This document shows positions 1-64,000 of a stretch of DNA of 64,000 bases, piece by piece. Made by a program: the position numbers and the translations under genes. The notes under the pieces are model-generated. The model was not told the DNA's origin. It ran no database searches and worked only from the letters and a program-made list of their open reading frames with translations. The stretch spans positions 533,093 through 597,092 of the forward strand of contig CAVPBC010000002.1 of the NCBI GenBank assembly GCA_963701785.1, written 5' to 3'. Position 1 is the first letter of the stretch. Each line of letters opens with the position of its first letter. The stretch comes from an uncultured Bacteroidales bacterium. GTDB lineage: Bacteria > Bacteroidota > Bacteroidia > Bacteroidales > JAGOPY01.

Positions 1-288
1 TTCCTGACAACAAACGACATCACCGGTGGTAATTCAGGAAGCCCTGTGATAAACGGAAACGGCGAACTGATCGGCCTTGCTTTCGATGGAAACTGGGAAG
101 CCATGAGCGGTAATATTGCTTATGAGCCTAAACTCCAGCGTACCATCTGTGTCGACATCAGGTACGTGCTTTTCGTTATCGACAAATATGCCGGCGCACA
201 GAACCTGATCGATGAATTGACCTTCGCCCCGGTGAAGATTAAGATCCCGCGCGAAGTCAGTGCCCTCGAACCAGTTGAAGTAAAATAA
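1..288 (+). CDS. S46-family dipeptidyl-peptidase (DPP7/DPP11-like), C-terminal fragment; the 5' end lies outside the window
   Basis: Frame 1 is open from base 1 ([33 protein letters not shown]...). It carries the GGNSGSP serine-protease motif and a tail typical of S46 peptidases. Confidence 0.8.
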
Positions 289-314
289 ACAGGGAAAATA
301 TTTGAAATGTATTC

Positions 315-347
315 AGAGGCCGTCCTTCAGGATGGCCTCTTTTTTTT
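315..347 (+). terminator. Rho-independent terminator after the S46 peptidase gene
   Basis: Stem AGAGGCCGTCC / GGATGGCCTCT (one G.T pair) with a short loop, followed by T8, 27 nt after the stop codon. Confidence 0.7.
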
Positions 348-572
348 GGTGTAGATAAAACTATTCCTGGAGAATTTTCCATCCTGCGGTTTTGGCGAAC
401 CGGCATATTCATTCAAACAGGATGGGCAAAGACAACTGTCATAAAGGTTTTCTATCTCCTCCAGTTTATCCAGCGGAAGATAAACCTCATAGCACCAGCA
501 CTTGCCGGATTTGCTGCAGCTGAAAGGCTTTCCGCACTTAGGACAAACCGATGGTTCCTGGTCATTAGTCAT
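327..572 (-). CDS. Small cysteine-rich CWC-family protein
   Basis: An 81-aa ORF with the pattern CPKCG..CSKSGKCWC..CLCPSC. Its last codons run into the terminator A/T tract. Confidence 0.6.
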   Translation of the reverse strand: MTNDQEPSVCPKCGKPFSCSKSGKCWCYEVYLPLDKLEEIENLYDSCLCPSCLNEYAGSPKPQDGKFSRNSFIYTKKKRPS

Positions 573-921
573 TGGTCTTCATCTCAACACTCACCCTCTC
601 AACCTTCCCCCCCACCGGCGGATTCATCTTGGAGATCCTTATCCTGGCTTCAGTTATTTGCGGGAACTCACCGGTTAAACGGTCAAGTATCCGGCGGGCG
701 ACATGTTCCAGCAATTTGGATTTGACAGCCATCTCTTTCGCCACCAGGCCATACACTGCCTGGTAATTGACCGTCTTTGAAAGGTTATCGGTTATTTCCG
801 CTTCCGTGGTATCCGTTTCCATAAAAAGATCGACGATAAACCTTGTGCCGATGATTTGCTCCTCCTTGAAACACCCGTGGTAGGAAAAAAATTCCATGCC
901 TTCGATAGAGATGGTCCCCAT
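565..921 (-). CDS. folB: Dihydroneopterin aldolase
   Basis: A 118-aa ORF (IEGMEFFSYHGCFKEEQIIGTRFIVDL...TVNYQAVY) with FolB-like length and motifs. It abuts gltX. Confidence 0.8.
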   Translation of the reverse strand: MGTISIEGMEFFSYHGCFKEEQIIGTRFIVDLFMETDTTEAEITDNLSKTVNYQAVYGLVAKEMAVKSKLLEHVARRILDRLTGEFPQITEARIRISKMNPPVGGKVERVSVEMKTND

Positions 922-922
922 A

Positions 923-2471
923 TCAAACAGCTTTGTTAATTAAACCCTGTTCTGCCAGGTAATCCAGTGCCATGGTTATCCTCGAAATGACCTCATCCCT
1001 GCCGAGCATCTCGCAGATAAGCGACAGGTCAGGCCCGAAACTGCCGCCAACCAGGCAGAGCCTCAGCGGGTTCATTAACTGCCCCAAACCGGTGTTTTTT
1101 TCCAGGACAAATGTTTCAGCCAGGGCTTTTATATTTTCAGCCTGGAAATCGGAAAGGGACGGGAGAAGATCGCTAAAAGCCTCCAGTAAACCAGGCGTAT
1201 CTTCTTTCCACTTTTTTTTGACAATATCTGCATCGTAAGTTTGAGGCGACTGAAAAAAGAAAAATGACTGCTCCCAGAAATTGCTGACAAAATCTGAACG
1301 GTCTTTTACCAGTTCCACTATCTTGTCGATGAAGTCATCATCGGCCTCAATCCCTTTGCTCATAAGTATTTCCCTGTACAGGGACGTCAGTTCGGCAACA
1401 GGTTTTGTAACCAGGTATTGATGATTGAACCATTTTATCTTACCCGGATCAAAACGTGAGCCCGATTTACCCACGCGATCGATGGAAAATTCCTCGATCA
1501 GTTCTTCCATGGAAAAAATTTCCTTTTCGGTACCGGGATTCCAGCCCAGCAAAGCCAGCATGTTCACCACGGTCTCAGGAAAATAGCCTGACTCACGGTA
1601 ACCGGAGGATACCTCTTTGGTAAAAGGGTCCTGCCATTCCAGCGGGAATACAGGGAATCCCAGCCTGTCCCCGTCACGTTTGCTTAATTTTCCTGAGCCC
1701 TCAGGCTTGAGAATCAAAGGAAGATGCGCAAACAGTGGGGGCTGCCACCCAAAACTCCTGTAAAGCAGGATATGCAACGGCAGAGAAGGAAGCCACTCTT
1801 CCCCCCTGATCACATGGGATATGTCCATGAGATGGTCATCGACGATATTGGCCAGGTGATAGGTGGGCATTCCATCTGATTTGAACAGCACTTTATCGTC
1901 GAGCGTGGCGGTATTTACCGATAATTTCGCCGCGTATCAGGTCATGAAAGATGAGTGTTTCATTTTCCGGGATCCGGAAACGGATCACATACGGCTCACC
2001 GGAATGTAATCTTTGGTGGGTCTCTTCATGGGAAAGGGAAAGGGAATTCTTCATTCCCATCCTTACTGATGCATCATAAGTGAAGACCAGTTTCGCCTTT
2101 TCAGCCTCTTTTCGCCTGGCATCAAGCTCTTCAGCGGTATCGAAGCCGTAATAGGCATGCCCGCTGCTGATCAGCTCATCGGCATATTTCCGGTATATGT
2201 CCTTACGGTCAGACTGGCGGTAAGGCGCATATGGCCCCCCGACATGAACCCCCTCATCAAACTGGATGCCGGCCCAGTTCAGAGATTCGATGATATAATT
2301 CTCTGCCCCGGGCACATACCGGTTCTGGTCGGTGTCTTCTATCCGGAGGATCATCTTCCCGCCCGTATGACGGGCAAATAAATAATTATACAGGGCAGTC
2401 CTGACGCCGCCTATATGCAAGGGCCCGGTCGGACTGGGTGCAAAGCGCACCCTGACTTGATTCTTCATCAT
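923..2471 (-). pseudogene. gltX: Glutamate--tRNA ligase, one reading-frame break near 1915-1925
   Basis: ORF 1893-2471 gives the N-terminus ([22 protein letters not shown], class I HIGH). ORF 923-1891 continues with LFKSDGMPTYHLANIVDDH...KLSKRDG (KMSKS-like). [12 protein letters not shown] is readable in the shifted frame across the junction. Confidence 0.9.
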
Positions 2472-4442
2472 TATTCAACAACTAATTTTTTATTTATCAG
2501 GTAGGTTCCATCTGAAATGGAAACCAGGTAAACACCTCCGGGAAGATCGCTTACATCGATCATTTTGTGTGTGGTTTCCATAGATTCCTCGAGGATCCTG
2601 CGGCCGGTAAGATCGGATACTATCAGTGTAACAGATTTGTTGGGACGATGCGTGAAGAACAGGTTTAACCGGTCTGTCGCCGGATTCGGTCCGATGGTGA
2701 AATGCAATGGGTTTTCGGTATCTTCCAATCCCACGGAAAGACTGTTGAGCCTGTGAAGGATCCATTGTTCCGGATCCAGTTCAATACTTTCAATGATCTT
2801 GGAAACCGGGATCACATATGAATTCAGATTGGCATCCTGGTATAATAAAATCGTTGTATCAGTGCCATCATTAAAATTCAACTGGTAAGGAACTGTCATT
2901 TTGAACAGCATGGTCACACTGGTGGATGTAGTTTGAGTGGAGGTCAGATAGAGGTTGTTTCCGCCCTGGTGCCAGGTTACATCAAATATCGGGTAACCTT
3001 CGCCGTAATACCATTGATTGAAGAAATCCGTAAAATCCTTGCCGGAAACGGCCTCAAGCCATTCCCTGAAATCGTCGCCGGTGGCCACAGAATCACCGTA
3101 TTCTTCAACATAAGTTGCCAGGACATCAAAAAACATCTCATCATCCTGCAGTTCAAACCGTATCATATGCAACAGCAAAGCACCTTTGCTGTATGATAAC
3201 CGCCCGTCGAAAATGCGCCAGATGTCGCCAAGTTGATCAGGCGGGACATAAACACTCCCGCCCGGCTGGGCTCTTGACCTGGTCATGACGGATCTTTAAC
3301 CAGAGTGAATCGTAATAAGGCGTGCTTAGAAAAGAATGGGCAAGATAATCGGAATACGTGGCAAAGCCCTCATTGATCCAGATATCGCTCCAGGTGGCAC
3401 AGGTAACCTTATCACCGAACCACATGTGCCCCAGTTCATGTGCGACGATGCCAAAGCCGAATCCACCGATGGTGGTCATGGTCTGGTGTTCCATGCCTCC
3501 ACCCAGTTCGGTCAGGCAATGGCCGTATTTTTCATCAATGAAAGGGTACATGCCGAACAGATTGGAGAATAATTCAACGAAGTCAGCCGTCTGGTCAATA
3601 CCGTTCTGGTTATTTGGAAGGCAATCGGGATGATCATAGATAAAATTCTGGATCAATACGGAATCCTCCGTGCCGTCAGGATAGGCATACAGGTTATATT
3701 CCTGGTAATCTGCTACGGCAAAAGAGATCAGGTAATAATCAATGGGGTAATTGCTTTTCCATTCATAACGGACCTTGCCGTTGGGCATGGTGGTAATTCC
3801 GGTCAGTAAACCCTGTGAACCGGCTTTATTTTCAGGGCTGGTCGTAAGAAAAACCCATACCGAGTCTGCTTTATCATGAAGGTCTTGCTTGGTTGGCCAC
3901 CAGTCTTTTGCCGCGTAAGGTTCCGAAAGTGTCCAGGTTACATTTTTCTGGTATTGAGGTGAGTAATCGGTCGTGATACCGGAGAAAAACCCACCCGATG
4001 GCGGGGTCCCATGATAACAGATCTTTACGGAAAATAGTGTTCCCTGGGGAATGGGTGATGTTAAAGGAACAATCCCCAAACCATCGTAGTGCTGAAATGC
4101 ATGCTGTATACCGTTTACAAAAACCGTATCGATGGTCATCTCTGAATTCAGGTCAAAAGCAAATGTGTCAAGCGGATTAACCGAAGCAGTTGCTTTTATG
4201 GTCACATCCCCGCTCACGTAAATGCTATTATTCTCCACATTCAGGTCCAGGAAATAAAAGTTGACATCGTATTTATCCAGGAGGGAATTGGTGATCAAAG
4301 GCGAATGGTATTGTTTGAGCTGGTGTTCGCAGGATTTGATATGATGACAATAATTATCATCAAAAGAAACCGGGACATTGTATTGTGCAATGGCCTGTAT
4401 GACTGATATGACCAGTGAAAGAGAGAATATGAGCTGTTTCAT
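2471..4442 (-). pseudogene. M1-family zinc aminopeptidase with T9SS C-terminal sorting domain, one frame break near 3265-3290
   Basis: ORF 3237-4442 has a signal peptide and HELGHMWFGD...WINEGFATY (HExxH+E). ORF 2471-3286 continues with YSKGALLLHMIRF and ends in a T9SS-type CTD (GPNPATDRLNLFF...GVYLVSISDG..KKLVVE). Confidence 0.85.
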
Positions 4443-4569
4443 GCCGGAATTTTATTTGAGATGCCGGAAAGGCGGCGAAAACTATGACTAACTTTGTCTG
4501 AGCGAACAAAGATAATATTTATTTGTTTTGTTTCGTTAGAAGGTAGAACCTTTGGACCTATTAAAACCC

Positions 4570-7500
4570 ATGGCAACAGATAATTACGGTATTCTGATCG
4601 GGAAACTTGACGAATTCATCCGGAAATATTATAAAAACCGGCTGATCAGGGGTGGTATATTCTTTTATTGCCTTGCTGACCATATTCTTCCTGGTCATTA
4701 CCCTCACCGAGTTCTTCGGGCGCTTTAACACCACCACAAGGACCGTCATTTTCTATTCCTTTATTGGTTTTAACGCATTGATAATGTGGCGCTTAATAAT
4801 AGTTCCGATCTTTAAGCTGCTAAGGTTAGGAAAGGTGATTAGCCATGAGGAAGCTGCTGAAATTATCGGCACTCATTTCCCGGAGATAAGTGACAAACTA
4901 CTCAATACGCTCCAGCTGAAAGCATTGCAGGATGAGCACAGACCGGAAATACCCGCCGACCTGATAAAAGCCGGAATCGACCAGAAAATTAACAGGCTTC
5001 GTCCGGTCCCTTTTACCCTCGCCATCGAGTTGAGACAAAACCTGCGGTATCTGAAGTACGCCCTTCCGCCAGTCATCATCATAATCCTCATCCTCATCCT
5101 TTCTCCCCGGGTCATTACAGAACCTTCGGAGAGGCTTGTTAAATTTCAGACGGTCTATACCCCGCCTGCTCCCTTTCACTATAACAGTGCTGAACGAGAA
5201 GATGGAGACATTTCAGCAGGAGGATTTTTTACTTGAGATCAAAGTTGAGGGCGATGAATTACCTTCTGACCTGTTCCTTGAAATGGGCGGAATCCAGTAC
5301 CGGATGGAAAAGAAAAGTCCCGTTTTGTTTCACTATAAATTTCGGAACGTCCAGGAAACAAAGCGGTTCATCGTCCTGAACGATCTTTTCAGATCGGCTC
5401 AGTTTGAGCTCCTTGTTTTCCCCAGGCCCATCGTACTTGGTTTTGAGGTTTCACTTGATTATCCTTCTTACACGGGAAAGCAGGATGAAACGATTGAAAA
5501 TACCGGCGATATGATCGTACCCCTTGGGACCCTGTTAACCTGGAAGATATTTACAAGGGACACACGGAGCATTTTCTTCCGCTGGGGAGATGCCATGCAG
5601 GAACTTGAAAATGAATCGACAAATACATTTTCTTTTTCAGATCGTGCCCTAACAAGCAAGGCTTATGCCGTTATACCTGCGAATGAATTTCTGCGGAATG
5701 CTGATTCGCTTTCCTATACAGTAAGTGTCATACCGGATAATTACCCGGCTATTACAATAGACCAGGTGAGGGACTCCATCTTCGATAAAAGGATTTATTT
5801 CAGGGGATTGATCAAGGATGATTATGGATTCAGCAAGCTAACCTTTAATTATCAGGTTGATCAGGAAGGATTATCGACCGGGGAACCTGCTGCTGAGATG
5901 ATCGTCGAATTGCCTGTCAGCAAGCTTAGCAACCAGCAGCAATTCTTTCATTTTTTCGAGCTTGATTCGATCAGCATAGAACCCGGGGACCAGATCGTTT
6001 ATCATTTTGAGGTCTGGGATAATGACGGGGTGAACGGGAGCAAAGTGACACGGTCACAACCGATGATTTTCAGGGCGCCAACATTGGATGAAATTGAAGA
6101 AAAGACAGAAGAAGACAATGAAAAGATAATGGATGACCTGGAGCGAAGCATCCAGGAAGCCAAAGACCTGCAAAAAAAAGCGGAAGAGTTGAGCAGGAAA
6201 TTGATCGATAAGGAAAACATCGGCTGGCAGGAAAAGCAGCAACTGCAGGATTTACTGGATGACCAGAAGCAGCTCCAGGAAAGAATTGAAAAGATCCAGA
6301 AAGAGAACCAGGTTAAATCACTGCAGGAACAGCAGTACAAAGAGATCGACGAAGAGCTGGTCAGGAAGCAGGAAAGGCTGGAAGAGTTATTTGATGAGAT
6401 CATGACCGAGGAGATGAAAAAAATGTTTGAAGAATTGCAGAAACTGCTGGAAGAAGTTGATAAGGACAAGGTAAATGAAATGCTGGAGAAAATGCAGACG
6501 GATAACAAGGACCTTGAAAAGCAACTTGACCGCAACCTGGAATTGTTCAAACAGCTTGAATTTGAAAAGAAACTACAGGAGTCAATTGATAAGTTGAAGG
6601 AACTTTCTGAAAAGCAGGATGAACTGGCGGCAAAGAGTGAAGAGAAGAATGCTGACGCGGAAAAATTAAAAGAAGAGCAGGATAAGCTAAATGATGAATT
6701 CAACCAGTTGCGTGACGATCTGAATGCGCTGGAGGAGAAGAACAAAGAGCTGGAAGAGCCGAATAAAATGGAAAACACCGACCAGGCGGAGGAAGAGATC
6801 CAGGAACAGATGGAGGAGGGATCGGAACAGCTTGAACAGGGTAAGCCTTCAAAAGCGGCTCCTTCTCAGCAAAATGCATCAGATGGTATGAAATCATTGG
6901 CCGGTAAGATGGAACAAATGCAGGGCGAAATGTATTCTGAGGAGATGGGCGAAAATATTGAGGATTTGCGCGAAATCCTTGAAAACCTGATTCAATTATC
7001 TTTTGACCAGGAAGATCTTATTGCCAGAACAAGGGAAACCTCTGTTATGGATCCGCAATTCCCATCGGTAATAGAAGCCCAGAACAGGATCAAGGATGAC
7101 CTGGTGATGGTTGAAGATTCCCTCTGGGCATTGAGTAAGAGGCAGCAGATGATCGAACCCTTCATTACAAGGGAGATACAGGATATAAACCACCATGTTG
7201 ACATAGCCCTGGAGGAATTGACGGAAAGAAGGAAGGGGACTGCCGGTGAAAACCAGCAGTATGTCATGACTTCCGTGAATGACCTGGCGCTTCTGTTATC
7301 CGAGACCCTGGAACAGATGATGTCTACCATGCAGATGCAATGTTCCGGGCAGTGTAAAAAAGGCAGCCCCAAGCCGGGTAAAGGTTCTACCTCCGTGAAA
7401 AGCATGCGGGAGATGCAGCAACAGCTCAACCAGCAAATACAGCAGATGAAGGAAAGTGGCAAGACCCCCTCAAAAGCTAAGGACAGCCGGAATTCAGCCA

Positions 7501-7928
7501 ATAGTGAGGGTTTCGCCAGGATGGCCGCACAGCAGGAAGCCATAAGGCGAATGATGGAGCAGTACCAGGGCCAGATGAAAGAACAGGGTATGGGAAACAG
7601 CAAGGAATTAAAGGAAATGATGGACCAGATGGAGATAACCGAAACCGAGCTGGTCAACAAGATTATTACACAGCAAACGATGGAAAGGTTAAAAGAAATC
7701 GAAACCAGGCTGTTGAAGCATGAGAAAGCTGATCTGAAACGCGAACAGGAAGAAAAAAGAGAATCCAGGGAAGGAAAAGATATGAACAATAGAAACCCTG
7801 AAGATTTTTTGGAGTATAACAAATTACAGGATAAAGAAATTGAATTATTGAGGACGGTACCTCCAAATCTTCGACCATATTATAAGGAAAAAGTGAACCA
7901 GTACTTTTACCAGTTTGAGTTACGTTAG
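4570..7928 (+). pseudogene. DUF4175-like large membrane-anchored coiled-coil protein, two frame breaks (about 4650 and 5165-5180)
   Basis: ATG at 4570 gives MATDNYGILIGKLDEFIRKYYKNRLIRG. ORF 4652-5236 gives TM helices. ORF 5136-7928 gives a very long E/K/Q-rich coiled coil. The family name is from memory of this N-terminal motif. Confidence 0.65.
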
Positions 7929-7931
7929 CAG

Positions 7932-8414
7932 ATGAATAAGCGCAAAGAGATCAATATTGAATCAACACCCGATGAAATGTTCCGGGTAGAGCAGTTTGCA
8001 GAAGAGATCAGCGATGAATATCTTTTATACGGCAATTATTACGGAAACATACTCATGGCCTTAACGGAAGCGGTAAAGAATGCGATCATTCACGGCAACA
8101 AACTTGACCGGCGAAAGCATGTCAGGATTATGCAGGAGAGCACAAAAGAGGGACTTTGGGTCAGTGTATCTGACGAAGGGGAAGGATTTGATCATCATCT
8201 TTACAATAGGGACCAGGGCCTGAGTTTGGAATCCGGCGAAGATAAGAATGGCCTGTTATTGATCTATAAACTTGCTGACGAAGTCAGTTTTAAGAATAAT
8301 GGCAGCACAATAAAGATGCTGTTCAGGATCAATGGAATAGATGATAGTATTTTTGAAAGAAGGGTGGCTTTTATGCAGGATTTTTTACGTGTATATCAAC
8401 GATTAAGCTCCTGA
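7932..8414 (+). CDS. HATPase_c-like ATP-binding protein (anti-sigma/RsbW-like fold)
   Basis: A 160-aa ORF with an N-box-like EAVKNAIIHGN and a G1-box-like SDEGEGFD. Confidence 0.6.
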   Translation: MNKRKEINIESTPDEMFRVEQFAEEISDEYLLYGNYYGNILMALTEAVKNAIIHGNKLDRRKHVRIMQESTKEGLWVSVSDEGEGFDHHLYNRDQGLSLESGEDKNGLLLIYKLADEVSFKNNGSTIKMLFRINGIDDSIFERRVAFMQDFLRVYQRLSS

Positions 8415-8427
8415 TAGTTTCATGTAA

Positions 8428-8865
8428 ATGGCTGAAGAACAAAAAATATATTTTTTTCTTGAGGAGGTTAGTTATAACCTGAAGCAAAAGCGTAAGATCC
8501 GGGAATGGATTATTAAATCAGTTGAAAATGAGGACTTTACAGTTGGGGTTCTGAATTACATCCTTACAAATGATAGTGTTTTAGTTCAATTAAATAAGGA
8601 ATATTTACGTCACTTTACCCTTACTGATATTATCACCTTTGACTTATCTGAAAATAAGGGAGAATTATCAGGAGATATTTACATTAGCGTCGACAGGGCC
8701 AGGGAGAATGCCAGGGAATTTAAAGTGACGTTAAACAATGAAATTAACAGGTTAATGATCCATGGAGTGCTTCATTTAATGGGTTATAAGGATAAGTCGA
8801 AGGAAGAGAGGGATCTGATGAGGTCCAGGGAGGAATTTTACCTATCTTTGCCGCCATGGTCGTGA
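8428..8865 (+). CDS. ybeY: rRNA maturation endoribonuclease YbeY
   Basis: A 145-aa ORF with the HGVLHLMGYKD metal-binding motif (HxxxHxxGxxH type). Confidence 0.85.
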   Translation: MAEEQKIYFFLEEVSYNLKQKRKIREWIIKSVENEDFTVGVLNYILTNDSVLVQLNKEYLRHFTLTDIITFDLSENKGELSGDIYISVDRARENAREFKVTLNNEINRLMIHGVLHLMGYKDKSKEERDLMRSREEFYLSLPPWS

Positions 8866-8868
8866 AAT

Positions 8869-8882
8869 GTTCCACGTGGAAC
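8869..8882. repeat. Perfect 14-bp palindrome GTTCCACGTGGAAC, 3 nt after the ybeY stop
   Basis: Read directly. An identical copy lies at 10788-10801 and a variant TTTCCACGTGGAAA at 39191-39204. Confidence 0.9.
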
Positions 8883-8913
8883 AAAATCTGAAATTTTCCA
8901 TCAAACAGGATAG

Positions 8914-10785
8914 ATGTTTAAAGAATACGATATTATCGTCGTAGGTGCAGGCCATGCCGGATGTGAAGCTGCTGCCGCTGCTGCTAACCTGGGATCTTCG
9001 GTTTTACTGGTTACCATGAACATGACCAATATGGCCCAGATGTCGTGCAATCCTGCCATGGGTGGAATAGCCAAAGGACAGATCGTGCGTGAAATTGATG
9101 CACTGGGAGGTTATTCAGGAATTGTAACCGACCGGACCATGATACAGTTCCGGATGCTTAACATGTCGAAAGGGCCTGCCATGTGGAGTCCAAGGGCCCA
9201 GAGCGACCGCATGCTATTTTCCCAGGAATGGCGGAAAATGCTCGAGAATACACCCAATCTCGATTTCTGGCAGGATATGGTTACCGGTGTAACCGTAGAA
9301 AATGGAAAGGTTAATGGAGTCCTTACATCTATGGGACATCATATCCCCTGCAAAGCAGTTGTTTTAACAAACGGCACATTTCTGAACGGGGTTATTCATA
9401 TCGGGCTTAAACAGTTTGGAGGTGGAAGGATCGGGGAAAAAGCCGCAAAAGGATTGACGGAGTGTTTAATCGAGCTTGGATTTGAATCGGACAGAATGAA
9501 GACGGGTACCCCGGTCAGGGTCGACGGAAGATCGATAGATTTCAGCAAACTGGAAGAGCAAAAAGGAGATGATATTCCACGGAAATTTTCATTTACGGAT
9601 ACGCCACCTTTAAAAAAGCAACGAAGTTGCTTTATAGCATATACAAACCTTCAGGTGCATGACATGCTACGGACGGGATTTGATGAATCACCTATGTTTA
9701 CCGGAAAGATAGAGGGGATCGGTCCGAGATATTGCCCGTCGATTGAGGATAAGATCGACCGTTTTGCCGGTAAGGATAGTCACCAGCTTTTTGTGGAACC
9801 GGAGGGCTGGGATACGGTCGAATATTATATCAACGGCTTTTCTTCATCCCTTCCTGATCATGTCCAGTTCAATGCCTTGAGAAAAATAACCGGATTTGAA
9901 AACGCGCGTATTTTCAGACCGGGTTATGCCATAGAATATGACTATTTCCCACCGGTACAGCTCACCTATACGCTCGAAACAAAACTGGTTGGAAACCTTT
10001 ATTTTGCCGGGCAGATAAACGGGACAACAGGCTATGAGGAAGCCGCTGCGCAGGGAATTATGGCCGGTATCAATGCGCATCTGAAAGTTAAAGGTAATGA
10101 GGAATTTATTCTCAAAAGGTCTGACGCCTATATCGGTGTCCTGATCGACGACCTCATCACCAAAGGAGTCGATGAGCCATACCGCATGTTCACTTCCAGG
10201 GCAGAGTACCGTATTTTACTTCGGCAAAATAATGCCGACCAGCGACTTACACCTTTATCCCACCGTATCGGCCTGGCATCTGACGACCGGATGAAAGCTG
10301 TTATAGAGAAAAGTGAAAAAATTGCAAGTGTTGTCCGTTACCTGAAAAAGATCAGTGTCGAACCGGATATGATCAACGGTTACCTTGAAGCATCACAAAC
10401 TGCCACCATTCAGCAGAAAATGAAAATATCAGCCCTGCTCCTCCGGCCCCAGATTAGCCTGCAAGGTTTGGCAGAACATCTCCCCGGCCTTCGGAACCAC
10501 CTGGATGCAATACAGCCAGAACAGGAAGACATCCTGGAAGAAGCTGAAATCCTGATTAAGTATGAAGGGTACATTCAAAAGGAAGGAGAGCTGGCCCAAA
10601 AACTTGAACGACTGGATTCAGTTACACTCAAAGAAAATTTTGATTACCATAAATTAAAAGCTCTTTCTTTTGAGGCCCGGGAAAAACTCAGCAGGATCAA
10701 ACCTCGTTCACTGGGACAGGCATCCAGGATTGCAGGCGTTTCACCGGCCGATATTTCCATCCTGATCGTCCACCTCGGAAGATAA
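8914..10785 (+). CDS. mnmG: tRNA uridine 5-carboxymethylaminomethyl modification enzyme MnmG (GidA)
   Basis: A 623-aa ORF with an FAD-binding N-terminus ([15 protein letters not shown]), then [11 protein letters not shown] and [19 protein letters not shown]. Confidence 0.95.
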
Positions 10786-10787
10786 AA

Positions 10788-10801
10788 GTTCCACGTGGAA
10801 C
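10788..10801. repeat. Perfect 14-bp palindrome GTTCCACGTGGAAC, 2 nt after the mnmG stop
   Basis: Read directly; identical to 8869-8882. Confidence 0.9.
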
Positions 10802-10938
10802 AATTACTGGCATGATTTTTATCCTGTACTAAAAATACTTAATTTTAAGCCTTCTGGTAAACCAGGAGGGGAAATTGATATTCAGGTTGTCTTTTTCAAA
10901 AAAATGCGTCAGGAAGCCTCTAATAAAGCTGCTTTTAA

Positions 10939-13900
10939 GTGTATGGAAACCAGCAAATAACTCAGTTCATGGTGAATAGTCCGGATATAAAACGAAAAAT
11001 TTTAAACTTTGCTGTCCTTAGTGTGTTATCCCTTGCCGCTGCGCTTATTCTCCAATTCGTTTCAGGCCTTGATAAGAACCAGGAAGTAAGCTGGCAAAAA
11101 GATGTTGCGGAAGTTCTCAGGATGAAAGAAGATAAGCTTCAAATGATCCTTGAAAATGTCCTCGATGAAAAGCATTACACCACGCCCTTCATCACCCTTC
11201 ATCGGGAACTAAAAGCCGACCTCTGGCAGGAAGAAGGTCTGTCAGTGTTTCTTTACCGGAATGATTCGCTTGTATACTGGTCCGATAATAATGTGCCTGC
11301 GGAGAATAATTATGAGGAAACCCTCTTTTCCAGGCCCTTTTTACATTATGGAAACGGGTGGTTCAGAGTTTTAACAGAAGAAAATAACAATCTAAACGCG
11401 GTAGGACTCATCCTGGTGAAAAATGATTTTCCTTATCAGAATGAATATTTAGTCAATGATTTTCAGAAGGAGTTTAAACTGCCACCCGGTATTGGAATTG
11501 ATACAGTTCCCGGAAACATTAATGTCAGCTCCCGGGAAGGTATGTTTTTATTTTCTTTGGCGCCAGATCATGGGCAGATCGCTTCATCAAAAACGAATTT
11601 TGTCATATTTATATTATCTCTTGTCTGTTTTATCTCGATAATTTTCCTGCTGTTTTACCTCTACCAGGTTTTTGATTTTTTCCGTCGTAACCATCTGCTT
11701 CTTTTTATGGCGTTTTTTGCAGATGCCGTCTTTCTCCGGTTTTTACTGCTTTATTTCGAAATCCCCGGATTCCTTTATAACACAGAACTGTTCAGCCCTT
11801 ATCATTACGCTACTTCTTTTATCTCGCCGTCACTCGGAGACCTGGTAGTCAATAGTCTGTTCTGGCTTTCGCTTGCCTGGATCTTTCACAGTAAATTCAG
11901 TTTTTCTATAGAAAACCTTAGAAAACCGGTAAAATATATAATCAGTTTTCTGATGATCCTTTTCTCGGGAGTTCTGTTTTATCTCCTTATTTCGACTTTG
12001 CGAAGAATGGTCATCGATTCCAATATAGAACTTAACCTGAATAGTATTTTTAATATTGATATATACAGCGGGTTTGGCTTCCTTGCAATAACCTCACTTA
12101 TCCTGGCTTTCTTTTTGGTCACTTCGCGGATTAGCATTATGGTCAGCAAGGGTGGAATAAAACTACCTGTTTATATTATGATGGCGCTGATCACGGCCGG
12201 GCTTGCAGTTGCTATATTTTCAAATGAATTAGCAGCGGGGCCCGGGCTGGTATACCCGGCTCTCCTGCTTATATACCTTTTGTCGTTTCTGTATTTTTTT
12301 AACAGGCCGGGAGGATTCAGGAACATTACAGGAGCGCTTGTTTACATAGTATTGTTTTCATTGATTGCCACTTTTGTTCTGGATTTTTATCATGGCGTTA
12401 AAGAAAAAGAGAACAGGAAAATTCTGGCAGCCGAACTGTCTTCCAAACGTGATCCCCTGATGGAATACGAATTTTCAAGGATGAAAAACCAGATGGTTAG
12501 TGATACGTCCCTGCTGGGAATGTTAAAAAACAGGGCAACGGAAGAGGAAACAGATGCCAGGATCATCTCCTATCTGGATGAAACATATTTTAATAGATTC
12601 TGGAATCAATATGAATTATTGATTACAATCTGCCAGAGTGAAGAAGTTCTAAGTATCCAGCCAGGCGGATACCTTTCAAACTGTTACGATTATTTTGACG
12701 GTTTGCTGGAAACACCAGGCGCTGAAATGATTAGCCCCGGATTATTCTTCCTGAATAACAAAATGGAGAATAATAATTATATCGCGGCCATTAATTTTCA
12801 AGACCCCGAAGCCCAGCAGGATTCAGTGAAAATCTTTATCGAATTGTTCTATAAATATATTTCCGAAACAGGCCTCGGGTACCCTGACCTGCTGATCGAC
12901 AAAAAAGTCAGGATCATTTCCGGCCTGTCCAATTACTCTTATGCAAAATATGTAGATGATAAACTCATTTATAAAAACGGTGATTTTTCATATCATCTGG
13001 GTTTTCAGAATTATGAATACCAGGGAGAAACATCTTATTTTATTGATAATGAAGGATATAATCACTATATTATCAAACTGGATGATTCCAACAAGTTGAT
13101 AATCAGTAAAAAGAATACGACATGGCTCGACCTGATCGCTCCATTTTCTTATCTCTTTATTATATTCAGCCTTTTCCTGCTTTTGTTCCTGCTTGGTTAC
13201 ATGCTGTCAGGCGGTTATCACCGGCTGGAATTCAATTTCAGCAACCGGTTACAGGTTTCTATTATTTCAATCATTCTTATTTCCTTTTTAGTTTTAGGAA
13301 TGATAACAAGATCCAACATTATACATCTTTATAGCAGTAAGAACCGCGATAACTTAAGCGAAAAAACTTTTTCCGTTCTGACTGAACTTGAGCATAAACT
13401 GGGAGAAGTACCTGTCCTGTCGGAAGATCTGCAGGGATATATCTCCGAATACCTGAATAAGTTCAGTGTAGTCTTTTTTTCTGATATAAACCTCTTTGAC
13501 ACAAAAGGTAACCTTATTGCATCTTCCCGGCCGCAGATATTTGAAGAAAAGCTGCTATCATATAAAATGAATACCGGTGCATTTTATAAGCTGGCATTTG
13601 AACAAAGCCTGTTATACATACAAAATGAAAAAATTGGCCGGCAGGAGTATTTATCCGCCTATATCCCATTCAGAAACAATGAAGACAAGATCATCGCCTA
13701 CCTGAACCTGCCTTATTTTGCGAAACAAACGGAACTGCGCAAGGAGATCGGGGATTTTCTTTCAGCCTATATCAATGTTTATGTTCTGCTGATCGTTCTG
13801 GCTATTATGGTAACCATTATAATTTCAAGATTTATAACCCGTCCTTTACAATTGATCAGGGAAAAACTGAGTGATATCGGCCTGGGAAAATCAAACGAAA

Positions 13901-14676
13901 AGATACAATGGACAAGAAAAGATGAGATTGGTAACCTTGTGGAAGAGTATAACAGAATGATCGATGAACTGGCTAAGAGCGCTGAAATGCTGGCCAGGTC
14001 AGAGCGTGAAAGCGCCTGGCGGGAAATGGCAAAACAGGTGGCCCATGAGATCAAGAATCCGCTTACCCCGATGAAGCTCAGCGTGCAATACCTTCAGAAA
14101 GCATGGGACGATAAAGTACCTGACTGGGAAAAACGCCTGGAAAGATTTACACGTACTATAGTAGAACAGATCGATTCTTTATCTGAAATTGCATCGGAAT
14201 TCTCAGATTTTGCGAAAATGCCTGCAGCTAATATTGAAAAAATAGAATTGACCGCGATTATTAAATCTGCAGCTGAACTTTACCAGCATCACCGTAACAT
14301 CAGGATCTCCATAAACCATTTGGAACAACCGTATTATGTATTAGCTGATAAGAGACAATTACTGAGGATTTTTAACAACCTGTTACAAAATTCCGTTCAG
14401 GCGATAGGTAAGAAAGATAACGGCTTTATCAGGATTGACATCTCGGGAGAGGAAACAGATTACGTAATTGGGATTTCCGACAATGGTACAGGCATAACGG
14501 ACGAACAGGCAGAAAAAATCTTTTCGCCGAGTTTCACAACAAAGAGCAGTGGTATGGGTTTAGGCCTGGCCATGGTTAAAAGTATTTTAACCACGATAGA
14601 GGGCAAAGTATCATTCAAGTCAGATCCTGGCGAGGGGACTACCTTTACGATCAGGATACCAGTCTGCAAAGGTTAA
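10939..14676 (+). CDS. Large polytopic sensor histidine kinase (many TM segments, HAMP, HisKA, HATPase_c)
   Basis: A 1245-aa ORF with a hydrophobic N-terminal half. The C-terminus has a HAMP-like segment, an H-box (QVAHEIKNPLTPM), an N-box (NLLQNSVQA), DNGTGI and GMGLGLAMV. The start could be the ATG at 10970. Confidence 0.85.
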   Translation: MYGNQQITQFMVNSPDIKRKILNFAVLSVLSLAAALILQFVSGLDKNQEVSWQKDVAEVLRMKEDKLQMILENVLDEKHYTTPFITLHRELKADLWQEEGLSVFLYRNDSLVYWSDNNVPAENNYEETLFSRPFLHYGNGWFRVLTEENNNLNAVGLILVKNDFPYQNEYLVNDFQKEFKLPPGIGIDTVPGNINVSSREGMFLFSLAPDHGQIASSKTNFVIFILSLVCFISIIFLLFYLYQVFDFFRRNHLLLFMAFFADAVFLRFLLLYFEIPGFLYNTELFSPYHYATSFISPSLGDLVVNSLFWLSLAWIFHSKFSFSIENLRKPVKYIISFLMILFSGVLFYLLISTLRRMVIDSNIELNLNSIFNIDIYSGFGFLAITSLILAFFLVTSRISIMVSKGGIKLPVYIMMALITAGLAVAIFSNELAAGPGLVYPALLLIYLLSFLYFFNRPGGFRNITGALVYIVLFSLIATFVLDFYHGVKEKENRKILAAELSSKRDPLMEYEFSRMKNQMVSDTSLLGMLKNRATEEETDARIISYLDETYFNRFWNQYELLITICQSEEVLSIQPGGYLSNCYDYFDGLLETPGAEMISPGLFFLNNKMENNNYIAAINFQDPEAQQDSVKIFIELFYKYISETGLGYPDLLIDKKVRIISGLSNYSYAKYVDDKLIYKNGDFSYHLGFQNYEYQGETSYFIDNEGYNHYIIKLDDSNKLIISKKNTTWLDLIAPFSYLFIIFSLFLLLFLLGYMLSGGYHRLEFNFSNRLQVSIISIILISFLVLGMITRSNIIHLYSSKNRDNLSEKTFSVLTELEHKLGEVPVLSEDLQGYISEYLNKFSVVFFSDINLFDTKGNLIASSRPQIFEEKLLSYKMNTGAFYKLAFEQSLLYIQNEKIGRQEYLSAYIPFRNNEDKIIAYLNLPYFAKQTELRKEIGDFLSAYINVYVLLIVLAIMVTIIISRFITRPLQLIREKLSDIGLGKSNEKIQWTRKDEIGNLVEEYNRMIDELAKSAEMLARSERESAWREMAKQVAHEIKNPLTPMKLSVQYLQKAWDDKVPDWEKRLERFTRTIVEQIDSLSEIASEFSDFAKMPAANIEKIELTAIIKSAAELYQHHRNIRISINHLEQPYYVLADKRQLLRIFNNLLQNSVQAIGKKDNGFIRIDISGEETDYVIGISDNGTGITDEQAEKIFSPSFTTKSSGMGLGLAMVKSILTTIEGKVSFKSDPGEGTTFTIRIPVCKG

Positions 14677-14688
14677 CGGTCCGGTTTG

Positions 14689-15831
14689 TCAAGCCATAAA
14701 CCTGATCAGGGTCCTGTAATCTTCCGGACTTAACCGGTGATGTGAGCCTTCAGTTTTGTTGGCTAGCAGGGTGCAGTAGATCTCCTCCCCTGTCAGCTTC
14801 ACATCGATTCCTATTTCATTCAACCGAACGGGTGATCCAATGGACCGGAACCAGGATTCAAGGCTATCTATGGCTTCATCTGGTGTTATGGTTTGAAAGA
14901 GATTTACACCCAATTCAGCTATGCGTTCCGGGATGCGGTCCCTGTGAAGGCGGAGCCAGGCCGGATAAGCGATGGATAAGGAAGCACCATGAGGGACATC
15001 GTATAGGACCGACATCACATGCCCGATGCCATGTACCCCCCAGTCACCCGATTTCCTCCCGTAAAATGTGAGATTATTGAGTGCGTTGGTAGCCGCATAC
15101 ATGATCTTTTCCCTGAGCAGGTAATTCCCCGGATCTTTCATCAATAAAGGACCATTTTCCAGCGCTTCGTGAATAACAGCATAAACAAAACGGTCTGAAA
15201 GTGAAGCCTCACCTTCCCCGAAAAATGCTTCCAGGCTGTGGGCTACCAGGTCGGTTATCCCGTAAGACGTGTAACTAGCTGGAACCGAAAGGGTATATGA
15301 CGGATCAAGGAAAGATTCTTTCGGATAGGTAAGCGGATCGCCATAGCCGAGCTTTTCTTTGGTTTTATTGTCCTGTACGACAGCAAACCTGTTCATTTCA
15401 GTTCCGGTTGCAGCAAGGGTAAGAACTGAGATTAAGGGGACAGCTTTTTGCGGCTTTGCCTTACCCTTTATAAATTCCCAGCCGCTATGCAATACCGGTA
15501 TGGTGATTGAAATGATCTTGGCTGAGTCGATAACACTCCCCCCTCCTACTGCCAGCACAACTTCAACCTTTTTATCACGTCCCAGGGCTGCTGCTGCATC
15601 GACGTCTTCAATGACCGGATTGGGCCTTATCCCGCTGTATTCAATAACCTCCGCCCCCACCAGCGCTAATTGTTGCAAAACCTGTTCGTAAATGCCGTTA
15701 TTTTTGATAGAACCACCGCCATAAACCAGCAGCACATGCTTACCGTAATTTGAAACAACTTTTCCGAGATCTTTCACGACTCCCCTGCCGAAGTGTAGCT
15801 TTACCGGGTTATATAAGATGAAATTTTCCAT
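14689..15831 (-). CDS. Iron-containing (group III) alcohol dehydrogenase, butanol-dehydrogenase/YqhD-like
   Basis: A 380-aa ORF with GGGSVIDSAK and the C-terminal histidine cluster (HGIGHVMSVLYDVPHG). Confidence 0.85.
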   Translation of the reverse strand: MENFILYNPVKLHFGRGVVKDLGKVVSNYGKHVLLVYGGGSIKNNGIYEQVLQQLALVGAEVIEYSGIRPNPVIEDVDAAAALGRDKKVEVVLAVGGGSVIDSAKIISITIPVLHSGWEFIKGKAKPQKAVPLISVLTLAATGTEMNRFAVVQDNKTKEKLGYGDPLTYPKESFLDPSYTLSVPASYTSYGITDLVAHSLEAFFGEGEASLSDRFVYAVIHEALENGPLLMKDPGNYLLREKIMYAATNALNNLTFYGRKSGDWGVHGIGHVMSVLYDVPHGASLSIAYPAWLRLHRDRIPERIAELGVNLFQTITPDEAIDSLESWFRSIGSPVRLNEIGIDVKLTGEEIYCTLLANKTEGSHHRLSPEDYRTLIRFMA

Positions 15832-15832
15832 A

Positions 15833-15888
15833 TAAACTGTTAAACTGTTAAATTGTTAAATTGTTAAACTGATAAATTGTTAAATTGT
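15833..15888. repeat. Tandem array of seven 8-bp units (TAAACTGT/TAAATTGT) filling the leader directly upstream of the alcohol dehydrogenase ATG
   Basis: Read directly. The array starts 2 nt from the start codon (minus strand). An (ATTCAAC)x3 array follows at 15921-15944 and contains the mnmA stop codon. Confidence 0.9.
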
Positions 15889-15929
15889 TCGGCAGTGCAG
15901 TTATATAAGAATATTCCCGCATTCAACAT

Positions 15930-17043
15930 TCAACATTCAACATTATCAGTAATTACTCCGCTTCCCAGGCAAATCCTCTTTTCTACATCATACACCACCC
16001 CGAACTGTCCCGGTGCCACACCTGCAATACTTTTCGCAGATTCAATCAAAAATCTCCCTGCCTCCCCGCTTCCCCGCTCCCCCGCTTCCCCGCTCCTTTC
16101 CATCATCGTCCCTTCGTTAAACTCCGGTTGATGGCGGATTTTGAAGAAGACCGGCTGGGGCACCGAATAGTCGCGGTCCGGTGTTTCATTAATGAAGAGA
16201 AAGTCGTCCAGCAAAACTTCTGTTTTATGCTGCGCAACCGGGTCGTAACCATTGGACACATAGACGATATTGGCTGGGATGTCTTTTTTCACCACAAACC
16301 AGGGCCCCTGGCTTAATCCAAGACCTTTGCGCTGCCCGATCGTGTGGAACCAGAAGCCTTTATGTTTACCCAGGATTTTACCTGTTTCAAGTTCGACGAT
16401 ATCCCCTTCTTTTTCACCGGCATAACGCTTGATAAACTCGTTATAATTGATCTTTCCCAGGAAAGCATATACCCTGGCTGTCAGGTCTTGCGGCACTGGG
16501 AAGTTTCAGTTTTTCGGCCAGCTTTCGCACCTCCCCTTTTTCAAACCCGCCTACCGGGAACATGGCCTTTGAAAGCTGGGGGTAAGTGATCCTGCCCAGG
16601 AAATACGTCTGATCTTTGCGCCGGTCTTTTGAAGTGCCAAGGTAATACTGCCCGTTTTGTTCCAGCACCCTGGCATAATGACCTGTGGCGATCTTATCGA
16701 AATCTTTGCCGAATTTATCCTCAAAACTGCCGAATTTAATAAACCGGTTGCACATGACATCAGGATTGGGGGTAAAGCCCTGACGAACCGAATCGATGGT
16801 ATAATTCACAACGCGGTTCCAGTATTCCTCGTGCAGGTTTGCAATTTCGAAACGGCAGCCGTATTTTTTCGCGATGAATGTCGTGATCTCGATATCCTCT
16901 TCCGATGGACAGTCCATAAAGCCGGGCTCATTATCCATCCCGATCTGGATGTAGAAAATGACCGGGTCATACCCCTGTTCTTTCAGCAGGGGAACGATCA
17001 CGGAGCTGTCGACTCCACCGGAAACGAGGGCGGCGATTTGCAT
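15930..17043 (-). pseudogene. mnmA: tRNA 2-thiouridine(34) synthase MnmA, one frame break near 16455-16470
   Basis: ORF 16441-17079 contains MQIAALVSGGVDSSV (PP-loop; true start at 17043) up to DSQGICF. ORF 15930-16496 continues with LGKINYNEFIKRY...APGQFGVVYD. There is an extra base in the TGCTTTCCTGGG context. Confidence 0.9.
16063..16094 (-). repeat. Four 8-bp GCGGGGAR words (read on the minus strand) inside the mnmA coding sequence
   Basis: Plus strand reads CCCCGCTTCCCCGCTCCCCCGCTTCCCCGCTC. It translates in frame as ERSGEAGERGSGEAG. The same word array occurs in inverted orientation at 18185-18216. Confidence 0.85.
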
Positions 17044-17086
17044 TGTGCAAAAGTAGGTAAAATCCGAAAGATCCCTCACTTCGTTC

Positions 17087-17118
17087 GGGATGACGAGTCA
17101 TCCCCGCGCAAGCGGGGA
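17087..17118 (-). other. Two overlapping, mutually exclusive stem-loops between the tdh-like gene and mnmA
   Basis: GGGATGAC-GA-GTCATCCC (17087-17104) and TCCCCGC-GCAA-GCGGGGA (17101-17118). There is no U-tract, so this is not a canonical terminator. Confidence 0.5.
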
Positions 17119-17129
17119 CCTGTCTGCGT

Positions 17130-18092
17130 TTAAATCAATCCCAGCTTGTGCTTCTCCCCGATCACCTTAAGCATATCGACCGTCATATTATCGAGCTTCC
17201 ATTTCGGGTTCCAGCCCCATTCCTGACGGGCGCAGCTGTCGTCCATGCTGTTGGGCCAGGTGTCGGCAATGGCTTTTTTCATCGGGTCGACGTCGTAATT
17301 CATGACGAAATCAGGGATATGCTTCTTGATTTCCTTATAGATGATCTCCGGGTCGAAACTCATGGCGGAAACGTTGAAAGCATTGCGGTGCTTCAGTTTT
17401 GACGGATCGGCCTCCATCAGGTCGATGGCGGCGTCGAGTGCGTCGGGCATATACATCATATCCAGGAATGTCCCGGCCGGGAGCGGGCAGGTGAATTTCT
17501 TTTCTTTTATAGCGGCGTAGTAGATCTCCACGGCGTAATCGGTTGTTCCGCCGCCGGGGAGCGTTACATTGGAGATAATACCGGGATAGCGGAGGCCACG
17601 GGCATCAACGCCGAATTTTTTATAATAGTAATCGCTGAGCAGTTCACCCGTCACTTTGGTAACGCCGTACATGGTGGTAGGGCGCTGGATGGTATCCTGG
17701 GGCGTGTTATCGAGCGGGGTTGTCGGGCCGAAAGCGCCGATGGAGCTGGGGAAGAAGATGGCGCAGTTATTTTCGCGGGCAACTTCAAGGCAGTTGAATA
17801 CACCGCCCACGCCGACATTCCAGGCCATCGTCGGGTTTCCTTCTGCAACAGCCGAGAGTAATGCAGCGAGGTTATAAATTGTATCGATCTTGTATTTCTT
17901 AACCACTTCGGCCATTTTCACCGCATCGGTCGCATCCACCATTTCCAGCGGTCCAGATTCTGCCAATTCTTTAGGGGGCATAGTCTTGCGATAACCGGCA
18001 ACCACATTCGATGATCCGTAAACTTCCCTTAAACGCATGGTCAGTTCCGATCCGATCTGACCTACAGCACCGATAACGAGTATTTTTTTCAT
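17130..18092 (-). CDS. NAD-dependent epimerase/dehydratase-fold enzyme, L-threonine 3-dehydrogenase-like
   Basis: A 320-aa ORF with a Rossmann N-terminus (KILVIGAVGQIGSEL) and a YGVTK catalytic Yx3K. Overall it resembles the GalE-like threonine dehydrogenases. A kbl gene is present at 42460. Confidence 0.6.
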   Translation of the reverse strand: MKKILVIGAVGQIGSELTMRLREVYGSSNVVAGYRKTMPPKELAESGPLEMVDATDAVKMAEVVKKYKIDTIYNLAALLSAVAEGNPTMAWNVGVGGVFNCLEVARENNCAIFFPSSIGAFGPTTPLDNTPQDTIQRPTTMYGVTKVTGELLSDYYYKKFGVDARGLRYPGIISNVTLPGGGTTDYAVEIYYAAIKEKKFTCPLPAGTFLDMMYMPDALDAAIDLMEADPSKLKHRNAFNVSAMSFDPEIIYKEIKKHIPDFVMNYDVDPMKKAIADTWPNSMDDSCARQEWGWNPKWKLDNMTVDMLKVIGEKHKLGLI

Positions 18093-18184
18093 ATTAGATT
18101 AGTTTTTGTGAAAAGATTAACAATTTGCGGCAAAAGTAAAAAAGATATTGATACTACAATGAGGAGGGGAAGAAAAGCGTGGGG

Positions 18185-18216
18185 GCGGGGAGGCGGGGAA
18201 GCGGGGAAGCGGGGAG
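18185..18216 (+). repeat. Four 8-bp GCGGGGAR words (G-quadruplex-capable), followed by GCATRG words to about 18262
   Basis: GCGGGGAG GCGGGGAA GCGGGGAA GCGGGGAG flanked by G5 runs, 93-124 bp upstream of the tdh-like start on the opposite strand. Confidence 0.85.
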
Positions 18217-18541
18217 GTATGGGGGCATGGAAGCATAGTGCATAGCGCGCAGAGCATGGAGCTTTTGCCCAGAGGGAATCAGCTATTGCAGAGATGATGG
18301 CCCCGGATTGTAAACAGTAAACTGCAAATTCCCCTTGAATTTCTCGTTGATATGCATTAATTTTATTGCATTAAACCAAATCTGCCAATCGACCCTTTAT
18401 AAGCGGAAATCTGAAATTATAACTTAGTTTGAAAAATTGTGAATATCATTCAGGTTTTAAAGGGTAAAGGCCATGGGTGTCATATGCTAGTTGGGTTTTT
18501 TTCTGAAAGAATTGACAAGTAAAATGAATATAAACTTAAAA

Positions 18542-18844
18542 ATGGAAACTATGAAAAATTTTTTAAAAAATTGTTTTCTATTAATGTTAGCCATATTTTT
18601 CCTATCCTCTTGCGGCGATTTAAATAAAGAAGCTGAAAAAAGACTTGATGAATTAAAAAACAAAACTGAGTCTTTAGATTCTTTGATAAATAAAGAAGTT
18701 GATAAAGTTTTAGCCCTTGATTCACTTATTAATAGAGAAAGTGACAAAGTAAAAAAACTTGATTCGATAATAAATAAATCCTCTTCAAAACTTGATTCTA
18801 TTTCAAAGGAGGGGGTTAAATTTTTAGAAGAAATAATAAAATAA
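18542..18844 (+). CDS. Small lipoprotein with four LDS(L/I)INK coiled-coil repeats
   Basis: METMKNFLKNCFLLMLAIFFLSSC gives a lipobox. It is followed by repeated LDSLINKEVDKV / LDSLINRESDKV / LDSIINKSSSK / LDSISK. Confidence 0.5.
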   Translation: METMKNFLKNCFLLMLAIFFLSSCGDLNKEAEKRLDELKNKTESLDSLINKEVDKVLALDSLINRESDKVKKLDSIINKSSSKLDSISKEGVKFLEEIIK

Positions 18845-18858
18845 AAAAGCAGTATACT

Positions 18859-19107
18859 ATGAAATGTCCAAATTGTAATGTGAATTTAGTAATGACAGAC
18901 CGCAGTGGCATAGAAATTGACTACTGCCCCGATTGTCGTGGTGTTTGGCTTGACCGCGGAGAACTTGATAAAATTATTGAACGTTCTTCACAAAATGTTA
19001 AGAATATGCAACATGATAGCTATGCTGATAAACGACAATATCCAACAGATAGTGACTTTCGTAATAAAAAGAAAAAAGGATTATTGGGAGAATTGTTTGA
19101 TTTTTAA
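18859..19107 (+). CDS. zf-TFIIB-type zinc-ribbon protein
   Basis: MKCPNCNVNL...DYCPDCRGVWLDRGELDKIIE (CxxC...CxxC plus GVWLD). Confidence 0.7.
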   Translation: MKCPNCNVNLVMTDRSGIEIDYCPDCRGVWLDRGELDKIIERSSQNVKNMQHDSYADKRQYPTDSDFRNKKKKGLLGELFDF

Positions 19108-19248
19108 TGAGATAACATGGTTTCCTATCTTCTTTAACTATTGTAAGATTTTCAAATATTAAATTCATGCAGCAAGTCACCGGCATGTTGGGGAGATGAT
19201 GAAAATAAAGGGATTATTGAAAAGTACTACAATATTCATGATTTCCCC

Positions 19249-19605
19249 ATGTGCATTGAAGCATATGTAAATGAACACGGGAAACTTATAATAAAAAGTT
19301 CAGTTGAATTATTGAGCATCACAGATTCAAATTGTTATAATTTGCCTGAAGCGGGATACAGCTCATATCCACCTGTTATTGATTTTAATGAATATACCTT
19401 GCTTGGATTCTGGACTACAGGTCAATGCGAAACGAAATTCATCAGGGAAGTTCTTAAAAATGAAACGGACAATAAATACACTTATACGATAACAGTCAAA
19501 GATTGCGGTACCTGTAAAAGTGAGAGATATGATGCCAATTTGGTTTTAGTACCAAAAATATCTGATGGATTCATGGTTGATTTTATACTTGAAGACAAGG
19601 ATTAA
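19249..19605 (+). CDS. Hypothetical protein, possibly a lipoprotein whose signal peptide is in another frame
   Basis: A 118-aa ORF. ATG at 19196 encodes MMKIKGLLKSTTIFMISPC in a different frame, ending just as this ORF begins, so there may be an indel in the CCCC run near 19246. Confidence 0.4.
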   Translation: MCIEAYVNEHGKLIIKSSVELLSITDSNCYNLPEAGYSSYPPVIDFNEYTLLGFWTTGQCETKFIREVLKNETDNKYTYTITVKDCGTCKSERYDANLVLVPKISDGFMVDFILEDKD

Positions 19606-20001
19606 TCTCCGGGTATAACTGACTCTCTTTGATGTGCAATCTTTATTAGAAATTTATTTATGGATGGGAGCTTTGCTATCTTGAGCGCCAGGCAGGGAGA
19701 AACGGGGATTTCAAGGCTGGAAAAGCTTATCGCTGAAAGCAGCAGGAATAAAAGGCTTTTCTGAAACTGGGAGCCATGGGTAATTTATTTCGTAAATGTG
19801 AGAAGAATACAAAGTGATGTTTAATTTGGGCCGTTGCAATCGTCCCAGAGAGACGAAAGAAAGCAATCTCTGAATTTATCTTTTTCTGCCGTCATTTTAT
19901 TCAACACGCATCAATATTGTTAAGGAACTGTTAATTGGTGTCATTTAGACACTTCCAACATTAACTTTGAATATTTAATGACCTTTTAACGGGATTATAA
20001 T

Positions 20002-21000
20002 ATGAAAAGTAATAGAAGAGACTTCCTCAGGCTCACGGGGCTGGCGGGTGCAGCCACCCTGATCCCCAATAAAAATGTTTTCACATCTGAAGTTATTAAG
20101 GGAATAGGGGATGAGTGTGTCCTCATCCCGACCGAGACAGCAGGGCCTTTCCCGCTTGACCTTACCGATAATCCTTTCTTCTTCCGTCAGGACGTGCGTG
20201 AAGACAGGGCCGGGGTGCAGGTCAACCTGAAGATGAAGGTCCTTGGCCTCGACGACTGCGAGCCTATGCAGAATGTGAGGGTACATATCTGGCATTGTGA
20301 TAAGGATGGCCTTTATTCAGGCTACCAGGGGCAGGAGGGATTTACGTATTTGCGGGGCTGGCAAATGTCCGATGCTAATGGCGAGGTTGAGTTTATCACG
20401 ATCCTTCCCGGCTGGTACCCCGGCAGGGTTTGCCATATCCATTTCCAGGTATATGTCAGCACGATGTATGCCGCAATTTCGCAATTGACCTTCGATGTGG
20501 AGGCTAAGAACTACATCTATGCGCTCAATCCGGCCATTTATACTAAAGGCACGGACCCGGTACTGCCCTCGGAAGATGGGGTTTTTGCTGACGGGTATGC
20601 ATACCAGCTGGCCAACCTGACCTCAAATCCTGAAACAAACGGCTATAATTCTTATTTGGAATTAAGTGTCCAGGGCAGCGGTACGACCGGCATGGGCTAT
20701 ATTGAAAAAGAGAATGCAAAGCAATTCAGCCTCGGGCAAAATTATCCCAATCCATTTAAAGACGAAACCGCTGTCCCGTTCTACCTTCGCTATCCTTCCG
20801 ATGTAAAGCTGGAATTATGGGCTATATCGGGACAGAAGCTGACAGTTATTGAAAGAAACGGACTTTTGGCAGGAGATCACTCGATCGCAGTCAACCCCGG
20901 CAGTTTCGGGATTTCCACGGGGAACCTGGTTTACCAGCTTGAAGTCCGCAATACCAGCGGCACATACAGAGAAAGCAAGATGATGACAGAGAGGAGATAA
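20002..21000 (+). CDS. Intradiol ring-cleavage dioxygenase-like protein with a twin-arginine signal and a T9SS C-terminal sorting domain
   Basis: N-terminus MKSNRRDFLRLTGLAGAATL (Tat motif). Core HIWHCDKDGLYSGY...GWYPGRVCHIHFQV. C-terminus LGQNYPNPFKDETAVPFYL...LVYQLEV (type A CTD). Confidence 0.75.
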   Translation: MKSNRRDFLRLTGLAGAATLIPNKNVFTSEVIKGIGDECVLIPTETAGPFPLDLTDNPFFFRQDVREDRAGVQVNLKMKVLGLDDCEPMQNVRVHIWHCDKDGLYSGYQGQEGFTYLRGWQMSDANGEVEFITILPGWYPGRVCHIHFQVYVSTMYAAISQLTFDVEAKNYIYALNPAIYTKGTDPVLPSEDGVFADGYAYQLANLTSNPETNGYNSYLELSVQGSGTTGMGYIEKENAKQFSLGQNYPNPFKDETAVPFYLRYPSDVKLELWAISGQKLTVIERNGLLAGDHSIAVNPGSFGISTGNLVYQLEVRNTSGTYRESKMMTERR

Positions 21001-21009
21001 CGCACCAAC

Positions 21010-21570
21010 ATGGACCCCATATTTTTCAAGAACCCGGCGGAATTCCGCGAATGGCTGGAGAAAAACTACCAGACTGAAACAGAACTCTGGGTAGGATTTT
21101 ACAAAGTAAATACCGGGAAGCCCAGTATGACCTGGTCGCAATCGGTAGACCAGGCCCTGTGTTTCGGCTGGATCGACGGGATCAGGAAGAAAGTGGATGA
21201 GGAAGGATATTGCATCCGCTTTACACCAAGAAAGCCCGATAGTACCTGGAGCAAGATCAACATTGCCAAAGTGGAAGAGCTGACCGGCAAAGGACTGATG
21301 CATCCCGCAGGCATGGAGGCATTTAATATAAGGAAAGAGAACAACTCGGGCATTTACAGCTTTGAAAACGAGATTAAAGACCTCCCGGAAGAATATACTG
21401 AAATCTTTAAAAAGAATAAAACGGCCTGGGCATATTTCATAGCACAGCCTCCATCATACAGGAGAACAATTACACATTGGATCTTGAGTGCCAGGCAGGA
21501 AAAGACAAGGCTTACACGGTTTGAAAAACTGATGCGTGAAAGTGAAAATCAGAGACGGGTATACGGATAA
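21010..21570 (+). CDS. YdeI/OmpD-associated family protein
   Basis: A 186-aa ORF: FKNPAEFREWLEKNY..ELWVGFYK...ALCFGWIDGIRKKVDEEGYCIRFTPRKP. Confidence 0.75.
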   Translation: MDPIFFKNPAEFREWLEKNYQTETELWVGFYKVNTGKPSMTWSQSVDQALCFGWIDGIRKKVDEEGYCIRFTPRKPDSTWSKINIAKVEELTGKGLMHPAGMEAFNIRKENNSGIYSFENEIKDLPEEYTEIFKKNKTAWAYFIAQPPSYRRTITHWILSARQEKTRLTRFEKLMRESENQRRVYG

Positions 21571-21576
21571 AGGTTT

Positions 21577-21666
21577 TTCCACGCAAAGGTCGCCCAGGTA
21601 TTAATAAGAGCGTAAAAGATGATTTATTTGCGTTCTTTGCCCTCCTTTGCTTTTCTTTGCGTGGAA
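21577..21666. repeat. Hairpin repeat of the GCAAAG-word type, bounded by TTCCACGCAAAGG ... CTTTGCGTGGAA
   Basis: The right arm is TTTGCGTT CTTTGCCCTC CTTTGCTTTT CTTTGCGTGGAA. The left arm is degenerate. Antisense ORF 21512-21763 merely translates it. Confidence 0.75.
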
Positions 21667-21701
21667 TAAATAGCTTTCTCTTTTGTAATTTTATACAATA
21701 A

Positions 21702-23013
21702 TTGATAGTCATGATTTCAAAGTTTATCAAGAGCAACAGAAACTTGTACCTGCTCATTGTCATATTCGTACTTCTATTTTCTGGGAAGAACCACGCTCAG
21801 TTCGTCAAAGGGGCCGATATCGGCTGGCTTTCACAAATGGAAGCTACAGGGTACCAGTTTTATGACACCAACAATGTCCAGATGGAATGCCTGGATATCC
21901 TGCAGTCGAGGCAGATCAACACGGTCCGCCTCAGGGTGTGGGTAAATCCCTCGAACGATAAGATCAACGGGCACTGCAGCAAGAAAGAAGTGGCTGAGAT
22001 GGCGTTGCGGGCCAAAAGCAAGGGGATGAGGGTGATGATTGATTTTCATTACAGCGATTCCTGGGCTGACCCGGGAAAGCAAAACAAGCCGGCAGCCTGG
22101 TCTACCCATACTTTCAGCCAGTTGCTGACAGATGTCTACAATCATACTTATGAGGTCCTGGATACCCTGAAGTCCATAGGTGTGACGCCGGAATGGGCCC
22201 AAATCGGCAATGAGATCAGCGGCGGCATGCTTTGGCCCGACGGGAGCACCAACAACTGGCCGAAGCTGGCCCAGTTGCTGAACAAAGGCTACGATGCCGC
22301 GAAAGCGGTCGACAGCACGATCCAGGTTGTAATCCAGATCAATAACGGGCATGATAACAACCTGTTCAGGTGGTTCTTTGACAATGCGGAGAGCAACGGC
22401 GTCAGGTACGATATGATCGGTGCTTCTTATTATCCATACTGGGACGGGCAAGATTATACCGAAACCATTGACGACCTGGGAAACAACCTGAATGATATGG
22501 TCGCACCGATACGGAAAACCGGTTATGGTGGTAGAAACCGGCGGATTGTACAACCAGGTTCAAAACACCTATGATATGCTGCTTGCAGTGATCAAAAAGG
22601 TCCTGGCAGTCCCGGATAAGATGGGCCTTGGCGTGATCTACTGGGAGCCGCAGGGGGAGAAGAGCTGGAGCGGTTATAATTTAAGCTGCTGGAGTTCGGG
22701 AGGCAAGCCCACCAGGGCGCTCAATGCGTTTATGTATGATGTAAGCACAGATGTAAAGGAAAACCCTGACGATCTGCCTTTTCATTTCTATCCGAATCCA
22801 TCTGCAGACGGTGGTTTCAACGTTGATTTAAGAGGATTTGCAGGTACATCTTTCGTAAAAATATATGATCTGACCGGAAAACTGTTAACTGAGCAATCAT
22901 TTGAATACCAGGATGAAGTTACACTGGACCCGAGGTTGAAGCCGGGGATTTACCTGCTGGTCATCACCAACCGGGAGAAGAATTATGTTCAGAAACTGAT
23001 AGTTTCGAGATAA
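21702..23013 (+). pseudogene. GH53 arabinogalactan endo-beta-1,4-galactanase with T9SS sorting domain, one frame break near 22495-22505
   Basis: ORF 21702-22574: FVKGADIGWLSQMEA..NTVRLRVWVNP..IDFHYSDSWADPG..IGNEISGG. ORF 22492-23013: GKPVMVVETGG...YWEPQ, then a CTD (FYPNPSADGGFNV...GIYLLVITN). Confidence 0.85.
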
Positions 23014-23018
23014 GGCTA

Positions 23019-23363
23019 TTATTTGAAGCTATTCAGAATCCTTTCATGGTCCTCATTTTCTTTATCATTTTTATGATACAATTCAATAAACACAATTTCT
23101 CCTTTATCTTCAAAATAAACATAGACGAGCCTTAAGCCTGTATTTACTCCTCTTCCTTTCAGGCTTTTACAGGCTATTTTTCTGACTTTTATCACGTATA
23201 AGTCTATTCCAAGACCATTAATTCTGAAGCTAAATGGCGGACGTTCTCCGGGCTCTAATTTCAGCACTTTCCTGATTGTTGCCAGGTCGTCTTCCAAGCT
23301 CCTGTATTTTTTAAGCAGCCTCTTCAGATCTTTTTTAAATTCATCCAGCTCCCGGAAAATCAT
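23019..23363 (-). CDS. RelE/ParE-superfamily-like toxin of a type II toxin-antitoxin pair
   Basis: A 114-aa ORF whose start overlaps the upstream gene's stop (ATGA). It has KKDLKRLLKKY..., GLRLVYVYFEDKGEIVFIELYHKNDKEN and a RelE-like layout. Confidence 0.6.
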   Translation of the reverse strand: MIFRELDEFKKDLKRLLKKYRSLEDDLATIRKVLKLEPGERPPFSFRINGLGIDLYVIKVRKIACKSLKGRGVNTGLRLVYVYFEDKGEIVFIELYHKNDKENEDHERILNSFK

Positions 23364-24163
23364 GGTCGCTCAGCTTCATCATTATATACCCTTGCAGAAA
23401 AAGGAGATTCGCGGTAAAAAGCCAGTTCATAATCGATAATATCCCCTTCCTCCGTTGCTTTCCAGGGAATATCCAGATGTGAGTACTCGCTGATTGCTGA
23501 TGCCGACCAGTCTGAAAATCGTTCGATAACTTTGTCGATTACATCTTTTTCTGCGGCAGACATTTTAGTGAGATCCGGCTTGACCAGGGGAATATATCTT
23601 GTTTGGGGAAACCCACGAAACGTTGTTTTAATGCGCTGTAGCCGATTATTTGCAAGCATCTGGCCAATTTGGCTTTCAATATTTTGAGGAACAGGCCCGA
23701 AGGGAAGTTTACGATACAATGAACCGGTTAGGTGTTCTTCATAAATTTCATAGAAGTTGAAATCCGAAAAATATAAAAGTTTATAAAGAACGGTCTCTCC
23801 CAGGTTAGGTTTACCACCGCACCTTTCCAATAAATATAAGATAACATTTGCGAATTTATCCTTATTCAGAACGGGATTAGAGGTTCGGGTTTCCTGGTAT
23901 TCCGGATCCGGCTCAGAAACGACTTCACACACCCGTTCTGCTTTATATTCTTTAGCAACAAACCTGTCTATGGAAAAACCAAGCACTTCTGACCATTTGA
24001 TCAACTCAAGTGCTGTCACATTCCTATTCCCTAATTCCATCTGTGCGACTGAAGACCTTGGGATAGCAAGAAGCTTGGCCATATTTTCCTGGGAGAAGCC
24101 TTTTAGTTTTCTCAATTCGGCCAGTCTTTTCCCAAACTGTTGTGGTGTTAATTGAGCGCTCAT
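23360..24163 (-). CDS. XRE-family HTH fused to a DUF4065/Panacea (SocA-like) antitoxin domain
   Basis: N-terminus FGKRLAELRKLKGFSQENMAKLLAIPRSSVAQMELGNR (HTH_XRE). C-terminal half KFANVILYLLERCGG..LGETVLYKLLYFSDFNFYE...LPFGPVP (Panacea-like). Confidence 0.7.
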   Translation of the reverse strand: MSAQLTPQQFGKRLAELRKLKGFSQENMAKLLAIPRSSVAQMELGNRNVTALELIKWSEVLGFSIDRFVAKEYKAERVCEVVSEPDPEYQETRTSNPVLNKDKFANVILYLLERCGGKPNLGETVLYKLLYFSDFNFYEIYEEHLTGSLYRKLPFGPVPQNIESQIGQMLANNRLQRIKTTFRGFPQTRYIPLVKPDLTKMSAAEKDVIDKVIERFSDWSASAISEYSHLDIPWKATEEGDIIDYELAFYRESPFSARVYNDEAERP

Positions 24164-24286
24164 GGCAGATAATATTTATTGCAAATATAATCATTGTTCT
24201 TTCTTAAAACAAATAAAAGTTCTAAAATAGAACAATAAAATATCAACTCATATAATAGTTTGAATATAAATTCCTAATTTTATCCC

Positions 24287-25936
24287 ATGCCCCGAACCAT
24301 CGCCATCATCGCCCCGTTCATAGATACCAGCCAGTATAACATGGACTTTAACCTGCGGCTTGCAAGGAACAACCGGGAGCTGACCCTGGCCACTTTCTAT
24401 GAGCTTGCAGGCGAAAGCTTTAAGGCTGAAAATGTTTCCCGGGGTGTCGATTACGGGGAAGATATCCCGTCGGCAGGGTTCTACCTGGAAGGTGTTTTGC
24501 ATCAAGCCGGCTATGGCACCATCCTGACCAACAAATATGATTCAGGAACACTCAGGCAGATCGCTGAAAAAGACCCTTTTGCCGTTTGTGTTTCGTCGAC
24601 AATGATTCTCACAACCGATTCACTCCTGGGCCTGTTTTCATCGATCCGGGACGTGATGCCCGGGATACCTGTTATTGCCGGCGGGACATTCATCTGGAAG
24701 AATTATATGCAATACCTGAAGCATCTTGAATCACCTGAACTTAATCCGCTTCAGACGGGGATGCTTTTTCATCCGTTCCATTCCGGGATGGAGGCCTGCA
24801 TCATGGTGGTGGCACCGCACGGAATAGCATCGCTGCAAATGGTACTAAAAGAACTTGAAAAGGGGAGACAGGGAGAGTTTTCTTCCATACCGAATTTGTG
24901 CCTGCCCGGGAAAAAGGGATTTGTTTTTACTGAAAGGAAGGATGAACAGGTCGATTACAATGAAGATTTTACCCGCTGGGACCTTATCGATGAAATGCCC
25001 GAAAAAATACCGCTCCGGACCTCAATCGGATGTCCGTACCGATGCCGCTTCTGTGATTTTTACCAGCTCTATCCCAGTATTTTCCTTCGGTCAAAAGACA
25101 GCCTTGAGCGGGAGCTTAAACTGGCTAAAAGCAGGTTAGGACATAACCTTGCTGTGATCCATGTTTCAGATGATAATGTGTTCATTACTAAAAAGCGCCT
25201 GTTTGAGGTTTGCGGCGCCATTGCAGATTCGGGACTGAACCATTGGGTTGGTTTTATGCGGGGGGGTGAATATACTAATGATGAAATGGATGCCATTAAA
25301 CGTTCCGGGTTACTGATGGGGAAAATAGGTGTTGAATCAGGTGACCAGGGACAGCTTGACCGGATGAACAAACGACAAAAGGTCGAAAGGGTGAAAAGAG
25401 GGATTGAACAGCTTGATGCCAATGGTATTGCAGTGCTGATGACTTTTGTCGTTGGTTTTCCCGGTGAAACCGGTCAATCCCTTCAGAACACGGCTGATTT
25501 TCTGAATGGCCTGTCATTAACCAACCTGTCGGTCGGTTACCAGGTTTATCCGCTCACCATATTTCCGCTGAGTGAACTGGCTGACCCGGCTGACCGAAAA
25601 AAGTGGGAAATAAAGGGGATCATGGACAAATGGTCGCATTATACCATGGACTACGAAGGTGCTGTTAAAGCCTGTTATGATGTGTTCAGGGAAGTCACCA
25701 ATGTACCATATTCCTATTCAGAAGAAAGTTTCTTTTTCAACCGGGGGATGTTCACCTTTGAAACACGGAGATCGTTATTCTATCTAAGGCAACAGCTTAC
25801 TATAAAGCTCATTGAAGACAAGCCCTGGCAGGAAATCGAGCCTATCCTGAGGAATATGACGGAGTTGATGGAACTGCCGGCTGACGGGATTGGGGAGGGA
25901 CTGAAGAAGGAAATAGTGGTTAGCGCGCGTCTTTGA
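24287..25936 (+). CDS. B12-binding-domain radical SAM protein
   Basis: A 549-aa ORF with an N-terminal Rossmann-like B12-binding region and the CPYRCRFCDF (Cx3Cx2C) cluster motif. The present C-terminus is encoded by an inserted palindromic element. Confidence 0.8.
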   Translation: MPRTIAIIAPFIDTSQYNMDFNLRLARNNRELTLATFYELAGESFKAENVSRGVDYGEDIPSAGFYLEGVLHQAGYGTILTNKYDSGTLRQIAEKDPFAVCVSSTMILTTDSLLGLFSSIRDVMPGIPVIAGGTFIWKNYMQYLKHLESPELNPLQTGMLFHPFHSGMEACIMVVAPHGIASLQMVLKELEKGRQGEFSSIPNLCLPGKKGFVFTERKDEQVDYNEDFTRWDLIDEMPEKIPLRTSIGCPYRCRFCDFYQLYPSIFLRSKDSLERELKLAKSRLGHNLAVIHVSDDNVFITKKRLFEVCGAIADSGLNHWVGFMRGGEYTNDEMDAIKRSGLLMGKIGVESGDQGQLDRMNKRQKVERVKRGIEQLDANGIAVLMTFVVGFPGETGQSLQNTADFLNGLSLTNLSVGYQVYPLTIFPLSELADPADRKKWEIKGIMDKWSHYTMDYEGAVKACYDVFREVTNVPYSYSEESFFFNRGMFTFETRRSLFYLRQQLTIKLIEDKPWQEIEPILRNMTELMELPADGIGEGLKKEIVVSARL

Positions 25937-26025
25937 CGCGTGACGCAGATCAAATCGTTTCAAACGATTAAAAGCACTGGCACGCGTCGCAGACGCGCGC
26001 CATCACAAGTTGATGGAACTGCCGG
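25863..26025. repeat. 127-bp palindromic insert flanked by perfect 18-bp direct repeats AGTTGATGGAACTGCCGG
   Basis: Direct repeats at 25863-25880 and 26008-26025. Inverted arms GCGCGCGTCTTTGACGCGTG (25923-25944) / CACGCGTCGCAGACGCGCGC (25979-26000). Inner hairpin AATCGTTT-C-AAACGATT. Confidence 0.85.
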
Positions 26026-26059
26026 ATTCAGGATTAAAATAATGTTATAAATTTTAAAA

Positions 26060-28015
26060 ATGAAAAATTCTTTTCTGTTAAACCTGTTAATTTTCATTTC
26101 ACTAAGTGTAAATGCCCAGCCAAAACCAGTTGATCAGCCCTTTTCCCTCAGTTCTAAGCCATATGCCCGTTACTGGTGGTTTGCCTCGATGATAAAAGAG
26201 GAAGATGTCAGGTATAATCTCGACTGGCTCAAGGCAAATGGGTTTGGCGGGGTGGAAGTGGCCTGGGTTTATCCTTTAAACCGGTTCAATCCCGGTGACA
26301 CATCCTACACCCCGCGGCAGGAGTGGCTGAGCCCGGAATGGACCAAAATAGTGGACTATACCGTAAGATATGCCGATTCCATCGGGTTGGGCTGCGACCT
26401 GACCTTTGGCACGCTCTGGCCCTTCGGCGATACCTATGTCACATTTGACCAGGCCACGCAACGCTTTGGTGACCCTGAATGGAGGCAACAGATCAGGCTC
26501 TCCTGGCAGCACCCGAAAGTTGGTTATGTGATTGATCATCTGACCCCAAAAAATTATCAACCCTATTTCAACCGGTTGCTGGAAGCATTCCCGCGACCCA
26601 ATACCAGGGAGCCGCAAGCCTATTTCATCGACAGCTGGGAAGTGGAAACCGAAAAACTCTGGTGCGAGGGATTTGATAAAGACTTTTCTGCAAGGTTTGG
26701 CTACGATATTGTCCCGTTCATGGATTCTATTTACAGGCCGGTAAACCGTGACAGGCTTTACGATTATATGACCCTTGTCTCCGACAAGGTCATTAGATTT
26801 TATTCGGATTATGATTCGATATTGAACCTGTCGGGTATTTTATCAAGGGGACAGGTTTCCGGCGCCCCCTGCGACCTGATCTCCGGATATGCAAAGATGG
26901 ATATCCCGGAAGGGGAGTCCATGCTTTTTGAGCCGGAATTTTGCGCTATTCCTGCATCAGCTGCCCTGTTGTCGGGTAAAAAGTATGTTTCTTCGGAAAC
27001 ATTTACCTGTCTTTACGGATGGCCGCGTGATTATATCCGCGAAGAACAGACAGCCGATCTGAAACTGGTGGCCGACGCTCTCTTCGCCAATGGGATCAAT
27101 CACATTATCTGGCATGGGAAAGCCCATAATCCTGTGGGTTCAGACAGCGTGAATTTCTATGCGACCACCCATGTTGGGTTCAGCGGTTCACTGGCGGAGG
27201 AGATCCTGCAATTCAACAATTATCTTGAAAAAGTATCTTCATTCATGACCAGGGGGAGTACCTTTTCTGATATTGCGGTGTACCTGCCTACCGAAGATGC
27301 CTGGATGGCCGGGATGATGCCGAAAGAAAAGCAGTTCAAATGGGCATGGGGATATTATGAGATGCGGTACGTATATTTTCCTGATGAACTGGCCGGATAT
27401 AATCCTACCTGGATCAACCGGGAATTCCTGGAGAAAGCAACTTTTGAAAATGGAAATTTGAAAATTGGAAATGCCCTTTATCATGCGTTATATATTGATG
27501 TTGAATATCTTGATTACAGAACATTGGTAAGGACCGCTGAACTGGCTGAAGCAGGCCTTGCCATCGTGTTAAAGCGGGATCCGGAAGAGCCGGGGATGAC
27601 TAAACATCCTGAATACAATGAAATAAAAATGGAAATTAGAAATTCGAAATTTGTTACAAATGATATTCCCGCAGATATCAAACCTTTCATAACCGGGGAT
27701 ATCATACCGCGCCACTGGTGCAGGATTGACGGTGAAACGCTATATATTTTCTTCCCGAATCCCAGGGCCGACAGGATAAAATTCCCGATGGAATACGGGC
27801 AGTCGCTGAATATGGAAACAGAGCAAATCAAGATCAGCATTAATTTCCAGGGAAATCAGATTGATCTGAACCTTGCATTTGAGCCTTATCAATCGCTTTT
27901 ATTTAAAATATCAAATAGTATGGTGGAGGAATTAGATATAAGCTTTATTCCTAAAGCACCTGTGGTTAAAGAAAGACCGGAGGGTTACAAGGCACCCTGG
28001 CTGGTTGGGGAGTGA
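26060..28015 (+). CDS. Secreted glycoside-hydrolase-like protein (family not resolved)
   Basis: A 651-aa ORF with a signal peptide. The N-terminal motif YARYWWFASMIKEEDVRYNLDWLKANGFGGVEV recalls Bacteroidota 'glycosyl hydrolase' (GH106-related) proteins. The assignment is tentative. Confidence 0.4.
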   Translation: MKNSFLLNLLIFISLSVNAQPKPVDQPFSLSSKPYARYWWFASMIKEEDVRYNLDWLKANGFGGVEVAWVYPLNRFNPGDTSYTPRQEWLSPEWTKIVDYTVRYADSIGLGCDLTFGTLWPFGDTYVTFDQATQRFGDPEWRQQIRLSWQHPKVGYVIDHLTPKNYQPYFNRLLEAFPRPNTREPQAYFIDSWEVETEKLWCEGFDKDFSARFGYDIVPFMDSIYRPVNRDRLYDYMTLVSDKVIRFYSDYDSILNLSGILSRGQVSGAPCDLISGYAKMDIPEGESMLFEPEFCAIPASAALLSGKKYVSSETFTCLYGWPRDYIREEQTADLKLVADALFANGINHIIWHGKAHNPVGSDSVNFYATTHVGFSGSLAEEILQFNNYLEKVSSFMTRGSTFSDIAVYLPTEDAWMAGMMPKEKQFKWAWGYYEMRYVYFPDELAGYNPTWINREFLEKATFENGNLKIGNALYHALYIDVEYLDYRTLVRTAELAEAGLAIVLKRDPEEPGMTKHPEYNEIKMEIRNSKFVTNDIPADIKPFITGDIIPRHWCRIDGETLYIFFPNPRADRIKFPMEYGQSLNMETEQIKISINFQGNQIDLNLAFEPYQSLLFKISNSMVEELDISFIPKAPVVKERPEGYKAPWLVGE

Positions 28016-28035
28016 GATTATTATTTGATATGTTT

Positions 28036-28086
28036 CACCAGGGGAAAATGTGGAATTATACTATTCCGGTAATTTTTCCCCTGGTG
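28036..28086. terminator. 13-bp-stem hairpin between convergent genes (possible bidirectional terminator)
   Basis: CACCAGGGGAAAA (28036-28048) pairs with TTTTCCCCTGGTG (28074-28086). The right arm lies in the last codons of the cytochrome gene. Confidence 0.5.
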
Positions 28087-29053
28087 TATAAACTGTTTTT
28101 CCCACGGCATATTCTACAGGTTCCAGCGAGCGAAAGTAACGGTACAATGCTTTCAAATCATTTTCCGACATTCTTGAAAACATTCCCCAGGGCATAGGAC
28201 TGCCCTTGTGCAAACGGCCTCCCCTGAAACGATCAATAAACATATCCTCATCCCACTCGGTAATAACCCCGGTGCTTTTATGAGGTGTCAGGTTAGGAGA
28301 AACGAATGCAAATCCATCAGAAAATGCATTAGGTAGGAAGATCCCCCCCCCGGCAAAATCAGCCCCGATCTGTTTGCCCGTATTATCCATGGCAACATGG
28401 CAACCACGGCAATTACCAATATTGTTGGCAAGATATTTTCCGTAAACCACGGTGGAATCTATTTCAACCTTTTTTGGCGGGATGTTTTTGGGGCCCTGGG
28501 GCTTGAGCATACCAAAAGTAACCAGTGCTTTGGCTATAAAAGCGAGCTCAGAAGGTTCTACCTTGTTTTTAACAGCCGGCTGGGTTCGCAGGAACGAAAT
28601 AATTGCGGTCAGATCTTCATCACTCATTCCCTGGTACTCCATGAAAGGAGCAAGCAGGCTGCCGTCGCTTTTCACTCCGTAGCGGATAGCCCGTGCCAAC
28701 TGGGCGTCCGTGAGGTTCCCGATGCCGGTTTCAGGATCAGGTGTCAGGTTGGGTGCACGGAAGGTACCAAAACCGGGAAATGCTTCTTCCCAGCCTCCGC
28801 TTAATGGCAACTGCAAGCCGTTATCCACATCCCTGGCTTTATCCATCGGCACATGGCAACTGGCACAGTGAGAAGGACCATATACCAGGTACCGGCCTCT
28901 TTCGATCATAACAGGGTCTTTACTGGCGTTGATTTCAGGGTATGACGCTTCAAAAGGTTTGTTCCAGCTCAATTGAACATAACCTACAAAGACTACCACC
29001 ACCAGGACAATTACCAGGACAAACCACATCAGGATTTTAAAAAACTTTCTCAT
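28061..29053 (-). CDS. Membrane-anchored dihaem c-type cytochrome
   Basis: Two CxxCH motifs (CASCH, CRGCH) and an N-terminal TM anchor MRKFFKILMWFVLVIVLVVVVF. The start is taken at the second Met of ORF 28061-29110. Confidence 0.75.
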   Translation of the reverse strand: MRKFFKILMWFVLVIVLVVVVFVGYVQLSWNKPFEASYPEINASKDPVMIERGRYLVYGPSHCASCHVPMDKARDVDNGLQLPLSGGWEEAFPGFGTFRAPNLTPDPETGIGNLTDAQLARAIRYGVKSDGSLLAPFMEYQGMSDEDLTAIISFLRTQPAVKNKVEPSELAFIAKALVTFGMLKPQGPKNIPPKKVEIDSTVVYGKYLANNIGNCRGCHVAMDNTGKQIGADFAGGGIFLPNAFSDGFAFVSPNLTPHKSTGVITEWDEDMFIDRFRGGRLHKGSPMPWGMFSRMSENDLKALYRYFRSLEPVEYAVGKTVYTPGEKLPE

Positions 29054-29266
29054 CTTAAGAAAATTTAATTGATTAAACTTTGAATTTACTTGGCAGGATA
29101 AAAATATCATGCATTCCTGTATGTAATTGTTAATGAAATGTTAAACTTTAAATTTAAGATAAGATTTTAATAATTGTTTAACTAATTATGAATAAAGTTG
29201 AACAAAAATGTCATGACGTATGTTTAGCTATTATTATCCTAAACAAACAATCTAAAATTTAAAAAA

Positions 29267-29779
29267 ATGAAAACACTAACATCATTATTACTTGTAATCG
29301 TATTTGTTTCTATTTCTGGAATATCGGCTAACGCCCAGGGGCAAATGAGTTCTAAATCAAAGGCCATGGATATCGTTGACCTGGCTGCTTCACAGGATTT
29401 TCTGAGTACGCTGGTAGCGGCTGTCAAAGCGGGCGGACTCGTTGAAACCTTAAAAGGAAAAGGCCCGTTCACAGTTTTTGCCCCGACAAATGAAGCTTTT
29501 GCTGCACTTCCGGCAGGGACGCTTGAATCACTCCTGAAGCCCGAAAATAAGGACCAGCTTGTGCAGATCCTTACCTATCATGTTGTTTCAGGTAAAGTTA
29601 TGTCAACCGATCTTAAAGACGGAATGAAAGCCAAAACGGTGCAGGGAGGTGAAGTGAAAATTGGCATTTCAAAAGACGGTGTTAAAGTCAACGATGCCAA
29701 AGTGACCAAAGCCGATATCATGGCAACAAATGGAGTTGTGCATGTAATTGACAAGGTCATTCTTCCTCCGGCAAAATAA
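29267..29779 (+). CDS. Fasciclin (FAS1) domain protein, secreted
   Basis: Signal peptide, then GPFTVFAPTNEAFAALPAGTLESLL...ILTYHVVSGKV...NGVVHVIDKVILP. Confidence 0.85.
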   Translation: MKTLTSLLLVIVFVSISGISANAQGQMSSKSKAMDIVDLAASQDFLSTLVAAVKAGGLVETLKGKGPFTVFAPTNEAFAALPAGTLESLLKPENKDQLVQILTYHVVSGKVMSTDLKDGMKAKTVQGGEVKIGISKDGVKVNDAKVTKADIMATNGVVHVIDKVILPPAK

Positions 29780-29801
29780 TCAGTGTAATCTTCCGTTTAT
29801 T

Positions 29802-29891
29802 AACCACTGAGGCACTTAGGGCACTGAGCGTCACTAAGAAGTATGGTAAATAAATCTTAGTGTATCTTAGTGTTCTTAGTGCCTTAGTGGT
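29802..29891. repeat. CACTAAGG-word hairpin (family A), copy 1
   Basis: AACCACTGAGGCACTTAGGGCACTGAGCGTCACTAAG, a 13-nt loop, then CTTAGTGTATCTTAGTGTTCTTAGTGCCTTAGTGGT. Confidence 0.9.
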
Positions 29892-29993
29892 ATAAATCCA
29901 GACCAGATTTAACTTTGTGATGTTTCAAACCCGGTAACAACAAACAAATATTTAAGATATCCATTTCAGTTTCATAACTTAAAATTTGAAAAG

Positions 29994-31449
29994 ATGAAAA
30001 TCTTACTGACCGGTGTTACAGGCTATATTGGAAAACGATTGCTTCCGGTTTTACTTGAAGAGGGCCATGAAGTGGTTTGTTGTGTCAGGGATAAAAGGCG
30101 ATTTGATGGTTCCAGGTTCCAGGTTCCAGGTTCCAGGTTAATTATCATCGAAGTCAATTTCCTGGAAGAGGAAAGCTTAAAAGCCATCCCTGAGGACATC
30201 GATGCAGCTTATTATCTCATTCATTCCATGTCAGCATCCACCGGGGATTTTGTATCACTTGAAAAACAGTCAGCCCTCAATTTCCGCGAAAGGATCAGGT
30301 CAGACCAGGGCAAAACAGGTCATTTACCTGAGTGGAATAGTCAATGTAAGAGAAACTTTCCAGGCACCTGCTTTCCAGGAAGCAGGTAGAAGAAATCCTG
30401 TCGGAGGGGCGGTTTAAACTGACCACACTCCGGGCAGGCATCATTATCGGCTCAGGCAGTGCCTCTTTCGAGATCATTCGTGACCTGGTGGAGAAGCTGC
30501 CTGTTATGATTGCGCCAAAATGGCTGAACACCAGTTCCCAGCCTATTGCTATCAGGAATGTGATTGAATTCCTCAGTGGCGTATTACTGAATGAAAAAAC
30601 ATATGGAAAGAGTTATGATATTGGGGGACCGGATATCCTGACCTACAAAGAAATGCTCTTGAAGCTGGCCAGGGTCCGCGGATCTGAAGCGAAAAGTCAT
30701 GGTCGTGCCCGTCATGACGCCCCGCTTATCTTCTTACTGGCTCTACTTTGTTACTTCAACCAGTTATAAGCTTGCTGTTAACCTGGTCAACAGCATGAAA
30801 GTCGAGATCATCTGCCGTGAAAATGATCTCCGAGAAATGCTGAATATCAGGCTTATCAATTACGAAGACGCGGTAAGGATGGCCTATGATATCAGATATC
30901 CATAAAGAAGTGATATCCAGCTGGAAAGATGCGCTTACCACACATGATCTTGAAAAAGGGGTTTCCAGCCTGGCAGAAGTTCCTGTTTATGGTTGTTTTA
31001 AAGATGAAAGAAACATCAGGATTGATGATGAGGCTGAGGTGATGGAAAGAATATGGTCGATAGGGGGGAAGACGGGATGGTATTACGGGAACTGGCTTTG
31101 GGAGATGAGGGGATTTGTAGATAAAATGTTTGGAGGCGTTGGATTGAGAAGGGGAAGGAGAGATGATCATCAGATTTCACCGGGCGATTCGCTGGATTTC
31201 TGGCGTGTTATATTTGCCAGCAGGCAAGAAAAGCGGCTATTACTTTTTGCCGAAATGAAACTTCCCGGTGAAGCATGGCTGGAATTTCGCATCAAAGACA
31301 AAGTGCTTTACCAAACCGCAACCTTCCGACCACTTGGGCTATGGGGAAGGATTTACTGGTATTCCGTATTGCCTTTTCATGCGTTTCATCTTCCGGGGAA
31401 TGATCAGGAATATTCCAAAACCGGGTTAAAGTTACCACTAAGGCACTAA
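29994..31449 (+). pseudogene. NAD(P)-binding SDR-fold domain fused to DUF2867, at least four frame breaks (about 30290, 30350, 30685, 30890)
   Basis: The fragment ORFs read consecutively: MKILLTGVTGYIGKRLLP.., ..KQVIYLSGIVN.., LRAGIIIGSGSASFEIIRDLVEKLPVMIAPKWLN.., PVMTPRLSSYWLYFVTSTSY.., SSWKDALT..WYYGNWLWEMRG. The stop codon lies in a family A repeat arm. Confidence 0.75.
30108..30139 (+). repeat. Heptanucleotide tandem repeat (GGTTCCA)x4 inside the SDR/DUF2867 coding sequence
   Basis: GGTTCCAGGTTCCAGGTTCCAGGTTCCAGGTT read directly; translated as GSRFQVPGSR. Confidence 0.9.
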
Positions 31450-31514
31450 GGACACTCAGTACCACTAAGTGGAAAAACCTTAGTGCTTCTTAGTGCTCTC
31501 AGTGCCTCAGTGGT
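31433..31514. repeat. CACTAAGG-word hairpin (family A), copy 2
   Basis: TACCACTAAGGCACTAAGGACACTCAGTACCACTAAGTGG ... CCTTAGTGCTTCTTAGTGCTCTCAGTGCCTCAGTGGT. The TAA at 31447-31449 ends the upstream gene. Confidence 0.9.
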
Positions 31515-31561
31515 GAATATTTCGACATTAAATGCTTTCAAAAACAAATTATATAATAAAA

Positions 31562-32020
31562 ATGGCTTTTTATCAACTAATAAAAACACAATTCGTTCCG
31601 GCCACCATTGATGAGGTCTGGGATTTCATCTCTTCACCGGCAAATTTAAAAGAGATCACACCGGATTATATGGGCTTCGACATCACCTCCGAAAACCTCC
31701 CGGAAAAGATGTACGCGGGGATGATCATCAGCTACAAAGTCAGGCCGATTTTTGGAATTCCAATGACCTGGGTAACCGAAATTACCCATGTGGAGGAAAG
31801 AAAGTATTTTATTGACGAGCAAAGAGTGGGCCCTTACGCCTTGTGGCACCATCAGCATTTCATCGAGCCGCATGAAAACGGGGTGATGATGACGGATATC
31901 GTTTCCTACAAGCCACCGCTGGGATTTCTGGGGAGTATTGCGAATGCTTTGCTAATACGCAGGCAGCTTGAAGGGATATTTGCTTACAGGGAAAAGGCAT
32001 TGAACAAGAGATTTCCCTGA
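31562..32020 (+). CDS. SRPBCC-superfamily (polyketide cyclase/START-like) protein
   Basis: MAFYQLIKTQFVPATIDEVWDFISSPANLKEITP...; start taken at the internal Met of ORF 31532-32020. Confidence 0.65.
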   Translation: MAFYQLIKTQFVPATIDEVWDFISSPANLKEITPDYMGFDITSENLPEKMYAGMIISYKVRPIFGIPMTWVTEITHVEERKYFIDEQRVGPYALWHHQHFIEPHENGVMMTDIVSYKPPLGFLGSIANALLIRRQLEGIFAYREKALNKRFP

Positions 32021-32034
32021 TGGATTGATAGTTA

Positions 32035-32123
32035 AACCACTAAGGCACTAAGGGCACTTAGGGGCACTCAGGGTTCTAAATAAAAATCTTAGTGTTTCTG
32101 AGTGTTCTCAGTGCCTAAGTGGT
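32035..32123. repeat. CACTAAGG-word hairpin (family A), copy 3
   Basis: AACCACTAAGGCACTAAGGGCACTTAGGGGCACTCAGGG ... CTTAGTGTTTCTGAGTGTTCTCAGTGCCTAAGTGGT. Confidence 0.9.
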
Positions 32124-32591
32124 ATAATAAAGTAGCCTGCCGGCAATGAGGATACTGAGGAATAAAAATAATGTCTTATGAAATCGGCCGTACTGATATT
32201 TCCACACCAGCAATTTTCCAAAAGGGGATTGACAGCTGGTTTGGAATGCCCTGTTCTGGCGGTTCATGCATGTCCACCGGGAATTCTTCCTGCAGAATCC
32301 CAGGTTAGGAATGCTGGTGAGGAGTTTTGACGTTATGGAATCAACGAAAAGAAACAAGCTGTTGCAGGTAGCTGAGGATTATCTTGATTCTTTGTAAAAG
32401 GGACTCTATGGGCAGCGTTACCGTGCGTTGCTTATACAACCGCCACGATGATTGGATTGATGATCCTGGAAGGTACAAAGGTGCAGGTCATAATCCGTGA
32501 ATAGAGGGATGAAGTTCCTGCTATTTTCTTACTTTTAAGCCCGGAATGAGAATACTTCGTTTTCTATCTTATCAGTTAAAAATTCGTGAAT

Positions 32592-33464
32592 ATGAAACAC
32601 ATCTTACTATCCATAGTCCTGGGCTTCATCTTCTCCGCTGTGTCGCTCGCCCACGAAGAACCGGCCAAAACAATCCGGGAAAAGAAGGAAAAAGAAGAAA
32701 AAGCCGCTTTCTATCACGATAAAAATGTAACTTCCTATACAGTATGGAAACACGAGGTGACTGATCATAAACCGGATATGGAACAGAAAGAAAAGTTCCT
32801 GACAACACGGTTCAATGAGTTGGGGCACATCGCTGAAATGCTGGTTTATAAAAATACCGATACACTCGAATACAGGGTGGCGTTCCGCTATGACAAGCGT
32901 GGCAATATGATCGGGGATACTGATTTCAATCCGGACGGGTCTGTTAACGAAAACATTGAAAATATGTATGACAGCGAAGGCCGGGTGAAGGAGCAGATGA
33001 ACTATGGCGAGAACGGCGCTTTCGATTCAAAATTCACGTATGAAATTGATCATGAAACCCATACACTGACGTTCACCAAATTCAAGCCGACGGATTCCGT
33101 TGAATATTACATCCTCTATAAATTTGACGGCCCGGTTGACGAGGGAAACAACACTGAAATCATCAAGCAAAAACCCGACGGCGAACTGATTATGCGGGTT
33201 GAAAACCGTTTCGATGCATCAAACCTGCGGACTCAGAAAATGGTTTTCGACGAAAACAATAAGCTCATGTATTACTATGAATACAAGTATTTTGAAGGAA
33301 CAAACCGGTTCTCGGAAATCGTTAAAAAATCACCGGAAAATCAAATCCTTTCTAAAACGGTTTATACGCTGAACGAGCTGGATCTTCTGCAAGATGTTTC
33401 AATCTGGGATGAAGCAGGGAACCTCACTTCTTACTCCGCTTATACTTACGAATTCAGGCCATGA
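32592..33464 (+). CDS. Secreted hypothetical protein with YD/Rhs-like short repeats
   Basis: Signal peptide MKHILLSIVLGFIFSAVSLA, then recurring YxYDxxGN-type segments (FRYDKRGNMIGDTDFNPDG, MYDSEGRVKEQMNYGENG). Confidence 0.4.
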   Translation: MKHILLSIVLGFIFSAVSLAHEEPAKTIREKKEKEEKAAFYHDKNVTSYTVWKHEVTDHKPDMEQKEKFLTTRFNELGHIAEMLVYKNTDTLEYRVAFRYDKRGNMIGDTDFNPDGSVNENIENMYDSEGRVKEQMNYGENGAFDSKFTYEIDHETHTLTFTKFKPTDSVEYYILYKFDGPVDEGNNTEIIKQKPDGELIMRVENRFDASNLRTQKMVFDENNKLMYYYEYKYFEGTNRFSEIVKKSPENQILSKTVYTLNELDLLQDVSIWDEAGNLTSYSAYTYEFRP

Positions 33465-33664
33465 TTATTCCCTCAGCAACACCAGGTTTAAGAATATCTA
33501 TAAGTGAAACAATATTATCAGCGAAGCGGACTTTCTTGGTGAAAGATTCGCCGAAATTTGCACTTTTGACAGTCAATCAAAAGGAGAAATAAATTATCAA
33601 AACTTGAAATAAATGCAGGTTTTGATAAACTATTATCGTATAAAGACAATCGACTTCACTCGCT

Positions 33665-34153
33665 TCACCTCCTCACCATCTTCACACTCAGCCCTTTCTG
33701 CGCCGACCAGCCTTCCGCATCGGTCAGGCTGATGAAAAAATGATAGTCGCCCTCATCATACAAACCACAGCAATCTGACGGTACAGGGATCGTCAGATCC
33801 GTTACATACTCGCTTAAGCCGGCCGGAATGTCGTAGTCCTGGATAAAAACGTAAGGATTGACGGGCTCTTTGACGGGATCCATGTTACATTCTTCTACCT
33901 CCGTGCTGTGCGAGTGATGGTCGAAATTATTGTGAATGTTGATGCTGTAAGAACCCAGCTCAGCATTGTCGGTGAAGCGCACTTTCATGGTGAAGGATTC
34001 ACCAAAATACAGGGTGTCGCAATTCACCGGAAAAGAACCTGTAACATTATTGTTTATGGCAGGTTTTTCATTATCTATATCTTTTCCCTTATCACAGGAT
34101 ACCAATCCAATTAGTAAGAAAAGAAGTAAAAAAGTAAATTTTAATATTTTCAT
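33665..34153 (-). CDS. His-rich surface lipoprotein, DUF4625-like (distal gene of the Fur-TonB operon)
   Basis: Lipobox LIGLVSC and NNFDHHSHSTEVEEC. The family name is from memory and should be verified. Confidence 0.5.
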   Translation of the reverse strand: MKILKFTFLLLFLLIGLVSCDKGKDIDNEKPAINNNVTGSFPVNCDTLYFGESFTMKVRFTDNAELGSYSINIHNNFDHHSHSTEVEECNMDPVKEPVNPYVFIQDYDIPAGLSEYVTDLTIPVPSDCCGLYDEGDYHFFISLTDAEGWSAQKGLSVKMVRR

Positions 34154-34212
34154 GTTTAAAAAATAAATGTAAGCTGACAAGCTTTTAAACTTGTCAGGTT
34201 TAGTTAATAATA

Positions 34213-34638
34213 TTATTCTACAATCAGGACATCGGCCTCTGCATTGCCTTGATTTCCTTCCATATCGGTTACCACAAAATCAAAATGATAATCGCCGGGT
34301 GTGGCAGTAATGTCAATGTCAACATGTTCATGAAAAGTGGTGTTCTTTAATCCTGAGAACTTTGTATACGTGGTGTCTAACTCCCATCCTTCAATTCCAC
34401 TTTCGGGGTGCATCCTAATATTCACTTTATCAATTTTTCCTTCGGCTATAATTTCGGCTTCAATGTGCATCTCGCCTCCAATTATAGCTGTATGGTCGTT
34501 CCCGTGCGTGTCTCCTTCACCAATCTCCATGATGGTTATGACCGGTTTGGCGGGTGTTTCATCTTTTTTACAAGAGTTAAAAAAGACCATGCTTGTTGCT
34601 GCTAAAATAAAAGCCATTGTTCTGATTTTTGTGTTCAT
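34213..34638 (-). CDS. His-rich surface lipoprotein, DUF4625-like (paralogue of 33665-34153)
   Basis: Lipobox FFNSC; GDTHGNDHTAIIGGEMHIEAE...HPE...HEHVDIDI. Confidence 0.5.
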   Translation of the reverse strand: MNTKIRTMAFILAATSMVFFNSCKKDETPAKPVITIMEIGEGDTHGNDHTAIIGGEMHIEAEIIAEGKIDKVNIRMHPESGIEGWELDTTYTKFSGLKNTTFHEHVDIDITATPGDYHFDFVVTDMEGNQGNAEADVLIVE

Positions 34639-34667
34639 AAAACTCTAATTTAAAGTGTAACTAATTA

Positions 34668-37082
34668 TTATTGATTGAAATTTCCTGAAAAGGGGATAGA
34701 AATATTCAGAATGAAATTTGTTCCCGGTTCTGGCACATTTAACAGCCTGTAATAGCTGGTGTGATTGTAATATTTATTATTCAGCAGGTTCTGGACCTGC
34801 ATGGAAACACTCATGAACTGATCTTTCATCCTGATGTCGCATCCAAATCCGATGTTAATGACCTGGTAACCTTTCGTGATCTCTTCCGGCGGCACGATAT
34901 TGTTCTGTGTTGCCGTAAGCCTGTAATCGACCGAGAAATATCCATTTCTGAAAAAACCGATCTTTTGCCTCTGGTACTTCAGGTTTATAATGGCCGAGGC
35001 GGGCGGAGAAAAGGGAAGCGTAAAGCCCTCCTTTTCGCCCGAGAGCTGCTCCGAATAAACATATTCGCCGATAAATCCCAGTTGCAGGAACCTAATCACC
35101 TGGTAATGGGAATGGATCTCAATACCGTAGCGGAAAACTTTGGCCTGGGTGTAATAAAACACCTGGTTGCCGCTGCCATAAAGTCTGTCGTATTCCGACG
35201 TGGGATTGAGGTAGATGTAATTCCGGAAATAGTTCACAAAGGGGGTGGCACCGATGGCAAACTTCTCCGACCCGTATTCCACGCCTGCATCAAGCTGGTA
35301 AGATACCTCGGGCGACAGGCCGGCATCGCCCACCTCGTAGCTGAAGGTGTGGTAGTTCACCCCGTTGGCAGCTAGCTCCTTGGCAATGGGCAAGCGGAAA
35401 CTTTTTCCCACATTGGCTTTGTACGACCACTTCCCCGGGTTGTAATTGTACCCGACCGACCACGAAACACTTGAAAAGCCGCGGTTTATCTCACCGGCCC
35501 TTTGCAAATATTCGTAAGTTGTATCGCCGTTATTGATCACCGGTGAAGGGAACCAATCGTAGTATTCCTGCGTTTCCACACTACCGTAATCATAGCGCAG
35601 CGCCGCCTGCAGTATGCTCTTTTCCGTGAAAGCATGCCTGCCCAGCACAAAGCCTCCGATAGTAAACTGCTGAAAAGCAGGAATAATGAAAGCCCGCCCG
35701 TCGATCCGGTTATCCTGGTATTCGCTGTTTACACCCATCACAAAACGGGTCTTTTCGCTTATATCGTAATAAAACTTCAGGTTCAGTGAATAGATATACT
35801 TTTCAAACTGCAGTTCAAGCCCGGGGCTGAAATCCATCGTATCGGGAAACAGCGGAGGCATATAGCCGTGATTGACGTATTCACTCCATTCCTGCCTGAA
35901 ATTCCGCTGGAAACCCAGGTCGGCTTCAATCCTCATCTTCTCAAAATTATACAGGTTCTTGCTGATAAATTTGAAATGATTGATCCGGTGATATGGAAAC
36001 TGGATGTCGCGGTTCGATTTATCGTGCAGGTCTGTATCAACATTGCGTGGTTCCAGGCCATGGGCATTGGCGAAAAAACCGTTTTTGCCGTTCAAATCGC
36101 TGACAAAGAACCGGCTCTGGAATTTGGGCAGGATAAACCCGAAATTAAAATTCAGGCTTTGCTCTTTTCCTGCCGTGTTTCGCATGTGATGTCGGTCAAG
36201 GGCCGCACGGTATGAATAAATATCGATGCTGTCGGCCGGCACCTTGTAATCGCCGTAATCCAGCAGTGTAATGCGAAAATCGGCGAAAAACCGGTTCTTC
36301 CGGCCATACAATGAAACCGAGCCACCCCCGAAATTATTATTGCTCTTATACGAAAGGTCAATACTTCCCCCTATCGTGTTCTCCAAAGGAATGCGGCGGG
36401 TCTTCATGTCGATCACGCCCCCGATGGCATCGGAGCCATACATGATCGAAGCGGGGCCCTTGATCACTTCAATCCGTTCAGCGGCATACTGGTCGATTTC
36501 CAGGCCATGATCGGCTCCCCACTGCTGGCCTTCGTGCTTGATGTCGTTCTCCACAACCAACACACGGTTAAACCCGAGGCCGCGGATAACCGGCTTCGCC
36601 TGCCCGGAGCCAATGTCGATGCTGGTAACCCCCGGCAGGCGCTCGAGTGATTTCATGAGGCTTCCGCCCAGGTTTCGCTTCAGGTATTGGTCGTTGACGA
36701 TTTCGATATTGAGCGGCTCCTCTTTCTTTCGCTCTTCGGCAAAATTATCATTGATGACCACTTCGTGCAAATTAAGCGCATCGACGGAAAGCTGAGCCCG
36801 GTAGCTTTCATTCCCCTGAAGTACAATGGTGTCGAGTAGCGTTTTATACCCCAGGAATGATATTTCGATCCGGTACATGCCCGCGGCAAGCCCGTCAATG
36901 ATAAAATAGCCCCTGTTGTCGGACATGGCGCCTTTTCTTACAGGATAAAGAAAAGCCGCCGCCCCCGGCAAAGCCTGGTTGTTTTCATCGACAACCAAGC
37001 CTGTCAGCGCATAATTGCTTTGTCCGTATAATGAACCGTACATAAGATTTATGCCCAGTAAGAGCACAAAAAATTTTCTCAC
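34668..37082 (-). CDS. TonB-dependent receptor with N-terminal CarboxypepD_reg domain
   Basis: An 804-aa ORF with signal peptide, LTGLVVDENNQALPGAAAFL...GMYRIEISFLGY, a plug (VEVIKGPASIMYGSDAIGGVI) and a C-terminal aromatic beta-barrel end. Confidence 0.9.
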   Translation of the reverse strand: MRKFFVLLLGINLMYGSLYGQSNYALTGLVVDENNQALPGAAAFLYPVRKGAMSDNRGYFIIDGLAAGMYRIEISFLGYKTLLDTIVLQGNESYRAQLSVDALNLHEVVINDNFAEERKKEEPLNIEIVNDQYLKRNLGGSLMKSLERLPGVTSIDIGSGQAKPVIRGLGFNRVLVVENDIKHEGQQWGADHGLEIDQYAAERIEVIKGPASIMYGSDAIGGVIDMKTRRIPLENTIGGSIDLSYKSNNNFGGGSVSLYGRKNRFFADFRITLLDYGDYKVPADSIDIYSYRAALDRHHMRNTAGKEQSLNFNFGFILPKFQSRFFVSDLNGKNGFFANAHGLEPRNVDTDLHDKSNRDIQFPYHRINHFKFISKNLYNFEKMRIEADLGFQRNFRQEWSEYVNHGYMPPLFPDTMDFSPGLELQFEKYIYSLNLKFYYDISEKTRFVMGVNSEYQDNRIDGRAFIIPAFQQFTIGGFVLGRHAFTEKSILQAALRYDYGSVETQEYYDWFPSPVINNGDTTYEYLQRAGEINRGFSSVSWSVGYNYNPGKWSYKANVGKSFRLPIAKELAANGVNYHTFSYEVGDAGLSPEVSYQLDAGVEYGSEKFAIGATPFVNYFRNYIYLNPTSEYDRLYGSGNQVFYYTQAKVFRYGIEIHSHYQVIRFLQLGFIGEYVYSEQLSGEKEGFTLPFSPPASAIINLKYQRQKIGFFRNGYFSVDYRLTATQNNIVPPEEITKGYQVINIGFGCDIRMKDQFMSVSMQVQNLLNNKYYNHTSYYRLLNVPEPGTNFILNISIPFSGNFNQ

Positions 37083-37138
37083 TTTAAGATTGTTGAGATT
37101 AACTCATTGAAAAAGAAATGGGAAGCGCTGTTTGGAGA

Positions 37139-37492
37139 TCAGACCGGTGGGGCCCTGGGCAAACTGGTGGTAACTACGTTCCTGAAATAGTTGTTGATTA
37201 AAGTTTCGCTGATGAAACCGGTAACCAGGGGTATAATTTTCTCATAAACCGCCAATTCCGGCAATTGATTTACCGGAAACTGGTAATTACAAACAGGGCA
37301 TTGCTCTTCCTGCTGCTGCCCGGTAATTGAAGTGGTTTGTAAATCCTTATGCTGTAATCCTGTCACACAGGTGTTTTCATGTCCCGAACAACAATCCTTT
37401 TTATGCCCGACCGTATGAACCGATTGGAAGATGACCGGGAACAGAAATATTCCCAGCAAGCTCCAGGTTATATGTTGACTGCGCTTCTTCAA
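37139..37492 (-). CDS. Small membrane protein with His/Cys motifs (HTVGHKKDCCSGHENTC, CPVC)
   Basis: A 117-aa ORF whose start overlaps the Fur-family gene stop by 4 nt. It has one TM helix. I could not confidently name a family. Confidence 0.45.
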   Translation of the reverse strand: MKKRSQHITWSLLGIFLFPVIFQSVHTVGHKKDCCSGHENTCVTGLQHKDLQTTSITGQQQEEQCPVCNYQFPVNQLPELAVYEKIIPLVTGFISETLINNYFRNVVTTSLPRAPPV

Positions 37493-37905
37493 TTGCGCGT
37501 GTGGTTATTTTTACAGTCAGGACAGGTCCCTTTGATCAGGATCTCTTTCTCTGCGATGGTAAAGCCTTCAGGAAGCTGAACATCCTGGACAGGGACAGCA
37601 TCGAGGCAGGTGACAGCGTGACAATTATTGCAGTAGAAATGAGCATGTTCATTTTTATGTGTCACTGAATTATCCAGCGAATATTTACTCAACTGATTAT
37701 CAATGATGATCTTATGGATAATTTTATGTTCTTCCAGCGTTATGAAAGAGCGGTAAAACGTAGTACGGTCGTAATTTCCCGGCAAGCGTTCCCTGATTTC
37801 ATTTTCCGAAAGCGCCCGGCCGGCGTTCATCATCACATCGATGATCCCTTCGCGGCAGCTGGTCCGTTTAAGTTGGCGCGAGTATAAAACTTCAATGGCC
37901 TTCAT
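37489..37905 (-). CDS. Fur-family metalloregulator (Fur/Zur/PerR type)
   Basis: A 138-aa ORF with a winged-helix N-terminus (TSCREGIIDVM...TFYRSFITLEE) and two CxxC pairs (HFYCNNCHAVTC, GTCPDCK). Confidence 0.8.
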   Translation of the reverse strand: MKAIEVLYSRQLKRTSCREGIIDVMMNAGRALSENEIRERLPGNYDRTTFYRSFITLEEHKIIHKIIIDNQLSKYSLDNSVTHKNEHAHFYCNNCHAVTCLDAVPVQDVQLPEGFTIAEKEILIKGTCPDCKNNHTRN

Positions 37906-37942
37906 AAATGCAAAAATATTTCAAATGCAACAAGGTTGCAAA

Positions 37943-37975
37943 GATAATATAAAGTGTGTTATCATGAAGATAAAT
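37943..37975. promoter_or_regulatory. Candidate Fur-type operator upstream of the Fur-family gene
   Basis: GATAAT (37943), TTATCAT (37959) and GATAAAT (37969) hexamers in forward-reverse-forward orientation, 38-70 bp upstream of the start at 37905. Includes the palindrome TTATC-ATGAA-GATAA. Confidence 0.4.
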
Positions 37976-38106
37976 TTGCAGAAAATGCATTCACATTTTG
38001 GATTACTGCACTCAACTGATAATATCCTGCATTCATCGATTTAGATTTTAAAAAATCCCATGGGAGTAGTATTTTTGATCAGTTAAATAGTTCATCATCT
38101 TATTCA

Positions 38107-38961
38107 ATGGAAAAACACACTAATATGAAAATATTGATTATCGGAGCCACGGGCAAACTCGCCAGGCCTGTCGTCAACCACCTGGCCGAAAAAGGTTTTA
38201 AGGTAAGATTGTTCTCACGTTCAATCGAGGCTTCCATGTTTGATGAAAAGCACGAAACCATTAAAGGAGACCTGTTCAAACCTGAACACCTGGAAAAGGC
38301 CATGGAGGGCTGTGACGGGGTCCATATTAACCTTTCCAGCCTGGATGAAGGCGAAGCCGGCAGAGCCATTGTGAAGGCAGCAAAGAAACAAGATATCAAA
38401 ATGATTAGCATGATATCCGGTTCAACCGTCTCGGAAGAAAACAGGTACTTTCAAATGATTGACAGGAAGTTTAGGGCGGAGCAGGAGCTGATCCATAGTG
38501 GCATAGCGTATATGATTTTTCGTCCGTCATGGTTTTATGAATCGCTGCCATTAATGGTACGCAGCGGTAAGGCAATGATGATGGGCAAGCAGCCCATGCT
38601 TTTTCACTGGGCCGCGGCCGATGACCTGGGCCGGATGGTTGCTGCAGCCTATTTAAAACCGGAAGCAGTGAACAAGATCTTTTATATTCATGGGCCAAAA
38701 GCCTACCTGTTCAAAGATATCCTCACCGAATACTGCAAAAAGCGGCATCCTGAGATAAAGAAGATCAGTTCAACACCTTTTGGAGTATTGAAACTCATTG
38801 GTTTCATGTCCGGAAATACAATGTTGAAGGATGCGGTAAAGATGTTCCAGTATTTTGAGAAAACAAAAGAGCTGGGCGACCCGAAGGAAGCAAATGAACT
38901 ACTCGGTAAGCCGGAGATAACCCTTGAAGAATGGATGGCAAAGATAGTGGCGAACAAATAA
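38107..38961 (+). CDS. NmrA-like / atypical SDR NAD(P)H-binding protein
   Basis: MKILIIGATGKLARPVVNHLAEKGFKVRLFSRS Rossmann N-terminus. The true start may be the Met at 38125. Confidence 0.75.
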   Translation: MEKHTNMKILIIGATGKLARPVVNHLAEKGFKVRLFSRSIEASMFDEKHETIKGDLFKPEHLEKAMEGCDGVHINLSSLDEGEAGRAIVKAAKKQDIKMISMISGSTVSEENRYFQMIDRKFRAEQELIHSGIAYMIFRPSWFYESLPLMVRSGKAMMMGKQPMLFHWAAADDLGRMVAAAYLKPEAVNKIFYIHGPKAYLFKDILTEYCKKRHPEIKKISSTPFGVLKLIGFMSGNTMLKDAVKMFQYFEKTKELGDPKEANELLGKPEITLEEWMAKIVANK

Positions 38962-39001
38962 AGACTCCGATTGTTTCTTTCGATAATTCATTAACTTTAC
39001 T

Positions 39002-39373
39002 ATGGACCCTGTTGAGGAGTTTATCTACGATTTTGAAGGAAACCAGCGTGAGATCATGCTTTTCCTTCATCAAACCCTGGTCTCGGATTTTAACCTCAGG
39101 CCCAGAATCAGTTATAAAATACCCTTTTATTACCGGAAAAGCTGGATCTGCTATTTGAATCCGGTAAAAGGAGACGGTGTTGAATTTGCTTTTCCACGTG
39201 GAAATGAACTTTCCAATGAACAGGGTTTGCTCGAGGAAAAAGGCAGGCAGCAAGTCAGGGGAATTGTTTTTAAAGAATTATCAGATATCCCTTTTCAGAC
39301 ATTGAAGGAAATCCTCCAGGAAGCCATTGTTTTGGATGAGAAAATCCCTTACAAGTCATACAGGAAAAAGTGA
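39002..39373 (+). CDS. DUF1801 (YdhG-like) domain protein
   Basis: A 123-aa ORF: ...LRPRISYKIPFYYRKSWICYLNPVKGDGVEFAFPRGNEL. It contains the palindrome TTTCCACGTGGAAA at 39191-39204. Confidence 0.65.
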   Translation: MDPVEEFIYDFEGNQREIMLFLHQTLVSDFNLRPRISYKIPFYYRKSWICYLNPVKGDGVEFAFPRGNELSNEQGLLEEKGRQQVRGIVFKELSDIPFQTLKEILQEAIVLDEKIPYKSYRKK

Positions 39374-39511
39374 TCACATTGATTAATTGAGACATATATA
39401 TCAAAAAGATCTTAAAGAATTCATCAAGGAACATCTGTTTTCGGTCTTACAGTTAAATTAGATCTGAATGCTTTTAATTATTTTTACAAACAGCATATTG
39501 GGAAACATTTC

Positions 39512-40381
39512 ATGGATTGGTTAAGGAAATATCTATTGCAACGGTATCCTCTTGAAGAAAATGTATGGAAGATCATCATCCCTATTTCTGTTTTTATCGG
39601 GCTTTTCATGGTCGTTTTCCAGCCTTTTGGGCTGAGCAACCTTGATCTCCCGGCCAGGAACTGGCTGTTGGCGGGGTATGGCCTGGTCACCTTTATCATC
39701 CTTATTATTGATCTCTTAATGATCCCCACCCTTTTTCCCTCAGCTTTCAGGGACGAACAGTGGATGATCTGGAAAGAACTACTTTTTCTGCCCTGGATTC
39801 TTTTTACGGTTGGGCTGGGAAACCTTTTATATTCATCCTGGACCCTCGGCTTTCATCTTACCCTGGCAAATATTATTGCTTTTCAAGCTTATACCATAGC
39901 GATAGGTATCATTCCAATTACAGCCCTTACACTGATCAAGCAAAATTACCTGAAGCGTAAAAATGAGGAAAGCGCTGATATTATTTCCGGGAAGATCGTT
40001 TTTCACAAGCCTGAAAAATTCCAGGCCGGGCAAATTCAATTCTTCTCGGATAATGAAAAAGAAAACCTCCGGATAAATGTTAATGAACTGTTGTTTATCA
40101 AATCAGATGGCAATTATATCACCGTTGGGTATCTGAAAAATGGGAAACCGGCCCGGGCCTTGTTTCGCAATACCATGAAATATGCGACAGACCTGCTGGC
40201 GCCCTTTCCCTTTGTTTTTCAATGCCATCGTTCCTGGATGGTTAATCTTCGCAGGATTTCCAGGGTGTCAGGGAATTCCCAGGGGCTTCGCGTAATGCCT
40301 GAGGGCCTTGAAGAAGATATCCCGGTCGCCCGGACCATGACGTCTGCCTTCAGAAAGTTGATGACCGATCATGAGGTCTGA
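39512..40381 (+). CDS. Membrane-tethered LytTR-family DNA-binding protein (no receiver domain)
   Basis: The N-terminal ~150 aa are hydrophobic (about 4-5 TM helices). The C-terminus has LLFIKSDGNYITVGYLKNGKPARALFRNTMKYATDLL..FFQCHRSWMVNLRRI (LytTR domain). Confidence 0.8.
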   Translation: MDWLRKYLLQRYPLEENVWKIIIPISVFIGLFMVVFQPFGLSNLDLPARNWLLAGYGLVTFIILIIDLLMIPTLFPSAFRDEQWMIWKELLFLPWILFTVGLGNLLYSSWTLGFHLTLANIIAFQAYTIAIGIIPITALTLIKQNYLKRKNEESADIISGKIVFHKPEKFQAGQIQFFSDNEKENLRINVNELLFIKSDGNYITVGYLKNGKPARALFRNTMKYATDLLAPFPFVFQCHRSWMVNLRRISRVSGNSQGLRVMPEGLEEDIPVARTMTSAFRKLMTDHEV

Positions 40382-40382
40382 A

Positions 40383-40454
40383 GCCGTTCGTCACTAGAAT
40401 CCTGCCGTTCATCCCAGACTCAGCCATTCGTCACAAAACCTTCCACTTCATCCC
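40383..40454 (+). promoter_or_regulatory. Four phased direct repeats of a CCGTTCGTC-like box (candidate LytTR operator array)
   Basis: GCCGTTCGTCAC (40383), GCCGTTCATCCC (40404), GCCATTCGTCAC (40423), CCACTTCATCCC (40443). Spacing is 21/19/20 bp. The array lies between the LytTR gene stop and the next gene. Confidence 0.55.
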
Positions 40455-40535
40455 AAAACACTTTACAATACTGCTAAACCGCTGTAATATTGCCACATCA
40501 AATTTTTATTCATTAACCTTTTAAAACATAAAAAG

Positions 40536-40851
40536 ATGAAAAATGCAATTATCATTGGTTCGCTGGTTGTACTCGGAGCAGTCGGCCTTATTTTAGGATT
40601 TAGCGGTTATAATGTTGTTGATGCCGGCGATTTTTCGCTCGGTTATTTTTCGGCAGGACAGTTTTCGGCAGGTGTATTTTCCGCCGGCATCTTTCTCTAT
40701 CGGAATTTTTTCGGCCGGTATTTTTAGCGTCGGGATCTTTTCGATCAGCATTTTTAATGTTGGCCTTTTCGCCCTGGGATTTTTTATCCTCGGATGGAAG
40801 AAGAAATATGCCAAGGTTCAGGTTGTTCAGGAAGATATCGAATCAAAGTAA
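40536..40851 (+). pseudogene. Small membrane protein made of eleven G-x-F-S-x pentapeptide repeats; one extra base near 40694 splits the frame
   Basis: ORF 40536-40727 (..GDFSLGYFSAGQFSAGVFSAGIF) and ORF 40612-40851 (..SIGIFSAGIFSVGIFSISIFNVGLFALGFFILGWKKKYAK) join if one C in ATCTTTCTCTATCGG is removed. Confidence 0.6.
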
Positions 40852-41516
40852 GAAATGAATTCTTTAATGGCTTCTTTTGCCTGTCCTGCGGGCCACTCTG
40901 CCCTTGTCCAGTCATCCATTCCGTCTGGTCCTTCAGGCGCTGAATGGATGATTTTCTGATACATTTTACTCCCTTCCGGGCTCAATGCTCCCAGGATTTC
41001 CCTGGCCGCAGCGTGGGCCCGGATTTTTATATCCTCCAGTTCATCTTTGTTGCGGAATAAAAGCATTTTATATACTTCTGAAGTGATGTAACCTGCTTTT
41101 TCCTCATCATTTTTAAAATGCGCAATAGCAGCCGGATTTACTGCAGTCATGAAAACAGATGCCGTAATGAGCTTCCCCGGCATCCGCTCGTCCAGGCGGG
41201 AAACCAATTTCGGCCAGAGTGTGGGATAGATCTCTATCAACAGCAAATCGTGAGTTTTGAGGCCGGCTTCGATCTGATCCAGGTCGAAGGCCTGGAGCAT
41301 ATTTCTTACCGGACCGACCAGGTATTTTTCTTCCGGAAGGGCGGCTATAATTTCCCGTGTCCGGAAAAAGTAATCCCCGCCTTCAATTTCTTCCGGGCGG
41401 GGTGCGCGTGAAGTATAACGGATCACTTTCGGGCAGGTGATGCCGAATAGCGGCAGGGCATTGACCAGCCTGGTCTTGCCTGCGCAGGAATGACCCGAAA
41501 GTCGGAGGAGGAGCAT
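40827..41516 (-). CDS. Guanylate-kinase-fold P-loop protein with atypical motifs
   Basis: GHSCAGKT P-loop and YTSRAPRPEEIEGGDYFF (compare TTRxPRxGExxGxDYxF), plus an unrelated C-terminal extension. Confidence 0.5.
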   Translation of the reverse strand: MLLLRLSGHSCAGKTRLVNALPLFGITCPKVIRYTSRAPRPEEIEGGDYFFRTREIIAALPEEKYLVGPVRNMLQAFDLDQIEAGLKTHDLLLIEIYPTLWPKLVSRLDERMPGKLITASVFMTAVNPAAIAHFKNDEEKAGYITSEVYKMLLFRNKDELEDIKIRAHAAAREILGALSPEGSKMYQKIIHSAPEGPDGMDDWTRAEWPAGQAKEAIKEFISYFDSISS

Positions 41517-41687
41517 TTTATTTGCATTTTTTGTTTTCAGATGAAAATATTCAGTCTTTTCAAATAATTCACTTTTAATTAATTAGAGCCAAAGTAAAAA
41601 AAATTCAGAAAGACCGGGTATAAATAATTAAAAAAGCCGATTAACTGTAGGAATTCGGTAGGACTAGCAGGAAATCCTGATAACAAT

Positions 41688-41775
41688 CTTGGTGTTTCAT
41701 AGTGCCCTCAGTACCTTAGTGGTTTTCTATTCAGGATTACCACTGAGGCACTAAGATCACTTAGGAACACTGAGG
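41688..41775. repeat. Family A arms upstream of the GxxExxY gene: a right-type arm (41688-41724) then a left-type arm (41738-41775)
   Basis: CTTGGTGTTTCATAGTGCCCTCAGTACCTTAGTGGTT, a 13-nt spacer, then TACCACTGAGGCACTAAGATCACTTAGGAACACTGAGG. Confidence 0.9.
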
Positions 41776-41812
41776 TTATCATCTTAAAGTAATTTATTAA
41801 GACATCATTAAA

Positions 41813-42223
41813 ATGCTTACACAGAAACAAATTAACGAATTGGCTTATATGATCGTCGGAGCTGCTATAGAGGTTCATAAAAACCTTGGCCCCGGATTAC
41901 TTGAATCTATCTATGAATCCTGCCTGCTTGATGAACTGCGTGAAATGGGATTACAAGTAAAGTCACAGGTATATGTCCCAATAATATACAAGAACAAAGA
42001 TCTTGGTGGTCATTTGAAACTCGATATTCTTGTAAATGATATAATTATAGTCGAATTGAAAGCAGTAGATGTAATGATTCCATTGTATAAAGCTCAATTA
42101 CTTTCTTATCTAAAATTGACTAGTAAACCAAAGGGTTTACTGATTAATTTTCATTGCGAAAATATCGTCGAGCAGATGGTTCCATTGGTAACGGATGAAT
42201 TTTCCAAACTACCTAAATCTTAG
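41813..42223 (+). CDS. GxxExxY protein (PD-(D/E)XK nuclease-fold family)
   Basis: A 136-aa ORF with GPGLLESIYESC (G-x-x-E-x-x-Y) and LDILVNDIIIVELKAV (D...ExK). The stop TAG (42221-42223) lies in a repeat arm. Confidence 0.85.
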   Translation: MLTQKQINELAYMIVGAAIEVHKNLGPGLLESIYESCLLDELREMGLQVKSQVYVPIIYKNKDLGGHLKLDILVNDIIIVELKAVDVMIPLYKAQLLSYLKLTSKPKGLLINFHCENIVEQMVPLVTDEFSKLPKS

Positions 42224-42361
42224 TGTTTCTTAGTGGTCTTAGTGCCTTAGTGGTTAAAAGGCAGGTAACCACTGAGGCACTAAGATCACTTAGGATCACT
42301 GAGGTTTAAACTAATTTAACTCTTCTTATTGTTTCTCAGTGCCCTCAGTACCTTAGTGGTT
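42218..42361. repeat. Family A arms downstream of the GxxExxY gene: right-type (42218-42255), left-type (42267-42304), right-type (42325-42361)
   Basis: Read directly. 42267-42304 matches 41738-41775 at 36 of 38 positions. 42325-42361 matches 41688-41724 at 33 of 37. Confidence 0.9.
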
Positions 42362-42459
42362 TTATTCACCAAAAAGAAGAAGAAACACAAAAAAAATTAT
42401 CTTTGCTCCTCCATTGTTAATTGATTAACATTATATAAAACTATTAAAACTACACGGTT

Positions 42460-43654
42460 ATGTACGGAAAAATGAAAGATTGGCTGACGAATGAGCTTAA
42501 AAGCATTGAAGAAGCCGGATTGTATAAAAAAGAACGCATTATCACTTCTCCGCAGGGAGCTGAAATCGGGCTGAATACCGGGGCGGAAGTGCTGAATTTC
42601 TGCGCCAACAATTACCTGGGCCTGTCCAACCACCCCAAGCTGGTGAAGGCTGCAAAAGACACGTTAGATTCCCACGGATTCGGGATGTCGTCGGTCAGGT
42701 TTATATGCGGTACACAGGATATGCACAAAGTCCTCGAGCAAAAGATCGCCGAATATTTCGGAACGGAAGACACGATCCTTTATGCAGCCTGTTTTGATGC
42801 CAATGGCGGCGTTTTTGAGCCCCTGTTCTCAGAAGAGGATGCCATCATCTCCGATTCATTGAACCATGCCTCGATCATCGATGGCGTCCGTCTTTGCAAA
42901 GCCCAGCGCTTCCGCTATAACAATGCCGACATGGCAGACCTGGAAGAAAAACTTAAGGAAGCTTCCAAAACGGCCAGGTTCAAGATCATTGTAACCGACG
43001 GTGTATTCTCCATGGATGGTAACGTTGCCCCGCTGGACAAAATAAATGAGCTGGCCAAGAAATACGATGCCCTGATCATGGTTGACGAGTGCCATTCTGC
43101 CGGTGTTGTAGGCAAAACGGGACGTGGCGTAACCGAATTGTTCAATATCCGCGGGGAGGTTGACATCATCACCGGTACATTAGGAAAGGCATTTGGTGGC
43201 GGTATCGGCGGATTCACTACCGGTAAGAAAGAGATCATCGAACTGCTCAGGCAGCGTTCACGTCCTTACCTGTTCTCCAACTCGCTTATTCCCGCTGCCG
43301 TTGGCGCCGGCATAGCCATGTTCGACATGATGACCGAGACCAACGAGTTGCAGGATAAACTGCACGAAAATACCGACTACTTCCTGGGTAAAATGAAAGC
43401 AGCCGGCTTCGATATCAAGCCCACCAAATCAGCAATCTGCGCGGTAATGCTTTATGATGCAAAGCTTTCGCAAATAATGGCAGAGAAACTTCTGGCTGAA
43501 GGCATTTACGTGATCGGTTTCTACTACCCTGTTGTTGCCAAAGGCCTGGCGCGTATCCGTGTCCAGATCTCGGCAGCCCACGAAAGAGCCCACCTTGACA
43601 AGTGCCATCAATGCATTCATCAAGGTAGGGAAGGAGCTGGAGGTGATTAAGTAA
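42460..43654 (+). pseudogene. kbl: Glycine C-acetyltransferase (2-amino-3-ketobutyrate CoA ligase), one frame break about 50 nt before the end
   Basis: A 396-aa ORF with PLP-enzyme motifs (NYLGLS, DECHSAG, TLGKAFGG). After HLDK the shifted frame reads AINAFIKVGKELEVIK, a typical Kbl C-terminus ending at 43654. Confidence 0.9.
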
Positions 43655-43709
43655 GTTGACAGTTGGCAGTTGACAGCCATGGATTAAGAAATAATTAAAT
43701 TACTACCTT

Positions 43710-43780
43710 AAAAAAAGACCTGACAGCGTCGCCAGACCTGTCAGCGTCTTTTTTTTGTTTAAACCTGTCAGCGTCTTTTT
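43710..43780. repeat. CTGACAG-word element (family B), copy 1; its first hairpin has terminator geometry in both directions
   Basis: AAAAAAAGAC-CTGACAG-cgtcgccagac-CTGTCAG-c-GTCTTTTTTTT (43710-43756), then GTTTAAACCTGTCAGCGTCTTTTT. It lies 56 nt after kbl. Confidence 0.8.
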
Positions 43781-43888
43781 CTGGTTCTATTGCCTGTGTG
43801 GTAATAAAAAAACTCTCCACAACGACATTAAAACATGAAGATTTATTACCTTGGGAACGTTTTTCAATTCTAAATTTGACAGGATTTC

Positions 43889-46423
43889 ATGCAGATTGAT
43901 TTCAATTCCGAAAGGTTCAAAGGACTTACCGAATCAGAAGCAAGCGAAAAGCTTCGGCTGGAAGGTTATAACGAGCTCCCGTCATCAAAACCTAGAAATA
44001 TATTTGCTATTGCGATTGGTGTTATCAAAGAACCCATGTTTTTACTGCTGGTTGCCTGTGGCAGCCTCTACCTGGTTTTAGGAGATATACAGGAAGGTAT
44101 CATGTTGCTTGGTTTTGTCTTTGTTGTTATGGGGATAGAGTTTTACCAGGAAAAGAAAACAGAAAAAGCTCTTGATGCGCTGAAGGACCTGGCAAGCCCC
44201 CGGGCACTGGTTATCCGTGACGGAAAGGAAAGAAGGATCGCCGGCAGGGAAGTGGCAACAGGCGATATCGTGATTTTGCAGGAAGGTGACAGGGTGCCGG
44301 CAGACGCCGCCGTCCTTAACGCGTCGAACCTGATGGTCGACGAATCGCTGCTGACCGGAGAGTCTGTCCCGGTTAGAAAATCGGAATGGAATGGAACGGA
44401 TCGCACCCAGCAGCCAGGAGGGGATGATATGCCTTTTATTTATTCCGGTTCCATGGTAGTTCAAGGCAATGGAATAGCCAGGGTGCTTGGGACAGGAATG
44501 AACACCGAGATCGGGCGGATCGGCAAAGCCCTTGAGGATGTCAAAGAGGAACCCACGAAATTGAAGAAAGAGATGGGCACACTGGTCAAAAGGCTTGCCA
44601 TCATCGGGGTTATCCTTTGTGTCCTGGTTATTGTGGTTTATACCCTCACAAGAGAAGATTTGCTCAAGGGATTCCTGGCAGGAATAACCCTTGCCATGGC
44701 CATGCTTCCTGAAGAATTCCCGGTGGTAATGACTATCTTTTTAGCACTTGGCGCCTGGCGTATGTCCAAAAAAAACGTTCTGACCAGGAAACCGGCGGCT
44801 ATCGAAACCCTGGGATCAGCGACCGTGCTTTGCACAGATAAAACCGGCACCCTGACCCAGAATAAGATGACCGTTACGGAACTTTTTAATGGGGATGCAT
44901 TCCTGGAGCTCAATGATAACAAGGAATTTCCCGAAGAATTCCATGAAATCATCGAATACGGGATCCTTTCCAGCCAGGTCAATCCTTTCGACCCAATGGA
45001 AAAAGCCATCAATGCCATCGGGGAAAGATATTTCGCAGGAACTGAGCATCAGCATACCGATTGGGAAATGCTTAAGGAATACCCTCTTTCAAGAGAGATG
45101 CTGGCTATGTCAAGGGTTTTTAAAAGTCAAGGGACCCAGGACTATACCATTGCCTCGAAAGGGGCCCCTGAAGCCATATTCGATTTATGTCATCTTCAGA
45201 AAGAAAAAATAGACCGTCTTTCAAAAGCCATCGAAAAGTTAGCAGGCAAGGGATTAAGGGTATTAGGTGTTGCCCGATCGACCATCAGCCAGGATAGTTT
45301 CCCGGATACACAACATGATTTCACCTTTAAATTTGTCGGACTGATCGGGTTATCGGATCCGGTAAGGGAACATGTGGATGTTGCAGTTGGCGAGTGTTAC
45401 AAGGCAGGAATCCGGGTGATTATGATCACCGGTGATTATCCGGTAACAGCCAAAAACATCGCGCGCGAAATCGGTTTGAAGAATTATGAAGTTTGCATCA
45501 CCGGCCAGGAGTTGAATGCGATGAGTGAGAAGGAACTGTGTGAAAAAATAAGGGATGTCAACATTTTTGCCCGGATCATTCCCGAGCAGAAGCTAAAAAT
45601 AGTGAATGCCCTGAAAAAGAACCAGGAAGTGGTGGCCATGACCGGTGATGGTGTAAATGACGCTCCTGCGCTGAAAGCAGCCAATATCGGCATCGCCATG
45701 GGCGATAAGGGCACCGATGTTGCCCGTGAGGCATCTTCCCTGGTACTGATGGATGACAACTTTTCCTCGATCGTGGGTGCTGTCAGGATGGGCCGCAAGA
45801 TTTTTGACAACCTTCAGAAAGCCCTGGCATACATTTTTGCCATTCATGTCCCGATTGCCGGACTTTCACTCATCCCCGTCTTTTTTGCCGACCTGCCGCT
45901 GCTTTTATGGCCGGTGCATATAGTTTTCCTGGAATTGATCATCGATCCGGCCTGTTCCATCATCTTCGAAGCGGAGAAGGAAGAAGAAAATGTCATGAGC
46001 AGACCCCCGAAGAAATTGAGTGAACCTTTTTTCGATGGAAAAAAGATCTTACTTAGTTGCCTGCAGGGATGCGGTATCCTTGCGATCGTCCTTGCGATCT
46101 ATTTTATTTACCTGAATGCCGGCTACAGTGAAAAATCGGTAAGGGCGATGGCTTTTCTGACCCTTATTGTTGCCAACATTGCCATAATTTTAGCTAACCG
46201 TTCTTGGACGAAAAACATCTTCCAGATACTGGCGTCACCCAATAAGACCGTGAAATGGATTGCCGGCGGTGCTGTTATATTTTTGATTTTAATCCTGAAT
46301 ATTCCTTTCCTGATGGACTTATTTCAGTTCGAAAAGATCCGGTTCATGAATGCACTTATTTGTATTGGTGCCGGCTTGTTAAGCATCACCTGGTTCGAGG
46401 TTTATAAATTAGTAAGACGCTGA
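43889..46423 (+). CDS. Cation-transporting P-type ATPase (type II, Ca2+-ATPase-like)
   Basis: An 844-aa ORF with TGES, CTDKTGTLTQN, MITGD and TGDGVNDAPALK motifs and 10 predicted TM segments. The final codons AGA CGC TGA belong to a family B repeat word. Confidence 0.9.
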   Translation: MQIDFNSERFKGLTESEASEKLRLEGYNELPSSKPRNIFAIAIGVIKEPMFLLLVACGSLYLVLGDIQEGIMLLGFVFVVMGIEFYQEKKTEKALDALKDLASPRALVIRDGKERRIAGREVATGDIVILQEGDRVPADAAVLNASNLMVDESLLTGESVPVRKSEWNGTDRTQQPGGDDMPFIYSGSMVVQGNGIARVLGTGMNTEIGRIGKALEDVKEEPTKLKKEMGTLVKRLAIIGVILCVLVIVVYTLTREDLLKGFLAGITLAMAMLPEEFPVVMTIFLALGAWRMSKKNVLTRKPAAIETLGSATVLCTDKTGTLTQNKMTVTELFNGDAFLELNDNKEFPEEFHEIIEYGILSSQVNPFDPMEKAINAIGERYFAGTEHQHTDWEMLKEYPLSREMLAMSRVFKSQGTQDYTIASKGAPEAIFDLCHLQKEKIDRLSKAIEKLAGKGLRVLGVARSTISQDSFPDTQHDFTFKFVGLIGLSDPVREHVDVAVGECYKAGIRVIMITGDYPVTAKNIAREIGLKNYEVCITGQELNAMSEKELCEKIRDVNIFARIIPEQKLKIVNALKKNQEVVAMTGDGVNDAPALKAANIGIAMGDKGTDVAREASSLVLMDDNFSSIVGAVRMGRKIFDNLQKALAYIFAIHVPIAGLSLIPVFFADLPLLLWPVHIVFLELIIDPACSIIFEAEKEEENVMSRPPKKLSEPFFDGKKILLSCLQGCGILAIVLAIYFIYLNAGYSEKSVRAMAFLTLIVANIAIILANRSWTKNIFQILASPNKTVKWIAGGAVIFLILILNIPFLMDLFQFEKIRFMNALICIGAGLLSITWFEVYKLVRR

Positions 46424-46611
46424 CATATTTGAAGACGCTGACAGGTCTGCGACGCTGTCAGGTCTTTTTTTTTGTTTAAACCTGTCAGCGTCCGACGAAG
46501 GAGGACCTGGTATATTGAAGACGCTGACAGGTCCTGCGGACCCTGTCAGGTCTTTTTTTATCATTTAAACCTGTCAGCGTCCGACGAAGGAGGACCTGAC
46601 AGCGTTTAAAT
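46414..46611. repeat. Family B, copy 2: two tandem composite units
   Basis: Each unit is TTGAAGACGCTGACAGGTC..CTGTCAGGTCTTTTTTT..TTTAAACCTGTCAGCGTCCGACGAAGGAGGACCTG. The last unit closes as GTTTAAAC-CTGTCAG...CTGACAG-c-GTTTAAA. Confidence 0.9.
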
Positions 46612-46745
46612 ACCAGAAACCATTTAAAACCTTCCTTAATCATTTTTTAACATAGAAGTCTATTTCATAATGTTTTGGTAACAATCACAAAACATAAGGG
46701 TAATCTGTATACCGGAATTTTGCAAAAAATTAAAATAAACTTAAT

Positions 46746-48180
46746 ATGAAAAAAATTCTTATCTTTTTAGTAGTAGCCTCCTTTGCAATTTTTACCTCCT
46801 GTGAAAAGGACAAAACAGCTAAAGCTCCGGCAGTTACCGCCCCGGCAAATGCTAACGTTGAAATTAGTTTAAACACAGATTTAACTTTCGGATTTACTGC
46901 AGAAGCTGGTTTTAAATCAGCAAACGCCGTTGCCACTAACGGTACTGTTTCTATAAAGACTGATGGTACATCCGGATCTGAATCAGGTAACATCGTTGTC
47001 ACTTTTACCGCAGGCACAACAGTTGGGGCCGGTTCAGTTGTCCTGACCGTCACCGATAATGATAACCAGACTGGTTCGGCTACTGCCGTTCTCAACGTGG
47101 TTGAAGAAGAATTGGTGGTTTCGGTTTCAGGTAACATCACCGAAAATACTACCTGGGAATCCGGGAAAGTCTATACCCTTGAAAGCCGTATAGCAGTTGT
47201 AGCCGGTGTTACACTTTTCATTGAACCTGGTGTTATCGTTAAAGGCCAGGCCGGTACAGGTGCCAATGCTACGGCTCTTTTAGTCGCCCGTGGCGGTAAA
47301 ATTATGGCTGAAGGCACTGCCGATTCACCTATTATATTTACTTCCGTTGCCGATGAAATCATGCCCGGTGAAGTGGCAAGCCCGAACCTGGATCCTGTCC
47401 TGAACGGACTCTGGGGCGGACTTTTGATACTGGGAAATGCACCCATCTCGGCGGATGCTGCCTCCAGTGCAGATAGAAGGTATTCCTCCTTCAGATCAGA
47501 ATGGACTTTACGGTGGCGATAATGCAACTGATAATTCAGGTGTGATCAAGTATGTTTCCATTCGTCATGGCGGTGCGAACATCGGGGAAGGTAACGAAAT
47601 CAACGGCCTTACCCTCGGCGGCGTTGGTTCGGGCACCCTCATTGAAAACGTTGAGATCATTGCTAACCAGGACGACGGGATCGAATGTTTCGGCGGAACA
47701 GTTAGTGTTAAAAACTTAATTGTATGGAACACCGGCGACGATGCGGTTGACACCGACCAGGCATGGGGTGGCACGCTCGATAACTTTATCGTGGTGAACC
47801 CGGGTGATGAGTGCATGGAACTTGACGGACCGGAGGGTTCTTATGACAATGCCGGCCATACCATTAAAAATGGGACCATTTATGCTGGTGACGCAGAAGG
47901 ATTGGTTGACCTGGATGAAAATACCCGTTGTACCATTAACGGTATTTACTTCTTTGGTGTGGCAGAAGGCCAGGATTTTGATCTGAATCCTGCAGTACTT
48001 ACCTGTTCAAACCTTCAGGCCACACTGCCTGATGGTGCTGTGGTTACCGATTATTTCAAAGGTGGCAGTGATGCATTCTTGTCCATTGTTGCTGCCGGAG
48101 CCAATACAGTCGGGGCCGATGTGACCAAATTCGAAACCTGGTCATGGGCTTCCGTATCAGGAGCTTTAAATGACTTCTAA
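46746..48180 (+). pseudogene. Lipoprotein with beta-helix-like repeats, upstream partner of a TonB-dependent receptor; one frame break near 47465
   Basis: Lipobox FAIFTSC. ORFs 46746-47522 and 47437-48180 join as ..GNAPISADAAS/VQIEGIPPSDQNGLYGG.. It has recurring GG..I.N..I...DDG.E segments. Confidence 0.5.
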
Positions 48181-48275
48181 ACCAATTTCTCCAATTTATA
48201 ATATCTTCAAAGCTCGCAGGTTCTCAAAGCCTGCGAGTTTTGGTTTTAAAACCGGAGTCGCAAGAATTTTTGACC

Positions 48276-51172
48276 ATGCATAAATTGAAATTTTCTGTCG
48301 TTTTCTTTTTTCTGGTATTAACATCCTTCCTGCACGCCCAGATTGGCACAATCAGGGGGACCGTATTCGATGATGCCACGGGGGAATACCTTCCCGGCGT
48401 CACGATATTCCTTGAAGGAACCACTTTGGGAACGCTTACGGACCTGGATGGAAAATTCAACCTGAGCGTTGAACCGGGCAAGTATGACCTGAGGGTTTCT
48501 TTCATTTCTTATGAAACACTCCTTATTAAAAGAACTCGAGGTGAAAGCAGGGGAGGTTTCCCTTTTCGATAATCTCCGGCTGAAAGAAACGACTTTTGAA
48601 CTCAGCGAGGTTGTTATCAAAGCCCAGGAAGTGCGGAATACGGAAAATGCACTGATCACCATAAAAAGGAAATCCGCAAATGTAATTGACGGCATTTCGT
48701 CAGTAAGTTTCAGGAAAATAGGGGATTCTGATGCTGCTTCTTCCATGAAGCGGGTCCCGGGTGTATCGGTAGAAGGGGGAAAATATGTATATGTCCGAGG
48801 TCTGGGTGACCGCTACACGAAAACTATCCTGAACGGGGTCGATATCCCCGGTCTTGACCCCGACCGGAATACTTTGCAGATGGACATATTCCCCACAAAT
48901 ATCATAGATAATATAATAGTCCACAAATCGTTTACAGCCGATCTCCCTGCAGATTTTACCGGAGGGGTCATCGATATCGCCATCAAAGATTTTCCGGAGG
49001 AAAAAAAAGGAAATATCTCCCTGACTGCCGGGTATAATCCTGGTTTTCACTTTAAAAATAATTACCTGGATTATGATGGAGGAAATACTGATTTTCTTGG
49101 TTTTGATGACGGCACGAGGGAAATCCCGGCCACGACCGATATTCCTTTCTTTTCCGAGGTTGTCGGCGACCCTGACGGGGAACAAGGCCAGCGATACCAG
49201 GAGATACTGAAAAATTTCAATCCCACCATGGCAGCTTACCAGAAAATGAGTTTCATGGATTACAGCATTGGTGCATCCCTGGGTAACCAGATAGCAGTTA
49301 AGAAAGTTACCCTGGGGTATAATTTTGCCCTTTCCTATAAGAGCAATACGGAGTTTTATGAGGATGCAGAGTATGGTCGTTATGGCCTTTCTGGAGATCC
49401 TGATGTCTATGAAATGGATGTCCGCGAATTCCAGAAAGGCGACTACGGCGTAAGCAGCGTATTATTGAGCGGGATGGCAGGATTCGCTATAAAGACACTT
49501 GGTTCAAAATACCGGATTAACATTATGCACCTGCAGAACGGTGAATCAAAAGCAGGTATTTTCGATTATATTGGTTCAGACCAGGGTAGTAACTTCGAAG
49601 CTTTTCAACATAACCTCGATTACAGTGAACGCTCGCTGACCAATTTACTTATCAGCGGTAAACACACATTCAGCGGCCCGAAATGGGATATCGAATGGAA
49701 ACTATCGCCCACTTTATCAAAAATGGAAGATCCGGATATAAGATTTACGAGGTATGTGATCTCCGAGGGTAACTTTGTAATCGGCACAGAATCAGGATTT
49801 CCCGAAAGGATATGGCGGGACCTGGAAGAAGTTAACCTTGCCGGGCTCATTGCACATCACCAAAGAATTCGAAGTGAGGGGACAAAATGCAAAACTGCAG
49901 TTTGGCGGGGCCTATACATTTAAGGAGCGTGATTTTGCCATCCGCAGCTATGCCCTCAATATCCGTAATGTGCCACTTACAGGCGACCCTGATGAACTCT
50001 TCTATCCGGAAAATCTCTGGCCGCTCGACGGAAATATTAACAATGGCACGACATATGAAGCGCCATTTGTCCCGGTTAACCCTAACCAGTTTAATTCCAG
50101 CACCAATAATGCGGCAGGTTATGTTTCGGTGGAACTCAGTCCTTTCAGGAACCTTAAGACCATACTCGGTATTCGTGTTGAGAACTATGTGCAGTATTAT
50201 ACCGGGCAGGACCAGCTTGGGTACAATATCCTCGATAATGAAAAGGTGCTTGACAATACGGATTTTTTCCCTTCGGTTAATTTCATCTACAACCTGTCGG
50301 AGAAGCAAAACCTTCGATTGTCTTATGCTAAAACTATTGCAAGGCCTTCCTTCAAGGAATTATCCTATGCTGAGATTTACGATCCGATCAGCGGCCGCAC
50401 CTTCATCGGCGGTTTGTTCCGCGATGCCGACGATGTGGCCGGTATTGAATACTGGGACGGAAACCTGGTAATTACGGATATTCACAACTTCGACCTTCGC
50501 TGGGAGTTGTTCCCCTCGGGTGGCCAAACAATTTCTGTCAGTGGATTTTATAAGATATTCAATAACCCGATTGAAATGGTGCAGTATGCTACCCTGGCCG
50601 GCTCTTTTCAGCCGCGTAACGTGGGAGATGGCCAGGTCTTCGGCACGGAGATCGAATTTCGTCTAAACCTTGAGCCTGTTATCGAGTCCCTCAGGAATAT
50701 GTCCATTTCTTCGAACCTTACCTTTGCCAAATCACTAATCAAGTTAAGTAATACGGAATATCAATCCCGGGTAGAAAATGCACGCACCGGGCAAACTATT
50801 GACGAATACCGAAACATGGCTGGCCAGGCACCGTTCATTATCAATTTCGGCGTCTCTTACAATGGGGGAGTAAAAGGATTCTGGAACGGTTTTGAAGCCG
50901 GGCTTTATTATAATGTCCAGGGGCAAACGCTTCAATATGTCGGAATGGTTGACCGTCCTGACATTTATTCCAAACCTTTCAACAGTTTAAACTTTAACAG
51001 CAATAAAAGCCTTGGAGAGAATAAGCGCCTGCAGATAGGCCTGAAGATCGAAAATCTCCTGAACGATACGAAGGAAGCCGTATTTAAATCCTATGACGCT
51101 AATGATCAATATTTTACACGTTTGTACCAGGGGGTTACTTTCCAGTTAAGATTAAGCTATTCATTTTTCTGA
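48276..51172 (+). pseudogene. TonB-dependent receptor (CarboxypepD_reg N-terminus), two frame breaks (about 48525 and 49850)
   Basis: MHKLKFSVVFFFLVLTSFLHAQ, GTIRGTVFDDATGEYLPGVTIFLEGT, a plug (VSVEGGKYVYVRGLGDRYT) and a barrel ending ..FQLRLSYSFF. Three consecutive ORFs are involved. Confidence 0.85.
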
Positions 51173-51309
51173 AATGGATGGAAATACTGGTAGAATGGTA
51201 CACATTTTGGTTTATCGGCTTAAAAAATAATATTAAATTCGCCATCGGGCATTAAAACTGGTTTAATCAGGGTGCAATAATTAATCACAAGACCTAAACA
51301 GGAACAAAT

Positions 51310-51768
51310 ATGCTAAGAATCTTTGCAATCAGCATTTTTACTATGATGTTCACCATCTCTTTCGGACAGGCCCGTCAGGGTTCCGATGGATTATATTATG
51401 ATGAACGCGGCAAACTTTATTCGGGAACATGCTATGAGTATTATGCTGACTCTGTGTTGCATGCCACTTTAGAACTAAAAAAAGGGGAACCTGACGGGCT
51501 GACTAAAATTTATTTTGAAAATGGCCAGATAGAAGAAATAAGGTCCTTTAAGAAAGGCATGATGCATGGTAAATGGGAGAAATGGAACCGGCAAAACGTT
51601 AAAATTGCTGAAGCCAGTTATTCCGATGACCAAAAGGATGGAAAATGGTATGTCTGGGATGATAACGGCATTTTGCGCTACGATATGACTTACAGCATGG
51701 GGGAAAAGACAGGAACATGGTTCATGTATGATGAAAAAGGCGCTTTGATCAACCAAAAGGAATACTAA
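51310..51768 (+). CDS. MORN-variant repeat protein (YwqK-like)
   Basis: Signal peptide, then repeated G..K.Y..NGQ....F..G..HGKW..W units. Confidence 0.6.
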   Translation: MLRIFAISIFTMMFTISFGQARQGSDGLYYDERGKLYSGTCYEYYADSVLHATLELKKGEPDGLTKIYFENGQIEEIRSFKKGMMHGKWEKWNRQNVKIAEASYSDDQKDGKWYVWDDNGILRYDMTYSMGEKTGTWFMYDEKGALINQKEY

Positions 51769-51882
51769 TAATCTTTCAAAAAAATCCCTTCCGGCTATTC
51801 ATTACAATAAGCTAATATTGGCTTAATATTATCTTAACATACCACGCGTACTTTTGCAGGATAAATTATAAAATTCTATCCA

Positions 51883-52230
51883 ATGAAAAAATTAGCCATA
51901 ATCATACTCTCATTCATCTTAATAGCTGGCGTTAATTCAGTATTTGCTGATAATACAGGTGACGGTAAACCAAAAACTGTAAGTCTTTCCGGAAAAGTGA
52001 TTGATAAAACCAACCAGGAAACCCTGGCTGGTGCATTGATCAGGATTGAAGGTACAGACCTGGAAACTTACACCGATTTTGACGGCAATTTCACCATCAG
52101 CGGCCTGTTACCTGATACATACAAGGTTAAATGCTCGATGATCTCATATTCAGATCGTGAAGAAGAAATCGAAATTGATCAGAAATCAAATAATATTGAG
52201 ATAAAACTGCAAAACGTTTCTGCTGATTAA
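51883..52230 (+). CDS. Small secreted carboxypeptidase-regulatory-like domain protein
   Basis: LSGKVIDKTNQETLAGALIRIEGTDLETYTDFDGNFTISGLLPDTYKVKCSMISYS. Confidence 0.65.
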   Translation: MKKLAIIILSFILIAGVNSVFADNTGDGKPKTVSLSGKVIDKTNQETLAGALIRIEGTDLETYTDFDGNFTISGLLPDTYKVKCSMISYSDREEEIEIDQKSNNIEIKLQNVSAD

Positions 52231-52257
52231 TCAGTGCGTTAATATATATTTCCCCTT

Positions 52258-52412
52258 AAAAAGACGCTGGCAGGTCAATCGACACTGTCAGCTTTTTTTT
52301 GTTTAAACCTGATATCTTGAAGACGTTTATAGGTCTGGCGACGCTGTCAGGTCTGTTTTAATAGTTTAAACCTGTCAGCGTCCGACGAAGGAGGACCTGA
52401 CAGCGTTTAAAC
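52258..52412. repeat. Family B, copy 3: one degenerate and one intact composite unit
   Basis: AAAAAGACGCTGGCAGGTC...CTGTCAGCTTTTTTTTGTTTAAACCTG..., then ..GACGCTGTCAGGTCTG..GTTTAAACCTGTCAGCGTCCGACGAAGGAGGACCTGACAGCGTTTAAAC. It overlaps the last ~17 codons of the kinase ORF. Confidence 0.9.
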
Positions 52413-53481
52413 TGCAGGATCAGCCCTTTCTTCAGCGTAAACGAAAAAGTTGAGCCGATCTTTGGGGAGCTCCTCACATTGACAGTTTGATCATGGGCCT
52501 CGATGATGTGTTTCACGATGGCCAGGCCCAGCCCGGTGCCGCCTTCGGCCCTTGACCGGTGCTTATCCACACGGTAGAACCTTTCGAACAGGCGGGGGAT
52601 ATGCTTTTCCTCAATACCGATCCCGTTATCTGAAACTTCAATCAGGTAATTTTCATCCATATCATAGAAACTGACCTTTGTACGGCCTCCATCCCTGCCA
52701 TATTTTATGGAATTCTCAAGCAGGTTGACCAGGACCTGGCGGATCCGGTCACGGTCGGCATAAACCCAGACCGGAGTGTATTGTCATCATTTCCGAAAAT
52801 GAATTTGATATTTGCTGACTTTTGCATTATCTTCAAGGAATTCAAAGACTTCTCTTGTTAAGGCATTGAATATCAAACCGTGATTTTTCCATCCTGACTT
52901 CTCCTGATTCAAGGCTGGAAATGATATCCAGGTCATTCACCAGCTCAATCAGCCGGTCGATATTTTTTTCGGTTTTAAGAAGGAAATCCCGGTTAATATT
53001 TTGATCTTCCAGGCCACCGCCAAGAAGGGTCGAAATATAGCCCTGGATGTTTGAAATCGGTGTTTTGATTTCATGCGACACATTGGCCAGGAATTCCCTG
53101 CCGGTAAGTTTCGGCTTTCTGAAGCTGTTCGATTTCAGCTTTTTTGTCTTCGGCCCAGTCCATCACATCTTTGCTCACCTGGTTGATCATGTCCTCGCCG
53201 AGTCCTGAACGCCAGGGCCTTTTTTTCGACCCTGGTCAGTTTAAGGGATTGAATGAATCTTGTAGATGACTTTGATTTTTTCAAAAATGAATTTTTCAAG
53301 AATATATTTTGACCAGGAAATAGGTAAATATAAATACAGAGAACCATTCATGGTCAGAATGGCCGACAATTTGAAATGGCGTCATGTTTAACAAAACAAG
53401 AAGGCTATAAATCAGAGAAATAAAAACAATAATAGAGAATGAAATAAAAAGGGCAAGACGGGTAGGATTAGTGAATTTCAT
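52358..53481 (-). pseudogene. PhoR-like sensor histidine kinase, at least four frame breaks
   Basis: Fragments: 53296-53481 (TM N-terminus, start overlapping the phoU stop), 52842-53081 (H-box SHEIKTPISNIQGY), 52358-52660 (DNGIGI, GGTGLGLAIVKHI). The connecting segments are readable only in shifted frames. Confidence 0.75.
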
Positions 53482-54174
53482 CTCCTGTATTTCATTTCCG
53501 GTTTTTCTTTTTTCTGCAGTTTTTTATGTTTAATAATCCTTGCATCAAGATAAAATACGATCTCTTCCGAAATATTCTGGTTGTGATCGCCGACACGTTC
53601 AAGTTTCCGGATGATGGAAAAGAGTTCGAGGGCCTGCCTGGCTTCTGCCGGATTATTCTATAATATATTCGCTGATTACCCTGAACGATTCTTTATTATA
53701 ATGGTCCAGCTTTTTATCGAGGTCAGACATATCATGAATGGCTTTGATATCATCTTTTTCAAAGGATTCATAAGCCTCCACCAGCATGATATGCGCTATA
53801 TCAAACATTTCGGGAATGTGAGTATCCTTTATTAACTGGCTGTTGAATGGCACTTCTGATTTCCTGATCGTATTGGCAATATAATTAGCATAATCGCCAA
53901 TCCTTTCCAGGTTATAATTGATCTTCAGAACGGCAAGGACAAACCTGAGGTCGACGGCAACCGGGTTATTCAGGGCGATCAGGTTTTCGCAGTCCATATC
54001 ATGTTTAAGCTCAAAGGCATCGAGCAGCTTTTCATTGGTATGCACCTCGTTGGCCAGGTCTTTGTCGAATGTTTCGAGGGCCATTTTTGCTTTTTCATGC
54101 TGGCTTATCACGATCGACCACATTTCCAGCAAGCTGGACTTCAATGCATTTAATTCATTTTCCAGGTGATTCAT
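53478..54174 (-). pseudogene. phoU: Phosphate signalling regulator PhoU, one frame break at about 53650
   Basis: ORF 53653-54174 gives the first PhoU repeat. The shifted frame continues NNPAEARQALELFSIIRKLERVGDHNQNISEEIVFY to a TGA at 53478, which overlaps the kinase ATG (ATGA). Confidence 0.85.
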
Positions 54175-54230
54175 AGAACAAATTTAATATAATTCAAGGA
54201 TAACCGACATGTTTCAATCATTCCCGTTTC

Positions 54231-54983
54231 TCAACCAAATCTTCCTGTGATATAATTCTGGGTGCGTTCATCACTTGGGTTCAGGAACATAGTCTTGGTT
54301 TCATTATGTTCAATGAGTTCCCCGAGGTAGAAAAATGATGTATAATCGCTTACCCTTCCGGCCTGCTGGAGGTTATGGGTTACTATGATGATGGTATATT
54401 GCTGCTTAAGTTCATGGATAAGTTCTTCAATCTTAGCTGTGGAAATAGGGTCGAGGGCCGATGCAGGTTCATCCATCAGGATCAGTGTGGGTTCTACGGC
54501 AAGGGCCCGTGCTATGCAAAGACGCTGCTGCTGGCCGCCGGAAAGCTCAAAAGCCGATTTCTTCAGTTTTTCCTTCACCTCTTCCCAGAGGGCGGCTTTC
54601 TTCAGGGAATTCACCACCACTTCTTCGATCAGGTTATTATCCCTGACCCCGTTTACCCGCAACCCGTAGGCAACATTCTCGAAAACCGACTTCGGAAAAG
54701 GGTTCGGTTTCTGGAAAACCATGCCGACACTTTTTCGCAATTCATCGATCACGATACCTTTCTCATAAATATTTTGTCCGTTTACCAGGACTTCACCTTC
54801 CAGCCTCGTATGGTCGATCAGGTCGTTCATCCTGTTGAACAGGCGGAGGAATGTAGATTTACCGCAACCCGAAGGGCCGATCAGCGCGGTCACTGTATTG
54901 TCGGGAAACTTCAGGCTGACATCTTTCAGCGCATGATAGTCGCCATAATAGAAATTGATATTGTTTGCTTCAGCTTTAAACAT
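54231..54983 (-). CDS. pstB: Phosphate ABC transporter ATP-binding protein PstB
   Basis: Walker [10 protein letters not shown], signature [14 protein letters not shown], Walker B LILMDEP, and a PstB-type N-terminus. Confidence 0.95.
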
Positions 54984-54994
54984 GGTCGATAATC

Positions 54995-55853
54995 CTAATT
55001 CATTTTCACTTTTTTCCCGAGATATTTCCGCAGGGCACTCGCCGCCACGTTGATCATCAGGACGATGAAGATCAGCACAAGTGCAGTGCCGTATGCCATT
55101 GGCCTGGATTCTTCGATATTGGTACCGCTGGTTGTCAGTACATAAAGGTGATAAGGCAGCGCCATGACCTGGTCGAAAATACTGCCCGGCAAGCGTGGGA
55201 GAAAATAGGCCGCTACGGTAAAGAGGATCGGTGCTGTTTCCCCGGAGACCCTTCCAATGGACAGGATCAGGCCTGTAATGATATTCGGGAAAGCAACGGG
55301 CAGCACTACCCTTTGAATGGTCTGCAGTTTGGTTGCTCCAAGAGCCAGGCTGCCTACCCGCAGGGAATCTTCGACAGATTTCAGGGCTTCTTCCGTAGTC
55401 CGGATGACGACCGGTAATACCAGCAGGCCAAGGGTAAGTGATCCGGCGATAATGGAATCGCCGAATTCGAGATAATTTACGAATAAAGCCATCCCGAAGA
55501 GACCAAAGACGATAGACGGTATACCTGCGAGGTTATCCGTCATCATTCTGTATAAAACGCTTGAAATAACTGTCTTTCAGAAATTCATTGATATAGATCC
55601 CTGACAGGACGCCAATCGGGAATGCGAAGATCATGCTTCCTGCCATCAGGCAGGCCGTCCCGACTATTGCAGGGAAAATACCTCCCTGGGTCATTCCCTG
55701 GTCGGGCATAGCGGTTAGAAATTCCCAGCTAATCACACCTATTCCTTTAATAGCGATAAACCCGAGTATGATGAACAATACGGCTACCACCAGGAAACTG
55801 ATCACCCCGAAGGTCGAAAAGGCTATTCTCTGTATGATTCTTTTTTTTGTCAT
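54995..55853 (-). pseudogene. pstA: Phosphate ABC transporter permease PstA, one frame break near 55535-55550
   Basis: ORF 55533-55853 (N-terminal TM segments) and ORF 54995-55546 ([15 protein letters not shown]...EAALALGATK-like EAA loop) join across the overlap. Confidence 0.85.
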
Positions 55854-55860
55854 GGTTAGA

Positions 55861-57066
55861 TCAGAGCGATTTCAGGTGTTTACGGCCTTTAACGAGATCG
55901 ATGGAGAAATTGATGATAAGGGTAAAGATGAACAGGATGATCCCGAGGGCGAACAGTGCCTGGAAATGGAGCCCTCCGTAAGGGGATTCGCCTAATTCCG
56001 CCGCAATCGTTGCGGGGATCGTGCGTACAGGAACCAGGAAAGAGTGGGGGATCATGGCAGCATTCCCGGTAACCATTAATACGGCCATTGTTTCACCGAT
56101 TGCACGGCCTATACCAAGGATGATGGCAGTTGTGATCCCTGAGCGGGCGTAAGGGATGGTAACACGCACCATGGTTTGCCAGCGCGTTGCCCCCAGGGCA
56201 AGGCTGGCTTCTTTCAGTGACATGGGCGTGGTCCGGAGGGCATCTTCAGAAATGGTGATGATTGTTGGTAAGGCCATGATGCCAAGAACGATACTTCCGG
56301 CCAGGGCTGTTTCACCTACTTCCAGTTGAAATACCTGCTGGATCAGCGGGACCAATACCACCAGGCCGAAAAATCCAAAAACGACAGAAGGGATGCCTGC
56401 TAAAAGCTCGACAAGGGGCTTGATGATATTCCTCATCCGGAATGACGACACCTCAGCCAAATAGATGGCGGTGGCAAGTCCCAGTGGCAGAGCAAATAAG
56501 ATAGCCCCGAGGGTAACCAGCAATGTACCTAAGATCAGCGGCCAGACCCCGAAAAGGGGAACAGGCTCGGCCGTTGGGTACCATTCTTTGCCGAGGACAA
56601 ATTCCTTCGGGCTGATATTTTTAACGTTCAGCAGATAACCATGAAAATCGGGAGGCATGTAATTTTCGGAAATGAAGACGATCGCCCCGGGATTTTCCTG
56701 TATCAGCTTGTCAACCAGCATAGGCAGGTTTTCCATTTCCGCCCCCATCTCCTCTTCCGTATAATAATTGGGGATCTCATTGATCGTGAGCAGCATGATG
56801 GTATCATTGTTGCCGCCGACATGCTTCCAGTTTGTGATATCCTGGTTAAAGATGTCTTTAAGTTGTTTTGCGCTGAGCTCTTTTACGGGATTGTTGATGT
56901 TGAGGGCAAATACATAGCCTTTGTCAACAGGCTTGCTGCTGAAGAGCCCGACCCCTTCCCTGAACAGAAAAATGATGATCAGGATAACGGTCAGGCTGGT
57001 GACTGTGCTGCTGGAAAACAGCACGCCTTCAACAAATTTTTCCCAGATTTTCCGGTATTTTCTCAT
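55861..57066 (-). CDS. pstC: Phosphate ABC transporter permease PstC with a long periplasmic insert
   Basis: A 401-aa ORF with permease core ..LKEASLALGATRWQT... The insert after TM1 carries a PstS-like LSAKQLKDIFNQDITNWKHVGG segment. Confidence 0.85.
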   Translation of the reverse strand: MRKYRKIWEKFVEGVLFSSSTVTSLTVILIIIFLFREGVGLFSSKPVDKGYVFALNINNPVKELSAKQLKDIFNQDITNWKHVGGNNDTIMLLTINEIPNYYTEEEMGAEMENLPMLVDKLIQENPGAIVFISENYMPPDFHGYLLNVKNISPKEFVLGKEWYPTAEPVPLFGVWPLILGTLLVTLGAILFALPLGLATAIYLAEVSSFRMRNIIKPLVELLAGIPSVVFGFFGLVVLVPLIQQVFQLEVGETALAGSIVLGIMALPTIITISEDALRTTPMSLKEASLALGATRWQTMVRVTIPYARSGITTAIILGIGRAIGETMAVLMVTGNAAMIPHSFLVPVRTIPATIAAELGESPYGGLHFQALFALGIILFIFTLIINFSIDLVKGRKHLKSL

Positions 57067-57093
57067 TATTTACTTGGATAATAGAAGCTTTTT

Positions 57094-57211
57094 AACCACT
57101 AAGGCACTAAGATCACATAGAAACACTAAGGTTATGATTCTGTAAGCTAACGCATCATGGTCAATCTTTAAAATCTTAGTGCTTCTAAGTGGACTTAGTG
57201 CCTTAGTGGTT
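57094..57211. repeat. CACTAAGG-word hairpin (family A), copy 5, in the pstS-pstC intercistronic spacer
   Basis: AACCACTAAGGCACTAAGATCACATAGAAACACTAAGG, a 41-nt loop, then ATCTTAGTGCTTCTAAGTGGACTTAGTGCCTTAGTGGTT. Confidence 0.9.
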
Positions 57212-57240
57212 AAATGGAATCATAACATAAAAATAAATAT

Positions 57241-58074
57241 TTACTTAACAGGTACATAACCGATTTCCTTCACAATTTTCTGGCCTTCTACCGAGAGGAT
57301 AAAATCAACGAAAGGCTTTACTGCTGTTTCGATGCTGTTAAGATAATAATAATATAAAGGCCTGGATATCGGGTAGGTTTTATTCATGGCAGATTCAACC
57401 GAAGGCGCTACATAAGTCGCTCCTTTATCATAACTGACTTTCAGCGGTTTAACAGTCGTTTCCAGGTAAGCAAGGCCAACATAACCGATAGCGCCTTTGG
57501 TCTGGCTGACCGATTGCACAATTGCGCCCGTCGCCGGCATAAGCATGGCTGTCGGGGCGAAATTCTTTTTATTCATTACATGCTCTTTAAAGAATTCAAA
57601 GGTACCTGAGCTGGATTCCCTGGAATAAACCACGATATTCATGTCATCACCGCCAACCTCTTTCCAGTTGGTTACTTTACCGGTATAAATGCTTTCAATC
57701 TCTTCCCGGGTCAACTGGCTGATCTTATTGGCCGGGTTGACGATAACTGCGAGTGCATCATTGGCTATAATCACTTCCTTAAAAGTCTTGCCTGCATCCT
57801 GCAGCTTCATTTTTTCATCCAGTTTCATTTTCCGCGACGACTGGGCGATATCCGTGGTGCCGTTTTGAAGGGCGGCCAGGCCTACACCTGAACCCCCACC
57901 GGTAACCATGATGGATGAACCGGGAAATTTTTTCATAAATACTTCTGCTTCTTTCTGTGTAAGGGGAAGGACGGTATCACTTCCTTTGATCTTGCAATTG
58001 ACATTCTGCGAATATACCTGCGGCAGAATGACCATGATTGCGATTGCTAAAAATAGATTCTTCATTATATTCAT
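57241..58074 (-). CDS. pstS: Phosphate ABC transporter substrate-binding protein PstS
   Basis: Signal peptide, GSDTV, GGGSGVG and LTREEIESIYTGKVTNWKEVGG..SRESSSGT. Confidence 0.85.
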   Translation of the reverse strand: MNIMKNLFLAIAIMVILPQVYSQNVNCKIKGSDTVLPLTQKEAEVFMKKFPGSSIMVTGGGSGVGLAALQNGTTDIAQSSRKMKLDEKMKLQDAGKTFKEVIIANDALAVIVNPANKISQLTREEIESIYTGKVTNWKEVGGDDMNIVVYSRESSSGTFEFFKEHVMNKKNFAPTAMLMPATGAIVQSVSQTKGAIGYVGLAYLETTVKPLKVSYDKGATYVAPSVESAMNKTYPISRPLYYYYLNSIETAVKPFVDFILSVEGQKIVKEIGYVPVK

Positions 58075-58146
58075 TGTTAGATTGTTAGACTGTTAAATTG
58101 TTAAACTGTTAAATTGTTCAATTGTTAAATTGATAAATTGTTATTA
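58075..58146. repeat. Tandem array of about nine 8-bp units (ATTGTTAA/ACTGTTAA and variants) filling the whole porin-pstS spacer
   Basis: Read directly. The array runs from the base next to the pstS ATG to the porin stop region. It uses the same word family as 15833-15888. Confidence 0.9.
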
Positions 58147-58147
58147 T

Positions 58148-59506
58148 TAGAATTTGAACTGGGCCCTGAAGGGTGAAGACATTATCTTTCAAATCATTGG
58201 AATAGCCGGTGATTTCGGTGTTTTCATTTTTAACAATTTCATAATAAGCCATCAGCTTGACATTGGCCGCAATGCGTACATTATATCCAAAACCCCAGGT
58301 GGTATAAGCCACATCTGCCCCGCCGAGCCCGGTCTTGATCGTACCTTCATTATAAGATACCGATGATTTTGCATCCGTGCCTTTAACGTCAGTATTCGGA
58401 TCAAGGAAATCATATTTTACAACAATCTCATGTCTTGAATGAAGGATGTTCTGAACAAAGTAAACATAACCGCCATTAAATGACCTGTTATAAGTATCAT
58501 TAATTCCGAGCATCAGGAATAACCCTGTTTGCGGGCTGATATTGAGCTTTGCTCGTTCCCGGCTGTGTACCGAAGATATATTCACCGCGCAGTGTAGTCA
58601 TACCCAGCAACCAGTCGAAGGCTGAACTGTGCATCAGCGCCGAAATATTCGCGTTTTGCATATTCGCCCTTGTTTGATTCCGTTGAGTCAACGGCAAAGC
58701 CTTCTATTATTCCATCCGCCAGGCGTAGTCATGGTGTAAACATTTTTGGTTTCCTGGAAATAACCTCCATTATAATATGAAACCCCGATTCCATAACGGA
58801 ATTTTTCATTTCGGGTGGTTTTGGTTATCCCGAGCTGACCGGACGAAATCTTTATGCTGAGTCTATTTCGGGAGCTATTCCGTTTCCTGCAATGAATAGC
58901 GGCATTTAACCGGATGAAGTTAAAGCGGGATTCCTTACGGGGCTGAATGGTCAGCATGGCGCCCAGGTCGCGTTCACCGGGAAACAGGGTTTGCATAACC
59001 CTCGACCGTTCCGGGCTTTCCCTCAGGGATGACGAATAGGCTATTTCATAGCCGAATGGGCGGTTAAAAACCCCGGCCTGGACTGCAAACATCTGCATCC
59101 AGGGATCTTTGAAGTTCACATAAGCATCTTTTAATGAAACACCCTTTTCAGTTGCATCAATCTGCAAAACAAACTGGGTCAGCTTGCCTTCGTAAGCAAA
59201 TTTAACACGGCCCCTCCTGATCATGAAGCGGTTATCGGAGTTTTTTGGGAAAGCCCCGCCAGAAAATGGTGAAAGCTGTCCGGCACTGTCGGCTAATTGC
59301 CATTGGGCCTGGATATAACCTGATATCTTGAGCTTTTTAAGCAGATCAAGGTCGGATTTAACATTATCGATTTTTGTGTTCAATGTATCAACTGCCTGGT
59401 TTAAATCGCCGGGCTGGGTTTCCTGGCCGAACGATAAAAATGGAGCTGCAAAGATGACTAACGAAAATAACGTTACAGTTAAAATCTGTTTCAGGAATGT
59501 TATCAT
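58148..59506 (-). pseudogene. Phosphate-selective porin O/P-like outer-membrane protein, at least three frame breaks
   Basis: MITFLKQILTVTLFSLVIFAAP signal, then GYIQAQWQL...FMIRRGRVKF. It is spread over ORFs 58688-59551, 58500-58697 and 58118-58585. The shifted frame ends ..RAQFKF, stopping at 58148. Confidence 0.6.
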
Positions 59507-59618
59507 ATTGTTATGGTTTGGAATTTTGCTGCAAAAGTCCACATTTAACATTATGTTAACATTTCCTTAATATTAAGAAATTGTTAAGTGTTTGCAAAGG
59601 TCTATGTATCAATGATAT

Positions 59619-59655
59619 TACCACTAAGGCACTAAGGGCACTGAGGAACACTAAG
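59619..59655. repeat. Family A solo left-type arm, followed by the hairpin CCGACGG-GTAAAT-CCGTCGG (59676-59695)
   Basis: TACCACTAAGGCACTAAGGGCACTGAGGAACACTAAG with no matching right arm nearby. Confidence 0.85.
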
Positions 59656-59726
59656 AGTCATTTAACTATGGTAGTCCGACGGGTAAATCCGTCGGTTCCT
59701 GGCTGAGTTGTTAGTCCTTGGAGCAA

Positions 59727-60648
59727 TTATGAAATATCAACATTTGCAAACGTCCTCCTGATCCCATGGCGGAACTTAACTTTCGGGTAACCCACGATCA
59801 GGAATAATCCTTCTTTGCTTTTAAACTTTATCCCGTGATTTTTCCTGAATTTTTCGGCTGCTTTGCCGGATTGTATGAAGGGATGGATGGCCCCGAGCAT
59901 GCAGGTGCCCAATCCGAGCGATTCGGCGGCGTGCATGGCGTAAGTGCAGGCAATGATCGGATCGGCCGGATCGGTGTAGGGCGATCCATAGAAATAGAAG
60001 GCCAGCGGGGCATCGTACATCACGATGTTTCTACCTTCTTTCATGTAACCGGTATAAGAGTTGATCACAGGTTTGATGAAATCCCGGAACATATCGCCAT
60101 TCTCCTTTCCGTAAAATAACCGCATAAAAATCAAACCGGGCGGGGATACCATCCATTTCAGCCTTTCGATGTAATCGCAATAGTCTTTGGAGAACTGAAA
60201 CACTTTTTCTTTCCCGTTCAATACCAGGACATTGACATCTGATGGCGGGATTCCCATAGGAGCCGTGACTGCTGCCTGCGAGGATCTTTTCGATCAGTTC
60301 CTGTTCTACCGGTTTGTCTTTGTAATCGCGGATGCTTCGACGGCGCTGGTAAAGCTTTAATAATGAATCATAGGAAGCTATTTCTGATTTATCAGCCAGT
60401 GGGAAGATATCATCCGGTGACAGGCACCTGCCGTTGACGCTAATAGCGCCTTCAGGACATACGGCCATGCATTGTCCGCAGCCAATGCAGCCGAAAAGAG
60501 AATTCTTATGGGTGGCGACAGCTTTACCGTCGATCAGTTCAAAGACGGAATCAGAACAAACTTCGACACACAGGCCGCAGCCGTTGCATTTTTCGTGGTC
60601 GACCGTGACATGGCCGGCTTCATGGGTTCTTGAGGTTGGGATTGGCAT
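59727..60648 (-). pseudogene. 2x[4Fe-4S] ferredoxin domain fused to a nitroreductase-family domain, one frame break near 60280
   Basis: CNGCGLCVEVC and CIGCGQCMAVCPEGA, then YQRRRSIRDYKDKPVEQELIEKILA. The shifted frame continues AAVTAPMGIPPSDVNVLVL...GLGTCMLG. Confidence 0.75.
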
Positions 60649-60694
60649 AATCTTTCTTATTGATTTATGCCCGAAAGTTAGGAAGAAATTATTT

Positions 60695-60784
60695 ATCCGC
60701 GTAAATCCGTTGCATCCGTGTTTATCCGTGTGCTATTAAAAAGATAGAACACGGATGACACGGATGCGACGAATGACCACGGAT
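60695..60784. repeat. Hairpin repeat of the CACGGAT-word type
   Basis: ATCCGCGTAAATCCGTTGCATCCGTGTTTATCCGTGTG, a 15-nt loop, then AACACGGATGACACGGATGCGACGAATGACCACGGAT. It ends 2 nt from the stop of the SDR gene. Confidence 0.85.
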
Positions 60785-60785
60785 T

Positions 60786-61709
60786 TTATTTGTAGGACTT
60801 TGCTGTTTCCAGAATTCCTATTTCGTAAGAAGTTGGCTTAAATCCAAACTTCTTATCGAATTTGCTGCTGTCGAAAATATAATCCACCTCGTTCTGGTAA
60901 AGCATTTCAACACTTTCTTTAATGATGGGATTGAAAAGCCCGATCATTTGCAACATCCATTTTTTAACGGTCATATAACCAGGCTTTACCCCGAAAGCTT
61001 TTGCCGTCATTTCCAGGAATTCTTTTCCGGTCAGCGTGTTCCGGTCGGTAGGCAGGTGCCATACCTGGTTATACGCTGACGGAGTGTTTCCGAGCATGGC
61101 CGTGGCTTTGCCGGCATCAGGAGTATAGGTAAATGAATGTTTCGTATTGATATTACCCATCACCTGGGCTTTTTTTCCTTTGGCATAATTCGCCAGGACC
61201 ATCACATTAATAAAGCTCAGCGGGGTATCCGGGCCATAAAAATCAGCCGCGCGGGCAATGAGTGCCTGCAGCCTGCCCTTTTTCACCTCATCCATCATCA
61301 TATTGATCACCTGCATCCTGACCTTACCTTTTTTACTGCATGGATTGTAAGGGGTCTCTTCAGTCATTTTGCCATCCACTTTCCCGTAGGCATATACATT
61401 ATCAAAGAATACGAGCTTTGCTTTTTCTGCCATGCATGCATCCACAACATTCCTCATGATAATTGGCCATTGCTCCGCCCAGATTTTAGCGCTGTATTGG
61501 ATACCGACGGTCAGGTAAACGACATCCGATCCTTTGACAGCTTCCATCACCTGGTTGCGGTTCAGCAGATCTGCCTGGAAAAGTTCGTCGGTAGGATTAA
61601 CCTGTTTCGGGTTACGGGATACGAGGCGGATATCCTTAGTGTAGGTTTTGTAAAGTTCTCTGGCAACTTCTTTGCCGATGACGCCTGATGAGCCGAGGAT
61701 TGTTTGCAT
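60786..61709 (-). CDS. NAD-dependent epimerase/dehydratase (extended SDR) family protein
   Basis: A 307-aa ORF. The N-terminal Rossmann motif is degenerate (ILGSSGVIGKEV). Confidence 0.65.
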   Translation of the reverse strand: MQTILGSSGVIGKEVARELYKTYTKDIRLVSRNPKQVNPTDELFQADLLNRNQVMEAVKGSDVVYLTVGIQYSAKIWAEQWPIIMRNVVDACMAEKAKLVFFDNVYAYGKVDGKMTEETPYNPCSKKGKVRMQVINMMMDEVKKGRLQALIARAADFYGPDTPLSFINVMVLANYAKGKKAQVMGNINTKHSFTYTPDAGKATAMLGNTPSAYNQVWHLPTDRNTLTGKEFLEMTAKAFGVKPGYMTVKKWMLQMIGLFNPIIKESVEMLYQNEVDYIFDSSKFDKKFGFKPTSYEIGILETAKSYK

Positions 61710-61718
61710 ATCATTGTA

Positions 61719-63797
61719 TTATTTCTTCATCGCCGCCTTCTTTTCTGCCAGCTTCTTCAGCACCTCTTCCTGCACTGATTTAGTCAGTGGCATATACTGG
61801 AAGAAGTCCATGGAGAAACTTGCCCTTCCGCTTGAGATATTCCTGAGCTGGGTGGCATAACCGAACATTTCAACCAGGGGAACAAAAGCCAGCACTTTTT
61901 GTGAGCCTTTCCTGTGGCGCCGCATCGATTCAATTTTCCCGCGACGTTTATTCAGGTTACCGACAATGTCGCCGATATAATCATCAGGGGTATTGATTTC
62001 GACCTTCATGACCGGCTCGAGCAAAATGGGGTGCGCTTTCATGAAACCTTCCTTGAAGCAGATGGAAGCACAGGTCTGGAATGCCATATCGGAGGAGTCG
62101 ACAGCGTGGAACTTGCCGTCGTGGAGCACCACGCGGACATCGACCACCGGAAAGCCGGCCAGGACGCCTTTTTCGAGTGTCTTCGCAATTCCTTTATTAA
62201 CCGAAGGAACAAATTCTACCGGGATTGCCCCGCCCTTGATCCTGTCGACAAACTCATAACCTTTGCCTTCGTTAGGCTCGATCCTGAAGTGCGTTTCTGC
62301 GAACTGGCCTTTACCGCCTGTCTGCTTGGAATAGCGATGGGAAGCTTCAACTTCCGTGGTGATCGTTTCGCGATAGGCAACGGAAGGCTCGCTGACATCC
62401 ACTTCAACGCCGAATTCGTGCTTCAGGCGGTCGATGATGATCTCCAGGTGGAGCTCGCCCATGCCGGCAATGATCGTTTCTTCGGTTTCTTCATCATACC
62501 TGACGTTAAACGAAGGATCTTCATTGGATAACCTGTGCAGCCCTTCTCCCAGTTTGCTCTGGTCCTTGCGGGTGGTCGGAAGGATCTTCATCTCGATGAC
62601 GGTGGCGGGCATGGTAATATTTTCAAGGTGCAGCGGATGCGTCGGGTCGCAAAGCGTGTCACCGGTCTTGGTAAGCTTTAAACCAACCAGTGCGACGATA
62701 TCGCCCGGTCCGGCTTCGCTGATCTCTTCGCGGTCCTTGGCATGGATCTTCATGATACGGCCGATACGCTCGGATTTGTCTTTTGTTGAATTCAGCACCT
62801 GCATGCCGCTCTTTAAATGACCCGAGTAAACGCGGACGAAAGTCTGCTGTCCTACGTATGGGTCGTTGATCAGCTTAAAGGCGAGCGCTGAAAAAGGATC
62901 ATGAATGGAAGGATGGCGAGCGTGCGATTTTTCAGGATTGTCGACATCAGTACCTACCACTGCACCGATATCAAGCGGGGAGGGGAGGAAGTCGATCACG
63001 GCGTCGAGAAGGAGCTCGACACCCTTGTTTTTATAGGCAGCACCACAGAAAACAGGGGTGATATTCAGGCGCAGGGTGGCTTCACGTGCCGCTTTTTTTA
63101 GCAATTCATTGCTAACTTCCTGGTCTTCCAGGAACAGCTCAGCTATTTCATCATTAAAATCGGCCAGTTTCTCGATCAGCTGGTGGCGCGCTTCTTTCAC
63201 TTTTTCAGCGTATTCAGCCGGGACAGGCAGTTCTTCCCTGCCTTTGTCAGAAAATTTATAAGCAACGGAAGAGATTATATCGATGATGCCTGTAAAATCC
63301 TCTTCCACACCTATAGGTATCTGGAAAGCAACGGCATTGGCATCCAGCACAGTGTTCATCTGTGTAACGACATCATAAAAATCGGCGCCGGTACGGTCCA
63401 TTTTGTTGATGAAAGCGATGCGCGGCACTTTATAGCGGTCGGCCTGGTTCCACACGGTTTCACTCTGAGGTTCCACACCGCCAACGGCGCAGAACAGGGC
63501 GATCATCCCGTCGATCACGCGGAGGGAACGCTCTACCTCAACTGTGAAGTCAACGTGGCCCGGGGTATCTATCAGGTTGATGTGGGCATCTTTCCAGGCA
63601 CAGGAAATGGCGGCGGAGGCGATGGTGATCCCACGCTCCTGTTCCTGTTTCATGAAGTCGGTAGTGGCCGCACCGTCGTGTACTTCACCCATCTTACGGG
63701 TGACACCGGTGTAGAATAAAATTCGTTCTGTGACGGTGGTTTTGCCGGCATCAATGTGGGCAGCGATACCAATATTTCTAAGTTTGTTTAAAGGCAC
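61719..63797 (-). CDS. fusA: Elongation factor G family GTPase, located outside an rpsL-rpsG-fusA-tuf context (possible EF-G paralogue)
   Basis: [21 protein letters not shown] and full five-domain length. I place the start at the GTG at 63797 ([21 protein letters not shown]); the upstream part of the 741-aa ORF is repeat/G-rich leader. Confidence 0.9.
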
Positions 63798-64000
63798 GGT
63801 AATTAATTTTAAATGTTGAATTTTAAATTTTGAATTATGCCTGAACCGCTTTCCCCTCCACCGCATGGGGGAGGGGATTATGGGGTAGGGGCTGAAAAAG
63901 TTTGCAAAAGTAGTGATTATCAGCTTACAAAATGCATGATTCAAAGAAAAGATAACAAATATTTAACTTATACCCTTATGCAGTCTGAAAATCATTTATT

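Follow-up and report, generated by a model that had tools for sequence, protein, structure and literature searches.

The stretch of DNA analysed here, a window of 64,000 nucleotides, carries a two-gene unit in which a regulator gene and a small membrane-protein gene are separated by four phased direct repeats, with promoter elements at a fixed distance from them. It is probable that the regulator, a membrane-tethered one-component protein, binds this array and activates the adjacent promoter, and its signal is probably sensed within the membrane. The whole three-part unit (regulator, array and small gene) recurs in many Bacteroidota genomes. Membrane-bound LytTR regulators as such are already known, CoxC and HigX being examples; this family, the four-box layout and the repeat protein are not previously characterised. 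A literature search found nothing specific on this Bacteroidota membrane-LytTR family and no transcription-start, binding or expression results for any of its members.

The membrane-tethered regulator

The regulator is one polypeptide in which a transmembrane (TM) domain is fused N-terminally to a LytTR domain. Its gene and domains are:

39512..40381, + strand: gene of the membrane-tethered LytTR regulator, 289 aa (ATG open reading frame, TGA stop at 40379-40381)
39512..39994, + strand: N-terminal membrane domain, residues 1-161 (AlphaFold model, pLDDT 84.7)
40031..40369, + strand: C-terminal LytTR DNA-binding domain, residues 174-286 (Pfam PF04397, PDB profile matches, Foldseek)

The 289-aa open reading frame of the original prediction was confirmed, and its start methionine is the same one at which the family alignment starts. 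An identical protein (P0001) is present on a public 2.89-Mb contig, and at least 236 homologues of the regulator were found; exact-match look-ups with the window regulator retrieved nothing. A C-terminal LytTR domain and the lack of a receiver had both been claimed, correctly: Pfam LytTR (PF04397) is matched at residues 186-284 with E = 3.1e-11 (43.8 bits against a cut-off of 22.6), and since it is the sole Pfam domain matched, with no Response_reg among the matches, the regulator is without a receiver domain. The family profile also matches 3d6w (1.7e-7) and ComE (2.3e-4) in the PDB, and Foldseek matches the modelled domain (pLDDT about 90) to the LytTR domains of ComE, 3d6w and AgrA. The target-normalised TM-score of this model is 0.77-0.82 on the isolated 3d6w and AgrA domains (rmsd 2.3-3.4 A) and 0.36 against full-length ComE. 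As modelled, the C-terminal region adopts the LytTR beta fold.

About five TM helices had been expected in the N-terminal part; the AlphaFold model gives four (residues 19-36, 49-74, 86-112 and 118 to about 143), with very short outer loops between them, and the fourth helix is extended as a cytoplasmic linker helix to residue 161. The FQPFG motif of this domain is conserved, and F36, Q37, P38, G40, G57, T60, G101, N104, Y107, T128, G132 and P135 are invariant in the family alignment. No Pfam family was matched by the N-terminal 165 residues, and MHYT (PF03707) was not matched in the regulator even at E <= 10. The membrane domain alone, used as a query, retrieved 1399 cluster representatives (50% identity clusters), and among the matches listed most are of about 282-300 aa; the TM plus LytTR architecture at this length is common to most members of the regulator family. 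Relatives are encoded by more than 449 species representatives, human-gut Bacteroides among them. The earlier label of a one-component membrane regulator agrees with the predicted four-TM bundle, the modelled LytTR fold and the absent receiver.

The box array and the promoter elements

The spacer between the two genes contains the following elements, scored in the case of the boxes with a weight matrix built from related loci:

40383..40394, + strand: box 1 (distal), GCCGTTCGTCAC, matrix score 17.0
40404..40415, + strand: box 2, GCCGTTCATCCC, matrix score 17.8
40423..40434, + strand: box 3, GCCATTCGTCAC, followed by AAAAC, matrix score 16.6
40443..40454, + strand: box 4 (promoter-proximal), CCACTTCATCCC, followed by AAAAC, matrix score 9.7
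40462..40467, + strand: TTTACA, -33/-35-like element, 7 nt after box 4 (consensus scan)
40485..40492, + strand: TAATATTG, Bacteroidetes-type -7 element with the consensus TAnnTTTG (consensus scan, alignment)

Four 12-bp direct repeats thus follow the regulator stop codon with start-to-start distances of 21, 19 and 20 bp, at exactly the positions and spacings first described for them. The pattern CCRYTCRTCMC occurs three times in the 64 kb, always in this array, with a chance expectation of 0.48, and none of 100 shuffles reached three. A looser search with two mismatches gave four matches against 2.3 expected, which is not significant alone. The matrix derived from relatives finds this as the sole phased array of at least three boxes on either strand of the window. 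Chance repeats are ruled out by the strict-pattern shuffles, the counts in relatives and the window-wide matrix scan. Published LytTR sites consist of 9-bp repeats separated by 11-13 bp, and the 19-21 bp period of the array agrees with them (PMC6193735; PMC11347149). Judged from sequence, the boxes are likely candidate binding sites of the adjacent regulator.

The individual boxes are not equally conserved. Box 1 contains the AlgR core CCGTTCGTC (PMC4064291), as had been recognised from the start, and its TTCGTC is invariant in an alignment of nine relatives. Box 2 is the least conserved position, and in box 3 the letters CCAT.C.TC are invariant among the aligned relatives. Box 4 is the weakest match (9.7 against 16.6-17.8), yet it occupies the position best conserved across relatives. 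Among 48 relatives, the third box terminates in ..CAC in 44 and the fourth in ..CCC in 45. The idea that a two-box unit of about 40 bp had been duplicated gained no support: the two halves agree at 21 of 40 bases, mostly within the boxes, and the alternating box endings taken as a sign of this duplication are replaced in relatives by the usual order CCC-CAC-CAC-CCC.

Conservation of the boxes in related genomes had been proposed as a check of the system, and it is evident. In relatives the small gene is usually preceded by three to four boxes, 20 bp apart, with the consensus GC[AC]nTT[CT][AG]TC[AC]C. Sixty-four non-identical upstream regions contain 215 boxes, that is 3.4 per region (three to four in most of them) against a background of 0.09 per 230 nt, and 126 of the 152 gaps between boxes are of 19-22 bp. 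Of the 66 loci that have the repeat-protein gene, 20 failed a stricter test, three consecutive phased boxes. A phased array is located no more than 400 nt 3' of the regulator stop codon in 81 loci, and elsewhere there are only nine (876 kb, both strands). The region immediately 5' of the regulator gene was free of phased arrays in the window and in 164 loci.

A consensus scan of the spacer gives TTTACA, a 17-nt spacer and then TAATAT. CTT[TG]AC is kept in relatives at the -33/-35-like element, and TA.TATT of the -7 element is invariant in their alignment; the -7-like element proposed between the array and the ATG lies at 40485-40492. Transcription would start near 40498. From the end of box 4 to the -7 element there are 30 nt in the window, and the family norm is 29-30 nt: TAnnnTTG was found in 52 of 63 relatives, and in 47 of these 52 regions the last box ends 29-30 nt 5' of it. 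Alignments of relatives show that boxes and promoter elements are kept while the spacers drift. The array ends 81 nt before the ATG of the small gene (about 85 bp had been estimated). No terminator was predicted between the two genes, so the small gene may also be expressed by read-through from the regulator gene.

The small repeat-protein gene and its pairing with the regulator

The second gene of the unit is interrupted in the window:

40536..40851, + strand: small membrane-protein gene (open reading frames, relatives, AlphaFold model)
40691, + strand: extra C (an insertion of 1 nt anywhere within 40690-40697 would be equivalent), from comparison with L161 and L163 and a two-frame tblastn

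In its product, of about 103 aa, a very hydrophobic stretch of 11 G-x-F-S-x pentads is placed between an N-terminal and a C-terminal TM helix, the latter followed by a basic tail. The original description as a (G-x-F-S-x)11 gene is right in its 11 pentads once the extra C is removed, and wrong in that no single open frame spans the gene in the window. A +1 frameshift splits it into open reading frames 40536-40727 (63 aa) and 40612-40851 (79 aa), the site reading GGCATCTTTC in the window and GGCATTTTC in L161, a relative with 86% identity. The window has at least four further split genes (mnmA, kbl, one for GH53 and one for a TonB receptor), and for this reason the extra C is most likely an assembly error and pseudogene status of the small gene is unlikely. 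A programmed +1 frameshift at UUU_C, which would restore G-I-F-S-I-G, was considered and rejected, as at least 66 homologues are all in frame.

Intact homologues of 96-121 aa occur at 66 loci, and across these 66 sequences Gly and Phe are invariant at a period of five residues. Neither Pfam nor NCBIfam gave a family match; what is significant in Pfam is confined to Pentapeptide_2, at 19-23 bits (cut-off 26.4), and a compositional GLTT repeat. A literature search with the repeat sequence retrieved no known family. In the AlphaFold model the pentad repeats are all-beta, and a Foldseek search of the PDB with this model matched no solved structure (best E = 4). The fold may be an unusual one. Pentapeptide-repeat proteins form a right-handed four-sided beta-helix with the consensus A[D/N]LXX. 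The small protein resembles them in its strict five-residue period over 9-11 repeats, its small residue at i-2 (Gly) and its central Phe; it differs from them in that the outward positions are hydrophobic (Ile, Val, Ala) and not polar, the repeat is flanked by two TM helices and the Pentapeptide_2 match remains below cut-off. Presumably the protein acts in the cell envelope.

Synteny with the regulator, which had likewise been suggested as a check, is well kept. A gene of about 100 aa encoding (G-x-F-S-x)n lies directly downstream on the same strand in 66 of the 147 related loci with enough downstream sequence to judge, and the pairing persists where regulator identity is as low as about 32%. 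In the reverse direction, look-ups with the small protein led to a LytTR gene of 287-291 aa, 150-185 nt upstream, in three of four cases. The genes neighbouring the pair are not conserved, and no conserved second gene follows the small gene, only single cases: an S33 hydrolase gene in L091 and DUF2141 in L165-167. In the 74%-identical relative L162 the regulator is intact and the small gene is lost. This loss, together with the frameshift in the window, implies that the regulator may have targets outside the 64-kb window. In L173 the boxes stay with the small-gene promoter in spite of the lack of an adjacent regulator gene, and upstream of the module in L170, at about 700 nt, there is a histidine kinase and receiver-LytTR pair.

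Proposed mechanism, alternatives and related systems

In the mechanism that is favoured, the first gene of the two-gene unit would encode a transcription factor kept in the inner membrane. Four TM helices with almost no periplasmic loops would constitute its sensor, connected by a long helix to the cytoplasmic LytTR domain. As the regulator is without a periplasmic domain, the signal is most likely sensed inside the membrane, and a lipophilic compound or a changed membrane state are candidate signals. LytTR domains, probably as two dimers, would occupy the four direct repeats, which, being spaced two helical turns apart, would all be presented on one face of the DNA. The repeats would span roughly -115 to -43 of the small-gene promoter, with the proximal pair (..CAC then ..CCC) as the core site and the distal pair as an auxiliary one. 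Box 4 is separated by 7 nt from a weak TTTACA and by 30 nt from the -7 element, and regulator bound at this position would most likely recruit RNA polymerase and switch the promoter on. The target would be the protein of about 103 aa with two TM helices flanking 11 five-residue repeats of predicted beta structure.

The same design is found with paralogous regulators, where four boxes, a 29-nt gap and a -7 element stand in front of genes for other envelope proteins. This holds at 12 of 13 loci with a TonB/Plug outer-membrane protein, at all 6 with an S33 hydrolase and at 5 of 12 with a DUF2306 protein. Among cultured carriers, Plebeiibacterium sediminum AAT (L047) has the repeat-protein gene as its likely target and Bacteroides hominis CLA-AA-H207 (L052) a TonB/Plug gene. 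Because this box and promoter design also fronts other genes beside paralogous regulators, the downstream gene is taken to be the regulated output.

AlgR, AgrA and ComE have their sites upstream of the promoter, as direct repeats with a spacing of roughly two turns of the helix, and these proteins combine a phospho-receiver domain with a partner kinase. The window regulator has the LytTR fold in common with them according to the model, with the membrane domain in place of the receiver, and the core of box 1 equals that of AlgR (PMC4064291). In topology, and in topology only, the regulator can be likened to HigX of Caulobacter crescentus, a four-TM LytTR transcription factor reported in 2026, whose full-length membrane form is the active regulator; in both, four N-terminal TM helices in a predicted tight bundle are joined by a linker to a C-terminal LytTR domain, and a periplasmic domain is absent (PMC13384398). 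HigX alone is alphaproteobacterial, located downstream of the higBA toxin-antitoxin pair and under SOS control; its reported regulon comprises envelope functions, and the passages cited here describe no adjacent four-box array or dedicated downstream target (PMC13384398).

CoxC of Afipia carboxidovorans, described in 2024, is likewise a membrane-bound, single-component regulator, and its isolated LytTR domain binds a multi-repeat (three) operator at the target promoter; its MHYT sensor uses copper and senses CO (PMC11347149). It has seven TM helices and three MHYT motifs, whereas the regulator of the window has four helices in the model and no MHYT match. HdrRM and BrsRM (2018) also have adjacent genes for a LytTR and a membrane protein and direct repeats with a period of about 21-22 bp just upstream of the promoter; these systems have a soluble, single-domain regulator, repeats in front of the entire operon, positive autoregulation and an inhibitory membrane protein (PMC6193735). 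Here, in contrast, the regulator carries its own four-TM domain, as modelled, and the array lies between the two genes. [quoted passage not shown] The unit of the window differs from the LRS types in its four boxes, its different motif and its unrelated repeat protein as partner.

CoxC provides the precedent for an opposite mode of action, in which occupancy of the array in the resting state would block or loop the promoter and a membrane signal would cause release. This experimentally characterised membrane-bound LytTR regulator is a repressor on three direct repeats, and a gap of only 7 nt separates box 4 from the -33/-35 element. Repression is nevertheless improbable here: the three 8-bp repeats of the CoxC operator overlap the -35 (PMC11347149), whereas the four 12-bp boxes lie wholly upstream of the core promoter (about -115 to -43), which makes activation the likely mode, unlike in CoxC. 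LytTR repeats 4-11 bp upstream of -35 are an activator arrangement (PMC6193735), and an off-consensus -33/-35 (TTTACA, or TTTA for TTTG) suits an activator-dependent promoter. Still less credible, to the point of being very improbable, is that the repeats are not the site of the adjacent regulator at all and serve another factor (for example a LytTR response regulator), form an RNA element or are a remnant of repeat expansion. The kinase and receiver-LytTR pair of L170 and the boxes without an adjacent regulator gene in L173 would suit another factor, but the arrays are specific to this regulator family (81 beside the gene, nine elsewhere in 876 kb). For an RNA element, the spacer matched no Rfam family (best E = 0.47, at 15 bits where 54 are required), its structure did not exceed that of shuffled controls (z = 0.06) and no inverted repeats covering the boxes were found; the fixed 29-30-nt distance to the -7 element is moreover a property of promoters and not of RNA.

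A third alternative concerns the small protein, which might be a partner of the regulator that binds its four-TM domain and damps or tunes it in a feedback loop like those of HdrM and BrsM. This is a possibility, and on the evidence rather an unlikely one. It is compatible with the best explanation of the boxes. LytTR regulatory systems place the gene of a membrane inhibitor directly downstream of the LytTR gene (PMC6193735; PMC13384398), and the present pairing is tight, found from either gene, among unconserved neighbours. On the other hand, paralogues with a like TM domain and boxes precede secreted hydrolases, a TonB/Plug protein and DUF2306, which are not all possible intramembrane inhibitors. 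With no array 5' of the regulator gene, the unit lacks the positive autoregulation by which those systems are defined. Neither DUF2154 nor any other known inhibitor family resembles the small protein, and in L162 an intact regulator persists without the small gene.

Activation of the small gene from the array by the membrane-tethered regulator is the preferred reading. A more far-reaching and rather unlikely proposal is that the small protein would represent a novel type of membrane protein, in which a hydrophobic beta-solenoid of five-residue repeats lies in or on the inner membrane between two TM helices, and that an operator only a few bases from the stop codon of the regulator would let co-translational insertion deliver the regulator to its site. 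If this is true, no solved structure represents such a small-protein fold, and the family shows a general way for a membrane-tethered transcription factor to find its DNA.

Bacteroidota are unusually rich in membrane-tethered transcription factors (PMC10269533), and the way in which these factors sense signals and gain access to DNA is poorly understood. The plan of this family is rigid: a regulator gene, four phased boxes, a gap of 29-30 nt, a -7 element and one target gene. Due to this simple and rigid design, the sequence alone is enough to identify operator, promoter and target, and the family is convenient for the study of intramembrane sensing, of LytTR assembly on four sites and of activators at Bacteroidetes-type promoters. 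Given its signal, the compact modular promoter could be put to use in Bacteroidota as an inducible part for gene expression. All targets are proteins of the envelope (the repeat protein, TonB/Plug proteins, lipase-like alpha/beta hydrolases and DUF2306), and they point to a widespread envelope or lipid-related response.

Regulator, boxes and promoter in the window

The regulator gene, the direct repeats behind it and the adjacent small gene form a real, conserved and uncharacterised regulatory unit, of which the elements in the window are as follows.

Features of the regulator locus
39512-40381, forward strand: regulator gene, 289 aa, ATG start (ORF call)
40383, forward strand: box 1, GCCGTTCGTCAC (repeat finder)
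40404, forward strand: box 2, GCCGTTCATCCC (repeat finder)
40423, forward strand: box 3, GCCATTCGTCAC (repeat finder)
40443, forward strand: box 4, CCACTTCATCCC (repeat finder, via TTCRTCMCAAAAC)
40462-40492, forward strand: promoter-like site, TTTACA, 17 nt, TAATAT(TG) (consensus scan)
40536, forward strand: ATG of the small gene (ORF call)

In agreement with the original prediction, the Pfam scan found LytTR (PF04397) as the sole domain of the regulator, at residues 186-284 (E = 3.1e-11, 43.8 bits against a cut-off of 22.6), and no receiver domain. The AlphaFold model (alignment of 27 sequences, mean pLDDT 84.7) has four transmembrane helices rather than the "about five" predicted, at residues 19-36, 49-74, 86-112 and 118 to ~143; the last one runs on to residue 161 and is followed by the LytTR domain at 174-286, and the loops on the outer side comprise merely ~5-12 residues. 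The N-terminal transmembrane domain belongs to no Pfam family. Used alone as a query, it matched 1399 cluster representatives with E <= 0.001, 640 of them reaching E <= 1e-10, and those listed were mostly ~282-300 aa long, therefore this domain occurs essentially only fused to LytTR.

The first of the four repeats begins 1 base past the TGA stop of the regulator gene. All four predicted boxes were recovered at the predicted spacings: boxes 1-3 as one repeat-finder family (21 and 19 bp), and box 4 joined to box 3 by TTCRTCMCAAAAC (20 bp). The motif CCRYTCRTCMC has three matches in the whole window of 64 kb, each of them at this array, against 0.48 expected by chance, and no shuffled sequence contained three; a looser search of the window with two mismatches was not significant on its own. 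Box 1 does carry the reported AlgR core CCGTTCGTC (PMC4064291). The idea of a duplicated two-box unit of ~40 bp is not supported, because the two 40-bp halves have 21/40 bases in common and the box endings usual in relatives are ordered CCC-CAC-CAC-CCC, against CAC-CCC-CAC-CCC in the window. No terminator was predicted between the two genes, thus basal read-through from the regulator gene into the small gene is likely.

Two neighbouring groups of genes can be mentioned. The gene at 40827-41516 (reverse strand), for a 229-aa P-loop protein that weakly matches guanylate kinase, is convergent with the small gene, overlaps its final 25 nt, and is kept in the closest relatives (L161-L164), not further. 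On the reverse strand at 37139-37905, a 138-aa CxxC...CxxC protein, possibly a regulator of the Fur family, is encoded together with a 117-aa Cys/His-rich membrane protein upstream of an 804-aa TonB-dependent-receptor-like ORF (34668-37082, reverse strand); the genes of 34668-37905 look like an unrelated metal-uptake cluster.

The repeat protein and its frameshift

The original prediction of a (G-x-F-S-x)11 protein holds for the number of pentads, which is 11 once an extra base is removed, and fails as regards one open frame: the ORF call gives 40536-40727 (63 aa) and 40612-40851 (79 aa). The single extra base, a C near 40691, was located by comparison with the intact 103-aa genes of two related loci, L161 (regulator 86% identical) and L163 (72%); the window has GGCATCTTTC in place of the GGCATTTTC of L161. 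The same break is present in the public assembly, where a 63-aa protein (P0225) is recorded on the 2.89-Mb contig of the regulator. Other genes of the window are broken too.

Split or possibly split genes in the window (frameshift)
15933-17079, reverse strand: mnmA, HUP domain apart from barrel domains
21702-23010, forward strand: GH53 glycosidase gene
42460-43654, forward strand: kbl, extra C near 43605
48511-51169, forward strand: TonB-dependent receptor gene, Plug apart from barrel
59730-60648, reverse strand: Fer4-nitroreductase gene, possibly split

Since several genes are split, roughly one indel error per 10 kb is suggested for this assembly, and since even the housekeeping gene mnmA is broken, frequent single-base assembly errors are the simplest explanation of the break in the small gene, a real mutation being conceivable. 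The window copy contains nothing unusual beyond a probable sequencing error in the target gene.

The small protein has no Pfam or NCBIfam family, only compositional matches (GLTT and Pentapeptide_2), and its database names are all "hypothetical" or the evident mis-call SugE. In all 66 sequences compared, Gly and Phe recur every five residues without exception, and Ser nearly so. Such regularity, kept up over 9-11 repeats, does not fit a conserved helix face; with a small residue at i-2 and a central Phe, it would fit a pentapeptide-type beta-solenoid, judged by what is known of pentapeptide-repeat proteins. In the AlphaFold model (mean pLDDT 83.6) residues 2-22 and 75-88 are helical and 28-74 form beta structure, and Foldseek found no solved structure resembling it (best E = 4; the weak matches are other beta-helices). 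Both ends may be cytoplasmic, to judge by the basic N-terminus and the KKKY tail.

Conservation of the gene pair and the array

Conservation of the pairing and of the boxes in related genomes had been named as a check on the prediction, and both were found. The family of the regulator is large: its homologues number at least 236 (word-indexed search), a pattern scan limited to a single genome for each species found at least 449 regulator-like loci, nearly all in Bacteroidota, and a metagenome scan 287; 164 loci were analysed, 147 with enough downstream sequence for synteny. A gene of 96-121 aa lies directly downstream on the same strand in 66/147, down to ~32% regulator identity, and every product has an N-terminal transmembrane helix and G-x-F-[SA]-x repeats. 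The reverse look-up from four small proteins led in 3/4 cases to a 287-291-aa LytTR gene 150-185 nt upstream, with different flanking genes in each. In the fourth (L173, and likewise in L174; 1900-2810) the small gene directly follows a Cas12a gene and its CRISPR array, with no adjoining LytTR gene; recognisable boxes, a -33 TTTTTG and a -7 TATCATTG still precede it, therefore the boxes belong to the promoter of the small gene. The module appears to be split there, and the regulator may act from elsewhere.

The box matrix, refined on 64 non-identical upstream regions, yielded 215 sites (12-mer consensus G-C-[AC]-n-T-T-[CT]-[AG]-T-C-[AC]-C), mostly three (22 regions) or four (31 regions) per region, against a background of 0.09 per 230 nt of the remaining locus sequence. 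Gaps measure 19-22 bp in 126/152 cases (exactly 20 bp in 88), and the remainder are mostly ~40 bp, that is, with one weak box skipped. The window contains a single phased array with three or more boxes, at 40383, and 81 loci have one within 400 nt past the regulator stop; elsewhere there are just nine in 876 kb, both strands, none of them in the stretch immediately before a regulator gene where its promoter lies. In 45/48 cases the proximal box has the ending CCC, and in 44/48 its neighbour has CAC; the distal pair is weaker, with more variation. TAnnnTTG is present in 52 regions, and its distance from the end of the last box is 29 nt in 40 of them and 30 nt in 7. It corresponds to the -7 promoter element of Bacteroidetes, whose established consensus is TAnnTTTG, together with TTTG at -33 (Bayley et al. 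2000, as cited in PMC6193735). In the -7-anchored alignment the boxes, TTTTG or CTT[TG]AC a few bases past box 4 and the -7 element are conserved with variable spacers between them, and the nine closest relatives follow the same pattern.

Some loci depart from the common arrangement. In L162 (regulator 74% identical, 3860-4040) nearly the whole small-gene coding sequence is deleted with the regulator intact, the promoter continues directly into the final ~40 nt of the small gene, and boxes 2 and 3 are decayed (GCTTTTATACTG, ..GTCAA). L014 has a second four-box phased array on the same strand ~2.4 kb upstream of the regulator stop, which may belong to a neighbouring paralogous module. In L170-L172 (1-2830) the module lies ~700 nt downstream of a histidine kinase and receiver-LytTR response regulator pair, thus two LytTR proteins are encoded side by side.

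Mode of action and paralogous modules

Membrane-bound LytTR regulators have been characterised only recently, with CoxC (PMC11347149) and HigX (PMC13384398) as examples. CoxC is a repressor with a 7-TM MHYT sensor and three repeats overlapping the -35, and HigX is described as having a 4-TM bundle without a periplasmic domain. Zou et al. 2018 (PMC6193735) described, from sequence only, Bacteroides "LRS-like" operons with transmembrane LytTR regulators, where the repeats are two in number, of 11 bp each, and an NfeD/DUF2154 membrane protein is encoded upstream. The present family is of the same kind, a membrane one-component regulator, and differs in four respects, namely its sensor domain, the four-box array between regulator and target, the lack of an autoregulatory site and the target protein; no literature on the regulator family or the repeat protein was found.

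The sites bound by LytTR domains are direct repeats of ~9 bp with 11-13 bp between them, and in activation they lie 4-11 bp upstream of the -35 (PMC6193735; PMC11347149). The window boxes span about -115 to -43 relative to the inferred start near 40498, box 4 ending 7 nt before an off-consensus -33/-35 element, and this geometry favours the reading that the adjacent membrane-tethered regulator probably activates the small-gene promoter. On this reading the proximal box pair would form the core site for a dimer, with the distal pair in an auxiliary role. Repression, as by CoxC with its repeats over the -35, is unlikely with boxes so placed. That the small protein is a feedback partner, like the membrane inhibitors of LytTR regulatory systems, is rather doubtful, and it would be compatible with activation. 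It is highly improbable that the boxes, found behind the regulator gene in so many loci, serve another factor or function; an RNA element in the boxes or spacer is excluded as far as computation allows.

The box-and-promoter design is family-wide. Genes downstream of paralogous regulators encode TonB/Plug-type outer-membrane proteins, S33 alpha/beta hydrolases, PAF-acetylhydrolase-like lipases, choloylglycine-hydrolase-family enzymes and DUF2306 membrane proteins. The TonB/Plug gene has four boxes in front of it in 12/13 loci, in most cases combined with the 29-nt gap and a -7 element, and the same design stands before the S33 hydrolase in 6/6 and DUF2306 in 5/12. In one clade (L004, L006, L016, L020, L088, L104) the gene of a secreted S33 alpha/beta hydrolase comes immediately after the four-box array; in L091 the regulator, boxes, repeat protein and the same S33 hydrolase (69% identical) are consecutive, an order which suggests that the clade may have lost the repeat-protein gene from a two-gene target operon. 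As the regulator is without a periplasmic domain, the signal would be sensed inside the membrane, and since every known target is an envelope protein, in several cases one resembling lipid or amide hydrolases, there are hints, speculative ones, of a lipophilic or membrane-state signal. A paralogous regulator is present in human-gut Bacteroides (L049, L052, L127-L134, L148-L151), the isolate B. hominis CLA-AA-H207 among them, where it is followed by four boxes, the 29-nt gap, TATGTTTG and the gene of a 647-aa TonB/Plug-like outer-membrane protein; these strains are experimentally tractable.
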